64,000 nucleotides of DNA, taken from Burkholderiales bacterium. Its GTDB lineage: Bacteria; Pseudomonadota; Gammaproteobacteria; Burkholderiales; Burkholderiaceae_E. Each line of letters starts with the position of its first letter. Position 1 is the stretch's first letter. The position numbers and the translations under genes were made by a program. The DNA lies in assembly GCA_044507525.1 (NCBI GenBank), contig JBIQJM010000001.1:18463-82462 (forward strand), in the 5' to 3' direction. Of this stretch, positions 1 through 64,000 are shown piece after piece. The notes under the pieces are model-generated. The model was not told the DNA's origin. It made no database searches and saw only the letters and a list, made by a program, of their open reading frames with translations.

Positions 1-2
1 TG

Positions 3-36
3 CGCGCGTCGCGCCTGGACCCGGTGGTGGCGATCC

Positions 37-44
<8 letters not shown>
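3..44 (+). CDS. 3' end of FtsX/MacB-type ABC permease (partial)
   Basis: Frame reads [13 protein letters not shown], a typical FtsX-family C-terminus; overlaps the start of the following ATPase. Confidence 0.65.
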
Positions 45-735
<691 letters not shown>

Positions 736-754
736 GCGCCGCCGCGCGACGGCG

Positions 755-1234
755 TCAGGAACCGACCAGCAGCCGCCCGATCAACGCGCCCACGGCGAGG
801 TCCTCGACGCGCCCGAAAGCGTGCATGCGGATGCGCCCCGAGCGGTCGACGACGACGAGCGTGGGCGTACCGCGCATCCCGTAGGCGCGCATCGTGACCG
901 GCAGCTCGCCGCCGTCGTCGCCCCGCGCGTCGACGCCGACCGGGAAGCCGATCCGGTATTCGTGCAGGAACGCCGCGAGCGCGACCGGCGTCATCGCGTC
1001 GTGATGCTCGAAGACCGTGTGCAGTCCGACCACCGCGACGTCTTCGCCGGCGAACTGGCGATGCACCGCCTGCGCCTGCGGCAGCCCGTGCGCGACGCAG
1101 CCCGGGCACAGCATCTGGAATGCGTGCAGGACGACGATGCGCCCGCGCAACGACTCGAGCGACAGCGGGACCGCGCTGTTGAACCATTGCGAGACCGACA
1201 GCTCGGGCGCGAGTGGGAACGGTTCGTCGATCAT
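755..1234 (-). CDS. Redoxin (TlpA/AhpC-TSA-like thioredoxin fold)
   Basis: SLRGRIVVLHAFQMLCPGC motif and GTPTLVVVDRSG; ATG at 1234 chosen over the upstream ORF start. Confidence 0.8.
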   Translation of the reverse strand: MIDEPFPLAPELSVSQWFNSAVPLSLESLRGRIVVLHAFQMLCPGCVAHGLPQAQAVHRQFAGEDVAVVGLHTVFEHHDAMTPVALAAFLHEYRIGFPVGVDARGDDGGELPVTMRAYGMRGTPTLVVVDRSGRIRMHAFGRVEDLAVGALIGRLLVGS

Positions 1235-1248
1235 TTGATTCTTCTCAA
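1235..1248 (+). promoter_or_regulatory. FNR/DNR-family box
   Basis: TTGAT-TCTT-CTCAA (9/10 to TTGAT-N4-ATCAA), centred at 1241.5; -10 TACGAT at 1271-1276 gives canonical -41.5 spacing. Confidence 0.7.
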
Positions 1249-1250
1249 TC

Positions 1251-1270
1251 AAAAACGATTATCATTTATC
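1251..1270. promoter_or_regulatory. Fur box
   Basis: AAAAACGATTATCATTTATC, about 13/19 to the Fur consensus; AT-rich island upstream of a TonB receptor. Confidence 0.7.
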
Positions 1271-1310
1271 TACGATCGTCGGGACAACGACAACAGCGGA
1301 TTCCCGACGC

Positions 1311-3392
1311 ATGCGCTTCCATCGATACCCGCCGGCCACGCTGGCACTGCTTGCAGCATCCCTGATTTCGACCGCGGATGCACAGACCCGCCTCGACACC
1401 GTCGTCGTCACCGCCACCGGACGCGCCGCCGAGAGCGCCGAGACGCCGCAGGCGGTCGAGGTGCTCGACCCGCTCGCCGACGAACCCTCGGCGCCGCCCG
1501 GTTCGCTCTTTCGCGGCCGTCCGGGCATGGCCGTGCAGTCCGACGGCGCGTGGGGGCAGAACCCCGTGCTGCGCGGGCTTCGCAAGGAGAGCATCGTCGT
1601 GCTCGTCGACGGCGTGCGGGTCAACTCCGCGCAGCCGCAGGGCGCGCTCGCGTCCTTCGCCGACCTCGGGCTGCTCGATCGCATCGAAGTCGTGCAAGGC
1701 CCTTCTTCGGTCCTGTACGGCAGCGGAGCGATGGGTGGGGTGGTGAACCTGATCACGCCGCAGACCCGCTTCACCTCCGAGCCTACGTTCGGCGGCCGCT
1801 TCGGGCTCGGCCTCGACACGACGAAATCCGGCGCCCTGCTCGTCGAACGCTCCGGCCCCGATCACGCGTTCGTGCTCGGCGCCGCGGTCAACGACACCGA
1901 CGACTACGACAGCCCCGACGGTCGCGAGCCGAACACCGGCTACCGTTCCGATTCGCTGCTCGCGAAATACGCCGTGCGCCTGTCGCCGGCCGCCAGCCTG
2001 CGCCTGAACCTGCAGCGGCACGCGGCGCGCGACGTCTGGTATCCGGGCTCGGCACGCACCGGCGGGCGTCCCGGCGGGGCCGGCATTCCGCCGCCGCTCG
2101 GCACGGTGACGATCCGCTCGCCCGAGCAGCGGCGCGAGCTCGCCGAGCTCGGGCTCGATGCCGACCTCGGCCCGGGACGGCTCTCGGCCGAAGTGTGGCG
2201 ACAGGACGTCTTCCGCCAGATCCGCGCGTTCTCGGCGAACCTGCGCCGCGACTACGTCCGCAACGACGTCACCTTCTCCACCGACGGGATCCGCGCCCGC
2301 TACGTGCTGCCGGTCGGCGACGCGCACATGCTCACGGCGGGCGTCGAGAGCTGGCGCATGCGCGCCGATCCCGAGCGCTACATGGACAACAACGCGCCGG
2401 CCTTCGACAACAACCAGCGCAACGATCCCTTCGACCGCGGCAGCCTGCGCTCGAGCGGCCTGTTCGTGCAGGACGAGATCGAATGGGGCCGCGCGCGCAT
2501 CGTCGCCGGCGCCCGCTACGACCACATCGAAGGCGACGCGCGCGCCAAGGGCATGGGACCGACGAGGCAGACGACCGGCCTGTCGCACAGCGACGACACG
2601 CTGTCCTGGTCGCTCGGCGTCCTGTATCCGCTCGCCGACGGCGTCAATGCCTATGCGAACGTCGGACGCGCCTGGCGTGCCGCCGACATGCGCGAACGCT
2701 TCGAGGATTCCGCGCGCGGCGACGGCTTCTACCACGTCGGCAATCCGCAGCTCGACCCCGAGCGCTCGACCAGCATCGAAGTCGGGCTGAAGGGCAGCGC
2801 GAAGGGCTTCGGCAGCGGCAACATCGACTATCGCGTCTCGGCCTACCGCACGCGCATCGACGACTACATCGCCGGGCGCATCACCGGAGCGATCCACCCG
2901 GGCAGCGGGCTGCCGATCAAGCTCACCGAGAACCTCGACGAGGCGGTGATCCGCGGCATCGAAGGGGTGGCCGCGATTCCGCTCGGCCGCTTCGTCGTCG
3001 ACCTCGCCTTCACCTGGCTGCGCGGCGACAACCGGCAGGACGACGAGCCGCTCGCCTTCATGCCGCCGCCCGAGGTGAGCGTCGGCATCGGGCAGGCCGC
3101 GCAAAGCGGACCCTACTGGCGCACGGCGCTGAGGGCGGTCGCACGGCAGGACCGCATCAGCACGCGCTTCTCGGCCGGCACCGAGAACGAGACGCCCGGC
3201 TTCGTGACCGCCGATGCGCTCTTCGGCTGGGGCTTCGGCAAGGTCGGCGCCCTGTCCGACCTGCGCGCGGAACTGCGGCTGGTCAATCTCTTCGATCGCC
3301 GCTACCACGAGCATCTCACCGAAGGAATCTCGGGCGAGGAACTGCCGGCGTCGGGACGCTCGGCGTCGCTGAGCCTGGCCGGACGTTTCTGA
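1311..3392 (+). CDS. TonB-dependent outer membrane receptor (OprC/NosA-like C-terminus)
   Basis: Signal peptide, TonB box DTVVVTA, plug motif RIEVVQGPSSVLYGSGAMGGVVN, GNPQLDPERS, NLFDRRYHEHL, terminal Phe. Confidence 0.92.
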   Translation: MRFHRYPPATLALLAASLISTADAQTRLDTVVVTATGRAAESAETPQAVEVLDPLADEPSAPPGSLFRGRPGMAVQSDGAWGQNPVLRGLRKESIVVLVDGVRVNSAQPQGALASFADLGLLDRIEVVQGPSSVLYGSGAMGGVVNLITPQTRFTSEPTFGGRFGLGLDTTKSGALLVERSGPDHAFVLGAAVNDTDDYDSPDGREPNTGYRSDSLLAKYAVRLSPAASLRLNLQRHAARDVWYPGSARTGGRPGGAGIPPPLGTVTIRSPEQRRELAELGLDADLGPGRLSAEVWRQDVFRQIRAFSANLRRDYVRNDVTFSTDGIRARYVLPVGDAHMLTAGVESWRMRADPERYMDNNAPAFDNNQRNDPFDRGSLRSSGLFVQDEIEWGRARIVAGARYDHIEGDARAKGMGPTRQTTGLSHSDDTLSWSLGVLYPLADGVNAYANVGRAWRAADMRERFEDSARGDGFYHVGNPQLDPERSTSIEVGLKGSAKGFGSGNIDYRVSAYRTRIDDYIAGRITGAIHPGSGLPIKLTENLDEAVIRGIEGVAAIPLGRFVVDLAFTWLRGDNRQDDEPLAFMPPPEVSVGIGQAAQSGPYWRTALRAVARQDRISTRFSAGTENETPGFVTADALFGWGFGKVGALSDLRAELRLVNLFDRRYHEHLTEGISGEELPASGRSASLSLAGRF

Positions 3393-3409
3393 CTCTGGAG
3401 GAAACCGCG

Positions 3410-4459
3410 ATGAAAGCTGCGCGCCGTCGCTTGCTCGTCTCCTGCGCCGCAGGGCTGGGGGCCGTGGCCGTCGGCAGGGCCGCGCTCGGCGCGGATGCCG
3501 CAGCGGACCCGCGCGGGCGCCTCGCCACGCTCACCCTCGCGGGGCCGCCCGCCAGCGTGTCGAACCCGCTGGTGCACATGGCCGAATCCGGCGCGCTCGC
3601 CGATCTCGCCGGCGAAGTGCGCTTCACCGGCTGGCGCGACCCGGACCAGCTGCGGCTGATGGCGCTCGACGGCAAGGCCGACGTGCTCGCGATGCCGGTG
3701 AACGTCGCGGCGAACCTGTACAACCGGGGCGCGAAGCTGCGGCTGGTCAACGTCTCCACCTGGGGGATCCTGTGGATCGTCTCGCGCGATCCGGAGGTCC
3801 ACGTGCTGAAGGACCTCGTCGGCAAGGAGATCGCGATGCCCTTCCGCGGCGACATGCCCGACATCGTCTTCGGGCTGCTCGCCGAGCGGGAAGGCATCGA
3901 TCCGCGCAAGGACCTGCGGCTGCGCTACGTGGCCTCGCCGATCGACGCGATGCAGCTGCTGCTCACGCGCCGGGTCGACCACGCGCTGCTCGCCGAGCCG
4001 GCGGTGTCGATGGCGCTGCGCAAGTCGGGCTCGTTTCCGACGAGCGTCGTCGCCCCCGATCTCTATCGCGCCGTCGACCTGCAGGAGGAATGGGCGCGCG
4101 CCTTCGGCGGCAATGCGCGCATCCCGCAGGCCGGCATCGCGGTGCTCGGCGCGCTGCGCGATCGTCCCGACGCGGTCTCCCGGATCGCCGCCGCCTACGC
4201 GCGATCGCTCGACTGGTGCGAAGCCAACGCGACCGCCTGCGCACAGACCGTCTCCAGGCACATCCCGATGCTGGACGCCGAAGCCGTCGCCGATGCGATC
4301 GGACACGGGCAGATGGACGCGGTCCCCGCACACCGCGCACGCCCCGCGCTCGAGTCGCTGTTCCGGATGCTGCTCGAGAAGAGCCCCGGGCTCGTCGGCG
4401 GGAAGCTTCCGCCCGACGACTTCTACGCGTCGCCCGCGGCGACGGGCGCCGGCGGGTGA
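3410..4459 (+). CDS. ABC substrate-binding protein (NitT/TauT/NMT1-like), Tat signal
   Basis: RBS GGAGG; MKAARRRLL twin-arginine signal; DLVGKEIA, ALLAEP, IPQAG motifs. Confidence 0.85.
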   Translation: MKAARRRLLVSCAAGLGAVAVGRAALGADAAADPRGRLATLTLAGPPASVSNPLVHMAESGALADLAGEVRFTGWRDPDQLRLMALDGKADVLAMPVNVAANLYNRGAKLRLVNVSTWGILWIVSRDPEVHVLKDLVGKEIAMPFRGDMPDIVFGLLAEREGIDPRKDLRLRYVASPIDAMQLLLTRRVDHALLAEPAVSMALRKSGSFPTSVVAPDLYRAVDLQEEWARAFGGNARIPQAGIAVLGALRDRPDAVSRIAAAYARSLDWCEANATACAQTVSRHIPMLDAEAVADAIGHGQMDAVPAHRARPALESLFRMLLEKSPGLVGGKLPPDDFYASPAATGAGG

Positions 4460-4472
4460 CAGGGATCCCCCG

Positions 4473-5282
4473 ATGAAGTCGCTGCGATCGGCGCTCGCGA
4501 AGCTGCCCGCGTACCTGTGGAGCGGATGGGGTGCCGTGGCGAGCCTGCTGCTGCTCGTCGCCGCCTGGGAGACGATCGCGCAGCTATACGGCCCGCTCGT
4601 ACTGCCCGATCCGCGCACCGCGTTCGCGACGCTCGCACACTCGCTCGCCGCCGGCGACGCGTGGCCGGAGCTCGCGGCAACCGCGCGTCGTGCGCTCGCC
4701 GGCTTCGCCGCGTCGGTCGTCCTCGGCAGCGCGCTCGGACTGCTCGCCGGCGTGTCGATGACGGCCTCGACGATGTCGCGTCCGATCGTCACCGTGCTGC
4801 TCGGCACGCCGCCGATCGCCTGGCTCGTGCTGGCGATGCTCTGGTTCGGCGCGAGCGACGGCACGCCGATCTTCACCGTGTTCGTCGCCGCGTTCCCGGT
4901 CGTCTTCGTCGGTGCGCTGCAGGGCGCGCGCACGCTCGACAACGAACTGAAGACGATGGCGCGCGCCTTCGAGCTGCCGCCGCGCATGATGTTCGTCGAC
5001 GTCTATCTCCCGCACGTCGTCTCCTACCTGTTCCCCGCGTGGATCAGCGCGCTGGGGATCTCGTGGAAGGTGGTCGTGATGGCCGAGCTGCTGTCGAGTC
5101 CCGACGGCGTCGGCGCGGCGCTCGCAGTGGCGCGCTCGCAGCTCGACACCGCGGCGACGATGGGCTGGATCGTCGCCGTCGTCGGCCTGCTGCTCGCCGT
5201 CGAATACCTGCTGCTCGAGCCGATCAAGCGCGAGGTCGAGCGCTGGCGCGGGCCCGCCGCAAGCGGCGGAGCGATGCCGTGA
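4473..5282 (+). CDS. ABC permease (NitT/TauT family)
   Basis: Hydrophobic; PPIAWLVLAMLWFG, SWKVVVMAELL. Confidence 0.88.
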   Translation: MKSLRSALAKLPAYLWSGWGAVASLLLLVAAWETIAQLYGPLVLPDPRTAFATLAHSLAAGDAWPELAATARRALAGFAASVVLGSALGLLAGVSMTASTMSRPIVTVLLGTPPIAWLVLAMLWFGASDGTPIFTVFVAAFPVVFVGALQGARTLDNELKTMARAFELPPRMMFVDVYLPHVVSYLFPAWISALGISWKVVVMAELLSSPDGVGAALAVARSQLDTAATMGWIVAVVGLLLAVEYLLLEPIKREVERWRGPAASGGAMP

Positions 5283-6151
5283 ACGCGCCGTCGGCACCGG
5301 CGCTGCGCGTGCGAGGGATACAGCACGCGTTCGCGCGCGAGACTGTCCTCGACGGCATCGACTTCGATCTGCGTGCCGGCGAGATCGTCGCGCTCGTCGG
5401 GCCTTCGGGCTGCGGCAAGACGACGCTGCTGCACCTGTGCGCGAAGCTGCTGCACCCGGACAGCGGCACGATCGACGACGGCTTCGTCGCGCGCGCCTGC
5501 ATGTTCCAGCAACCGCGACTGCTGCCGTGGAAGTCGGCGCTCGACAACGTCGCGATCGTGCTCGCCGCGCGCGGCGTAGACCGCGGCGAACGCGAGCACC
5601 GGGCGCGCGAGATCGGGCTGCGGCTGGGGCTCGCGCATGCCGACTTCGCCAAGTTCCCGCACCAGCTCTCCGGCGGCATGCAGAGCCGCATCGCGCTCGC
5701 GCGCGCACTCGTCATCGAGCCCGACCTGCTGCTGCTCGACGAGCCCTTCTCGGCGCTCGACATCGGACTTCGCGAGGAGATGTACCGGCTGCTGCTCGAC
5801 CATCTCGCCGTGCGCCCGATCGGGGTGCTGATGATCACGCACGACCTGGGCGAGGCGGTACGACTGTCCGACCGCATCCTGGTGATGGCCGCGGATCCCG
5901 GACGCATCGTCGCGCGCGTCGAGCTCGATTTCCCGGCCGCCCGACGCGACGACGAATGGATCCACGCGGGCACCGCGCGGCTGCTCGCGCGACCCGAAGT
6001 GCGCGAGAGCTTCGGGCTTCCACCCGCGGCCGCGCGGCCGGAGAACGACGAAGGCACGCCGCGAGCCGCAGCCGCAGCCGCAGCCGGCGACGTGCAGATC
6101 GCGCAGCGCGCGCCGGTGCTTGCCTTCGAGCGCAGGGCACCGCGATGCTGA
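5279..6151 (+). CDS. ABC ATP-binding protein (NitT/TauT family)
   Basis: GTGA overlap with permease stop; GPSGCGKTT, FQQPRLLPW, LSGGMQSR, LLLDEPFSALD. Confidence 0.88.
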   Translation: MNAPSAPALRVRGIQHAFARETVLDGIDFDLRAGEIVALVGPSGCGKTTLLHLCAKLLHPDSGTIDDGFVARACMFQQPRLLPWKSALDNVAIVLAARGVDRGEREHRAREIGLRLGLAHADFAKFPHQLSGGMQSRIALARALVIEPDLLLLDEPFSALDIGLREEMYRLLLDHLAVRPIGVLMITHDLGEAVRLSDRILVMAADPGRIVARVELDFPAARRDDEWIHAGTARLLARPEVRESFGLPPAAARPENDEGTPRAAAAAAAGDVQIAQRAPVLAFERRAPRC

Positions 6152-7452
6152 CGCTCGCGCGCATCGAGCGCATGCCGCTCTTCTCGTGCCCTTTCCGCGC
6201 GATGTTCGTCGCGACGGCGCTGTGGTCCGTCGTCGGCATCGCGCTCTCCGGCGCGGCCTTCTCGCTCGGCCTCGAGCTGCCGGCGGTGCCGGGCGGCGCG
6301 CTGCTCTGGCACGCGCACGAGCTGATGTTCGGGGTCGGACTGGCCGCCATCGCGGGCTTCGTCCTCACTGCGGTGCCGGAGTTCACCGACACCCCGCCCT
6401 TCCGTGCGCGCGTTTCGTTCGCCATCGTGCTCGCCTGGGTCGCTGCGCGCATCGCGTTCTGGCTGTCGCCGGTGCTCGGGGCGTGGCCCGCGGCGACCGC
6501 CGAAGCGGGTTTCGCCGCGGCCCTGCCGCTGATGCTCGGCGCGCGACTGCTGCGCGATCCGCAGCGCCGCCATCGCGGCTTCTTCTGGGGCCTGCTCGCC
6601 TTCGCGCTCGTCACCGCCGGCTTCTGGCTCGACGTACTGCGCGGCGGCTGGCCGATGCGCTGGGTGCACGCGGCGCTCGACGCGATGATGATCCTCGTCG
6701 TCGTCGCGATGAGCCGCATCTCGATGCGCATCGTCAACGACGCGCTCGATGCACGCCGCGCGCGCGCGGTCGAAACCGACGCCGAAGCCGACACCGATCT
6801 GCCCGAGTACCGCGCGCGTCCGCCGCGACGCAATCTCGCGATCGTCACGATCGCGCTGCACGCGCTCGCCGCGTTCTTCGCGCCCGGGTCGGCCGTCACC
6901 GGATGGATCGCGCTCGCCGCCGCGGCCGCCGTGCTGAACCTGCTGAACGACTGGCACGTCGGGCGCGCGCTGCTCGGACGCTGGGCGTCGATGCTGTACG
7001 CGGTCTACTGGACGATGGCGCTCGGCTACGCGTGGATCGGCGTCGCGCTGCTCGGGGCGCCGATCGCTCCGAGCGGCGGCACGCATCTGCTCACGATCGG
7101 GGCGATGGGCCTTTCGATCTACGCGGTGCTGAACATCGCCGGGCGCATGCACGCCGGCCGGCCGCTCGACGCTCGCCGGTGGACGCCGACGGGTGCGGTG
7201 TTGCTCGTCGCGGCCGCGCTGATGCGGGCAGGCGCCGGCGTCGCCGGCCTGCCGGCCGACCTGCTGGTCGCGCTCTCGTCGCTCGCATGGCTCGCGGCGT
7301 GGACGCTCGTGCTCGTGCATCTCGGTCCGGCCTGGTGGGGACGGCGCAACGACGGCGGCACCGGATGCCAGGAATGGGTCGACCCGGCGCTGCAAGGCGC
7401 GCCTGCCCCGCGCTGCGATCCGCTCGCGCCTACGCCAGGCGGCCCGGCCTAG
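6145..7452 (+). CDS. nnrS: NnrS family membrane protein
   Basis: LFSCPFRAMF, WHAHELMFG..AAIAGFVLTAVP, HLLTIGAMG, RMHAGRPL motifs. Confidence 0.85.
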   Translation: MLTLARIERMPLFSCPFRAMFVATALWSVVGIALSGAAFSLGLELPAVPGGALLWHAHELMFGVGLAAIAGFVLTAVPEFTDTPPFRARVSFAIVLAWVAARIAFWLSPVLGAWPAATAEAGFAAALPLMLGARLLRDPQRRHRGFFWGLLAFALVTAGFWLDVLRGGWPMRWVHAALDAMMILVVVAMSRISMRIVNDALDARRARAVETDAEADTDLPEYRARPPRRNLAIVTIALHALAAFFAPGSAVTGWIALAAAAAVLNLLNDWHVGRALLGRWASMLYAVYWTMALGYAWIGVALLGAPIAPSGGTHLLTIGAMGLSIYAVLNIAGRMHAGRPLDARRWTPTGAVLLVAAALMRAGAGVAGLPADLLVALSSLAWLAAWTLVLVHLGPAWWGRRNDGGTGCQEWVDPALQGAPAPRCDPLAPTPGGPA

Positions 7453-8072
7453 CCGCCCGCGAGCAGGCGTTTCACGTCCTCGTCGTCGACCTGCTCGAAG
7501 CGCTCGAAGTACTGCGACACCGCGCGAAAATCGTCGGGCGCCTCGAGGCAGACGACTTCGTCGGCATGCGGGCTCACGCGTTCGAGGCTCTCGGGCGCGG
7601 CAACGGGCACGGCGCAGATCAGGTGCGACGGCGATCGCGACCGGGTGGCGTGCAGTGCAGCGATCATCGTCGAGCCGGTCGCCAGGCCGTCGTCGACGAC
7701 GATCGTCACGCGGCCCTCCGGATCGACGGGCGGCCTCCCCGAACGGTAACGGTCGCGCCGCGCACGCAGCAGCTCGAGCTGCGTGCGCTTCTCGTGCTCG
7801 AGCCACATCGGATCGACGCTGTTGGCGGCCTCGGGCGACGCCCAGTGCACCTCGCCCTCCTCGTCGATCGCGCCGAGCGCGAGCTCCGGCTGGTACGGCG
7901 CGCCGATCTTGCGCACGAGGACGACGTCGAGATCGCCGCCGAGCGCGTCGGCGATGCGCCGGCCCATGGCCACGGCGCCGCGGGGAATCGCCAGCACCAG
8001 CGGCGACCTCCCCGAGAACGGTTCGAGCGCGCGTGCGAGCCGGTCGGCGGCCTCTTCGCGATCGCGGAACAT
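7449..8072 (-). CDS. Phosphoribosyltransferase family protein
   Basis: MFRDREEA, LAIPRG, VRKIGAP, PRPP motif IVVDDGLATGST. Confidence 0.88.
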   Translation of the reverse strand: MFRDREEAADRLARALEPFSGRSPLVLAIPRGAVAMGRRIADALGGDLDVVLVRKIGAPYQPELALGAIDEEGEVHWASPEAANSVDPMWLEHEKRTQLELLRARRDRYRSGRPPVDPEGRVTIVVDDGLATGSTMIAALHATRSRSPSHLICAVPVAAPESLERVSPHADEVVCLEAPDDFRAVSQYFERFEQVDDEDVKRLLAGG

Positions 8073-8097
8073 CGGTTGCCCTCCCAGGAAACGCCGC

Positions 8098-10048
<1,951 letters not shown>

Positions 10049-10054
10049 GACCCG

Positions 10055-10876
10055 TCAGATCACCGAGGCTGCGCAGCCGTCCATCGGGATGATCGCCCCC
10101 GACACGTACGACGCGGCCTCGGAGGCGAGGAAGAAGGCGACCTGCGCGATCTCGTCGGGCTCGGCCATCCGGCCCATCGGGATGCGGGCGATCGCCTCCT
10201 CGAGCAACTCGGCCTTGCTGCGGCCCGATGCGCGTGCAGCCGCCTCCAGCCCCTCGTCGACCCGCGTCGTGCGCGTGAGCCCGGGGTTGATCGCGTTCAC
10301 CCGTACCCCCTGCCTCGCCCAGGCCTGCGCAAGCCCGACGGTGGCGAGCATCAGCGCGGAGTTGGCGGCGCCGCCGGCGATGTGCAGCACGCCCGCCTGG
10401 CGGCCGCCCTGCCCCACGATGTTGACGATGCTGCCCCGACCGCGCGCGGCCATGCGCTCGACGACCGGCTGCGTCACGTTCATGTACGTGAAGTACTTCG
10501 CGTCCATCGCCTGTCGGTAGGCGGCGGCATCCAGTTCGTCGGGCGCGTAGCGGCGCGCGGCGCCGGCCGCGTTCACCAGCACGTCGATCGGCCCGTGCTC
10601 GGCCTCGACGCGCTCGACGAGGCGCAGCGCCGCGTCGGCGTCGACGAGGTCGACCGCTTCGGTGACGAAGGCCGACGCGTCGATCGGCGCCGACGACGGA
10701 TCGCCGGTCGCCGCGGGTTCCGAAAACGACGCGCGCGCCGCGGCCAGGTGCGCCGGATCGCGCGCGACGCCGACGACGCGACGACCGTCGCGCAGGAAGA
10801 TGCGGGCGCAGGCGAGGCCGATGCCCTTGCTCGCGCCGGTGACGAGAACCACGGCCGGGCCCGCGCGATCCGTCAT
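10055..10876 (-). CDS. Short-chain dehydrogenase/reductase
   Basis: [30 protein letters not shown]; canonical YxxxK not evident (GGAAN). Confidence 0.85.
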
Positions 10877-10883
10877 CGCGCGA

Positions 10884-11285
10884 TCAGCCCGGTACCGCCG
10901 TCGCGAACGGCGCCGGATCGGCGCTGACGCCGTCGGGCACGCCGATGGTGCGCGGCTCGAAGCGCCGCTTGCCGTCGACGCGCAGGCGCCGCACGTGTTC
11001 GTCGAGCTGGCGACGCGCTGCGAAGAAGGCGTCGCGCAGCGCGACGTGGACGTCCTGCCGGCGCGCCTGGTTGGCGACGATGTTTCCGCCGGGCACCGAG
11101 ACGTCGATCGAGACGAGGAATTCCTCGCCCTGCTGCTTGTGGTTGTGCGGCCGTTGCACGACGACGCGGCAACTGGTGACGTTCGGATGGAACTGTTCGA
11201 GCTTGTTCGACTTCTCGCGTATCGAGGCCTCGAGGGCGGGCGAAGCGTCGATGCCATGGAAATGGATCTGCAGCTGCGTGCGCAT
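10884..11285 (-). CDS. HPF/RaiA-family ribosome-associated protein
   Basis: [26 protein letters not shown]...SCRVVV...[16 protein letters not shown]. Confidence 0.8.
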
Positions 11286-11349
11286 ACGGCTCCTTCTCGT
11301 CGGGGATGCCCGGACGCCCCGGGCGTCTTGCCTGTGGACCTGGTGTCGT

Positions 11350-11634
11350 TCAGTGCTCGTCGGTTCTCGTTCGCTCGTCGTCGGCCAGCTCTCCTGTGTC
11401 GGGGTCGATCCAGTCGGGAACGCCCAGCGCCTCGCCGGCGCTGCGCAATGCGTCGTCGTCCATCGTGGGGGCTTCGTCGTCGGCCGCGTGCATGTCGTCG
11501 ACCGCTTCGATGAGCGAGACGAAGGGGCCGTACTCGCGGCCCTCCGCTTCGTCGATCCACCAGAAACCGTCGGGGCGTTCGATGACTCGCGTGTGATCGA
11601 ATTCGGACGAGGTCGTCGGAATCGTGCGGCTCAT
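11350..11634 (-). CDS. Small acidic hypothetical protein (94 aa)
   Basis: GGAGG RBS, ATGA overlap with the upstream gene; IERPDGFWW...EYGPF...DWIDPDTGE looks protein-like. Confidence 0.6.
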
Positions 11635-12113
11635 CTGCGTCCTCCGCAGGCGGACATTCGCAGCGGCGCGACCAGCTTCTCGATCGACGACAGGTGCCGG
11701 GTTTCGGCGAGCGCCGATTCGAGCGCTCGCATGCGAACCGATTCGTTGGGAGACGTGGCCGCCAGGTGCTCGAACACGGCACGCATCCGACCTTCGTTCC
11801 GTCGCGCGGCCTCGAGCGCACCCTCGGGAGTCGTCGGGTCCTCGAGCATCGACTGGCGCATCGCTTCCGTCCAGGTCACTCGTTCGGCCAGTATCGTGCC
11901 TACGTCGAGATCGGGCAAGTCGCGTTCGATGCGTGCGGCGAATTCCGATTCCATTACCGCCAGCTGCGCGAACAGGCGCTGCAGCGCGGCATCGCCGCGC
12001 AGCGTCGGCGAGGCGGCCAGGCGCCGGTATCGGGCCGCAGCTTCTCGCCGCAGTGCGAGAGTGGCAACGAGCAGATCGCGCAGCGATACGTCGGAGTCGG
12101 CCCCGGGCGTCAT
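11631..12113 (-). CDS. Ferritin/rubrerythrin-like four-helix protein, degenerate
   Basis: Two repeats: [10 protein letters not shown]...[12 protein letters not shown] and [13 protein letters not shown]...AETRH. Confidence 0.6.
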
Positions 12114-12213
12114 CGACGTATCGTGCCGAAGCGCACGCCGGACCGGTTTGACCCGAGTCAACGGGCCGGCTTCTTCGGTACCATGGCGCGCAGCGCCACT
12201 CCAGGAAACGCGC

Positions 12214-13278
<1,065 letters not shown>

Positions 13279-14171
13279 CCGGGCGGGCGCCGATCAGGCC
13301 CGCCGTCAGCGCGGTACCGACGAGGATGATCGCCGCGCCGACGATCATCCGCACCGTGATCGTCTCGCCGAGCAGCAGCGCCCCCCACAGCATCGCGAAC
13401 GCGGGGACGAGGAAGGTCACCGTCACCGCGCCGACGCTGCCGATGCGCTCGATCAGGCGGAAGAACACCACGTAGGCGAAGCCGGTGCAGAACACGCCGA
13501 GCAGCACCGCGGAGAGCCACGCCATCGCGCCGGGCGAAGCCGCGGGCCAGGACAACGCCGCCAAGGGCAGCAGCATCGCCGCCGCGAAGACCAGGCTGCC
13601 GCCGGCGCTGGTCATCGAATCGATGTGCGACAGGTATTTCTTGGTCGCGACCGACGCGATGCCGTAGGACAGCGTCGCGCCGAAGATCGCGACGATCGGC
13701 AATCCGACGCCTTCGCCGCCGAAATCCAGGCGACCCCAGACGAGCACCAGCACGCCCGAGAACCCGACGACGAGCCCGAGCACCCGCGGCCGGCTCATGC
13801 GCTCGCCGAGCCAGGCGAAGGCGACCAGCGCGCTCCAGAACGGCACGGTCGCGTTGAGGATCGACGAGTAGCCGGCGCTGAGCCGCAGCATCGCGTAGCC
13901 GTAGAGGACGAAAGGAAGCGCCGAGCCGACCACCCCGACGAAGGCGATGCGCCCGGCGTTCGCCCGCAGCTCGGCCAGGTTCCCCGCGCGCAGCAGGAAG
14001 GGCAGCAGCACCAGCGCGCCGATCGCGGTGCGCATCAGCATCAGCGGAAACGCGCCGAAGGACGGGACCGCGACGCGGATGAACAGGAACGAGCCGCCCC
14101 ACAACGCGGCGAGCATCAGCAGGTCGACGACGTCGCGCCGCTTCAACGCGGGCCCCGGCAACGATCTTCGC

Positions 14172-15053
14172 TCATCCTCCGGCTCCCGCCGAACTCCACA
14201 GGTTCATCACCGCGTACGCGCGCCAGGGCTGCCAGTCGCGTGCGATCTCGCGGGCCCGGGCGGGGGTACGCGCGCCCAGTGCGCGCAGCACGGCGAGATC
14301 GCCGGCCGGAAAGGCGTCCGGCCAGCACAGCGCACGCATCGCGATGTACTGCGCGGTCCAGTCGCCGATGCCGGGCGTCGCGAGCAACCGTTCGACGGTC
14401 GGCTCGACCGGCGCGCCGGGGGCGAGCGCCAGCGTGCCGGCGGCCATCGCCTCGGCGAGCAGGCGGATCGTGCGCGCGCGACGCAGGTTCAGGCCGGAGG
14501 ACGCGATCGCCGCATCGTCGAGCGCCGCGATCGACGCGGCCGACGGGAACACGCGCGCGATGCCGGCAGGCGCGTCGTCGAGCCGCTCGCCGTGGCGTTC
14601 GACCAGGCGCCCGATCACCGTACGCGCGGCCTTGACGCTGATCTGCTGGCCGACGATCGCCCGCACGGCGAGCTCGAAGCCGTCGAAGGTTCCGACGAGC
14701 CGCATCGGGCCGTGCATCGGCGTTCCCGCGGGCAGCGCATCGAAGGGACCCGGCAACGCGAGATCGAGATCGAAGATCGCGCGCAGGTGCCGCAGGATCG
14801 GGTCGGCGACGGGCGCGAGCGAAGCGGAGAGCTCGACCGCGAGCGCCCGGCGATCGTCCGCCTCGCGAACGCGCAGCCATCCGTTGCGCACGGCCTGGCC
14901 GCTGCCCGCCGTCTCGGCGCCCGTCCACCGCGCGCTGCGCAGGTACGAGACGGCGTCTACGCTCTCGATGTTCTCGATGCGCCGCGCAGCGAGAAAAGCC
15001 AGGGTGCGCTGCCAATCGAAGGGAGGTCGATACGGCAGACGATGCGGAGGCAT
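14172..15053 (-). CDS. alkA: DNA-3-methyladenine glycosylase II (no Ada domain)
   Basis: LPYRPPFDW, FELAVRAIVGQQISV, HhH PGIGDWTAQYIAMR, PDAFPAGD, WQPWRAYA. Confidence 0.9.
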   Translation of the reverse strand: MPPHRLPYRPPFDWQRTLAFLAARRIENIESVDAVSYLRSARWTGAETAGSGQAVRNGWLRVREADDRRALAVELSASLAPVADPILRHLRAIFDLDLALPGPFDALPAGTPMHGPMRLVGTFDGFELAVRAIVGQQISVKAARTVIGRLVERHGERLDDAPAGIARVFPSAASIAALDDAAIASSGLNLRRARTIRLLAEAMAAGTLALAPGAPVEPTVERLLATPGIGDWTAQYIAMRALCWPDAFPAGDLAVLRALGARTPARAREIARDWQPWRAYAVMNLWSSAGAGG

Positions 15054-15060
15054 CCACGCA

Positions 15061-18000
15061 TTATGCCGGTGCGCCCGTGTGCACCGTACCGGCGCCGTCG
15101 TCGCCCGGGAGCACGAGCTCGATCAGGAGATCGTGCGCCGACACCGTGTCGCCCGGCTTGACGTGCACCGCGCGCACGGTCGCATCGCGCTCGGCGCGCA
15201 CCTGCGTCTCCATCTTCATCGCCTCGAGCGAGACCAGCGGATCGCCCGAACGCACGGTCTGTCCGGCCTTGACGGCGACGGTGACGACCATCCCGGGCAT
15301 CGGCGCCGGCACGTGCGCGGCGTTGCCCGCCTGGGCCTGCGCGCGGCGCACCGCGCGGGGCGCGCCGGCCTTCTCGACGCGCGTCGTTCGCGGCTGGCCG
15401 TTCAGCTCGAAGAAGACGCGCACGACGCCCTCTTCCTCGGCCGGCGCCGTCCCCTGCATCGCGACGACGAGCGTCTTGCCGCGGTCGATGTCGACGGCGA
15501 TCTCCTCGCGCTCGCGCATGCCGTAGAAGAAGGTCTGCGTCGGCAGCGCGGAGACGTCGCCGAAGGCGCGCCGGTGCTCGTCGTACTCGCGGAAGACCTT
15601 CGGGTACATCAGCCACGAGGCGAGCGCCTCGTCGTCGACCCGGCGCCCCAGCGCCCGGGCGGCGTCGTGTCGCGCGGCCTCGAGATCGACCGCCGGCAGC
15701 CGGTCGCCGGGACGATAGGGTTGCGGCGGCTCGGGCTCGATCGGATGCGCGCTGTCGCAGCGCAGGACCTTGCGCGACAGCGCCTGCGGAAACCCGTCGG
15801 GCGGGAATCCGAGCTCGCCGCGGAACAGCGACACGACGCTCTCGGGAAACGCGACCTCGCGATGCGGGTCGACGATGTCCTCGGCCGAGAGGTCGTTCGC
15901 AACCATGTGCAGTGCCAGGTCGCCGACGACCTTCGAGGTCGGCGTCACCTTGACGATGTCGCCGAAGGCGCGATTCACGTCGGCATACGCGCGGGCCACT
16001 TCCGGCCAGCGATGCTCCAGGCCCAGCGAGCGCGCCTGCTCGCGCAGGTTGGTGTACTGGCCGCCCGGCATCTCGTGCCGGTAGACGTCGGAGGTCCCGG
16101 CGCGGATGCCCGCCTCGAAGGGCGCATACAGCTCGCGCACGCCCTCCCAGTAGTGCGAGATCGCCTGCATCGCGGCACGGTCGACGCCGGCGTCGCGCGG
16201 GCCGCCCTCGAGCGCCGCGACGATCGCGCCGAGGTTCGGCTGCGAGGTGAGTCCGCTCATCGAATCCATCGCGCCGTCGACCGCGTCGGCGCCGCCGTCG
16301 ATCGCGGCGAGCACCGAAGCGACCGCGCCGCCGCTGGTGTCGTGCGTGTGGAAGTGCACGGGCAGCCCGGTCTCGCTGCGCAGCGCGTGCACGAGCTCGC
16401 GCGCGGCGCGCGGCCGGCAGACGCCGGCCATGTCCTTGATGCCGAGCACGTGCACGCCGGCGCGCTGCAGCGCGCGTGCCGCGTCGAGGTAGTAGCGCAA
16501 CGAGTACTTCGGGCGCGAATCGTCGAAGAGGTCGGCGGTGTAGCAGATCGTGCCTTCGCACAGCGCCCCCGCCTCGAGCACCGCGTCGATCGCCACGCGC
16601 ATGTTCTCGACCCAGTTCAGCGAGTCGAAGACGCGGAAGAGGTCGATACCGCCCGCGGCCGCGCGCGCGACGAAGTGGCGCACCACCTCGTCGCCGTAGT
16701 TCGTGTAGCCGACCGCGTTGCTGCCCCGAAGCAGCATCTGCAACAGGACGTTGGGGATCGCGGCGCGCAGCTTCGCCAGGCGCTCCCACGGGTCTTCCTT
16801 GAGGAACCGCAGCGCGACGTCGAAGGTCGCTCCGCCCCAGCACTCGAGCGAGAACAGCTGCGGCAGCGCACGCGCGTAGTACGGCGCGATGCGCAGCATG
16901 TCGATCGTGCGCATGCGCGTGGCGAACAGCGACTGGTGCGCGTCGCGCATCGTCGTGTCGGTGAGCAGCGCCTGCGGCTGCTCGAACATCCAGCGTGCGA
17001 ACAGTTCCGGGCCGACGGCGAGCAGCCGCTCGCGCGTCCCGCCGGGCACCGGCGCACCGGCGTCGAGCATCGACTCCGGCGGCATCGAAAGGTGATGACG
17101 GGAGAGGTCCGGCGCCGTGCGCCCCTTCATGTCGGGGTGTCCGTTCACCGTCACCTCGCCGATGTAGCGCAGCAGGCGCGTCGCGCGGTCGCGCCGCCTG
17201 GCGAAGCGGAAGAGCTCCGGCGTCGAATCGATGAAGCGGGTCGTCACCCGGCCGGCGACGAAGTCCGGGTGGTTGATCACGTTCTCGACGAACTGCAGGT
17301 TCGTCGCGACGCCGCGGATCCGGAACTCGCGCAACCCGCGATCCATGCGGCGGATCGCTTCGTGCGGCGTCGGCGCCCACGCGGTCACCTTCACCAGCAG
17401 CGAGTCGTAGTACGGCGTGATGACCGCACCGGTGTACGCGGTCCCGCCGTCGAGCCGCAGTCCGAAGCCGGCGGCGCTGCGATACGCGGTGATGCGCCCG
17501 TAGTCCGGGGTGAACTGGTTCTCGGGATCTTCCGTGGTGATCCGGCACTGCAGCGCATGGCCGTTCAGGCGGATCTCCGATTGCGCCGGCACCGGGGCCT
17601 CCGGGTCCCCGATGCGCGCCCCTTCGGCGATGCGCAGCTGCGCCTTGACGATGTCGATGCCGGTGACCTGCTCGGTCACCGTGTGCTCGACCTGGATGCG
17701 CGGGTTGACCTCGATGAAATGGAAGGCGCCGGTGTCGGCGTCCATCAGGAACTCGACGGTTCCGGCGTGCGTGTAGCCGACGCTGCGCATCAATCGGAGC
17801 GCCGCGTCGCACAGTTCGGCGCGTGCCTTCTCGTCGAGGTACGGCGCCGGGGCGCGCTCGACGACCTTCTGGTTGCGGCGCTGCACGGAACAGTCGCGCT
17901 CGAACAGGTGCACGACGTTGCCGTGCAGGTCGCCGATCACCTGCACCTCGACGTGCCGCGCGCGGCGCACCAGCTTCTCGAGATACACCTCGTCGTTGCC

Positions 18001-18585
18001 GAAGGCCGCCTGCGCCTCGCGTCGTGCCGCGTCGACCTGCGCGTCGAGATCCTTCGCCGACTCGATCGTGCGCATCCCGCGCCCGCCGCCGCCCCAGCTC
18101 GCCTTCAGCATCAACGGATAGCCGATCGCCTCGGCCATCTCCCGCGCGCGCTTCGCGTCGGCTGGAAGCGGACCGGTCGCGGGCATCACGGGGACGCCGG
18201 CGGCCTGCGCGGCGGCGCGCGCGGCGACCTTGTTGCCGAGCGTCGTCATCACTTCCGGCGAGGGACCCACGAAGACCACGCCGGCGCGACGGCAGGCGAG
18301 CGCGAAGTCGGGATTCTCCGAGAGAAAGCCGTAGCCGGGATGGATCGCGTCGACGCGCGCCTGGCGCGCGATGCGCAGGATGTCGTCGATGTCGAGATAG
18401 GCCTGCAGCGGCTTTCGCCCCTCGCCGACGCGATAGCTCTCGTCGGCCTTGAAGCGATGCAGCGAGAAGCGGTCCTCGTGCGAGTAGATCGCGACGGTGC
18501 GCATGCCGAGCTCGGCGGCCGCACGCATCACGCGGATCGCGATCTCCGATCGATTGGCGACGAGCAGCGACTGGATGCGGGGCAT
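15061..18585 (-). CDS. pyc: Pyruvate carboxylase (single chain)
   Basis: ANRSEIAIR, HPGYGFLSEN, RDAHQSL, ECWGGATFD, HEMPGGQYTNL, biotin motif EAMKME. Confidence 0.96.
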   Translation of the reverse strand: MPRIQSLLVANRSEIAIRVMRAAAELGMRTVAIYSHEDRFSLHRFKADESYRVGEGRKPLQAYLDIDDILRIARQARVDAIHPGYGFLSENPDFALACRRAGVVFVGPSPEVMTTLGNKVAARAAAQAAGVPVMPATGPLPADAKRAREMAEAIGYPLMLKASWGGGGRGMRTIESAKDLDAQVDAARREAQAAFGNDEVYLEKLVRRARHVEVQVIGDLHGNVVHLFERDCSVQRRNQKVVERAPAPYLDEKARAELCDAALRLMRSVGYTHAGTVEFLMDADTGAFHFIEVNPRIQVEHTVTEQVTGIDIVKAQLRIAEGARIGDPEAPVPAQSEIRLNGHALQCRITTEDPENQFTPDYGRITAYRSAAGFGLRLDGGTAYTGAVITPYYDSLLVKVTAWAPTPHEAIRRMDRGLREFRIRGVATNLQFVENVINHPDFVAGRVTTRFIDSTPELFRFARRRDRATRLLRYIGEVTVNGHPDMKGRTAPDLSRHHLSMPPESMLDAGAPVPGGTRERLLAVGPELFARWMFEQPQALLTDTTMRDAHQSLFATRMRTIDMLRIAPYYARALPQLFSLECWGGATFDVALRFLKEDPWERLAKLRAAIPNVLLQMLLRGSNAVGYTNYGDEVVRHFVARAAAGGIDLFRVFDSLNWVENMRVAIDAVLEAGALCEGTICYTADLFDDSRPKYSLRYYLDAARALQRAGVHVLGIKDMAGVCRPRAARELVHALRSETGLPVHFHTHDTSGGAVASVLAAIDGGADAVDGAMDSMSGLTSQPNLGAIVAALEGGPRDAGVDRAAMQAISHYWEGVRELYAPFEAGIRAGTSDVYRHEMPGGQYTNLREQARSLGLEHRWPEVARAYADVNRAFGDIVKVTPTSKVVGDLALHMVANDLSAEDIVDPHREVAFPESVVSLFRGELGFPPDGFPQALSRKVLRCDSAHPIEPEPPQPYRPGDRLPAVDLEAARHDAARALGRRVDDEALASWLMYPKVFREYDEHRRAFGDVSALPTQTFFYGMREREEIAVDIDRGKTLVVAMQGTAPAEEEGVVRVFFELNGQPRTTRVEKAGAPRAVRRAQAQAGNAAHVPAPMPGMVVTVAVKAGQTVRSGDPLVSLEAMKMETQVRAERDATVRAVHVKPGDTVSAHDLLIELVLPGDDGAGTVHTGAPA

Positions 18586-18683
18586 GGAAGCAAAGGCGAA
18601 AGACCAGCGAGGCATGATAACCGTGCGCTATCCGGTACGATCGCCCGCGGTCGCGCCGTCGCGCGCACGATGAAGAAGAACCG

Positions 18684-20273
18684 ATGAAGATTGTTCCCCC
18701 GTGCGTGCGCGCGGCCGCCGTTTCGCTCGTTGCACTGCTCGCCGCCTGCGGCGGCGGAGGCGGCGGGGATTCCGATGCATCCGCCATCCGGATCGCACAG
18801 GAGAACTGCTCGTTCAGCTACGCGCCGGAGCCACCGGCCGGGAGCGAAGGCGCCGACCCGCTGCTCTCCCGGCAATGGCACCTGCGCAACGAGGGACAAT
18901 TCGGCGGCCCTGCCGGCGAAGACGTGCGCGCGCTCGCCGCATGGTCGGCTTCGGGCAAGGGCGAAGGCGTGCGCCTGGCGATCGTCGACGACGCGATCGA
19001 GACGCTGCACGAGGATCTCTTTCCGAACCTCGTCGCGTTTCGCAACTACCGTTTCAACGCGCCGCCCGATACGCATCCGCTGCCCTGCGAGGCCGATGAC
19101 GACCACGGAACGGCGGTGGCCGGAGTCGCGGCCGCGCGCGACGGCAACGGCCTGGGCGTGGCCGGAGTGGCGCCGCGGGTCGAGCTCGCCGCGTACAACG
19201 CGCTGGCGTCGGGTTCGAATGCCGACGTCGTCGACGCACTGCGGCGCGACGGCGCGGTCACCGCAATCTACAACAACAGCTGGGGCGCTCCGGACCGGAC
19301 CGGGACACTGAACCCGTCCGGTCCCGACTTCCGCAATGCGATCCTCGACGGCACCCGTCTCGGTCGAGGCGGCCTCGGCGCCGTCTACGTGTTCCCGGCG
19401 GGCAACGGCGGCCAGGGCGGCCGGGACAATTCGAACTACGACGGCTACGTCAACGGGCACGGCATCATCGCCGCGTGCGCGGTCGACAGCGACGGCCGCG
19501 CCCCCGCGTGGGCGGAGCCCGGCGCAAACATCCTCGTCTGCGGAATGAGCGACCCGGGAACCGCGAGCGGCCCCGCCATCACGACCACCGACGTCCGCAA
19601 CGCCTACCGCTCGAACTTCAGCGGGACCTCGGCGAGTACGCCGATGGTCGCCGGCGTGGCGGCGCTGGTGCTGCAGGCCAACCCGTCGCTCAGCTGGCGC
19701 GACGTGCGGCTGATCCTCGCCACCACCGCGCGCAAGAACGATCCGGGCGACGCTCGCTGGGAGACGAACGCGGCCGGGCATCTCGTGCATCCGTTCTTCG
19801 GCTTCGGCGTTGCAGATGCCCAGGCCGCCACGGCACTCGCCCGCACCTGGTCGAGCGTGCGCGGCAGCGAGGCGCTGGTGGCGTGCCGGCCGCCCACGAG
19901 CACCGTGGAACAGCCGCTGAACGACGGGACGGTGCTCACCGACACGATCCACGTGGGAGTCGATTGCCCGATCAGCAGGATCGAGTTCGTGGAGGTCAGC
20001 TTCCGCGCCGGTCATTCCTATGATGGAGACCTGCGCATCGAGCTGCAGCGCCCCGACCTCGCCTCGCCTTCGACGACGCTTGCCGACGCCCGCATCTGCA
20101 GGGTCAACGACACGACCGTCCAGTGCGGCGACTACGACGCGGGCTGGGTATTCAAGAGCGTTCGCAACCTCGACGAGCCGGCGCAGGGAGAATGGACGTT
20201 GAAGGTCACGGACGCGCTGGCAGGCGACACGGGAACGTGGACCGACTGGTCGTTGACGATCTGGGGACGATAG
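18684..20273 (+). CDS. Kexin/furin-like S8 serine protease lipoprotein with P domain
   Basis: Lipobox LLAAC; catalytic D (IVDD), H (HGTAVAG), N (AGNG), S (GTSASTP); LSWRDV, FGFG; P domain ending WSLTIWG. Confidence 0.9.
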   Translation: MKIVPPCVRAAAVSLVALLAACGGGGGGDSDASAIRIAQENCSFSYAPEPPAGSEGADPLLSRQWHLRNEGQFGGPAGEDVRALAAWSASGKGEGVRLAIVDDAIETLHEDLFPNLVAFRNYRFNAPPDTHPLPCEADDDHGTAVAGVAAARDGNGLGVAGVAPRVELAAYNALASGSNADVVDALRRDGAVTAIYNNSWGAPDRTGTLNPSGPDFRNAILDGTRLGRGGLGAVYVFPAGNGGQGGRDNSNYDGYVNGHGIIAACAVDSDGRAPAWAEPGANILVCGMSDPGTASGPAITTTDVRNAYRSNFSGTSASTPMVAGVAALVLQANPSLSWRDVRLILATTARKNDPGDARWETNAAGHLVHPFFGFGVADAQAATALARTWSSVRGSEALVACRPPTSTVEQPLNDGTVLTDTIHVGVDCPISRIEFVEVSFRAGHSYDGDLRIELQRPDLASPSTTLADARICRVNDTTVQCGDYDAGWVFKSVRNLDEPAQGEWTLKVTDALAGDTGTWTDWSLTIWGR

Positions 20274-20848
20274 TGAAACGCAGACTCGGCTCGAGGATCG
20301 CGCTCGCGGCGGCGCTCTCGATCGGCGCAGGCAGCCAGATGGCGTGCGCGCAGATGCCGCCGGCGAGCAAGGCCGGCACGACCGCGGGCATCTCGCCCGA
20401 GGCGGAGAAACCGGATCCGGCGCAGCGCGTCTGGCACGACGGCGACCGCAAGCGGACGCTGCAGGTCGATCCGGAATGGGTCGTAGACTTCCGCGGCTCG
20501 AAGCCGAATCTCGAGCGCGCCCGGCAGCCGGCGACGGCGGCCACCGCGAAGAACGGTCCCGCCCTCTCCCCGGGCCAGTCGCAGGTGCTGCGCGACGAGA
20601 CCGGCGCGCCCCGCGCGCTGCCGGGCGGCGTCATCGTGCGCCTGCGCGACGCCGACATCGCCGGCGCGCGGGCGCTCTTCACCGAACTCGGTTTGCAGCC
20701 CGTTCGCGCGATCGATCCGGAGGAACGCACCTGGCTCGTCGCGTCGCCGCCCGGCCTCGAGTCGCTCACGCTCGCCAACCGGCTGCACGAAAGCGGGCGC
20801 TTCGAAGCGGCGACGCCGAACTGGTGGCGACCGCGCGCGACGAAGTAG
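20273..20848 (+). CDS. Secreted prodomain/I9-like partner of the S8 protease (putative external chaperone)
   Basis: GTG overlaps the protease TAG; signal peptide; PGGVIVRL...WLV...LANRL...FEAATPN prodomain-like pattern; ends RPRATK. Confidence 0.65.
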   Translation: MKRRLGSRIALAAALSIGAGSQMACAQMPPASKAGTTAGISPEAEKPDPAQRVWHDGDRKRTLQVDPEWVVDFRGSKPNLERARQPATAATAKNGPALSPGQSQVLRDETGAPRALPGGVIVRLRDADIAGARALFTELGLQPVRAIDPEERTWLVASPPGLESLTLANRLHESGRFEAATPNWWRPRATK

Positions 20849-20876
20849 GCGCGCCCGGTTTCGCACTGCGTCGTCG

Positions 20877-21500
20877 CTACCGCGGCTGCCGCGGAACCTC
20901 GACGCGCCGCGTCACGCCGCTCGGGCCGGGGAAGTCCTCGAACAGTGCGCGCGCAAGCAGCGGCAATACCTCCTCGGGCTGCGGAACGAAGCCGTCGGTG
21001 AGCGCCGTGCCTTCGTAGACGCGCCGCGGCGGCTTCGTCGACAGGTCGTCGATCTGCACGCGCAGCCGATAGTCGTACCAGATCCGGTCGCTCGACACCG
21101 GGTAGTACGCCGAACCCCACCACAATGGCCCGCCGACGCTGAAGCCCGCGTGCCGCCCGAAACTGCCCCACCAGAAGTACGGCTGGACCATCGGCTGGTA
21201 CTCGGTGAAGCGACCCAGGCGACGGTCGACGCGGAAGTCGAAGGAAACCTCGAAACGCGGGTCCGGCGCCTGGCGAAAGCCCGCCCGCGCCAGTTCGGCG
21301 CGCATCAGGTCTTCCCAGTTCGCGTGCTCGAGGCTGTTGCGCTGCTGCTCCGTGCGCGCGAAACGGTAGGTACGCGGCGCGTCCTGCGGCCACTCGTTGA
21401 ACGTGGTGATCTCGCCGCGCAACGGCGTCGCGCAACCCGAGACGAGCGCCACGAGCGATGCGAGCAACGCACATGGCAGGCAACGAGGAAACGCGATCAT
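20877..21500 (-). CDS. DUF4136-like lipoprotein
   Basis: GGAGG RBS, lipobox VSGC, RVYEGTA...LFEDFPGPSG. Confidence 0.75.
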   Translation of the reverse strand: MIAFPRCLPCALLASLVALVSGCATPLRGEITTFNEWPQDAPRTYRFARTEQQRNSLEHANWEDLMRAELARAGFRQAPDPRFEVSFDFRVDRRLGRFTEYQPMVQPYFWWGSFGRHAGFSVGGPLWWGSAYYPVSSDRIWYDYRLRVQIDDLSTKPPRRVYEGTALTDGFVPQPEEVLPLLARALFEDFPGPSGVTRRVEVPRQPR

Positions 21501-21643
21501 GATCGCCTCCGACAGTGCCGCTCCGGGCCCGCTTCTGCGCACGGCGGGCCAAGTGCACGAAACACCCTCTGCGGCAACGGGCTCGCCGCTGCGGCGAGCG
21601 CTTACAATCGGAGCACCCTTGGCCGAAGTTCGAGCGCCGTTCC

Positions 21644-24379
21644 GTGACCGTTCATCGTACCGCCTATACGCCGCCGCCCTGGCTCGTCGACGACGTCCGG
21701 CTGGTCTTCGATCTCGATCCCCGGCGAACCACCGTTCGCACCACGATGTCGGTGCGTCGCAACCCGCAGGCGGCGCCCGATGCGCCCGCCGCGCTCGTTC
21801 TCGACGGCGAGCAGCTGGAACTGCTCGACCTGCGCATCGACGGTCGCCCGCTCGAGCCCACCGCATACCGGATCGACGAGCGCTCGCTGAGCATCGACCG
21901 CCTGCCCGAGCGCTGCGAAGTGGGCACGGTCGTCTGCATCGATCCGCAGGCGAACACCGCGTTGAGCGGCCTGTATCGCTCGAACGGCGGCTACTTCACG
22001 CAGTGCGAGGCGCAGGGCTTTCGCCGCATCACGTGGTTTCCGGACCGCCCCGACGTGATGGCGCGCTACACGGTCACCCTGCGTGCACCGCGCGAAGACT
22101 GTCCCGTGCTGCTGTCGAACGGCAACCTCGTCGACGCCGGCAGCGGCACCCGCGCGGACGCGGCCGACGATGCCGTCGCCGGCGACGAGTGGCACTGGGC
22201 GACGTGGCACGACCCCTTCCCGAAGCCCAGCTACCTGTTCGCCGTCGTCGCGGCGCGGCTCGTCGCCAACGAACGGCGGCTGCGCACGCGCTCGGGGCGC
22301 GACGTGCTGCTGCAGGTGTGGGTCGAGCCCGGCAACGAGGCGCGCACGGGCCACGCGATGGCTTCGCTCGAGCGCGCGATCCGCTGGGACGAGGAGCGCT
22401 TCGGGCTCGAGCTCGATCTCGACCGCTTCATGATCGTCGCCGTCAGCGATTTCAACATGGGAGCGATGGAGAACAAGGGGCTGAACATCTTCAACGCGAA
22501 GTACGTGTTCGCCGATTCCCACATCGCGACCGACCACGACTTCGCGGCGGTCGAATCGGTCGTCGGGCACGAGTACTTCCACAACTGGACGGGCAATCGC
22601 GTCACCTGCCGCGACTGGTTCCAGCTCACGCTCAAGGAAGGGCTCACCGTCTTCCGCGACCAGGAGTTCTCGGCCGACATGCTCGCCGCGCGCACGACCG
22701 ATGCCGCGAGCGCGCGCGCCGTCAAGCGCATCGAGGACGTGCGGGTGCTGCGTTCGGCGCAGTTCGCCGAGGACGCCGGGCCGATGGCGCATCCGATCCG
22801 GCCCGATGCCTACGAGGAGATCGACAACTTCTACACGGTCACCGTCTACGAGAAAGGCGCCGAGGTCATCCGGATGCTGCAGACGCTCGCAGGGCGGGAC
22901 GGCTTCCGGCGCGGACTCGATCTCTACTTCGAGCGCCACGACGGGCAGGCGGTGACCTGCGACGACTTCGTGTCGGCGATCGGCGACGCGAACGCGCTTG
23001 CGCTCGAGCAATTCCGGCTCTGGTATTCGCAGGCCGGCACACCCCGGGTGCGCGTCCGCGGCAGTCACGACGCGGCCGCGCGGCGCTACACGCTCGAAGT
23101 GGAGCAGCTCACGCCGCCGACGCCGGGACAGCCCGAGAAACGACCGTTGCACATCCCCTTCGCCGTCGGCCTGGTCGGACGCGACGACGGGCGCGACCGC
23201 CCGTTGCTCGTCTCCGAACTCGTCGACGGGCAGCTGCACCGGATCGACGCACGCCCCGGCGACACCGGCGAACGCACCGTGGTGCTCGACCTCACCGAAT
23301 CGCGCCACGTGATCGTCTTCGACGACATCGACGCCGATCCGGTACCCTCGCTCGCGCGCGATTTCTCGGCCCCGATCGTCGTCGAATACGACTACGACGA
23401 CGCCGCGCTCGCGCTGCTCGCCGCACACGACAGCGACCCGTTCAACCGCTGGGAGGCGCTGCAGCGCTTCGTCACCGCGAGCATTCTCGCCGTGCTCGAG
23501 GGCGCCGACCCCTCCGCACGCTGCGTACCGCTGGTCTCGACCGTCGCCGCGTTGCTCGACGACGACGCGCTCGACCCGGCGTTTCGCGAGCAGCTCTTCA
23601 CGCTGCCCTCCGAGGGCTTCGTCGCCGAGCAGCTGTCGGTGGTCGACCCGGCGGCGCTGCGCGCCGCGCGAAACGCGGTGCGCCGCTGCCTGGCGAGCGC
23701 GCTCGATGCGCGCTGGCGCGAGACGTGGTCCGCTTTCCGCGACGACGCCCCCTATTCGCCGGACCCGGCCGCCGCCGGGCGCCGCGCGCTGAAGAACGCG
23801 GCACTGCGCTACTGGATCGAAACGCAGGCGCGCGAGGCGGTCGACGCGGCGCTCGCGCAGTTCGACGCCGCCGACAACATGACCGATCGCATGGGCGCGT
23901 TGCAGGCGCTGCTGCACACGCCCTTCGCCGCCCGCGACGAGGCGCTCGCCCGGTTCGCCGCACGCTACGCCGACGAACCGCTCGTGCTCGACAAATGGTT
24001 CGCGCTGCAGGCGACGATGCATCGCCAGCCGGGCGACGGCCCGGTGCTCGCGCGCGTGCGCGAGCTGATGCGCCATCCGGCGTACTCGGTGCGCAACCCG
24101 AACCGGCTGCGCGCGCTCGTCGGCAGTTTCTGCAACGGCAACCTCGCCGAGTTCCACGCGCCCGACGGCTCGGGCTACGCGTTCTGGGTCGAGCAGGTGA
24201 TCGAGGTCGACGCGCTGAACCCGCAGGCAGCCGCGCGCCTCGCCCGTGCGCTCGACCGCTGGCGCAAGTTCGACCCCGACCGGCAGCGGCGGATGCGCGC
24301 GGCGCTCGAAGACGTCGAACGGCATCGGCCGCTGTCGAACGACGTGCGCGAGATCGTCCAGAAGTCGCTCGCCGCCTGA
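21644..24379 (+). CDS. pepN: Aminopeptidase N (M1); start uncertain
   Basis: [22 protein letters not shown]-x18-[15 protein letters not shown]. Confidence 0.95.
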
Positions 24380-24443
24380 GCGCGGCACCGCCAGACGCGC
24401 GCAGCCGGCCACGCACCCGATCCAGTTCCCTGCAGGAGTCGCC

Positions 24444-25454
24444 ATGCCACCCGTCCCCGTCAGCCTCACCCAGTACCTCGTCGAGAAGCAGCGCGAGAAG
24501 GGGCTCATCCCCACCGAGTTGCGCATGCTGCTGGAGGTGATGGCGCGTACCTGCAAGCGCATCGCCATCGCCGTCTCGAAGGGCGCGCTCGCCGACTCGC
24601 TCGGCGAGGCCGGGTCGTCGAACGTGCAGGGCGAATCGCAGAAGAAGCTCGACGTCATCGCCAACGAAGCGCTGCTCGAGGCCAACGAATGGGGCGGCAA
24701 CCTCGCCGCGATGGCCTCGGAGGAGATGGACAACCCGTACCCGATCCCCAACCGCTATCCGAAGGGCGAGTTCCTGCTGCTCTACGACCCGCTCGACGGA
24801 TCCTCGAACATCGACGTCAACGTCTCGGTCGGCACGATCTTCTCGGTGCTGCGCCTGCCGGAGGGCGTGCAGGACCCGGACGAGACGCACTTCCTGCAGC
24901 CGGGCACGAAGCAGGTGGCCGCCGGCTACGCGGTCTACGGTCCGTCGACGCTGCTCGTGCTCACCGTCGGCGACGGCGTCGCCTGCTTCACGCTCGATCG
25001 CGAGCCGGGTGCGTGGATGCTCACCGCCGACCGCATGCAGATTCCGGAGAGCACGCGCGAGTTCGCGATCAATGCATCGAACGCGCGTCACTGGCAGCCG
25101 CCCGTGAAGCGCTACATCGACGAGCTGCTGGCCGGCAAGGACGGCCCGCGGGGCGTCGACTTCAACATGCGCTGGGTCGCATCGATGGTCGCCGACGTGC
25201 ACCGGATCATGACGCGCGGCGGCATCTTCCTCTATCCGCGCGACAACCGCGACCCGAGCAAGCCCGGCAAGCTGCGGCTGCTCTACGAAGCGAATCCGAT
25301 GTCCTTCCTCGTCGAGCAGGCGGGCGGCGCGGCCACCAACGGCGTGCAGCGGATCATGGACATCGTCCCGTCGAAGCTGCACGAACGGGTCGCGGTGATT
25401 CTCGGTTCGAAGGAAGAAGTCGAGCGCGTGACGGAGTACCACCGGCAGGCCTGA
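24444..25454 (+). CDS. fbp: Class 1 fructose-1,6-bisphosphatase
   Basis: [35 protein letters not shown]. Confidence 0.96.
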
Positions 25455-25490
25455 AGCCGAAGCCGAAGCGATCGGCAGTTTCGACCCGAC

Positions 25491-26219
25491 GTGACGACGA
25501 GAGCCACCGACGCCCTCCGCCCGCTGATCGCGATCGATCGTCGCCTGGCGTGGGCGGGCTTTCGGCAGATGGTGCCGATCTCCGTGTTCGTGATGGTGTT
25601 CGGCGCGGCGTTCGGCCTGGCTGCCACGCAGAAGGGCCTGGACGCGACCTGGACCGTCGTCATGAGCGCGCTGGTGTTCGCCGGCGCCGCGCAGTTCGCG
25701 ACGCTCGACCTGTGGGGGCCGCAGGTGCCGATCGTCGCCCTCGCGCTCACCGTGTTCGCCATCAACGCCCGTCACCTGCTGATGGGAGCCACGCTCTACC
25801 CCTGGCTGCGCCACCTGCCGCCGAGGCCCCGCTATGGCGTGATGACGGTGATCTCCGACGTCAACTGGGCGCTGGCGATGCAGGCCTTCGGCAGGGGGCG
25901 GCCGGGCCTCGGGCTGCTGCTGGGCGGCGGAATCGCGCTCTGGGTGTCCTGGGTACTGGGCACCTGGCTGGGCACGGAGGTCGGCCACCTCGTCGCCGAT
26001 GCGCGGCGCTGGGGACTGGACATGGTGATGGGCTGCTTCCTGCTGGCCATGGTGCTCGACGGTCGGAAGAACCTGCGCATGCTCGCCATCTGGGCGGTGG
26101 CGGCCTGCGCGTCGCTCGCCGCCTGGCGCTACCTGCCCGAGAACAGCCACGTGGTGGTGGGCGCGCTGGCCGGTGGCCTGCTGGGGATGGGCTGGACGGA
26201 GCGAAACCGTGATCGTTGA
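25491..26219 (+). CDS. azlC: AzlC family amino acid exporter
   Basis: MSALVFAGAAQF, INARHLLMGA, WVLGT. Confidence 0.85.
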   Translation: MTTRATDALRPLIAIDRRLAWAGFRQMVPISVFVMVFGAAFGLAATQKGLDATWTVVMSALVFAGAAQFATLDLWGPQVPIVALALTVFAINARHLLMGATLYPWLRHLPPRPRYGVMTVISDVNWALAMQAFGRGRPGLGLLLGGGIALWVSWVLGTWLGTEVGHLVADARRWGLDMVMGCFLLAMVLDGRKNLRMLAIWAVAACASLAAWRYLPENSHVVVGALAGGLLGMGWTERNRDR

Positions 26220-26517
26220 ATCCGCCGGCTGGGGCCTCGCGCTGATCGTCGCCGTCATGGCGCTGGTGACGCTGGCGACCCGCTGGGGCGGCGTGTTCGT
26301 GATGTCTTTCGTGCCGCTCGGCCATCGGGTCCAGCAGTTCATCGCGGCGATGTCCGGCTCGGTGCTGGTCGCCCTGCTGGCGCCACTGGCGGTGCAAGGC
26401 GATGGGGGCGCCCGGCTCGCGCTCGCGACGACGGCCGCCGCGATGCTCGTGGCGAAGAGACCGCTGCCCGCAATCGCGGCCGGGATCGTGGCGGCGGCCG
26501 TGTTCAGGCAGTTCTGA
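26209..26517 (+). CDS. azlD: AzlD family small membrane protein
   Basis: Overlaps azlC end; MALVTLATRWGG, short and hydrophobic. Confidence 0.75.
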   Translation: MIVESAGWGLALIVAVMALVTLATRWGGVFVMSFVPLGHRVQQFIAAMSGSVLVALLAPLAVQGDGGARLALATTAAAMLVAKRPLPAIAAGIVAAAVFRQF

Positions 26518-26576
26518 ACCGGTCGGCGTTCTCGAGATCCGGCATCCCCGCGGATCCGTCACCCCCCGCACCGATC

Positions 26577-29318
26577 TCACGCAGCCTCGTTCGCCAGGTC
26601 CAGCCACACCCGCTTGAGCGACGGATCGTCCCGATCGGTCTGCACCGAGAAACCCGTCGACTGCATCAGCCGCATCATCGGCGCATTGGCGGCGAGCACG
26701 AACCCCTCGATGCGCTCGAGGCCGCGCCGGCGGGCCTGCTCGATGATCGCCTTCATCAGCGTCGTGCCCAGGCCCTGTCGCTGGATCTCGTCGGCGATCG
26801 CGATCGCGAATTCGCAACTGCGGCGGTCGGGATTGAGCAGGTAGCGCACGACCCCGATGATCGACGCGGCATCGTCCCCGCCCGCGCCCTCCGCCGACGC
26901 GTCCTCGTCCGCCTCCCGTACGCCCGGGTCCACCACCGCGACCAGCGCCAGCTCCCGGTCGTAGTCGATCTGCGTATAGCGCACGAGCATCCGCGGCGAC
27001 AGCTCGTTGAGCGCCGAGATGAACCGGAAGTAGCGCGACTGCTCCGAGAGTCCACGCACGAAACGCTGCAGCCGCTCGCCGTCCTCGGCCTGGATCGGAC
27101 GGATGACGTACGGGCGTCCGTCGCGCAGCGTGCAGTGCCGCACCAGCTCCGACGGGTACGGCATGATCGCCATGTGCGCGTAGCGGCGCTGGTCGTGCGG
27201 TTCGCGCACCGGGACGTGCGCGTCCGCCACCGCACGCGCATCGACCGCGATCAGCCCCCCCTCGTCGGCGATGATCGGGTTGATGTCGAGCTCCGCGAGC
27301 TGCGGCAACTCGCAGACCATCTCCGACACGCGCACCAGCAGCCGCTCGAGCGCTTCGAGGTCGACCGCGGGCGCATCCCCGTACTCGGCGAGCGTGCGCG
27401 CGACGCGCGTGCGGGCGATCATGCTTCGCGCGAGGAAGCTGTTCAGCGGCGGAAACTCGAGCGTCGTGTCGCGATGGATCTCGACGCGCTTGCCGCCGGT
27501 GCCGAAGGCGATGACCGGACCGAACAGCCGGTCACGGAACACGCCGACGTACAGCTCGCGGCCGTGACGGCCGAGCTTCATCGGCTGCAGCGTGACGCCC
27601 TGGATGCGCGCCGCCGGGCGCGCCGCGCGCACCGCCGCCAGGATCGCGTCGAACTGCTCGCGCACCTCGGTCGCGTTGCGCACGTTCAGCGCGACGCCGC
27701 CGACGTCGCTCTTGTGCGCGATGTCGGACGAGCTGATCTTCATCGCGACCGGGTAGCCGATCCCGTTCGCCGCGGCCACCGCCTGCTGTCGATCGGTGGC
27801 GAGCAGCGTGCGGTTCACCGGCACGTGGAAGGCATCGAGCAGCACCTTCGACTCGAGCTCGGTCAGCACCTCTCGCCCTTCGGCCAGCGCCGCATCGAGC
27901 ACGCCCCGCGCACGCTCGACGTCGGGCCGGTCGCGGCCGGACAGCGAACGCGGCGTCTGCTGCAGCAGCAGCTGGTTCTGGTAGAACGTCGCCACGGTGG
28001 AGAACGCGTCGACCGCCGCCTCGGGCGTGCGGAACACCGGCACGCCGGCCGCGTCGAGCCAGGCGCGCAGCGGGCGCGTCGAGTTGTCGCCGAGCCAGCA
28101 GGCGAACATCGGCTTGCCGAGCGTACCGGCGATGCGCGCGATCCGTTCGGTGATCTGCGGCGCATCGAGGCCGGCGAACGGCGACAGCAGCACCAGCATC
28201 GCATCCGACTCGGGATCGTAGGCGATCGCCTCGAGGGCGTTCGCGTAGTCGTCGGCGCTCGCCGCGAGCCCGAGGTTCAGCGGATTGGCGATCTCGACGC
28301 CGGGCAGCGACGCCGCGAGACGGCGCCGCGTGGGCTCGGTGTACGGCAGCACCCGGATGTTCGCCATGCACGCCTGGTCGGAGGCGAGGACGAGCGGGCC
28401 GTTGCCGTTGCCGATCATCGCGAGCCGCTTGCCGAGCGGCCAGTTGCGCGAAGCGAGGTAGCGCGCCGCCGTGAACAACTGCGTGAAGAGGCGCACCTGC
28501 ACGGCGCCGGCGCGTCGCAGCGCCGCGCTGTAGACCTCGTCGCTGCCGACGATTGCGCCCGAGTGCGTACGTGCGGTCGGGCGGCTGGCCGCGTCGCGAC
28601 CGCCCTTGAGCACGACGACGGGCTTGACCGACGCGAGCGCGCGCAGCGCGCTCATGAAGCTGCGCGAATCGCGCACCGCCTCCAGATAGACGACGACCGC
28701 CTTCGTCGACGGATCGTTGGCCAGGAAATCGAGCACCTGCGCGATGTCGATGTCGAGCTCGGCGCCCAGCGATACCGCCAGCGAGAAGCCGATCGCCGTG
28801 TCGCCTGCCCAGTCGAGGATCGCGCCGCCGAGCACGCCCGACTGGCTGACGAGCGCGACGTTTCCAGGCGGCGGCAGCACGCCCATCCGTCCGGCGTCGA
28901 GCCTGCGCGGCGGGCGCGCGAAGCCGAGCGTGCCGGGCCCGAGCAGCCGGATCCGCGCTTCGCGGGCGATCGCGAGCAGGTCGGCGCAGACCTCGGCCCC
29001 GGATGCCTCGCACAGCAGCGCCGCCGTGCGCGCACCGAGGCGGGCTGCCTCGTGCATCGCCGCGACCGCATGCGTCGGCGCGACGGCGAGCACGGCGAGA
29101 TCGACACCGCGCTCGGTGCGCGCCGCTTCACCCGGCGAGGAGTCGGCGGCAGCCTGCGGCCCGTCGTCGCCCCGCGCGAGCACGACGCGCCGTACGCTCG
29201 CCTTGGAGCTCTCGAGCTGGTGTTGCAGGTGACCTACCCACGGTGCTTCGTCCGGTCCGCAGACCAGGACGATCCGCGACGGATCGAACAGCGAGGTCAG
29301 CGCGTCCTGGCGTTCCAT
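26577..29318 (-). CDS. pat: Protein lysine acetyltransferase (NDP-forming acyl-CoA synthetase-like + GNAT)
   Basis: SQSG, KPVVVLKGGR, HKSDVGGV, FGPVIAFG, DINP, C-terminal GNAT YFRF...TQIDYDRELA...QRQGLG. Confidence 0.9.
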   Translation of the reverse strand: MERQDALTSLFDPSRIVLVCGPDEAPWVGHLQHQLESSKASVRRVVLARGDDGPQAAADSSPGEAARTERGVDLAVLAVAPTHAVAAMHEAARLGARTAALLCEASGAEVCADLLAIAREARIRLLGPGTLGFARPPRRLDAGRMGVLPPPGNVALVSQSGVLGGAILDWAGDTAIGFSLAVSLGAELDIDIAQVLDFLANDPSTKAVVVYLEAVRDSRSFMSALRALASVKPVVVLKGGRDAASRPTARTHSGAIVGSDEVYSAALRRAGAVQVRLFTQLFTAARYLASRNWPLGKRLAMIGNGNGPLVLASDQACMANIRVLPYTEPTRRRLAASLPGVEIANPLNLGLAASADDYANALEAIAYDPESDAMLVLLSPFAGLDAPQITERIARIAGTLGKPMFACWLGDNSTRPLRAWLDAAGVPVFRTPEAAVDAFSTVATFYQNQLLLQQTPRSLSGRDRPDVERARGVLDAALAEGREVLTELESKVLLDAFHVPVNRTLLATDRQQAVAAANGIGYPVAMKISSSDIAHKSDVGGVALNVRNATEVREQFDAILAAVRAARPAARIQGVTLQPMKLGRHGRELYVGVFRDRLFGPVIAFGTGGKRVEIHRDTTLEFPPLNSFLARSMIARTRVARTLAEYGDAPAVDLEALERLLVRVSEMVCELPQLAELDINPIIADEGGLIAVDARAVADAHVPVREPHDQRRYAHMAIMPYPSELVRHCTLRDGRPYVIRPIQAEDGERLQRFVRGLSEQSRYFRFISALNELSPRMLVRYTQIDYDRELALVAVVDPGVREADEDASAEGAGGDDAASIIGVVRYLLNPDRRSCEFAIAIADEIQRQGLGTTLMKAIIEQARRRGLERIEGFVLAANAPMMRLMQSTGFSVQTDRDDPSLKRVWLDLANEAA

Positions 29319-29355
29319 GCCGACGGGCCGGCCGGCGGACGGTCGATCCGCGGCA

Positions 29356-30282
29356 TCAGTCGATTCCGATCAACGCACGAAGGTGCAGCTCGACGCAGCG
29401 CGCGAGCGCCGCCAGTTCGTAGCCGCCCTCGAGCGTCGAGACGATGCGGCCCTCGCAGTGTTCGTCCGCAAAGGCCGCGATCTGCGCGCTCACCCACGCG
29501 TAGTCGTCGTCGCGCCAGCCGAGATGGCTCATGTCGTCCTCGCGATGCGCGTCGAACCCCGCCGATACGAAGATCATCTGCGGCGCGAAGGCCTTCAGCT
29601 TCGGCAACCAGGCTTCGAGCACCGCTTCGCGCAGCGATGTGCCGTCGCTGTACGGCGCGAGGGGAACGTTGAGCATGTTGGCGCCGCGCGGGCTCTCGCC
29701 GAGGAACGGATACAGGCGCGCCTGGAAGGTCGAGACCATCAACACCCGGTCGTCGCCGGCGAGGATGTCCTCGCTGCCGTTCCCGTGATGCACGTCGAAG
29801 TCGACGATGGCGACGCGCCGGAGTCCGAGCCCGTCGAGCGCGTGCAGCACGCCCACCGCGATGTTGTTGAAGAAGCAGAACCCCATCGCACGGCCACGCT
29901 CGGCGTGATGTCCCGGCGGGCGCACCGCGCAGAACGCACGCCGGTACCGCCCGGAGACGACCAGCTCGGTGGCGCGCACGACGGCACCGGCCGCATGCAG
30001 CGCGGCGTTCCACGTGTGGGGGTTCATCGCGGTGTCGGGGTCGACCTGCGCATAGCCGTCGCGCGGCGCGCTCGCCTGCAGTTCGAGGAAGAAGCGCACG
30101 TCGTGCGCGCGCGCGATCTGCTCGCGTGTCGCCTCGGGCGCCTCGATCGTGTCCATGTAGTCGGCGACGCCGCGCAGCAGCAGCCGATCGGCGATCACCG
30201 CCAGCCGCTCGGGGCACTCGGGATGATGCGGCCCCATCTCATGCAGCAGGAAGCTCGGGTGCGTGAGGTACGCGGCCTTCAT
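29356..30282 (-). CDS. Zn-dependent histone deacetylase family protein
   Basis: HPECPERL, RPPGHHA, GFC, DFDVHHGNG, SAGFDAH, LEGGY. Confidence 0.93.
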   Translation of the reverse strand: MKAAYLTHPSFLLHEMGPHHPECPERLAVIADRLLLRGVADYMDTIEAPEATREQIARAHDVRFFLELQASAPRDGYAQVDPDTAMNPHTWNAALHAAGAVVRATELVVSGRYRRAFCAVRPPGHHAERGRAMGFCFFNNIAVGVLHALDGLGLRRVAIVDFDVHHGNGSEDILAGDDRVLMVSTFQARLYPFLGESPRGANMLNVPLAPYSDGTSLREAVLEAWLPKLKAFAPQMIFVSAGFDAHREDDMSHLGWRDDDYAWVSAQIAAFADEHCEGRIVSTLEGGYELAALARCVELHLRALIGID

Positions 30283-30391
30283 CGGGGGATCTCCTCCAGC
30301 CACCACTGTAGCGCACGGCGGGCACGGTAGACTGATCCGACCGCGGCGCGGCCCCGCCGCCGCTTTTCCCACGTCCGATCGACGCTTCGCG

Positions 30392-31960
30392 ATGTCCGAC
30401 GGCTACCCCCGGGCCCCGACACGGCTCCTGACGGCCTGCATCCTCGCGCTGGCGCTCGTTTCGTGCGCGAGCCTCCCGGCGCCGCAACCGCTGCCGCCGC
30501 AGAGCGCGTTCGCGTATCCGGAAAGCACGAGGCTCGGCCGCATCGTCGCCGAAAGCGCGCCCGACGCACGGTCTTCCGGCGTGCGCCTGCTGATCTCCGG
30601 CGAGGAGGCCCTCGGCTCGCTCGTCACGCTCGCCCGCCACGCCGAGCGCTCGCTCGACCTGCAGTACTACATCGTGCGCAACGACGCGTCGGCGCGCACG
30701 CTGCTGCGGGAAGTGCACGCGGCAGCCGTGCGCGGGGTGCGCGTGCGGATGCTCGTCGACGATCTCAACACCGCCGCCAGCGACGAGAGCCTGCTGTGCT
30801 TCACGCAGCATCCGAACATCGAGCTGCGGCTGTTCAATCCGCTGCCCGGCGGGCGCTTCTCCACGTACACGCGGATCCTCGCGTCGCTGACCGACCTCGA
30901 TCGCATCAACCAGCGCATGCACGGGAAGATGTTCGTCGCCGACAACGCGATCGGCGCCACCGGGGGGCGCAACCTCGGCGACGAGTACTTCGTGCGCAGC
31001 CCGAAGAGCAACTTCGTCGACCTGGACGTGCTCGTCGCCGGGCCGGCGGTTCGCAGGCTGTCGTCGACCTTCGATCGCTTCTGGAACGACCCGCTCGCCT
31101 ATCCGGCCGAGCAGTTGATCCGGGTGGCGCCGCACTGCGAAGGGCCGGTGTCGAAGTCGCCGCAACCGGAGCGAAACCCGCAGGGCGAGGTCGTCGCGGC
31201 GCCCGACTCCACGCCGGTGCCCGACAGCAAGCTCGCACGAGAGGTCGAGGCGAATCGGCTCGCGCTGACCTGGGCCGACGTGCGCGTGCTCGCCGACGAG
31301 CCGGCGAAGATCGGTGCCGCGCCCACGCCGAAGACGGCGTCGATCACGGACGAGGTCAGGCGGCTGCTCGGCTCGGCACGCAGCGAGCTCCTTCTCGTCA
31401 CGCCGTATTTCGTCCCCGGCGAGCACGGCGTCGAGCTGATCCGGGCGCTTCGCGAACGGGGCGTGCAGGTGCGCGTGCTCACCAATTCGCTGGCCTCCAC
31501 CGACGCGCCGGTCGTGCATACCGGCTACGCGCGCTACCGCCCGCAGCTGATCGAACTCGGCGTGGAGCTCTACGAGTTGCGCAACCAGCTCGGCACGCCG
31601 CGCTCGCAGCTCGGCCGCTTCGGATCGTCGCTGGCGAGCCTGCACGCGAAGGCCGTCATCGTGGACCGCAGGACGGTGCTGGTCGGGTCGATGAACCTCG
31701 ATCCGCGCTCGGAGCACCTGAACACGGAGATGGGGCTGGTGATGCCCGACGAGACCGTCGCCGCGAAACTCGTGCGCCTCTTCGACGACGTCGCCCACAA
31801 CAGCAGCTACCGGATCGTCGAAGGCGAGGACGGCCGGCTGCACTGGGTCGGCGGGTCGGCGAAGGTGCCCGACGCCGAGGGTCGCGAACCCGGTGCGAGC
31901 CTCGGACTGCGCGTCCTGATGTTCCTGCTGACGCCGTTCGCGCCCGAAGAGATGCTCTGA
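30392..31960 (+). CDS. Phospholipase D family lipoprotein (ClsC/YmdC-like)
   Basis: Lipobox LVSC; two HxK motifs RMHGKMFVAD and LHAKAVIVD; GGRNLGDEYF; GSMNLDPRS. Confidence 0.88.
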   Translation: MSDGYPRAPTRLLTACILALALVSCASLPAPQPLPPQSAFAYPESTRLGRIVAESAPDARSSGVRLLISGEEALGSLVTLARHAERSLDLQYYIVRNDASARTLLREVHAAAVRGVRVRMLVDDLNTAASDESLLCFTQHPNIELRLFNPLPGGRFSTYTRILASLTDLDRINQRMHGKMFVADNAIGATGGRNLGDEYFVRSPKSNFVDLDVLVAGPAVRRLSSTFDRFWNDPLAYPAEQLIRVAPHCEGPVSKSPQPERNPQGEVVAAPDSTPVPDSKLAREVEANRLALTWADVRVLADEPAKIGAAPTPKTASITDEVRRLLGSARSELLLVTPYFVPGEHGVELIRALRERGVQVRVLTNSLASTDAPVVHTGYARYRPQLIELGVELYELRNQLGTPRSQLGRFGSSLASLHAKAVIVDRRTVLVGSMNLDPRSEHLNTEMGLVMPDETVAAKLVRLFDDVAHNSSYRIVEGEDGRLHWVGGSAKVPDAEGREPGASLGLRVLMFLLTPFAPEEML

Positions 31961-32007
31961 GCTTCGCCGCCCGGTCGGCGCTCGCACTGCAGCCGGGAAA
32001 GGCGCAG

Positions 32008-32081
32008 TGGAGCGGGTGAAGGGAATCGAACCCTCGTATGCAGCTTGGGAAGCTGCCGTTCTACCATTGAACTACACCCGC
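32008..32081 (-). tRNA. tRNA-Gly (CCC)
   Basis: Reverse complement GCGGGTGTAGTTCAATGGTAGAACGGCAGCTTCCCAAGCTGCATACGAGGGTTCGATTCCCTTCACCCGCTCCA; -10 TAGAAT at 32099-32094. Confidence 0.97.
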
Positions 32082-32125
32082 CCGTCCGCGGCGATTCTAC
32101 CGCGGCGCGGCGTCGGCAGCCTCGA

Positions 32126-32809
32126 TCAGAGCTGCAGCGCGAGCAGGCCCGCCGAGCAGGCGGCCAGCGCAAGGGCCAATGTCGGCACGACGGCGCCGCG
32201 TACGCCCGCCGCCAGCGCCGGCACCAGGCGCCGCGACACGAGCGCGCCGGCCGCGAACAGCAGGCCGCTGGCGAGCCCCAGGCCGGCGAAGAACGGCGCG
32301 CCGGCCCCCTCCAGGCCGTGCAGGAAGCCGTGCGGCAGCGCCACGAGAGCGACGACCGCCGCCATCGGCGCGATCGCGAGGCGCTCGCCCGCGAGCAGCA
32401 GCGCGGCAACGACGAGCAGCGAACACGAGGCCGCCAGCTCGACGGCCGTGCCGCCGTACAGCGCGCCGCTCGCGCCGGACAGCGTCGCGAGCAGCGCGCC
32501 GAGCAGCAGGCCTGCGGCCGTCGCGAAGCCGACCGTCGCCACGATCGCCCGCGCGCCCGCGCGTGGCGGACGCCCGCCGCCCGGCGACGATCGGTTCGCG
32601 TAGCGCGCGGCCAGGTGGCCGGCCAGCAGACCGACCCCGAAGGTCGCGAGCAAGTGGTCGACACCGGTGATCGGGTGCAGCAGGCCCGTCGGCAGTCCGC
32701 CTGCGCCGTGGCCCGGATGCGCCCAGGCAGGGCTCGCCGCGAGCGCCAGCAACAGCGACGGCATGACCCTGCCCGCCCTTTCCACCATTGCCCTGCTTCG
32801 TTCGTCCAT
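32126..32809 (-). CDS. ureJ: HupE/UreJ nickel permease
   Basis: AWAHPGH, GLLHPITGVDHLLA, HGFLHGLE; last gene of the urease cluster. Confidence 0.85.
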   Translation of the reverse strand: MDERSRAMVERAGRVMPSLLLALAASPAWAHPGHGAGGLPTGLLHPITGVDHLLATFGVGLLAGHLAARYANRSSPGGGRPPRAGARAIVATVGFATAAGLLLGALLATLSGASGALYGGTAVELAASCSLLVVAALLLAGERLAIAPMAAVVALVALPHGFLHGLEGAGAPFFAGLGLASGLLFAAGALVSRRLVPALAAGVRGAVVPTLALALAACSAGLLALQL

Positions 32810-32835
32810 CGCGTCGCTCTCCGTCGTTGTGCCGG

Positions 32836-33450
32836 TCACTGGAAAAGTCCCCGCTTCTCGACGAACGACACGACGTCGTCGAGCCCGAATCCCTGCAGGA
32901 GGTTGGAGAACACGAACGGTCGCTCGCCGCGCATGCGGCGGGCATCGCGCTCCATCACCGCGAGCGATGCGCCGACGTAGGGCGCGAGATCGATCTTGTT
33001 GATCACGAGCAGGTCCGACCGGGTGATGCCCGGGCCGCCCTTGCGCGGAATCTTGTCGCCGGCCGCCACGTCGATCACGTAGATCGTGAGGTCCGACAAC
33101 TCCGGCGAGAACGTCGCCGCGAGATTGTCGCCGCCCGACTCGACGAAGACGATCTGCAGGCCGGGAAAGCGGCGCGCGAGCCGGTCGACGGCCTCGAGGT
33201 TGATCGACGCATCCTCGCGGATCGCGGTATGCGGGCAGCCGCCGGTCTCGACCCCGAGGATGCGCTCGACCGGCAGCGCATCGTTGCGCACGAGGAACTC
33301 GGCGTCCTCGCGCGTATAGATGTCGTTGGTGACGGCGGCGATCGAATAGCGCTCGCGCAGCCTGCGGCACAGCGCGAGCGTCAGTGCCGTCTTGCCCGAT
33401 CCGACGGGTCCGCCGATGCCTACCCGCAAGGGTCCGTGTCCGCTGGTCAT
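32836..33450 (-). CDS. ureG: Urease accessory GTPase
   Basis: [33 protein letters not shown]. Confidence 0.97.
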
Positions 33451-33498
33451 GAAGTCTCCCAGTAGGGGTTTGCCATCGGCGTCTGCGCGCCCGCGCCG

Positions 33499-34179
33499 TC
33501 AGGAGCGGAACAAGCGCGAGTATTGCGACTCGTGCCGGATGGACCACAGTGCGAGTGCCGGCGCGGCATTCGACCAGTCGTCGGGGGCGAGCCCCAGGCT
33601 GCGTTCGGCGCTCGCCTCCACGCGCGGGCCGAGCGCGAGCAGCAGGCGCTGCGCGGCGATCTGCCCGAGCGGAAGCGCCTTCATCAGCACCATCGCCTGG
33701 TTCTCGACGAAGCTCCACGCGAAACAGAGCGCGGCCTCGCGCTCGCCCAGCGCGAGCCGCGACGCCGCCAGCGCCCACGCGATCGGCAGGCTCACCGGCT
33801 GCAGGCGCGCAAACAGTTGCTCGTCCTCCTGCGGGCTCGGGCAGACGTCCCGGACCCAGCGGGCGAGCGAAAAACCCATCTGCAGCGATTCCTGGCGCAG
33901 CTCGGGCGTCTCGCGCGCCGCGATCGCGCGCTCGTTCCATGCGACCAGCGCATCGGCCTGCCGCCCGCCGACGTCCGCGCGGACGCAGCGCAGCGCCGCC
34001 ACCATCAGCGGCAGTTCGAATCCGGCGAGCGACAGTGCCAGCACGTCGTCGATCCACTCGTGCGCGCTCGTCGCGTCGTGCACCTGGCCCGATTCGATCG
34101 CCCACTCGAGCGCCGCCGAATAGCTGAAGCCGCCGATCGGCAGGGCGGGACTGGCCAGCTGCAGCAGCCGCGCGCTCAT
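33499..34179 (-). CDS. ureF: Urease accessory protein
   Basis: LLQLASPALPIGGFSYS, HESQYSRLFRS. Confidence 0.95.
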   Translation of the reverse strand: MSARLLQLASPALPIGGFSYSAALEWAIESGQVHDATSAHEWIDDVLALSLAGFELPLMVAALRCVRADVGGRQADALVAWNERAIAARETPELRQESLQMGFSLARWVRDVCPSPQEDEQLFARLQPVSLPIAWALAASRLALGEREAALCFAWSFVENQAMVLMKALPLGQIAAQRLLLALGPRVEASAERSLGLAPDDWSNAAPALALWSIRHESQYSRLFRS

Positions 34180-34724
34180 CGCGCCGACGGCCCGTCGAAG
34201 TCGTGGATGCGCGGGCCATGGCCGCTGCCGTGATCATGATCGTGATCGTGGTCATCACCGTGCCCGCCGTGCACGTGCCCGTGCCCGTAGGCGCCCGACT
34301 CCGGCTGGAAGCCGCTGTCGATCTCGTGCACCTGCCCGCCGAGCTTCTCGACCATCGCGCGCAGCACGTGGTCGGGCAGCAGGCGCAGCCAGCCGTCACC
34401 GACCTGCAGCGGCACGTGCCGGTTGCCGAGGTGATAGGCGATGCGCGCGAGCATCGCCGCATCGGCGGCGCGCACCTCGATCAAGGCTTCCGGGGCCGCT
34501 TCGACGGCGACCACGCGCCCGTCGTCCAGTTGCAGCCGCGCGCCGTGCGCGAGCAGCGCGCCCGGCGGCAGGTCGACGCCGATCTCCTCGCCCGAGCGCA
34601 TCACCGCGCGGAAACGTGAACGTTCGCGCCGCTCGAAGGGCAACTCGAGCACGTCGTCGACGCGCGCCGAGCGCGGTGCAAAGCGGACTGCGAGGACGAT
34701 CGTGCTGCGCGGAGCCGTGGTCAT
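34176..34724 (-). CDS. ureE: Urease nickel chaperone with His-rich tail
   Basis: AYHLGNRH, DHVL, FQPESGAY, HGHVHGGHGDDHDHDHDH. Confidence 0.93.
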   Translation of the reverse strand: MTTAPRSTIVLAVRFAPRSARVDDVLELPFERRERSRFRAVMRSGEEIGVDLPPGALLAHGARLQLDDGRVVAVEAAPEALIEVRAADAAMLARIAYHLGNRHVPLQVGDGWLRLLPDHVLRAMVEKLGGQVHEIDSGFQPESGAYGHGHVHGGHGDDHDHDHDHGSGHGPRIHDFDGPSAR

Positions 34725-34729
34725 CGCGA

Positions 34730-36429
<1,700 letters not shown>

Positions 36430-36433
<4 letters not shown>

Positions 36434-36798
36434 TTCTTCCTTCCCGCGGTGCGCTTGCCGGCCGCCGCGCGCGCCTGGTCCGGGCGCGAGGGATCGAGCG
36501 GTCCCATCACCATCTGCCGGAATCCGTGCACGACGCGCGCACCGGACAGCGCGACGAGCTCGACGGCGCGCGCCTGCCCCGGCTCGAAGCGCACGGCGGT
36601 TCCGGCCGCGACATTCAGGCGGAAGCCGCGCGCCCTGCCCCGATCGAAATCGAGCGCGGCGTTGGTCTCCGCGAAATGGTAGTGCGAGCCGACCTGGATC
36701 GGTCGGTCGCCCGTGTTGCGCACTTCGAGCGCGATCGTGGGGCGTCCCGCGTTCAGCTCGATCTCGCCTTCGTCCACCAGCAGCTCGCCGGGAAGCAT
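36430..36798 (-). CDS. ureB: Urease subunit beta
   Basis: [38 protein letters not shown]. Confidence 0.96.
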
Positions 36799-36856
36799 CC
36801 CCGCGCTCCTTTCGATGGGATCGCGCTCCGCGTGCACCCTGCGCACGGCGCCGATC

Positions 36857-37552
36857 CTACACGGCCAGCAGTTGCCGAACGCCGTCGGCCGTCATCTCGG
36901 CGCCCCGTCCCGATCGCACGATCTCGCCGCGCTGGAGCACGTAGTAGCGATCCGCGAGCGACTGCGCGAAATCGTAGTACTGCTCGACGAGCAGGATCGC
37001 CATCGAGCGCTGCGCGGCCAGCCCCGCGATCACCCGCTCGATGTCCTGGATGACGTTCGGCTGGATCCCCTCGGTCGGCTCGTCGAGGACGAGCAGGCGA
37101 GGCCGGGTGACCAGCGCACGCGCGATCGCGAGCTGCTGCTGCTGGCCCCCAGAGAGGTCGCCGCCGCGGCGCGCGACGAACTGGCGCAGGATCGGGAAGG
37201 TGTCGTAGACCCAGTCGGGAACGGTGCGCTCGCGATGGCCGGTCGCTGCCATCGCGATCCGCAGGTTCTCCTCGACCGTGAGCCGCGGAAAGATCTCGCG
37301 TCCCTGCGGCACGAAGGCGATGCCCCGGCGCGCACGCTGGTGGGGCTTCATCCGGCCGATGTCCTCGCCGTCGAATTCGATGCGCCCCGAACGCGCGGGC
37401 AGCAGTCCCATCAGGCACTTGAGCAGCGTCGTCTTGCCGACGCCGTTGCGGCCGAGCACGGTGGTCACCGCGCCCTCGGGCGCCTCGAGCGAGACGTCGC
37501 GCAGCGTATGGCTGCCGCCGTAGAACTGGTTCAGCTTCTCGATCCGCAGCAT
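36857..37552 (-). CDS. urtE: Urea ABC ATPase
   Basis: [39 protein letters not shown]. Confidence 0.93.
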
Positions 37553-37581
37553 CGCTTCGATCCCGTGTCGGCAACCCGCCC

Positions 37582-38421
37582 TCAGCGTCCCAGGTAGACC
37601 TCGACGACACGCGGGTCGGCACGCACCGCGTCCATCGATCCTTCGGCGAGCACGCGGCCCTCGTGCAGCACGGTGACCGTGCGCGCGATGCGTGCGACGA
37701 ACTCCATGTCGTGCTCGACGACCACCACCGTATGGCGGCCGGCGAGCCGCAGGCAGAGCTCGGCGGTCTTCTCGGTCTCGGCATCCGTCATGCCGGCGAC
37801 CGGTTCGTCCAGCAGGACCACTCGCGGACGCTGCGCGAGCAGCATGCCGATCTCCAGCCACTGCTTCTGGCCGTGCGACAAGGTGCCGGCGACGCGGTCG
37901 ACCTCGCCTCGCAGGCTCGTCATCTCCAGGATCGATTCGATGCGCCCGAGCTGCTCCGAGTCGAGCCTCGCGCGCAGGCTCGCGATGCCGCGCTTGTCGC
38001 CGTCGAGCGCGAGCTCCATGTTCTCGAACACGCTCATCGTCTCGAACACGGTCGGCCGCTGGAACTTGCGACCGATTCCGGCCCGCACGATCTGCGACTC
38101 GGAAAGGCGCGCGAGGTCGATCGTCTGGCCGAGGAACAGCCGGCCGCTGTCGGGACGGATCTTGCCCGTGATCGCATCCATCATCGTGGTCTTGCCCGCC
38201 CCGTTGGGGCCGATGATGCAGCGCAGTTCCCCGTCGTCGAGCGTGAGCGAGAGCGCGTCCAGCGCCTTGAAGCCGTCGAAGCGGACCGTCACGTCCTCGA
38301 CGTAGAGGATCGGCCCGTGCGAGGTGTCGACGCCGGCGCCGACGGGACGTCCGAAGGCCGCGTCGCGCCCGCCGTGCCCGGCGCCCGCGGCGAACATGGT
38401 CGCGATGTCCGGGCCGCTCAC
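37582..38421 (-). CDS. urtD: Urea ABC ATPase
   Basis: FDGFKAL, GPNGAGKTT, GIGRKFQ, LSHGQKQWLEIGM. Confidence 0.93.
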   Translation of the reverse strand: MSGPDIATMFAAGAGHGGRDAAFGRPVGAGVDTSHGPILYVEDVTVRFDGFKALDALSLTLDDGELRCIIGPNGAGKTTMMDAITGKIRPDSGRLFLGQTIDLARLSESQIVRAGIGRKFQRPTVFETMSVFENMELALDGDKRGIASLRARLDSEQLGRIESILEMTSLRGEVDRVAGTLSHGQKQWLEIGMLLAQRPRVVLLDEPVAGMTDAETEKTAELCLRLAGRHTVVVVEHDMEFVARIARTVTVLHEGRVLAEGSMDAVRADPRVVEVYLGR

Positions 38422-39506
38422 GACACGCTCCTGCGACGGAACACGCCGACCACGCCGGTCGGCAGGAACAGCGTCACCAGCACGAAGAGCAGCCCCAGGA
38501 AGTACAGCCAGTAGTCCGGGAAGCTCATCGTGAACCAGCTCTTCGCGCCGTTGACGAGCACGGCACCGACGATGGGGCCGATCAGCGTGCCGCGCCCGCC
38601 GACGGCGGTCCAGATGGCGATCTCGATCGAGTTGGCCGGCGACATCTCGCTCGGGTTGATGATGCCCACCTGGGGCACGTAGAGCGCACCGGCGACGCCG
38701 CTGATCACCGCCGCGAGCGTCCAGACGCCGAGCTTGTAGCCGAGCGTGTCGTAGCCGCAGAAGCGGGCGCGCGGCTCGGCGTCGCGGATCGCCTGCAGCA
38801 CGCGACCGTACTTGCTCGTGACCAGCCAGCGCGCGAGCAGCAAGGTCGCGAGCAGTGCGCATGCCGTCGTCGCGAGGACCGCCGCGCGCGTGGCGGGCTC
38901 GGTCAGCCGATGACCGAGCAGGGTCTTGAAGTCGGTGAATCCGTTGTTGCCGCCGAAGCCGGTCTCGTTGCGGAAGAACAGCAGCATGAAGGCGAAGGTC
39001 ATCGCCTGCGTGATGATCGAGAAGTAGACGCCCTTGATGCGCGAACGGAACGCGAAGTAGCCGAACACGAAGGCGAGCAGTCCGGGCACCGCGACCACCA
39101 GCAGCAGGCTCCAGAGGAAGCTGTCGCTGTTCCACCAGTGCAGCGGCAGCTCCTTCCAGTCGAGGAAGACCATGAAGTCGGGCAGCTCGCTTTGGTACTG
39201 GCCCTCGCGGCCGATCCCGCGCATCAGGTGCATGCCGAACGCATAGCCGCCGAGCGCGAAGAAGAGCGACTGGCCGAGGCTCAGGATGCCCGTGTATCCC
39301 CAGATCAGGTCCATCGCGACGGCGACCATCGCATAGCACATGAACTTGCCGGCGAGCGTGAGCGCGTAGCTCGACGGGCGCAGCGGGGCGCCCTCGGGCA
39401 GCACGGCGTGCAGCAGCGGCACCGCGACGCCGACGGCGGCGAAGGCGGCGAGCAGCAGCGTCCATTGCAGCGGGCTCAGCAGCGAGCGGCGGGGAGCGAC
39501 GAGCAT
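38418..39506 (-). CDS. urtC: Urea ABC permease
   Basis: DLIWGYTGILSLG, LPDFMVFL, RSRIKGVYFSIITQA, GGNNG. Confidence 0.93.
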   Translation of the reverse strand: MLVAPRRSLLSPLQWTLLLAAFAAVGVAVPLLHAVLPEGAPLRPSSYALTLAGKFMCYAMVAVAMDLIWGYTGILSLGQSLFFALGGYAFGMHLMRGIGREGQYQSELPDFMVFLDWKELPLHWWNSDSFLWSLLLVVAVPGLLAFVFGYFAFRSRIKGVYFSIITQAMTFAFMLLFFRNETGFGGNNGFTDFKTLLGHRLTEPATRAAVLATTACALLATLLLARWLVTSKYGRVLQAIRDAEPRARFCGYDTLGYKLGVWTLAAVISGVAGALYVPQVGIINPSEMSPANSIEIAIWTAVGGRGTLIGPIVGAVLVNGAKSWFTMSFPDYWLYFLGLLFVLVTLFLPTGVVGVFRRRSVS

Positions 39507-39535
39507 GTCGGTTCTCGATCGGCCGGTTCCCGGGT

Positions 39536-41158
39536 TCAGGTCTCGACCATCCGGCCCTTCAGCGCGAACAGGCCGCCGGGCCGCTTCTGGATGAAGGCGA
39601 CGACGAACGCGAGGATCAGGATCTTCGCGATCACCGCGCCGAGCCACGGCTCGATCAGCTTGTTCAGCACGCCGAGCCCGAAACCGGCGACCACCGTGCC
39701 GACGAGCTGCCCTACGCCGCCGAGCACCACGACGATGAAGGAGTCGATGATCCACGCCTGCCCGAGTTCGGGGCCGACGTTGCCGACCTGCGACAGCGCC
39801 ACGCCGGCCAGCCCCGCGATGCCCGAACCGAGTCCGAAGGCCATCATGTCGACGCGGCCGGTGGGGACGCCGACCGCGGAAGCCATCGCGCGGTTCTGCG
39901 TGACGCCGCGCACGAACAGGCCCAGCCGCGTGCGCTGCAGCAGCGCGACGACGGCGGCGAGCACGAGCAGCGAGAACACGATGATCGCGATCCTGTTCCA
40001 GGGAAGCACGACGCCGGCCAGCGACAGGCCGCCCGAGAGCCAGGACGGATTCTCGATCTCGACGTTCTGCGGACCGAACAGCTGGCGCACCGCCTGGATC
40101 AGGATCAGGCTGACGCCCCATGTCGCGAGCAGCGTCTCCAGCGGACGACCGTACAGCCAGCGGATCACCGTACGCTCGATCGCGATGCCGACGAGTGCCG
40201 CGGAAAGGAAGGCGACCGGCAGCGCCGCGATCGGATACCAGCCGAAGGCCCCGGGGAACGCGACGCGGAACAGGCCCTGCGTCAGGTACGCCGCGTAGGC
40301 ACCGATCATGATCATCTCGCCGTGCGCCATGTTGATGACGCCGAGCAGGCCGAAGGTCACCGCGAGCCCCATCGCGGCGAGCATCAGGATGCTGCCGAGC
40401 GACAGGCCGGCGAAGATGCGACCGAACCACTCCGCACGCTCGAGCCTGCGCTCGACCGACGCGAGCGACGCGCGCGCCGCGTCGCGCACCGCGCCGTCGG
40501 GCTCGACGAAGCTGCCGTCGGCCTTCGTGCGAAGCAGCGACGCCAGCAGCGCCGGCGTCGACGGCAGCGTGCTCTCGCCGAGCCGCTGCGCCGCCTGCAG
40601 CCGCTCGGACGGGTCCTGCGAGCGGATCTGCATCGCGGCCATCGTCATGCGCAGCACGGCGAGCACTTCCGCGTCGCGCTCGCGTCCGGCAGCCTCCTCG
40701 AGCGCGGGCAGGAGCTTCTCGTCCGTGCTGTCCTGCAGCTCTCGCGCGGCGTGCAGGCGCAGGTCGCGCTCGGGCGACTGCAGCCGCAGCCCCGCGACCG
40801 CGGTCGCGATGCGTGCGCGCAGCCGGTTGTTGAGCGTCACCGTCGCGGCTTCGCTCGACGAAGGAAGCGTCGACGGCTTGCCGGTGAGCGCGTCGAGCGG
40901 GCGGCCGTCGCCCGCGTCGATCCATCCGCGGCCGTCGGCGTCGACGAGCAGCTGTCCGTCGAGCAGCGCGCGCAGCACCGGCACGGCGCGCGCCGACGGC
41001 GCCGCGACGATCGCATCGATCGCAGCCGCCTTCTCGCCGAAGTCATCGGAGGCGAGCTGCTTCAGCGACGCTTCGTCGACGGCGCGCGCGTGGGTCGCCG
41101 CCAGCAGGCAGGCGAAGACCAGCAGGCAGGCAGGCAACAACGAACGCATCATGCGCAT
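39536..41158 (-). CDS. urtB: Urea ABC permease with N-terminal periplasmic helical domain
   Basis: NNRLR, GVINMAHGE, LYGRPLETLLATWG, FIQKRP. Confidence 0.92.
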   Translation of the reverse strand: MRMMRSLLPACLLVFACLLAATHARAVDEASLKQLASDDFGEKAAAIDAIVAAPSARAVPVLRALLDGQLLVDADGRGWIDAGDGRPLDALTGKPSTLPSSSEAATVTLNNRLRARIATAVAGLRLQSPERDLRLHAARELQDSTDEKLLPALEEAAGRERDAEVLAVLRMTMAAMQIRSQDPSERLQAAQRLGESTLPSTPALLASLLRTKADGSFVEPDGAVRDAARASLASVERRLERAEWFGRIFAGLSLGSILMLAAMGLAVTFGLLGVINMAHGEMIMIGAYAAYLTQGLFRVAFPGAFGWYPIAALPVAFLSAALVGIAIERTVIRWLYGRPLETLLATWGVSLILIQAVRQLFGPQNVEIENPSWLSGGLSLAGVVLPWNRIAIIVFSLLVLAAVVALLQRTRLGLFVRGVTQNRAMASAVGVPTGRVDMMAFGLGSGIAGLAGVALSQVGNVGPELGQAWIIDSFIVVVLGGVGQLVGTVVAGFGLGVLNKLIEPWLGAVIAKILILAFVVAFIQKRPGGLFALKGRMVET

Positions 41159-41192
41159 CGCGGGCACCGCAGGAACGCGACCGGATCGACGC

Positions 41193-42455
41193 TCAGACGT
41201 TCTGCCTGCCCTCGTTGCCGGCGATGAACGGCGACCACGGCTGCGCACGGATCGGCGCCTTCGTCCGGTAGACCACCGAGAACTGGCCGTTCGCCTGGAC
41301 CTCGCCGATCATCACCGGCTTGTGCAGGTGATGGTTCGTCTCGTCCATCTTCAGCGTGAAGCCGCTGGGTGCGCGGAAGCTCTGGCCGTAGACGGCGGGG
41401 CGCACCTTGTCGACCTCGATCGACTTCGCCTTCTCCACTGCCTGCTTCCACAGGTGGATGCCGACCCAGGTCGCTTCCATCGGGTCGTTGGTGACGGCGG
41501 ACGCCGCATCGGGCACGTTGTTCTTCGCGGCCCACGCCCTGTACATCGCGATGAACTTCTCGTTCTCGGGGTTCTTCACCGACATGAAGTAGTTCCACGC
41601 CGCGAGGTGCCCGACCAGCGGCTTCGTGTCGACGCCGCGCAACTCCTCCTCGCCGACCGAGAACGCGACCACCGGCACGTCGGTCGCCTTCAGGCCCTGG
41701 TTGCCGAGCTCCTTGTAGAACGGCACGTTGGAATCGCCGTTGATCGTCGACACGACCGCCGTACGAGCGCCCGCCGAGAACTTCCGGATGTCGGCGACGA
41801 TCGTCTGGTAGTCGGCGTGACCGAAGGGCGTGTAGCGCTCGTCGATGTCCTCGCTCTTCACGCCCTTCGACACGAGGAAGGCGCGCAGGATCTTGTTCGT
41901 CGTGCGCGGATAGACGTAGTCGGTGCCGAGCAGCACCCAGCGTTTGGCCGCCCCGCCGTCCTCGCCCATCAGGTACTCGACGGCGGGAATCGCCTGCTGG
42001 TTCGGTGCGGCGCCCGTATAGAAGACGTTCTTCGACAACTCCTCGCCTTCGTACTGCACGGGATAGAACAGCAGGCCGTTCAACTCCTCGAAGACGGGCA
42101 GCACCGACTTGCGCGAAACCGAGGTCCAGCAGCCGAAGGTGACGGCGACCCGGTCGTGCGAGATCAGCTGGCGCGCCTTCTCGGCGAACAGCGGCCAGTT
42201 CGACGCCGGGTCGACGACGACCGCCTCGAGCGGACGACCCATCACCCCGCCGGTCGCGTTGATCTGCTCGATCGCCATCAGCACCGTGTTCTTCAGCGCG
42301 GTCTCGGAGATCGCCATCGTCCCGGACAACGAGTGCAGCACGCCCACCTTGATCGGCGAGCGGTCCTGCGCGAAGAGCAGGTTGGAGGCGCTCAGCCCCG
42401 GCAGGGCAAGCGCCGCACCGGCAGCGGCTTTCAGGATGTCACGGCGTTGCGTCAT
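41193..42455 (-). CDS. urtA: Urea ABC substrate-binding protein (Tat signal)
   Basis: QRRDILK; HSLSGTMAISE, FGCWTSVSRK, YPVQYEGEE, GTDYVYPR. Confidence 0.95.
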   Translation of the reverse strand: MTQRRDILKAAAGAALALPGLSASNLLFAQDRSPIKVGVLHSLSGTMAISETALKNTVLMAIEQINATGGVMGRPLEAVVVDPASNWPLFAEKARQLISHDRVAVTFGCWTSVSRKSVLPVFEELNGLLFYPVQYEGEELSKNVFYTGAAPNQQAIPAVEYLMGEDGGAAKRWVLLGTDYVYPRTTNKILRAFLVSKGVKSEDIDERYTPFGHADYQTIVADIRKFSAGARTAVVSTINGDSNVPFYKELGNQGLKATDVPVVAFSVGEEELRGVDTKPLVGHLAAWNYFMSVKNPENEKFIAMYRAWAAKNNVPDAASAVTNDPMEATWVGIHLWKQAVEKAKSIEVDKVRPAVYGQSFRAPSGFTLKMDETNHHLHKPVMIGEVQANGQFSVVYRTKAPIRAQPWSPFIAGNEGRQNV

Positions 42456-42522
42456 GGTTGCCTCGATGGAGTTGCACGCGTTGGAAGGTTCGACGCGGTC
42501 GATCGCGTCACCACCCTCTTTC

Positions 42523-42537
42523 GCAACAACCATGCCA
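42523..42537 (-). promoter_or_regulatory. sigma54 -24/-12 promoter for urtA
   Basis: TGGCATGGTTGTTGC matches TGGCAC-N5-TTGC; GCAC-N7-GTGC NtrC-like palindrome at 42558-42572. Confidence 0.75.
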
Positions 42538-42606
42538 ACGAGATTTGCGCCGCAGACGCACCGGCGCAGTGCCGAACGAAGCCTCGGAAGCCGCGCGTGC
42601 TCCGAA

Positions 42607-42909
42607 TCAGGGAATGGGATCGTGCACGGTTACCAACTTGGTGCCGTCCGGGAAGGTCGCCTCGACCTGGATCTCCGGGATCATCTCGGGCACTCCCTCC
42701 ATGACGTCGTCGCGACCGAGCAGCGTCGTTCCGTAGTGCATGAGGTCGGCGACGCTGCGCCCGTCGCGCGCGCCCTCGAGCACGGCTGCCGTGATGTAGG
42801 CGACGGCTTCGGGATGATTGAGCTTCAATCCGCGCGCGCGCCGCCGCTCGGCGACCAGGCCCGCGGTGAAGATCAGCAGCTTGTCTTTCTCTCTCGGTGA
42901 CAGGTCCAT
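42607..42909 (-). CDS. ureA: Urease subunit gamma
   Basis: [37 protein letters not shown]. Confidence 0.97.
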
Positions 42910-42992
42910 CGTTCGCTCCAGGGTGGTCGGCGGCGGCGCCGGGTCGTCCTCGGGTCTCTCGAACCCGGTCGCCGAGCCCGGCTCGCCCGGAT

Positions 42993-43988
42993 TCAGGTGG
43001 CCCAGATGCGCGGTGCGTGCGCTTCGGTTCCCGTGAACGCGCGTCGCGCCGCGGCCCGCAGCGCGCGCGCCGCCTGCATCGCGTCCTCGGGCTCGTCGGC
43101 GAGCAGGCGTGCAAGCAGCAGCCGCGGCTCCAGGCGCGTCGCCGCCGCGTCGAGTGCCGGCGTGCGACTCTCGAAGCCGTGCAGGATCGCGCGCCATTCT
43201 TCGAGCAGCGCAGGCGGGTCGACGCCCACCGCGAGCACGGTCGCCGCAACGCAACGGCCGCGCCAGCCGAGCGGAGAGTCGAACAGGCGCGCGCCCGCGT
43301 CCGCCACCGTTCGCTCCGACCACGCGAGTCGGCCGCCGATGCGCAACGACAGCGACTGGCGCAGGCTGCCGCGACGAAAGCGTTCGCCCATCGCGCGTCT
43401 GCCGAGCACGAGGCACTCCCACGCGATCAGGCAGGCGTCGCCGGCGAGATCGAAGACGACTTCCTGCTCGGCGTGCGCGCCGTCGTAGACGATCGCCGGC
43501 TGCGGCAGCCATTCGAGCATCGCTTGCGCTCCGACCTGCAGCACCGTCGTCACGCGTGAACCTGCGCCGGGGCTGCGTGCGCTGTCTCCCTGCTCACTGT
43601 CTCCCTGCTCGCTGGCGCTTCGCTCGCCCGCACGCGAGTGCGCGGCAGCACGCCGGTACCACTTCTGCGCACCGGGTGTCGTGCACAGCACGTGCGCCGA
43701 TGCTCCGACGCGCACGTCGATGTCGAGCGTATCGCCGTCCACCAGCCCGCCCGGAGGGTGGACCAGCACGGCCTCGCAGCTGCCGTCGGCGACGGGCAGC
43801 GCCCGGATCAAGCGCAGCGGCCCGGCGTGGCGGTTGCAGACGAGCCGCGTCGCGCGCTCGCGTCGCTCGAAGACGAGCTCCAGGCGGGCGGGCCAGGTGC
43901 CTGGTTGCGATGCGGACGATTCGAGTGGCAAGGCGCAGGCAGGTGCGATGGGCTCGGGGCCGAATCTAGCGCAATACGGCCGCGCCAT
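42993..43988 (-). CDS. ureD: Urease accessory protein; start uncertain (43931-44000)
   Basis: [39 protein letters not shown]. Confidence 0.9.
43582..43611. repeat. 15-bp tandem duplication in ureD (SEQGD x2)
   Basis: CTGTCTCCCTGCTCA CTGTCTCCCTGCTCG. Confidence 0.85.
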
Positions 43989-44416
43989 GCGGCTTCGCAT
44001 TCGAAAAGGCGAAAGCGTTTCGCTCGAGTCGGGCGTCGAGGTCCGGGCTTGCCCCCTTTCCGCGGACGAGTCGAAGTCGCGTCGTCACGCCGACAGGACG
44101 TGATGCACGGCAGGCTCGTCCACCGGCGGCGTGGCGCAAGCCACGCAGACGCCGCTGTTGGGCACGTCGTGTTCGACGCGATGACCGTGACGTCACCTGC
44201 GCCGCAAGAACTCCCGTTATCCGGGATATCGCGCGTGCAGCGAAGCGGGCGTGCGCGAAAACACCCGAAAAGCGGGCGCTGTCGCCCACGCAACCAACGA
44301 CCCACGGCGAAGGTGCCGACGATCGGCACTTCCGGAGTTCCGAGATGTCGGTGGACGCCTCGGCGGGGCGACGGGACCGACGCAGCGACTCGAACGCCTC
44401 GCGGGCGAAATGAGCA

Positions 44417-44449
44417 ACACGAGACCCGATCCAGGCACACGAGACCCGA
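44417..44449 (+). repeat. 13-bp direct repeat, 20-bp period, upstream of thiS
   Basis: ACACGAGACCCGA at 44417-44429 and 44437-44449. Confidence 0.8.
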
Positions 44450-44474
44450 CGCGCGCGCGTGAGACAATCGAGGC

Positions 44475-44678
44475 ATGCAAACGATCGTCGTCAACGGAGA
44501 CCCGCGCCCCTTGCCCGCCCCGGCAACCGTGTCGGCCCTGCTCGGCGAGCTCGGCCTCGCCGGCCGCCGCATCGCCATCGAACGCAACGGCGAGATCATC
44601 CCGCGCAGCCGGCACGAGCACGAGCTCCTGCAGGCCGGCGACCGCGTCGAGATCGTCGTCGCCGTCGGCGGCGGCTGA
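44475..44678 (+). CDS. thiS: Sulfur carrier protein
   Basis: IVVNG, AIERNGEIIPRS, C-terminal VGGG. Confidence 0.95.
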   Translation: MQTIVVNGDPRPLPAPATVSALLGELGLAGRRIAIERNGEIIPRSRHEHELLQAGDRVEIVVAVGGG

Positions 44679-44705
44679 ATGCGCCCGCACCGAGCGGAGG
44701 AACGA

Positions 44706-45164
44706 TTGGCCAACGAGCACCTCTTCGAAGGCAGCCTGCACTGGGACGGCCAGCCGCGGGATCGCGCCTGGGACTATCCCGGCCTGCACCGCGGCACGCG
44801 CATCGAATTCGACGGCGGCGCGTCGATCACTGCGTCGGCCCCTTCGGTGTTCCACGGCGACGACCGGCAGCCGAACCCCGAGACGCTGATGATGGCGTCG
44901 CTGATGCAATGCCACTTCCTCACGTTCATGGCGGTGGCGATCAAGGCGGGCGTGCGCGTCACCGGCTATTCCGACCGCGCGAGCGGCCGTCTCGGCATGA
45001 AGGACGGGAAGATGCGCTTCGTCGAGGTCGTCCTGCATCCGCAGGTCACGCTCGCCGAGCCGCTCGATGCCGCCGCGCTCGGCGCACTGCACGACAAGGC
45101 GCATCGCAACTGCTTCATGTCGAACTCGGTCAACTTCGAGGTGCGCGTCGAGCCGGCAGGCTGA
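44706..45164 (+). CDS. OsmC/Ohr-family protein
   Basis: TTG after GGAGG; FHGD..QPNPETL..ASL..CHFLTF and [11 protein letters not shown] (two Cys). Confidence 0.85.
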
Positions 45165-45186
45165 ACGTGCCGGCGCGCGGCTCCCG

Positions 45187-46020
45187 ATGTCCGTCGATCC
45201 CATCCACAGCACCATGAACACCTCCGACCTGCTGACGATCGGCCGCCGCCGTTTCTCCTCGCGCCTGCTGATCGGCACCGGCAAGTATCGCGACTTCGAC
45301 CAGACTCGCGAGGCCGTCGAGGCGAGCGGCGCGCAGATCGTCACCGTCGCGATCCGGCGCACGAACATCGGGCAGAACGCCGGCGAGCCGAACCTGCTCG
45401 ACTTCCTCTCGCCCGAGCGCTTCACGATCCTGCCCAACACCGCCGGCTGCTACAGCGCCGACGACGCCGTGCGCACGCTGCGACTGGCGCGCGAGCTGCT
45501 CGACGACCACACGCTGGTCAAGCTCGAAGTGCTCGGCGATGCGCGTTCGCTCTATCCGAACATGCCCGAGACGCTGAAGGCGGCAGAGACGCTGGTGCGC
45601 GAAGGCTTCGAGGTGATGGTCTACACGAGCGACGACCCGATCCAGGCGAAGCGGCTCGAGGAGATCGGCTGCGTCGCCGTGATGCCGCTGGCCTCGCTGA
45701 TCGGCTCCGGCATGGGCATCCTGAATCCGTGGAACCTTCAGCTGATCCTCGAACAGGCGCAGGTGCCGGTCATCGTCGACGCCGGCGTCGGCACCGCGTC
45801 CGACGCGACGATCGCGATGGAGCTCGGCTGCGCGGGCGTGCTGATGAACACCGCCGTCGCCGCCGCGCGCGATCCGGTACGGATGGCCGGCGCGATGCGC
45901 AAGGCCGTCGAGGCCGGCCGCGATGCGTTCCTCGCCGGTCGCATGCCGAAGAAACCGTACTCGGCCGCGCCGTCGTCGCCGACGAGCGGGCTCATCGCAC
46001 CGGCCGCACCGCGTTCGTGA
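45187..46020 (+). CDS. thiG: Thiazole synthase
   Basis: [36 protein letters not shown]. Confidence 0.96.
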
Positions 46021-46742
46021 GCGCGACGACACCGGCGTCGCCGCACCCGCACATCCGCAGCTACTCGGGGCGACGCGGGCACTTCACCAGCGGCCAGCGC
46101 ATCGCGTACGAGACGCTGCGCGAACGTTGGTGCATTGCCTACGACCCGACGCGCGCACTGGACGCGCAGCGCTGCGAGGAGCTGTACGCGCGCCGGGCGC
46201 CGCTCGTCGTCGAGATCGGCTTCGGCATGGGCGACGCGACCGCCAGCATCGCGTCCGCGGAGCCGCAGCACGATTTCCTGGGCATCGAGGTCTATCCTGC
46301 CGGCGTCGGCGCGCTGCTGATGCGGATCGAGTCGCAGCAGCTGACGAACCTGCGGATCATCCAGCACGACGCGGTGGAAGTCCTTCGCGACATGGTCGCG
46401 CCCGACTCGCTCGCGCGCGTGCAGGTGTTCTTCCCCGATCCGTGGCCGAAGAAGCGGCACCACAAGCGCCGGCTGATCCAGCCGCCGTTCGTGGCGCTGC
46501 TGGCGAGCCGGCTGCGCCCCGGCGGCATCGTGCACTGCGCGACCGACTGGGAGCCGTACGCACAGCAGATGCTCGAGGTGCTGTCGGGCGAGCCCTTGCT
46601 CGAGAACACCGTCGCCGGCTTCGCGGCGCGGCCGGCATACCGGCCGCCGACACGCTTCGAGAATCGCGGCGCGCGACTCGGACACGAGATCCGCGATCTC
46701 GTGTTCCGACGCCCGGCCGCCGAAGCGACCGAAGCGGCTTAG
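46017..46742 (+). CDS. trmB: tRNA (guanine-N7)-methyltransferase
   Basis: [33 protein letters not shown]. Confidence 0.95.
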
Positions 46743-47347
46743 TCGGCCGGCCCGGTGCGGCGGCGTGCGCCGCGGGTGGCGAAGGCAGCGGCGAGCGCAC
46801 CGGCGCCCATCAACGCGAGGGGCAGCGGCGCAGGAATCGGGGTCGCGGCCCGGCCGACCGTCATCGAGACGCGCACCGACCCGCCGTTGTCGGCGGCGTT
46901 GCTGTCCCAGTACCGCAGGTTCAGCGTACCCGTGCCCCAGGCCGGACCGCTGAACGAGGTGCCCAGCAGGCGATAGTCGCCGCCGATCTCGCCGACGAGT
47001 GCGCCGAAGGGCGCCGAGAAGCCGCCCGCCCCGTGGAGGGAGAAGCTCTGTCCGATCAGGGTTCCCGCCGGTTGGCCCGACTCGTCGCTTCCCGTGGCGT
47101 ACAGCGGGACAACCAGCCCGTCGGCGTTGGACCACCGGGGCAAGGCACCGGCCGACCAGAGATCGCCCTCGCCGGCCTGGATCGTCAGCCATTCGCCGGC
47201 GTCGACGACGAGCGTGGCGAGCGGCGTGCCACCGGTGCTGCTGTTCAGCGCGGCATCGACGTCGTACTGGTAGACGACGTCGGCCCGCGCGGGCGCGCCC
47301 GCCAGCATGGCGACGGCGACGCAGGCAGTGGACAGGAACCGCTTCAT
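46739..47347 (-). CDS. Secreted LecA/PA-IL-like protein with PEP-CTERM-type sorting tail
   Basis: Signal peptide; [25 protein letters not shown]; tail IPAPLP-hydrophobic-RGARRR. Confidence 0.7.
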
Positions 47348-47387
47348 CAGGACACTCCTCTCTCGGCGACAGGTCGGATCCTGTTGA

Positions 47388-47484
47388 AGCAAGAAATACG
47401 CCAGCGCAAAAGATATATCCGAAATCAATGCGTTGCGAGAGACGCTCGCGCGGTGTCCACACCGGGATGTAAACAATTTCGACA
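47388..47484 (-). promoter_or_regulatory. sigma54 promoter + IHF site + enhancer
   Basis: TGGCGTATTTCTTGCT (47403-47388); AATCAATGCGTTG (47423-47435); TGT-N11-ACA (47468-47484). Confidence 0.8.
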
Positions 47485-47516
47485 GCGCCGGCCGGCGCGG
47501 CAGCGCAGCTGGGCCG

Positions 47517-48365
47517 TCACACGCCCCACTGGACGAGCCCCGTCCACGCCGACACCAGCACCACGATTCCGAAAGCGATCCGGTACCAGGCGAACGGGAC
47601 GAAATCGTGCGTGGCGACGTACCGGATCAGCCAGTGCACGCAGGCGAGCGCCGCGAAGAACGAGAACAGCAGCCCGACGCCGAACAGCGGCAGGTCGGCC
47701 GGTCCGAGGAGCGACCGGTACTGCCACGAGTCGTAGATGCCCGCGCCGACCAGCGTCGGAATCGCGAGAAAGAACGAGAATTCGGTGGCGACGCGTCGCG
47801 ACAGGCCGAACAGCATGCCGCCGATGATCGTCGCTCCCGAGCGGCTCGTTCCCGGGATCAGCGCGAACGCCTGCGCGACGCCGAGCTTCATCGCGTCGGC
47901 GAGCGTGATCGCGTCGACGTGATGCACCGTCTGCGCGGCCTGCATGCGGCTGCGTCCGCGCTCGACCCAGAGGATGACCAGCCCTCCGGCGATGAACGCG
48001 ATCGCCACCGGCACCGGCTGGAACAGGTGCTCCTTGATCACTCCGGCGAACATCACGCCGAGGATCGCCGCAGGCAGGAACGCGACGACGACGTTGGCCG
48101 CGAAGCGCCGCGCGCTCGGGTCGGTGCGCACGCCGGCGAAGGTCCCGACGATGCGGGCGCGGAAGTACCAGATGACGGCGAGCATCGCGCCGGTCTGGAT
48201 CGCGACCGAGAACATCTTCGCCTTCTCGCCGTGGAAGCCGAGCGCGCTCGACGCCAGGATCAGGTGACCGGTGCTGGAGATGGGCAGGAACTCGGTGAGC
48301 CCCTCGACGATGCCGAGCAGCGCCGCCTTGACGAGGATCGGAAGCCCGTAGAAGACCTCGATCAT
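47517..48365 (-). CDS. uppP: Undecaprenyl-diphosphate phosphatase
   Basis: [39 protein letters not shown]. Confidence 0.96.
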
Positions 48366-49246
48366 CGATCCCACCAGGCGTGGAAATGGTGGACCGGACC
48401 ATGGCCGCTGCCGATGTCGAGTCGATCGGCATTGCGCAACGCGTCGGTCAGATAGCGCTTCGCCTCGCGTACGGCATCCACCGGCTCGGCGCCGCGCGCG
48501 AGCAGCGCGGCGATCGCCGCCGACAGCGTGCAGCCGGTGCCGTGCGTGTTGTTCGTCTCGACCCGCGTCTCGGGCAGCTCGATCATGCGGTCGCCGTCGT
48601 GCAGGAGGTCGATCGGATCGCCGCTCGCGTGTCCGCCCTTGAGCAGGACGAAGCGCAGGCCGTCGTCGGCGAGCAGCCGGCGCAGGCGCTCGGCCGCACG
48701 GCGCATCTCGCGCGGCGTCTCCGGCGCGCGCTCCTGCAGCAGCACGCCGGCCTCGGGCAGGTTCGGCGTGATCATCGTCGCCAGCGGCAGGATCGCTTCG
48801 ATCAGCGTGCCGATCGCGTCGCGATCGAGCAGCACGTCGCCGCTCTTGGCGACCATCACCGGGTCGACGACCCGATGCGGCAGCCGCCCCTCGGCGATCG
48901 GCGCGGCGAGCCCCTCGGCCACCGCGGCGGCCACCGGCGCGGTGCCGAGCATCCCGATCTTCGCCGCATCGATCCGTACGTCGGCGAAGAGCGTGTCGAT
49001 CTGCAGGCGCACGAACGCGGGCGGCACGGCGTGCACCCCCGTCACCGCGCGGGTGTTCTGCGCGGTCAACGCGGCGACGACGCCCGTGCCGTAGGCGCCG
49101 AGCGCCGAGAATGCCTTGAGGTCGGCGAAGATGCCGGCGCCGCCGCTCGGATCGATGCCTGCGATCGACAGGGCATTGCGAACGGCGGCGCCGGCGGTGC
49201 GCGAGGCGTCCGCACCCGCCGGGCGGGAAGTTCTCCGATGGTTCAC
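48362..49246 (-). CDS. thiD: HMP/HMP-P kinase; start uncertain
   Basis: [50 protein letters not shown]. Confidence 0.93.
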
Positions 49247-49335
49247 GAGTTCATGCCGCGCAAGCGAAGCGTTGCGCGCTGAGTCGACGCGACGATGCGC
49301 CGACCGCGATGGTAACCGCAGACGCGCCCCCTGCT

Positions 49336-50511
49336 TCAGCGCAGCGGCTCGCCTCGCCACGCCCCGAGCAGCGGCACGCGCATCTCGTCTTCGCTCGGCC
49401 CGCCGTGCATGCCGATGAAGCGCATCGGCGCCTCGCCTTCGAGCGTGTCGACCAGCGTGACGCAACGCCGCGGGACGAGCACGTGCGTACCGAGTCGCCC
49501 GGCAAGCGCATCGCCCTCGCCGAACCAGCCGGCGTCGAGCAACTCCTGCGACCGATGCACGTCGAAGGCGTCGCCGAGCGCCGCGCGGACGGTCTCGCCG
49601 AAGCGCTCGACGGCCTCGGGGCGCACCGTACAGAGCGGCACGCGGGGCTCGCCGGTCAGCGGTCGCTCGAGGCACGCCGCGATCGACGGAAACTGCTCGA
49701 GCTGCAGCTGATCGTCTTCGGCGACGTCGACGAAACCGTGGTCGGCCGTTGCGAGCACGAGGGCGTCGCGATCGTGCATCCGCTCGACGAGCCGGCCGAA
49801 CCAGCGATCGAGCCGGCGCACGACGGCCGCGGCCTCGTCGCTCGTGCAGCCCGCTTCGTGGCTCACGGTGTCGAAGTGCGGCAGGTAGACGAAGATGCTC
49901 GCCGCGCCGCCCGCCTCGTCGAGCAATGTCTCGAGCCGCTCGACCGTCTCGTCGAGGCTGCGATACGCGACGATCGTCGACCCGGAATACGCGTGGCGCG
50001 AGAACTCGGAATCGGCGATCTGCGCCGGCAACAGCGCGAACGCCGGCACGCGGCAGCGCGTCATCCACGGCGCCCACGCCCAGGTGTCCGCGGCGAGCAG
50101 CTTCGCGGTGTGATCGCTGCGCAGGTCCATCGGCAGCGTGCGGATGACCGCCTGCGCCGCCTCCGACCACATCAGCCAGCCCGGGTTGCCGTGCGCCGCG
50201 GGTGGCGCGGCGGCCGACAGGGCCGACAGCGCGGGCGCGGTGCTCGACGGAAAGACGGAATCGAGCGAACGAACACGGAAGTGCGCGAGCGCGCCGTCGG
50301 GCGCATGCATGCCCAGTTGTCGTTCGCCGAGCCCGTCCATCAGCACGAACACGGCCGCACGGCACGACGCCAGCGCGTCGACGAGCGGGCGGTCGGGCAG
50401 TGCAGGAACCGCGCAGCGCGCGCCGAATCGCCCGGCGAGCGAAGCCGCGACGGAAACGATGCTCGAAGCGGCCCCGAAATCGGTGGGGCCGCACAGCGGT
50501 GATCGCGTCAC
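49336..50511 (-). CDS. Alkaline phosphatase superfamily (nucleotide pyrophosphatase-like)
   Basis: LMDGLG, FPSST, DTVSH, TADHG, GMHGG...EMRVP. Confidence 0.82.
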   Translation of the reverse strand: MTRSPLCGPTDFGAASSIVSVAASLAGRFGARCAVPALPDRPLVDALASCRAAVFVLMDGLGERQLGMHAPDGALAHFRVRSLDSVFPSSTAPALSALSAAAPPAAHGNPGWLMWSEAAQAVIRTLPMDLRSDHTAKLLAADTWAWAPWMTRCRVPAFALLPAQIADSEFSRHAYSGSTIVAYRSLDETVERLETLLDEAGGAASIFVYLPHFDTVSHEAGCTSDEAAAVVRRLDRWFGRLVERMHDRDALVLATADHGFVDVAEDDQLQLEQFPSIAACLERPLTGEPRVPLCTVRPEAVERFGETVRAALGDAFDVHRSQELLDAGWFGEGDALAGRLGTHVLVPRRCVTLVDTLEGEAPMRFIGMHGGPSEDEMRVPLLGAWRGEPLR

Positions 50512-50592
50512 CGGAAACCTCCGCTCGAAGCGACGATCGACGCGGCGGTTCCCGGCGCGCGTCCGGCAGCCGTGCCGGACGCGGACATGCGA

Positions 50593-51111
50593 TCAGTGGC
50601 GATGACCCCGGCCGCGATCGCCGCGATGTCGGTGATGGGAATGGCGGTCGTGCGACCAGCCATGATCCGCACGATACCGCACGTGCGGCGGCTTCACGTG
50701 AACGACCCTGGGAGCGCGATACACGACGCGCGGCGGGGGGATCACCACCGGCGCAGGCGCGTAGTACACGGGAGGCGCCGCGTAGTAGACGGGCGGCGCC
50801 GGGACGTAGACCGGGGCCGGATGGCCGAAGCCGACCGAAGCGCCGTATCCGGAGTGACGATGCTGCGCGGCCGCCGCACCCGCCGCGGCGCCGATCGCGC
50901 CGCCGATCACCGCCCCGTCGCGTCCGCCGATCGATTGACCGATGAGCGCGCCCGCTCCGCCGCCGACGATCGCACCGAGCACCGGCTGCGAAGCCTGTGC
51001 GGGCGGCGCCAGCCACACGGCCGCGGACAACGCGAGCGCCGAGGCAGCCATCCACCGCAGCGCAACCGGCGAGATCCGCCGTGCCGCAGGGAGAATTCGT
51101 GTTTCGTTCAT
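50593..51111 (-). CDS. Glycine-zipper protein with Pro-Val-Tyr repeats and His-rich tail
   Basis: RBS GAGGAG; GAIVGGGAGALIG..GGRDGAVIGGAIGAAAG; APPVYY repeats. Confidence 0.65.
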   Translation of the reverse strand: MNETRILPAARRISPVALRWMAASALALSAAVWLAPPAQASQPVLGAIVGGGAGALIGQSIGGRDGAVIGGAIGAAAGAAAAQHRHSGYGASVGFGHPAPVYVPAPPVYYAAPPVYYAPAPVVIPPPRVVYRAPRVVHVKPPHVRYRADHGWSHDRHSHHRHRGDRGRGHRH

Positions 51112-51327
51112 CGTCGACTCCTCGATTCGGCGGCCGGGCGCTGTCGCCCGACCCTCGCAGCCAGCGTAGGCCGGGCGGTCGCGCCCGGCCAGCCCCGATC
51201 CTGCAAAAGGCGTAACAGTGTGTAAGGGAGAACCCGCGGCCGCCGCGCGCCGACTGACCCCCGCAGGGATTTCCTCGTAGCATCGTTTTACGCGCCGCCC
51301 AACGGAACGAACGGAAGAAGATCGCAC

Positions 51328-53472
51328 ATGCGCCTGCGCACGGTATGGATCGGACTCGCCGTCGTGGTCGCCCTGATCGCGACGGCGATCGTCGTCTTCA
51401 TCGCCACCTTCGACGCGAATCGCTACAAGCCGACGATCGTCGAGCTCGTCGAGCGGCACACGGGCCGCAAACTGGCGATCGAAGGCGAGCTCTCGCTGTC
51501 GGTCTGGCCCGGCATCGCGCTCTCGATGGACCGGGCGACGCTCTCCGGGCCGAGAGGCGAGGGACGCTTCGCGAGCATCGAGTCGGCGAACATCGGCGTG
51601 AAACTGCGCCCGCTGCTGGCGCGCCAAGTGCAGATCGAGCGCGTCGCGCTCGACGGCCTCAGTGTGGACGCCGTGCGGCACGCCGACGGCAGCACGAACT
51701 TCGACGACCTGCTCGCACGCCTGAAGGAACCGGGCGCCGACGGCAGCGCATCGCCGGCCCCGCCCGCCACGCCCGGCGATGCCGCGTCGGCTGCCGCGAC
51801 GAGCGTGACCGTCGCGGAAGTCGCGCTGCGCGACGCCTCGCTCGGCTGGCGCGACGAGGCCGCCGGCGACGAATGGCGGCTGCACGGCCTCGACCTCGAC
51901 GCCGACCGCATCGGAAGCGGCGAGCCCGGCAGGGTGCAGGCGAGCGGCCGGCTCACCGGCAAGAAAGCAGGCATCGACGCACAGCTGAACGCGTCGAGCC
52001 GCTATCGCGCCGACTTCGCGACGGGACGCATCGAGCTCTCCGACGCCCGGCTCGCCGCGACGACCGACGACGGCATCACCGCGCAGCTGGAAGCGCCGGC
52101 GCTGACGATCGCCGGCGCTTCGATCGCGGGCAAGCCGGTGGCGCTGCAGGTGCAGATGCAACGCGACGCGAGCAAGCTCGACGCGTCGCTGTCCACCGAG
52201 ATATCGGCGCCCGCGCAACAGCCGATCACCTTGCGCGACATTCGCGCGAACCTCACGGTCTCGGGCGCGGGCCTGCCCGCCGACGGCGTCAAGGTCTCGC
52301 TCGGCGGGCAGGGAGCGATCGACCTGCAGCGAAAGACCGCGTCGCTCGATCTCCAGGGCCGCGTCGACGAATCGCCGATGCAGGCGCGCTTCACGGTGCC
52401 CAGCCTGTCGCCGTTGGCGTTGCAGTTCGACCTGCAGGCCGAACGGCTCGACGTCGACCGTTTCCGCGGCGCACCGGCGCCGGGCCCCTCCGGCGCCCCG
52501 GCCGGTGGCGCGTCGGGCGGCACGCAGCCGAAGGCAGCCGCACCGGCCCCCGCCGCGATCCCGATCCCCCCGATCGCCGACGTCGACACCACCGGCTCGC
52601 TGCGCATCGGCGTGCTGCGCGCCGCCGGCGTCGACCTGCGCGACCTCACGATGACGCTGCGCTCCGGCAAGGGGCGCATCGACGTCACGCGCCTTGCCGC
52701 GGGGCTGCTCGGCGGCACCGCCAACGGCAATGCCTCGCTCGCGAAGAGCGGTCGCGCCGCGCTGAAGATGCGGCTGAACGACGTCGACGTCGGACTGGCG
52801 TTGCGCGAGTTCGCACGACGCGACGTGCTCGAAGGACGCGGCAGCGTCTCGATCGACGTCGCCGGCACCGGCACGACGGTACCGGCGCTCGAGCGTTCGC
52901 TCTCCGGCAGCGCGCGCATCGCGCTGCGCGACGGTGCGATCCGGGGCATCGACCTGGGCAAGGTGCTGCAGAAGGTCGAGAGCACGATCGCCGCGGTGCG
53001 CGGCGGCGGCCCGGGCCAGGCGCTGCAGGACCGCGCCGGCGGCGGCGAGAGGACGGCGTTCTCGTCGCTCGACGCGAGCTTCGCGATCCGCCAGGGCGTG
53101 GCCCACAACGACGATCTCGACGTGCGCTCGCCGCTGCTGCGCGTCGGGGGCAGCGGCACCATCGACATCCCGGAACAGACGGTCGACTACCTGCTGCGCG
53201 TCTCGCTCGTCGGCAGCCTCGCCGGACAAGGCGGCGCGGAGCGCTCCGCGCTGCGCGGCGTCACGATCCCGGTGCGCGTCGCCGGTCCGATGGCCGCGCT
53301 GTCGTACAGCGTGGAAGTCGAGCGCCTCGCACGCGACGCACTGAAGCAGGAAGTGACCCGGCAGCTCGAGGAACGCCTGCTCGGCAGGAGCAAGTCGGGC
53401 GACTCCGGCGACGCCGGCGAATCGTCGAAGCCGAATCCGCGCGACCTGTTGCGCGGACTCATCGGGCGCTGA
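51328..53472 (+). CDS. asmA: AsmA family protein
   Basis: N-terminal [41 protein letters not shown]. Confidence 0.88.
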
Positions 53473-53599
53473 CCGTTCCGCCGAGGACCGGCCTGCGCTT
53501 TCAGGGCGCGCGACGAAGCGCGGGCAAATTTCCGTATCATTGCGCGGGATACGCGCTGCTCGCCGCGGCGCACCCGCCTTCTCACTTTCCTGTCCATCG

Positions 53600-54148
53600 A
53601 TGACATCCCCGCTGGCCCTCGACCCGATGCGTTTCACCCAGAAGTCGAGCTACGCCTACGAAGACCTGATCGCCTGCGGCCACGGAGACCTGTTCGGCCC
53701 GGGCAACGCGCGCCTGCCGTTGCCGCCGATGCTGATGTTCGATCGCATCACCGAGATCTCCGCCACCGGCGGCGCCTTCGACAAGGGCTACATGAAGGCG
53801 GAATTCGACATCCGGCCCGATCTCTGGTTCTTCAGCTGCCACTTCGAGGGCGACCCGGTGATGCCCGGCTGCCTGGGCCTCGACTCCCTGTGGCAGATGC
53901 TCGGCTTCTTCCTCGGCTGGACGGGCGCGCCCGGCTCGGGCCGCGCGCTCGGGCTCGCGCAGCTGAAGTTCACCGGACAGATCCTGCCGGAGACGAAACG
54001 CGTCGATTACCGCATCGACGTCAAGCGCGTGATCAATCGACGCCTGGTGCTGGGAGTGGCCGACGGCGAGGTGCGCGCCGACGGCGAATTGATCTATCAG
54101 GCCTCCGACCTGCAGGTGGGGCTGTTCGAAAACCCGAAGTCGATCTAG
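53600..54148 (+). CDS. fabA: 3-hydroxydecanoyl-ACP dehydratase/isomerase
   Basis: [28 protein letters not shown] (FabA His/Asp), GRALG. Confidence 0.95.
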
Positions 54149-54152
54149 AGAC

Positions 54153-55388
54153 ATGAACGGTACGCGACGCGTCGTCGTCACGGGAATGGGCATCGTTTCG
54201 TGCATCGGCACGGATGCCGGACAGGTGCTCGATTCCCTGCGCGGGGGCCGCTCGGGCATCTCCTTCATTCCGGAGTACGCCGAGCTCGGCTTCCGCAGCC
54301 AGGTGGCCGGACGCCCGGAAATCGATCTCGACGCGGCCATCGACCGCAAGCTGCGCCGCTTCATGGGCGACGGCGCCGCCTACCTGCACCTGTCGATGGA
54401 GCAGGCGATCGCCGACGCCGGACTCGCTCCCGACCAGGTCTCGAACGAGCGCACCGGCATCGTCGTCGGTTCCGGCGGCCCTTCCACGCGCAACCAGGTC
54501 GAGGCGGCCGCGATCTGCAAGGAACGCGGCCCGAAGCGCGTCGGTCCCTACATGGTGCCGCGCTGCATGTCGTCGACGACCTCGGCCACCGCGGCGACGA
54601 ACTTCCGGATCCGCGGAGTCAACTACTCGATCTCGTCGGCCTGCTCGACGTCCGCGCACTGCATCGGCAATGCCTCCGAGCTCATCCAGTGGGGCAAGCA
54701 GGACCTGATGTTCGCCGGCGGCGCCGAGGAGCTCGACTGGACCCTGTCGGTGCTGTTCGACGCAATGGGGGCGATGTCGTCGAAGTACAACGACCGCCCG
54801 CAACAGGCGTCGCGCGCGTACGACGCGAACCGCGACGGGTTCGTCATCGCCGGGGGCGGAGGCGTCGTCGTGCTCGAGGAGCTCGAGCACGCGAAGGCGC
54901 GCGGTGCGCGCATCTACGCCGAGATCGTCGGCTACGGCGCCACCTCCGACGGCCACGACATGGTCGCGCCGAGCGGCGAAGGCGCGGTTCGCTGCATGCG
55001 GCAGGCGCTCGCCACCGTGAAGACGCCGGTCAGCTACGTCAACACGCACGGCACGAGCACGCCGGTGGGCGACATCACCGAGCTCGACGCCATCCGCCAG
55101 GTGTTCGGCGAGCGCGGCCAGCCGCTGCCGCACGTCTCGTCGACGAAGTCGATGACCGGCCACTCGCTGGGCGCCACCGGGGTGCAGGAAGCGATCTACT
55201 GCCTGTTGATGCTGCAGAACGACTTCGTCGCGCCGAGCATCAACATCGAGACGCTCGACGCAGGCGCCGAAGGCGTGCCGATCGCGCGCGAACGCGTCGA
55301 CGGCGTGCGGCACGAAGCCATCCTGTCGAACAGCTTCGGCTTCGGCGGCACCAACTGCACGCTCGCGCTCGCGCGCTACACCGGTTGA
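54153..55388 (+). CDS. fabB: Beta-ketoacyl-ACP synthase I
   Basis: [29 protein letters not shown]; follows fabA. Confidence 0.93.
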
Positions 55389-55501
55389 TCGGAGCCGCCC
55401 GCAGCGCAGCGCCTCGCCCGCCCGGGCGGGCTGCCGGGCCTGCTGCGCCGCGGAAGGTCATTGATAGAATGCCGCCACCTCCGATCCCCCCGCAGCCCCG
55501 T

Positions 55502-56167
55502 ATGGACTTCGAACGCGCGCGCTTCAACATGGTCGAGCAGCAGATCCGCACCTGGGAGGTGCTCGACCCGGATGTGCTCGACACGCTGTTCGCGGTGCAT
55601 CGGGAAGACTTCGTCCCGCCCGCCTGGCGCGCGCTCGCGTTCGGCGACCTCGAGATCCCGATCACGGTCGACGGAGTCGCCACCGGCGAATCGATGCTCT
55701 CGCCCAAGCTCGAGGCCCGGATACTGCAGTCGGTGCTGCCCGAACGCTCGCACACCGTGCTGGAAATCGGCGCCGGCACCGGCCACATGGCCGCGCTGCT
55801 CGCACAGTTCGCCCGCCAGGTCGTCACCTGCGACCTGCGCGAGGACCTGTGCCGCTTCGCGCAGGCGAACCTGAAGTTCGCCGGCGTCGGCAACGTCCGG
55901 GTCGAGCACCGCAACGGCCTGCTCGTCGCGAACGACGGCAGCTTCGACGTGATCGTGCTGTCGGGCTCGGTGCAGTTCGTGCCCGACTCGCTGCTGCAGC
56001 GGCTCGCCCCGAACGGGCGGCTGATCGCGATCGTCGGCGAGATGCCGGTGATGAGCGCCCAACGCGTCACGCGGACCGGCGATCGAGAGTTCTTCACGGA
56101 AAAGCTGTTCGAAACCGCCGCACCGCCGCTGCGCGAGTTCCCGCAGCGTGAACGTTTCCGGTTCTGA
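55502..56167 (+). CDS. pcm: Protein-L-isoaspartate O-methyltransferase family
   Basis: ARFNMVEQQIRTW, LEIGAGTG; -10 TAGAAT at 55465-55470. Confidence 0.9.
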   Translation: MDFERARFNMVEQQIRTWEVLDPDVLDTLFAVHREDFVPPAWRALAFGDLEIPITVDGVATGESMLSPKLEARILQSVLPERSHTVLEIGAGTGHMAALLAQFARQVVTCDLREDLCRFAQANLKFAGVGNVRVEHRNGLLVANDGSFDVIVLSGSVQFVPDSLLQRLAPNGRLIAIVGEMPVMSAQRVTRTGDREFFTEKLFETAAPPLREFPQRERFRF

Positions 56168-56191
56168 TGCCGGACGGCGCACTCGTCGACG

Positions 56192-56506
56192 ATGCAGCAG
56201 ATCGCGCCGCGCGCGCTCGCGTCCTGGCTTTGCGAGGAGCCGCCGCTGCTGCTCGACGTGCGCGAGGCATGGGAGGTCGCGATCAGCGCATTTCCCGACG
56301 CGCTGCACGTGCCGATGCGCGAGATCCCGTCGCGCCTCGACGAGCTGCCCGCGCGGCGGCCGATCGTCTGCATCTGCCACCACGGCGCGCGCAGCGCGCA
56401 GGTCGCGCTGTTCCTGGAGCACCGCGGTTTCGAGCGCGTGTACAACCTGGCAGGCGGCATCGACGCCTGGACTCGCGAAGTCGACGCGACGATTCCGCGA
56501 TACTGA
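56192..56506 (+). CDS. Single-domain rhodanese
   Basis: LLDVRE.WE, CHHGARS, NLAGGIDAW. Confidence 0.9.
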   Translation: MQQIAPRALASWLCEEPPLLLDVREAWEVAISAFPDALHVPMREIPSRLDELPARRPIVCICHHGARSAQVALFLEHRGFERVYNLAGGIDAWTREVDATIPRY

Positions 56507-56549
56507 GCCGGGCTTCGGGAGCCGCCGCGTCGCCCCGCTGGAGTCTCCA

Positions 56550-57884
56550 ATGAATCGCAAGACGGCCGCGAAGCTGTTTGCCGGCGCCCTTTCGTTCGCG
56601 CTGCTGGCTGCGCCCGCCGCACCCGCGTTCGCGCTCGACCTGCTGCAGGCGTGGCGCGAGGCGCTCGCCAACGACGCGCAGGTCGCGTCGGCGCGCGCGC
56701 AGCTCGACGCCACGCGCGAACGCGTGCCGCAGGCGCGCTCGCTGCTGTTGCCGGCGGTCGGGGCGAGCGCGGGGATGAACCGCGTCCGTTCCGATACCAA
56801 CGTCGCGCCGACGCGCAGCTTCACGTCGGAGGCGTACTCGATCCAGCTGTCGGTGCCGCTGCTCAGCCTCCCCGAGCACGAAGCATGGGAGCAGAGCAAG
56901 CTGGCGGTCGGCATCTCCGAAGCGCAATACCTCGCTGCGCAGCAGGACCTGATCCTGCGCGTCTCGCGCGCGTATTTCGACGTGCTCGCCGCGCAGGACA
57001 ACCTCGAGACGATCCATGCACAGAAGCGTGCGATCGCCGAGCAGCTGGAAGCGGCCAAGCGCAATTTCGAGGTCGGCACGGCGACGATCACCGACCAGCA
57101 GGAAGCGCAGGCGCGCTTCGATCTCACCGTCGCGCAGGAGATCGCCGCGCAGAACGCGCTCGAGGTGCAGCGGGCGCTGCTGGCGCAGCTGATCGGCCGC
57201 CCGGCCGGCGAACTCGAGGTGCTGCGGCGCGGCGTCGCCCTGCAGCCGCCGCAGCCGACCAGCGAGGCAGCGTGGGTGCAGCAGGCGCTCGACAGCAGCC
57301 TCGCCGTGCAGCAGCAGCGCGTGAACGTCGAGATCGCACGACGCGAGATCGAGCGGCGCCGCTACGTGAAGTATCCGACCGTCGACCTCGTCGGCTCGCT
57401 CGCCCGCAACGAGAACGCGACGCTGAACGCGGTCGGCCTGCGCTCGAACTCGGCGACGGTCGGCGTGCAGCTGTCGATGCCGCTGTACACGGGCGGCGGT
57501 ATCGACGCCGGCGTGCGCGAGGCGACGGCGCTGCTCGACCGCTCGCAGTCCGACCTCGAGACGACGCGCCGGCAGGTCGAGCAGGCGGCACGCCAGGCCT
57601 ACCTCGGCGTGAACAGCAGCCTCGCGCAGGCGAGCGCGCTGGAAGCGGCCGAACGCTCGAGCCAGCTCGCGCTCGAATCGAACCTGCTCGGCTACCAGGT
57701 CGGCGTGCGCATCAACATCGACGTGCTCAACGCCCAGCAGCAGCTGTTCAGCACCCGGCGAGACCTCGCGCGCGCGCGCTACGACGTGCTCGTCAACGGA
57801 CTGCTGCTGAAGTCGACGGCGGGGGTTCTCGGCGAGGAGGACCTCGCCGCGGTGGATGCGCTGCTGACTCCACCGTCGCCCTAG
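56550..57884 (+). CDS. tolC: TolC family outer membrane protein
   Basis: Signal peptide; QDLILRVSRAYF, FEVG..TITD, GYQVGVRINIDVLNAQ. Confidence 0.93.
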   Translation: MNRKTAAKLFAGALSFALLAAPAAPAFALDLLQAWREALANDAQVASARAQLDATRERVPQARSLLLPAVGASAGMNRVRSDTNVAPTRSFTSEAYSIQLSVPLLSLPEHEAWEQSKLAVGISEAQYLAAQQDLILRVSRAYFDVLAAQDNLETIHAQKRAIAEQLEAAKRNFEVGTATITDQQEAQARFDLTVAQEIAAQNALEVQRALLAQLIGRPAGELEVLRRGVALQPPQPTSEAAWVQQALDSSLAVQQQRVNVEIARREIERRRYVKYPTVDLVGSLARNENATLNAVGLRSNSATVGVQLSMPLYTGGGIDAGVREATALLDRSQSDLETTRRQVEQAARQAYLGVNSSLAQASALEAAERSSQLALESNLLGYQVGVRINIDVLNAQQQLFSTRRDLARARYDVLVNGLLLKSTAGVLGEEDLAAVDALLTPPSP

Positions 57885-57930
57885 CCGGTCGCCCGGGCGC
57901 GCCGGCGCCTGCTCCGCGCCGGCCGGCCCG

Positions 57931-59244
57931 TCACCGCTCGACGCGCAACAGCGGCTCGAGCGCCCGCACCGTCCGCTCGGTCGCGCCGCGGTGGCGCGCC
58001 GTGAACGCGAGTGCACGGTCGCTCATCGACTGGCGCCGCTCGGGTTCCAGCACGATCTCCAGCGCCTTCTTCACCGCGCGCGCCGCGTCGGGCACGCGGA
58101 TCGCCGCATCGGCATCGATCGCGCGCTCGGCGGCCTCGGCGAAGTTGAAGGTGTGCGGACCGACGATCACCGGGACCCCGGCCGCACACGCCTCGATCAG
58201 GTTCTGCCCGCCGTAGGGAAGCAGCGAACCGCCGATGATCGCCACGTCGGCCAGCGCGTACCAGGCGGACATCTCGCCCATCGAATCGCCGAGGATCACC
58301 TGCGCGTCGCAGCGCTGCCCCTCGGGGATCCGGCTGCGCCTCGCCAGGCGCCAGCCGTGCGATTCGATCAGCGTCGCCACCGCATCGAAGCGCTGCGGAT
58401 GCCGGGGCACGATCACGAGCAGCGGCGGAAAGCGGCTGGCGAGCGACGGCGGCAGCAGCGCCGACGCCCAGGCGTCGAGCAGCAGCGCTTCCTCGCCTTC
58501 GCGCGTGCTCGCCGCGACGACGCAGAAGCGCGGCAAGCCGTCGGCACGCTGTGCGGCGAGCCAGTCGATGCGCCATTGGTGCCCGAGCGCCTCGAGCCGC
58601 GGCGCCGAACCGACGTCGAACTTCAGGTTGCCGAGCACGCGCGCGTCGCCGCGGCCCAGCTGCGCGAGCCGGCTCGCGTCATCCTGCGATTGCGCCAGCA
58701 CCAGATCGAGCTTCGCGAGCGCAGGCTCGATCAGCCGCGCCCAGCGCTGTCCCTTGCGCAGCGAACGCTCGGAGAGGCGCGCGTTGACGAGCGCGAGCCG
58801 TACCCCTTCGTCGTGCGCGATCGCGACGAGGTTCGGCCACAGCTCGGTCTCCATCAGCAGCCCGACCGACGGGCGCCACGCACGAAGGAAGCGGCGCACG
58901 GCGAAGGGATAGTCGTACGGCAGGTAGGCGCGATGGATGCGCGGGTGCGAGAACAGCGCAGCGGCCGCTTCGCGCCCGGTCGGCGTCATGTGCGTGACGA
59001 GCAGCTCGTACTGCGGATAGCGCTCGAGCAGCGCATCGACCAGCGGTTGCGCCGCGCGCGTCTCGCCGACCGAAACCGCGTGCAGCCAGATCAGCGGCTG
59101 GAGGTCGCCGCGCGGCGAATGCGCGCCGAAGCGCTCGCCGAGGTGGTGCCGGTACCCGGGCTGGCGGCGCGAGCGCCACAGCAGGTGCACGAAGAGCCAC
59201 GGCATCGCCAGGTACCAGGCGATCGTGTATAGCCACCGTGCCAT
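57931..59244 (-). CDS. waaA: Kdo transferase
   Basis: WLHAVSVGE, YLPYD, ETELWPN, GNLKFD, VPRHPQRF, GDSMGEM, GGQN. Confidence 0.96.
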   Translation of the reverse strand: MARWLYTIAWYLAMPWLFVHLLWRSRRQPGYRHHLGERFGAHSPRGDLQPLIWLHAVSVGETRAAQPLVDALLERYPQYELLVTHMTPTGREAAAALFSHPRIHRAYLPYDYPFAVRRFLRAWRPSVGLLMETELWPNLVAIAHDEGVRLALVNARLSERSLRKGQRWARLIEPALAKLDLVLAQSQDDASRLAQLGRGDARVLGNLKFDVGSAPRLEALGHQWRIDWLAAQRADGLPRFCVVAASTREGEEALLLDAWASALLPPSLASRFPPLLVIVPRHPQRFDAVATLIESHGWRLARRSRIPEGQRCDAQVILGDSMGEMSAWYALADVAIIGGSLLPYGGQNLIEACAAGVPVIVGPHTFNFAEAAERAIDADAAIRVPDAARAVKKALEIVLEPERRQSMSDRALAFTARHRGATERTVRALEPLLRVER

Positions 59245-59265
59245 GTCGCGAGAGAGCGTCCGCAG

Positions 59266-59349
59266 TCAGCGTTCCCGGAACGGATCGACGGTCTCGAGCC
59301 CGTCGAAATCCTGGCCGAGCAGCACGTTCGTGTCGAAGAACCTATGCAT
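59266..59349 (-). pseudogene. PIN-domain (VapC-like) toxin relic with large internal deletion
   Basis: MHRFFDTNVLL|GQDFDGLETVDPFRER*: PIN N-terminal motif joined directly to a PIN-like C-terminus. Confidence 0.65.
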
Positions 59350-59485
59350 CAATGGAGATACTGCGGTTCGTGGCGCGTCGGGCAGCCGGCGCCGCGCCGG
59401 CATCGCCTCACGACCCCTGCTCCTGCGCGCGCATGCGCCGGCTCCGGAGCACCACTTCGTCGACGGCGATGATGAGATTGCTCAT
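59349..59485 (-). pseudogene. Ribbon-helix-helix antitoxin relic
   Basis: MSNLIIAVDEVVLRSRRMRAQEQGS* (premature stop at 59408); a shifted frame ends YLH* overlapping the toxin ATG (TGATG). Confidence 0.55.
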
Positions 59486-59861
59486 CCGAATCTGCACTCG
59501 TGCTGGACGAATCAAGTGTAGCACCAGCCCCCGGATGCAAACCTTTTCGTGCCGCCACCCGCTTCGGAACGAATAAAGGTCGCGAGCGATTCTCGTGCGG
59601 GTCGTCCGGGAGGCCTTCGGCGCGGCAGTCGACCCGCGACGCGCGTCGACGGAAGGCCGCGAGCCCGTGCTTTTCGTCGCGCTGCCGGGCCGACCGCACA
59701 CCGGACTCGCCGGCGCGCAGATTTTCGTGCCGGGACAAACGGAATAACCCACCGACCCTATATTTCGGTATGCCCTCGGGATCGGCTATGGCAGTATTCC
59801 GCAACGCGCGAATCGACTGACACGCGCATCGGAAACAAGCACCGGGGAGTATCAAAGAAAA

Positions 59862-60209
59862 ATGCCGCGTAAATCTTATGAATCCATCCGCAAGCAGATC
59901 GAGAAACTCGAGGCGCAGGCCGCGAAACTCGAGGCGGTCGCCGACGAGAAGAAGAAAAAGGCCGTCGGGCAGGTCGTGACGCTGATGAAGAAGCTCGACG
60001 TCACTCCCGAAGACATCATGGAATATCGCCCGCGGCGCGGTCGCGGCCGCGCCGCGAAGAAGGCGACGGCACGCCCCCGCAAACCGGTCGCGCCGAAGTT
60101 CCGCAACAGCAAGACCGGCGAAACCTGGAGCGGTCGCGGCCGCACGCCGCGCTGGCTCGCCGCCCTGGAAGCGCAAGGGAAATCGCGCGAGGACTACCGC
60201 ATCCAGTGA
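59862..60209 (+). CDS. hns: H-NS family nucleoid protein
   Basis: Coiled-coil N-terminus; PKFRN..TGETWSGRGRTPRW. Confidence 0.92.
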   Translation: MPRKSYESIRKQIEKLEAQAAKLEAVADEKKKKAVGQVVTLMKKLDVTPEDIMEYRPRRGRGRAAKKATARPRKPVAPKFRNSKTGETWSGRGRTPRWLAALEAQGKSREDYRIQ

Positions 60210-60301
60210 CGTAGTTCCGAAAATCGGGGACGGACGCCGTTCGGCCGGTCCCCTGCCCCCTCCTGACGACCGGATCGAAATCGCGATCCGGGTCTCTCCG
60301 C

Positions 60302-61693
60302 CTAGAAAGGAAGCAGCGCCTCGGGCGCGATGCGGCGAATCGCGCTCCTGAAATCCGCCTGGATCCGTTCGAGCGCCGCCGGCGTGTCGGCTTCGAAGCG
60401 GATCACCACCACCGGCGTCGTGTTCGACGGACGCGCAAGACCGAAGCCGTCCGGGTACTCGACGCGAACGCCGTCGATCGTGATCACGTCGGTCGCGCCT
60501 TCGAAACGCGCCTCGCGCTTCAGCCTCTCGACGAGCGCGAAATTCTCGCCCTCGGCGGTCTTCAGGTGCAGCTCCGGCGTCGCCGGCGAATCGGGCAACG
60601 CATTGAGCTCGGCGGACGGGTCGGCGCTTTGCGAGAGAATCTCGAGCAGCCGCGCGCCGGTATAAAGACCGTCGTCGAAGCCGTACCAGCGCTCCTTGAA
60701 AAAAACGTGCCCGCTCATCTCACCGGCGAGCGGCGCCCCGCTTTCCTTCAGCTTCGCCTTGATCAGCGAATGCCCGGTGCGCCACATCGTCGGCCGCCCG
60801 CCGTGCCGGCGCACGAAGGCCGCGACGTTTCGACTGCACTTGACGTCGTAGATGATCTCGGCGCCGGGATTGCGCGAGAGCACGTCCTTCGCGAAGAGCA
60901 TCAGCTGGCGGTCGGGATAGATGATGCTTCCGTCCTTCGTCACGACGCCGAGCCGATCGCCGTCGCCGTCGAAGGCCAGTCCGATCTCGGCATCGCTTTC
61001 CCGCAGGCAGCGGATCAGGTCCTGCAGGTTCTCGGGATGCGCGGGATCCGGATGGTGGTTCGGGAAGGTTCCGTCGACATCGCAGAAGAGTTCGATCACT
61101 TCGCAGCCGAGTGCACGGAAGAGCCGCGGAGCGATCGCGCCGGCGACGCCGTTGCCGCAGTCGACGGCGATCTTCATCGGGCGCGCGAGCTTCGCATCGC
61201 CGACGATGCGATCGACGTAGCGCTGCGACAGGTCCACGGTGCGATACCCGCCGCGCTCTGCGGCCGCACCCCCCTTCGTCGATCCCGACTCGATGGAGCG
61301 GCGCAGCGCCTGGATCGCATCGCCGTGGATGGCGTCGCCGGCGACCACCATCTTCAGCCCGTTGTAGTCGGGGGGATTGTGGCTGCCGGTGACCGCGACC
61401 CCGGTTCCGGTGTCGAGCTCGAAAGTCGCGTAATACACGACCGGCGTCGGAACCATGCCGACATCGACGACCGAAACGCCGGCGTCGCGAAAACCGTCGG
61501 AGAGTGCAGCCGCGAGCCTGGGGCCGGACAGGCGCCCGTCGCGGCCGATCACCGTCTCGCGCGCCCCGGCCTGGCGCGCCTGCGCACCGAGCGCCAGGCC
61601 GATCGCGCGCACCGCGTCGACGGTCAGGGTGTCGTCGACGATGCCGCGGATGTCGTAGGCCTTGAAGATCGACGCAGAGATACGGACGGACAT
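60302..61693 (-). CDS. algC: Phosphomannomutase/phosphoglucomutase
   Basis: FKAYDIRG, TGSHNP, DGDGDR, GEMSGH, SNTTP. Confidence 0.94.
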   Translation of the reverse strand: MSVRISASIFKAYDIRGIVDDTLTVDAVRAIGLALGAQARQAGARETVIGRDGRLSGPRLAAALSDGFRDAGVSVVDVGMVPTPVVYYATFELDTGTGVAVTGSHNPPDYNGLKMVVAGDAIHGDAIQALRRSIESGSTKGGAAAERGGYRTVDLSQRYVDRIVGDAKLARPMKIAVDCGNGVAGAIAPRLFRALGCEVIELFCDVDGTFPNHHPDPAHPENLQDLIRCLRESDAEIGLAFDGDGDRLGVVTKDGSIIYPDRQLMLFAKDVLSRNPGAEIIYDVKCSRNVAAFVRRHGGRPTMWRTGHSLIKAKLKESGAPLAGEMSGHVFFKERWYGFDDGLYTGARLLEILSQSADPSAELNALPDSPATPELHLKTAEGENFALVERLKREARFEGATDVITIDGVRVEYPDGFGLARPSNTTPVVVIRFEADTPAALERIQADFRSAIRRIAPEALLPF

Positions 61694-61718
61694 CAGGCGG
61701 CAGCCTCCACAGCGTGGT

Positions 61719-63605
61719 TCATTGAGCCCCCGCAGCCGAGCTCCCACCGGTCACCACGCGCAGCGTCGGTGCCGGCTTCACGAGAAACGGCGTGTATTCG
61801 GGAACACGCGCGGCGAGCTCCCTTCGCACCGTGAGATCGTCGGTCGGCGCAGGCTGTTCCAGCCAGGCGCGCACCGACGCGAGAAAGTCGACGTCGACGG
61901 GACGCGAGCGCGCGATGCGCAGTTTCGGATGCGGCGTCTCGCGCGTCTGCTCGGCATCGGCGAGCAGCTCCTCGAAGAGCTTCTCGCCCGGGCGCAACCC
62001 GGTGAACTCGATGCGAATGTCCGACTCCGAGTATCCGGACAAACGGATCATGTTGCGCGCGAGGTCGACGATGCGCACCGGCTCGCCCATGTCGAGAACG
62101 AAGATCTCGCCGCCGCCGCCCATCGCCGCGGCCTGGAGCACCAGCTGCGCCGCCTCCGGAATCGACATGAAGTAGCGCGTGATCTCCGGATGGGTGACGG
62201 TAACCGGCCCGCCGCGCGCGATCTGCGCCTGGAACTTCGGGATCACGCTTCCGGCGCTGCCGAGCACGTTGCCGAAGCGCACCATCTCGAACTGCGTACG
62301 CCCGCCCGACGCCTGCAGCGCCTGGCACGACATCTCGGCGAGGCGTTTCGTGGCCCCCATCACGTTCGTCGGATTGACCGCCTTGTCCGTGGAGATCAGT
62401 ACGAAGCGTTCGGCGTCGTATCGCTGCGCGCACTCGGCCACCCGCAGCGTACCCAGCACGTTGTTGCGCACCGCCTGCCAGGCGTTGCCGACCTCCATCA
62501 GCGGCACGTGCTTGTAGGCGGCAGCATGGAAGACCACCTGGGGACGAAAGCCGTCGAACACCTCGTCGACCCGCTCGGCATCCTTGACGTCGCCGGCGAG
62601 TGCGACGAGCGGGACGTCGGGCCGGTTCACCGCGAACCACTGCTCGAGCGAGTACAGCGCGAACTCGCTCTGTTCGAAGAGGATCAGCTTCGCGGGCTCG
62701 AAACGCGCGAGCTGGCGGCACAACTCGCTGCCGATCGAGCCGCCGGCGCCGGTGACGAGCACCGACCTGCCGGCCAGCATCGCGGAGACGTTCTCGGTGT
62801 CGATATGGACGGTGTCCCTGCCGAGAAGGTCGTCGATCTCGAGCGGGCGAATCGACGAGACCGCGACGCGTCCCGAGATGATGTCGTCGACCCCCGGTAC
62901 CGTGAACACGTGCGCACCCGCCTGGACGGCGAGGTCGGCTGCCTTGCGGCGCACCGACGTTCCGGTCGAGGGCAATGCGAGGATGACGTGACGCGCCTTC
63001 TCCGCAGCGACGACCTTGGGCAGCGTGTCGATCGCACCGAAGATCGGAGCACCGAGGATCTCGCGCTTCCATTTCGCCGGGTCGTCGTCGACCAGGCCGA
63101 CGACGCGCCAGTCGGGGTTGCGCTCTAGCTCGCGTACGAGCAGGGCTCCCCCGCGCCCGGCACCGACGATGACGACGGGCTTGCCTTGTGCGATCAGCCC
63201 GCCGTAGAGACGGTGCTCCTTCAACATCCGGTAGGCGGCACGGCCGCCGGCCATCCAGGCGACGAGGAGCAGCGGGTAGAGAACGAGAATCGAACGCGGC
63301 ACTGCCGGATGGATTCGGTTCAGCGCCACGAAGACCAGGAGGACGACGGTAGAGGCAGCGACTGCGCGCAGCACGCGCTTGAGGTCCGGCAGGCTCGCGA
63401 AGATCCACAGCCCGCGGTACAAGCCAGCCCACAGACATGCGAAGGCGTGCGCGGGAACCAGGAACAGCGCACCGGCCACGATCTGCCGTTCGTAGGCCTC
63501 GGGCCATTCGAGGTTGAAGCGCAAGGCGAAGGCACCCACCCACGCAACGATCGGCGCGGCGACGTCGAACAGAAAGACCAGCAGGGAGCGGGCGGATACG
63601 TTCAT
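61719..63605 (-). CDS. Nucleoside-diphosphate sugar 4,6-dehydratase (WbpM/CapD/PglF-like); start uncertain up to 63683
   Basis: N-terminal TMs, TGAGGSIGSELCRQ, HAAAYKHVP, STDKAVNP, RFGNVLGS, GLRPGEKL. Confidence 0.92.
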   Translation of the reverse strand: MNVSARSLLVFLFDVAAPIVAWVGAFALRFNLEWPEAYERQIVAGALFLVPAHAFACLWAGLYRGLWIFASLPDLKRVLRAVAASTVVLLVFVALNRIHPAVPRSILVLYPLLLVAWMAGGRAAYRMLKEHRLYGGLIAQGKPVVIVGAGRGGALLVRELERNPDWRVVGLVDDDPAKWKREILGAPIFGAIDTLPKVVAAEKARHVILALPSTGTSVRRKAADLAVQAGAHVFTVPGVDDIISGRVAVSSIRPLEIDDLLGRDTVHIDTENVSAMLAGRSVLVTGAGGSIGSELCRQLARFEPAKLILFEQSEFALYSLEQWFAVNRPDVPLVALAGDVKDAERVDEVFDGFRPQVVFHAAAYKHVPLMEVGNAWQAVRNNVLGTLRVAECAQRYDAERFVLISTDKAVNPTNVMGATKRLAEMSCQALQASGGRTQFEMVRFGNVLGSAGSVIPKFQAQIARGGPVTVTHPEITRYFMSIPEAAQLVLQAAAMGGGGEIFVLDMGEPVRIVDLARNMIRLSGYSESDIRIEFTGLRPGEKLFEELLADAEQTRETPHPKLRIARSRPVDVDFLASVRAWLEQPAPTDDLTVRRELAARVPEYTPFLVKPAPTLRVVTGGSSAAGAQ

Positions 63606-63679
63606 GCGCTTGCGGGGGAAGGGAGCCGATGGTAACGCGATCCCGGTCATGGCCTGCAAGTGACCGACCCGGGATTGCC

Positions 63680-64000
63680 TCAACGCGCGAGAGGTTTCTC
63701 CTCACCCGCGTGGAGTCCGAGCGCCATCGCCAGCAAGGGGAGATACGCGATCGACAACGCCGTGAACGCATCGAGAAGGCCGAGTGCGACACAGGCCGCG
63801 ATCGGGAACAGCCATAGCGCATTGATGAACGCAACGCCGAGCGTGACGGGAAGATGTCCACCGAAGCGGCGAGACGCGTGCTGGTAGGCGTGGCTCCGGT
63901 GCGCCTCGTATACGCGTTCTCCGCGCATCAGTCGGCGCACCAGAGTCACGGTGGCATCCACGACGAACACGCCCAGCAGGATCTGCCACGCCCAGAACAG
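63680..64000 (-). CDS. Glycosyltransferase family 4 (WbpL/MraY-like), 3' part only
   Basis: FVVDATVTLVRR...YEAHRSHAYQ; frame open to the window edge. Confidence 0.85.
   Translation of the reverse strand: MFWAWQILLGVFVVDATVTLVRRLMRGERVYEAHRSHAYQHASRRFGGHLPVTLGVAFINALWLFPIAACVALGLLDAFTALSIAYLPLLAMALGLHAGEEKPLAR

Follow-up and report, generated by a model that had tools for sequence, protein, structure and literature searches.

The described systems closest to the operon analysed here share some of its features and differ in others. PqqT and PqqU have a logic in common with it, in which a scarce, leaking molecule is retrieved through a TonB receptor together with a binder in the periplasm (PMC12124388, in the part available), and PqqT (PDB 9B1U/9B1V) shares the fold of the operon's binding protein (TM 0.76, 24% identity). 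However, the operon adds a full ABC importer, NnrS and FNR/DNR and Fur sites, Tyr161 of PqqT is not kept, and PQQ alcohol dehydrogenases are absent from most of the carriers tested. TauABC, SsuABC, NrtABC and ThiXYZ have the same class of permease and ATPase and the same binder fold, while the operon scores under all of their cut-offs, has no conserved anion-binding Lys and is tied to NnrS, TonB receptors and control sites for iron and NO. ShuA, ChuA and PhuR are the nearest solved relatives of the receptor (E about 1e-23), whose WRAA...NPQL loop may be a variant of FRAP/NPNL, and predicted Fur-type control is shared. Unlike these receptors with HmuTUV, the operon has neither heme histidine, its importer is not of the FecCD type, and an FNR/DNR site is added. 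Stand-alone NnrS proteins of Rhodobacter and Vibrio cholerae share the PF05940 domain, the invariant His residues and an NO-responsive context, whereas the operon's NnrS falls in a separate, importer-tied clade when compared with four stand-alone controls from one genome. The structure closest to the binding protein is that of BDI_1369 from Parabacteroides distasonis (3HN0), with which the AANLYN.G and GG.LP motifs are common, although the BDI_1369 locus lacks nnrS and a receptor and the title of the 3HN0 entry names no ligand. SftP, together with AtsRBC, is a TonB receptor paired with a non-FecCD importer. The sequence-only reading had taken such a pairing to be unusual; the importer is indeed non-FecCD, but PqqU/PqqT provides a precedent for PQQ (PMC12124388, same part).

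No description of the operon was found in the literature searched; regulon papers on Agrobacterium, Paracoccus and Stutzerimonas, or supplements, may include its genes. It is absent from the accessible portions of PMC9409073, PMC1274295, PMC4417242, PMC2908626, PMC11526790, PMC6922518, PMC4138514, PMC1832192, PMC13611482 and PMC5554334 (the last in text and one supplement), and the accessible portion of PMC1274295, a survey of NO regulons, mentions neither an ABC nor a TonB system in connection with nnrS. Likewise, no characterised substrate was found, as had been supposed at the outset. The operon lies near the start of the window, the 64,000-nucleotide stretch of Burkholderiales DNA that was analysed, and consists of the following features:

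1235–1248, no strand assigned: predicted FNR/DNR-type activator site, TTGATTCTTCTCAA, one mismatch to the consensus
1251–1269, no strand assigned: predicted Fur-like operator immediately after the FNR/DNR site, 13 of 19 positions matching
1311–3392, + strand: TonB-dependent outer-membrane receptor, operon clade A, 693 aa (PF07715 and PF00593)
3410–4459, + strand: periplasmic binding protein of NitT/TauT-type fold, uncharacterised subfamily, 349 aa (model pLDDT 96.7)
4473–5282, + strand: ABC permease, SsuC/TauC/NrtB type (PF00528)
5279–6151, + strand: ABC ATPase, TauB/SsuB type, GTG start (best NCBIfam model TauB-like)
6145–7452, + strand: NnrS, importer-linked subfamily (PF05940, 256 bits against a cut-off of 28)

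The five co-oriented genes behind FNR-type and Fur boxes, as originally read, were confirmed at 1311–7452 on the + strand. In operon order, they are separated by gaps of 17 and 13 bases and then overlap by 4 and 7 bases. Both boxes were scored against the FNR/DNR and Fur consensus motifs. Taken singly, either box is weak evidence because the genome of 3.66 Mb contains 45 FNR/DNR-type sites at no more than one mismatch and 67 Fur-like sites at no more than six mismatches on one strand. The pair is conserved, in support of the dual control first proposed: among 35 promoters of related receptor genes, 18 have an FNR box followed closely by a Fur-like box, an arrangement absent from all 536 further upstream regions that these loci supplied as controls. 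An FNR box with at most one mismatch, whatever follows it, occurs in 22/35 and 18/536, respectively. Judged by these promoter comparisons, the pairing is not a matter of chance. A similar FNR/DNR-type site precedes nirS in the same genome, Hydrogenovibrio copies that adjoin heme-uptake genes have a Fur box but lack an FNR box, and no NsrR box was found upstream of 78 scanned loci at five mismatches or fewer. Control by FNR and Fur is also found in E. coli feo, and it would also fit plain anoxic iron uptake.

The importer is of the NitT/TauT type, with a PF00528 permease, a TauB/SsuB-like ATPase and a binder of TauA/SsuA fold in one operon. Pfam identified only PF02621/NMT1-like and PF00528 domains in the binding protein and permease, and neither FecCD nor Peripla_BP_2. 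It could be that this is an ordinary importer of nitrate, nitrite, sulfonate, taurine or HMP that sits beside nnrS by accident, since the permease is nearest to TauC/SsuC/NrtB, the ATPase is nearest to TauB/SsuB, and databases name homologs of the binding protein nitrate or taurine binders. This is most improbable, because every family cut-off is missed widely: the permease scores 83 of 347 bits on SsuC, 69 of 342 on TauC and 78 of 209 on NtrB, and is under the SaoP cut-off too; the ATPase scores 178 of 357 bits on TauB and, with 156 bits, is also under the cut-off for SsuB; and the binding protein scores 31 bits on SsuA, where 163 are needed. There is no conserved Lys or anion site, desulfonation or thiamine genes are not recurrent among the neighbours, and three receptor clades have been recruited even though such solutes do not depend on a TonB receptor. 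In the fold ranking, which comes from Foldseek alone, the model of the binding protein is closest to 3HN0 (TM 0.78, E 2e-18) and PqqT (E 2e-17), while Thi5, ThiY, TauA and SsuA rank lower (E about 1e-12 to 1e-13; 12–16% identity for TauA, SsuA and ThiY). The separation from taurine, sulfonate, nitrate and HMP binders that had been anticipated is thus borne out by family models and structures alike. On its sequence and predicted fold, the binding protein is not an ortholog of TauA, SsuA, NrtA or ThiY, and PqqT is its nearest relative of known ligand. Even a modest reading would imply that many genes now annotated as transporters of nitrate, taurine or sulfonate carry the wrong name.

Across the alignment, no His, Cys or Lys is conserved in the binding protein, which also shows no recognisable metal site and no conserved heme-ligand motif; its conserved pocket residues, judged from alignments, are aromatic and acidic. 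Such a pocket, together with the PqqT-like fold, would suit the recapture of an iron-free molecule, either an organic cofactor or a thiol adduct (a PQQ-like quinone, a flavin, a pterin or an S-nitrosothiol), needed under nitrosative stress, much as PqqT and PqqU retrieve a leaking cofactor (available part of PMC12124388), and the clade-C receptors found at some loci do match the PqqU model, albeit weakly (112 bits against 1200). However, the position of PqqT Tyr161 is taken by a small residue just before a conserved EP, PQQ alcohol dehydrogenases occur in one of the five carriers tested, and conserved Fur boxes and iron neighbours would be left unexplained, so that organic-cofactor recapture appears quite unlikely. 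Tat export, which had been proposed from the sequence, may apply to the window protein, where a putative ARRRLL twin-arginine signal is seen by eye, but it is not a trait of the family, since the signal of many homologs is of the ordinary or the lipoprotein kind.

The receptor resembles heme receptors in its top profiles and structures, and some copies of the operon adjoin hmu/hut genes, HemS and CobN-like chelatases. One alternative is therefore the uptake of heme, nitrosyl-heme or a further iron tetrapyrrole (heme d1 or siroheme), to serve as an iron source or as a cofactor for NnrS and nitrite reductase. The best profile, TonB-hemin (TIGR01785), gives 238 bits for the receptor and 263 and 271 for its relatives, under the cut-off of 317, which true heme receptors adjoining some loci (L044–L046) exceed. 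In the alignment to 3FHH, no His is present at the positions of the ShuA heme histidines, His86 (plug) and His420 (FRAP/NPNL loop). The FRAP/NPNL region has WRAA and NPQL variants, with R456, A457 and P479 conserved within the clade. In addition, the permease is not of the FecCD/HmuU type, the binder lacks a conserved heme-ligand motif and the core survives absence of the receptor. Heme d1 in particular gains from the presence of nirS in the source genome and four congeners in which NirJ and NirD/L-type genes were not found, and which would therefore need heme d1 from outside. Against this, there is no link to nirS within one family (16/21 against 34/59, p=0.19), nirS occurs in only one of 11 carriers in a phylum sample, and nirS has its own divergent receptor, which is separate from that of the operon and is present even in congeners without the five genes. 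These co-occurrence counts and the nirS-linked receptor weaken heme d1 as a cargo, and import of any iron tetrapyrrole is considered unlikely.

Copper, or another non-iron metal chelate feeding NirK, NosZ or NnrS, was weighed in the same way. Residues H237, H339, M350, M460, H666 and H668 are conserved among 35 aligned members of the receptor clade, blue-copper genes adjoin three loci, and nirK is found in nine of the 11 phylum carriers. The plug of OprC carries a CxxxM site, in place of which the receptor, which contains no Cys, has AQPQG, and the OprC/NosA model (TIGR01778) gives 108 bits against a cut-off of 472. Since the binder has no conserved His or Cys and the Fur boxes and iron neighbours indicate iron, a copper cargo is very unlikely, even though NnrS is described as heme/copper-binding (PMC9409073, portion available).

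The layout recurs in a wide range of bacteria, and its conservation separates a fixed core from an exchangeable receptor. In all 47 full-context loci, that is, those with sufficient flank, permease, ATPase and NnrS adjoin the binding protein, which upholds the proposed nnrS linkage; NnrS is present in 59 of all 74 loci when flank-poor ones are included. The receptors serving this core belong to three unrelated clades (under 110 bits across clades, 240–1260 within them), and the binding protein is kept without the operon's receptor in 10 of 26 congeners, one of them a closed genome. Of the proposed outer-plus-inner membrane pathway, the ABC and NnrS part is thus fixed, while the receptor is exchangeable or absent. 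From these comparisons, the conserved unit is the binding protein, permease, ATPase and NnrS, with the receptor as an add-on. Retention of the core without the receptor fits a small cargo, and recruitment of three unrelated receptor clades suggests that it is scarce. Iron-uptake or storage genes neighbour 26/74 loci, a count made without a background and with some labels assigned by eye. Of six solitary clade-A receptors fetched, two follow a suf operon and four lie among P19/FTR1, TonB/Exb, PepSY or ferric-reductase genes.

Carriers tend to be NO producers. NO-forming nitrite reductases (nirK or nirS) occur in 9/11 carriers and 95/389 non-carriers of the phylum sample (p=1.4e-4, or 1.4e-3 at one genome per genus, with kinship inflating the significance). 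The expected correlation with nirS, nirK and nor thus holds for these reductases generally, but not for nirS alone, and NorB was found in 34/60 carriers, with one cNorB query that probably missed qNor and no background count. Two carriers, G092 and G229, had no NO enzymes detectable with the queries used. The Agrobacterium locus sits between nor and nap, the Paracoccus locus has an Rrf2 regulator and DUF1971 alongside, and divergent Crp/Fnr genes are found at some loci. In Paraclostridium, a homolog sharing about 25% identity with the window protein has a Crp/Fnr gene on one side and hemerythrin/hcp on the other, and NnrS is absent.

To our knowledge, NnrS has had no defined reaction for two decades. 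Residues H56, E59, H314 and H336 are invariant, the three His in all 87 sequences. In a quick tree, 52 operon copies split from four same-genome paralogs with SH-aLRT 100, which suggests that the operon's NnrS forms its own clade; the stand-alone controls are those four, and the placement of long branches (the gonococcal copy and two paralogs) is unsure. The model (pLDDT 94.8) predicts a 12-helix fold like that of heme-copper oxidases, with TM 0.56–0.69 and E 3e-5 to 2e-4 against cbb3 CcoN and NorB, whereas profile comparison with NorB gave a probability of 15%, a sequence search of the PDB gave no match and the ESM Atlas no usable match. NnrS is reported to guard the iron pool against dinitrosyl-iron formation (PMC11526790, in the part available, citing Stern 2013). 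Since this subfamily is fixed to an importer, its substrate could be tested through the ligand caught on the soluble binding protein.

The sequence and its comparison with relatives show the five genes and how firmly they are linked, the paired control sites kept next to each other, the over-representation of NO producers among carriers and the iron genes nearby; the folds are predicted from models. It is fairly probable that the cargo carries iron and is tied to NO or anoxia. A plausible, though tentative, reading is that the five genes encode an importer for a small iron complex, most probably dinitrosyl-iron, with NnrS stripping the NO; that the cargo is specifically a dinitrosyl-iron complex, and the operon a dedicated uptake pathway for such complexes, is possible but doubtful. 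An iron–nitrosyl complex is accordingly favoured in the earlier list of cargos, while heme and heme d1 are weakened by the missing ShuA His and the lack of a nirS association. The cargo would arise when nitric oxide, from the cell itself, its community or a host, attacks iron in Fe-S clusters or the free pool. At low O2 or in response to NO, an FNR/DNR-family activator would switch the operon on, while Fur would repress it until iron runs short. The receptor would concentrate scarce cargo, porins being enough elsewhere. The binding protein would capture the intact complex rather than the bare ion, because no conserved His, Cys or Lys is present there. NnrS would then remove or convert the NO, and the iron would go back to the cell. 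If the cargo is an iron–nitrosyl complex, a damage product would become an iron supply, a new one for bacteria. Iron nutrition would then be tied to denitrification and to the N2O given off in wastewater and sediments, and the system would be relevant to NO tolerance among host-associated bacteria. A dinitrosyl-iron pathway would be shared by Pseudomonadota and Campylobacterota, and clostridia would have a form of it that lacks NnrS.

Several points weigh against this reading of the operon. Taking up a carrier of NO might damage the cell, and the binding protein shows no recognisable metal site. Further such points are the Hydrogenovibrio copies that lack an FNR box, the fit of FNR and Fur control to plain anoxic iron uptake, the carriers without detected NO enzymes, the NorB count and a decayed copy in N. 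gonorrhoeae FA1090, whose receptor shows no response to iron or Fur (log2 change 0.12–0.20, adjusted p at least 0.99), where tbpB changed by 2.2 on the Fe-against-norepinephrine sheet of the same data (PMC12918729 supplement). In the same decayed locus, the binding protein and permease rise only 1.4- to 3-fold under anaerobic conditions (PMC3032703 supplement). The name 'NGO1430' in the available part of PMC13611482 looks like a misprint for NGO1438.

The five-gene layout of the sequence-only reading, a TonB receptor, a NitT/TauT-type ABC importer and NnrS, is borne out, with all genes on the plus strand. Two predicted boxes, scored against consensus motifs, precede the receptor gene.

1235-1248, predicted FNR/DNR-type box, one mismatch to the consensus
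1251-1269, predicted Fur-like box, 13/19 match to the consensus
1311-3392, plus strand, TonB receptor gene
3410-4459, plus strand, binding-protein gene
4473-5282, plus strand, permease gene
5279-6151, plus strand, ATPase gene
6145-7452, plus strand, nnrS

The receptor and binding-protein genes are 17 bases apart, the binding-protein and permease genes 13; the next two junctions overlap by 4 and 7 bases. The host genome, which is 87% complete and whose proteins have close matches labelled Zeimonas or Burkholderiaceae, encodes nirS, a cNorBC-like pair, nosZ and five NnrS paralogs. The four further paralogs lie on contigs C136, C143, C189 and C110; two genes judged by eye to be U32-peptidase-like follow the C110 nnrS, and in L099 and L153 the operon itself has U32/SCP2 genes at its flanks.

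The operon type is real and conserved across the loci compared. A GTDB genome scan for binding-protein loci returned at least 74, and the proposed linkage to nnrS is conserved: genes for permease, ATPase and NnrS stand beside the binding-protein gene in all 47 full-context loci (at least 5.5 kb upstream and at least 4.5 kb downstream) among the matches listed. With short-flank loci included, NnrS is near the binding protein in 59 of 74 loci among the matches listed; a small number of short loci, and two copies on plasmids, have an incomplete core (L060, L070, L096, L098). In a quick tree, the operon NnrS proteins (52 rows) split from the four other host paralogs and from a second Azospirillum copy. 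The unit is present in Beta-, Gamma- and Alphaproteobacteria and in Campylobacterota. Among 35 congeners, 26 gave a match; in the Azonexus family sample 21 of 151 genomes did, and in the phylum sample 11 of 400 (five candidates scored per genome).

The view of receptor, importer and NnrS as a single system holds for the importer and NnrS, while the receptor is exchangeable and can be absent. Clade A, to which the receptor of the window belongs, adjoins the core in 34 of the 65 loci with enough upstream DNA among the matches listed. Two other clades, unrelated to it by pairwise score, stand in for it in Campylobacterota/Thiotrichales and in Alphaproteobacteria, and an Agrobacterium locus has the unit with no receptor. 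Within the Azonexus family, a clade-A receptor is found in 20 of 21 carriers (genomes with the binding protein) versus 4 of 23 nirS-positive non-carriers; within the genus, it is absent from 10 of 26 carriers, including the closed genome G020. Repeated recruitment of receptors would imply that the cargo is so scarce that active uptake across the outer membrane pays off, and their dispensability suggests that the cargo is small. Of six solitary clade-A receptors compared, four lie amid iron-uptake genes and two after a suf operon; in the latter congeners (L147:4915-6954 and L148:4119-6158) the receptor gene closes the suf Fe-S assembly operon, and the binding-protein gene is on a different contig. 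At a Sulfurimonas locus (L131:5681-6628), the gene ahead of the binding-protein gene encodes an outer-membrane channel of the MetA pathway in place of a TonB receptor. A Rhodobacter capsulatus plasmid (L128:4706-10107) has another receptor and NitT/TauT pairing, in which AraC, TonB receptor and methyltransferase genes accompany a more distant importer with no nnrS.

Of 35 clade-A receptor genes among the matches listed, 22 have an FNR box with at most one mismatch upstream (controls, 18/536), and in 18 a Fur-like box lies no more than 30 bases downstream of the FNR box (controls, 0/536). The paired boxes predict that an FNR- or DNR-type activator switches the operon on at low O2 or NO and that iron represses it. 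Among the copies from marine gammaproteobacteria and from Campylobacterota, several have the Fur box alone. In the window, the FNR/Fur region is common to the operon and a divergent redoxin (AhpC/TSA) gene (755-1252, minus strand), which is kept in 5 of 74 loci among the matches listed. A decayed copy follows dnaK in Neisseria gonorrhoeae (L124:3813-11037), with a frameshifted receptor, a split nnrS, an inserted cadmium-transporter gene and a Fur-like box. Expression data for the operon type were found for this copy alone, which we equated with NGO1430-1434 by position and gene lengths. Its binding protein and permease rise 1.4- to 3-fold anaerobically in the supplement of PMC3032703, and the supplement of PMC12918729 records no response to iron or Fur derepression, which counts against Fur control of that gonococcal copy. 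In N. meningitidis, mutants of an nnrS gene are described as poor colonisers in PMC4138514.

The expected correlation with denitrification genes is seen for nirK or nirS together and fails for nirS alone. In the phylum sample, nirK or nirS occurs in 9 of 11 carriers versus 95 of 389 non-carriers (p=1.4e-4; p=1.4e-3 at one genome per genus, kinship being otherwise uncorrected). This enrichment is unexplained by nirS alone, which is found in 1 of the 11 phylum-sample carriers, in 16/21 carriers versus 34/59 in the family sample (p=0.19) and in 18/21 versus 7/9 in the genus. A cNorB query matched 34 of 60 carriers. Crp/Fnr genes adjoin the unit at annotated loci; at one annotated locus it sits between nor and nap, and at one it is accompanied by Rrf2 and DUF1971. 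In Paraclostridium, an NnrS-free version adjoins hemerythrin and hcp.

Iron genes (ferritin, FeoAB, TonB/Exb, HemS, CobN-like, imelysin and DUF2325) neighbour 26 of 74 loci among the matches listed, a raw count with some cluster labels assigned by eye. In five loci (L037, L044-L046 and L096), CobN-like chelatase genes and TonB receptors adjoin the operon, sets that we take to be probably for heme-iron extraction of the HmuS type. A Vescimonas locus (L133:5484-8071), in which a distant binding-protein homolog, permease and ATPase follow the gene for a TM1266-family [FeFe]-hydrogenase regulator, hints at iron-ligand cargos in the wider binding-protein family.

The putative cargo is judged, with moderate confidence, to bear iron; a dinitrosyl-iron complex is a possible, tentative identity. 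A tetrapyrrole is unlikely: the top profile of the receptor is a hemin model, yet it falls under the cut-off, and both histidines of ShuA are missing. The confidently predicted fold of the binding protein is nearest to 3HN0 and PqqT, and Tyr161 of PqqT is not retained; an iron-free cofactor is a doubtful cargo. Thi5, ThiY, TauA and SsuA rank lower, and an ordinary anion is highly improbable. In 113 diverse members, conservation falls on Gly, Pro, aromatic and acidic residues and one Arg, with no conserved His, Cys or Lys; copper is improbable. The predicted structure of NnrS, with 12 helices, matches CcoN of cbb3 oxidase and NorB, as would suit an enzyme that carries out NO chemistry at a metal centre. 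A kinship of NnrS with heme-copper oxidases is already reported in print. The operon would salvage iron that NO has bound, the simplest account uniting the promoter logic, the iron neighbours, the NO producers, a small and scarce cargo and an obligatory NnrS. NnrS is reported to shield the iron pool from dinitrosyl-iron formation (PMC11526790, citing Stern 2013). No description of such an operon was found in the open-access literature searched. Its architecture is of an already known kind; what appears to be undescribed is the subfamily of the binding protein, the dedicated NnrS and the logic of control.

Of eight nirS regions compared, from the host (contig C170:7578-13574) and its congeners (L135-L141), seven have a separate TonB receptor gene divergent from nirS-cytochrome c-propeller-dnr, and a literature search found no description of this receptor. 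NirJ and NirD/L-type genes were found in none of five nirS-bearing genomes, the host and four congeners (97-99% complete), and the same genomes gave no strong NirF/NirN match except one of 1e-54 in G020. This receptor is a candidate for heme d1 scavenging, serving auxotrophic denitrifiers.
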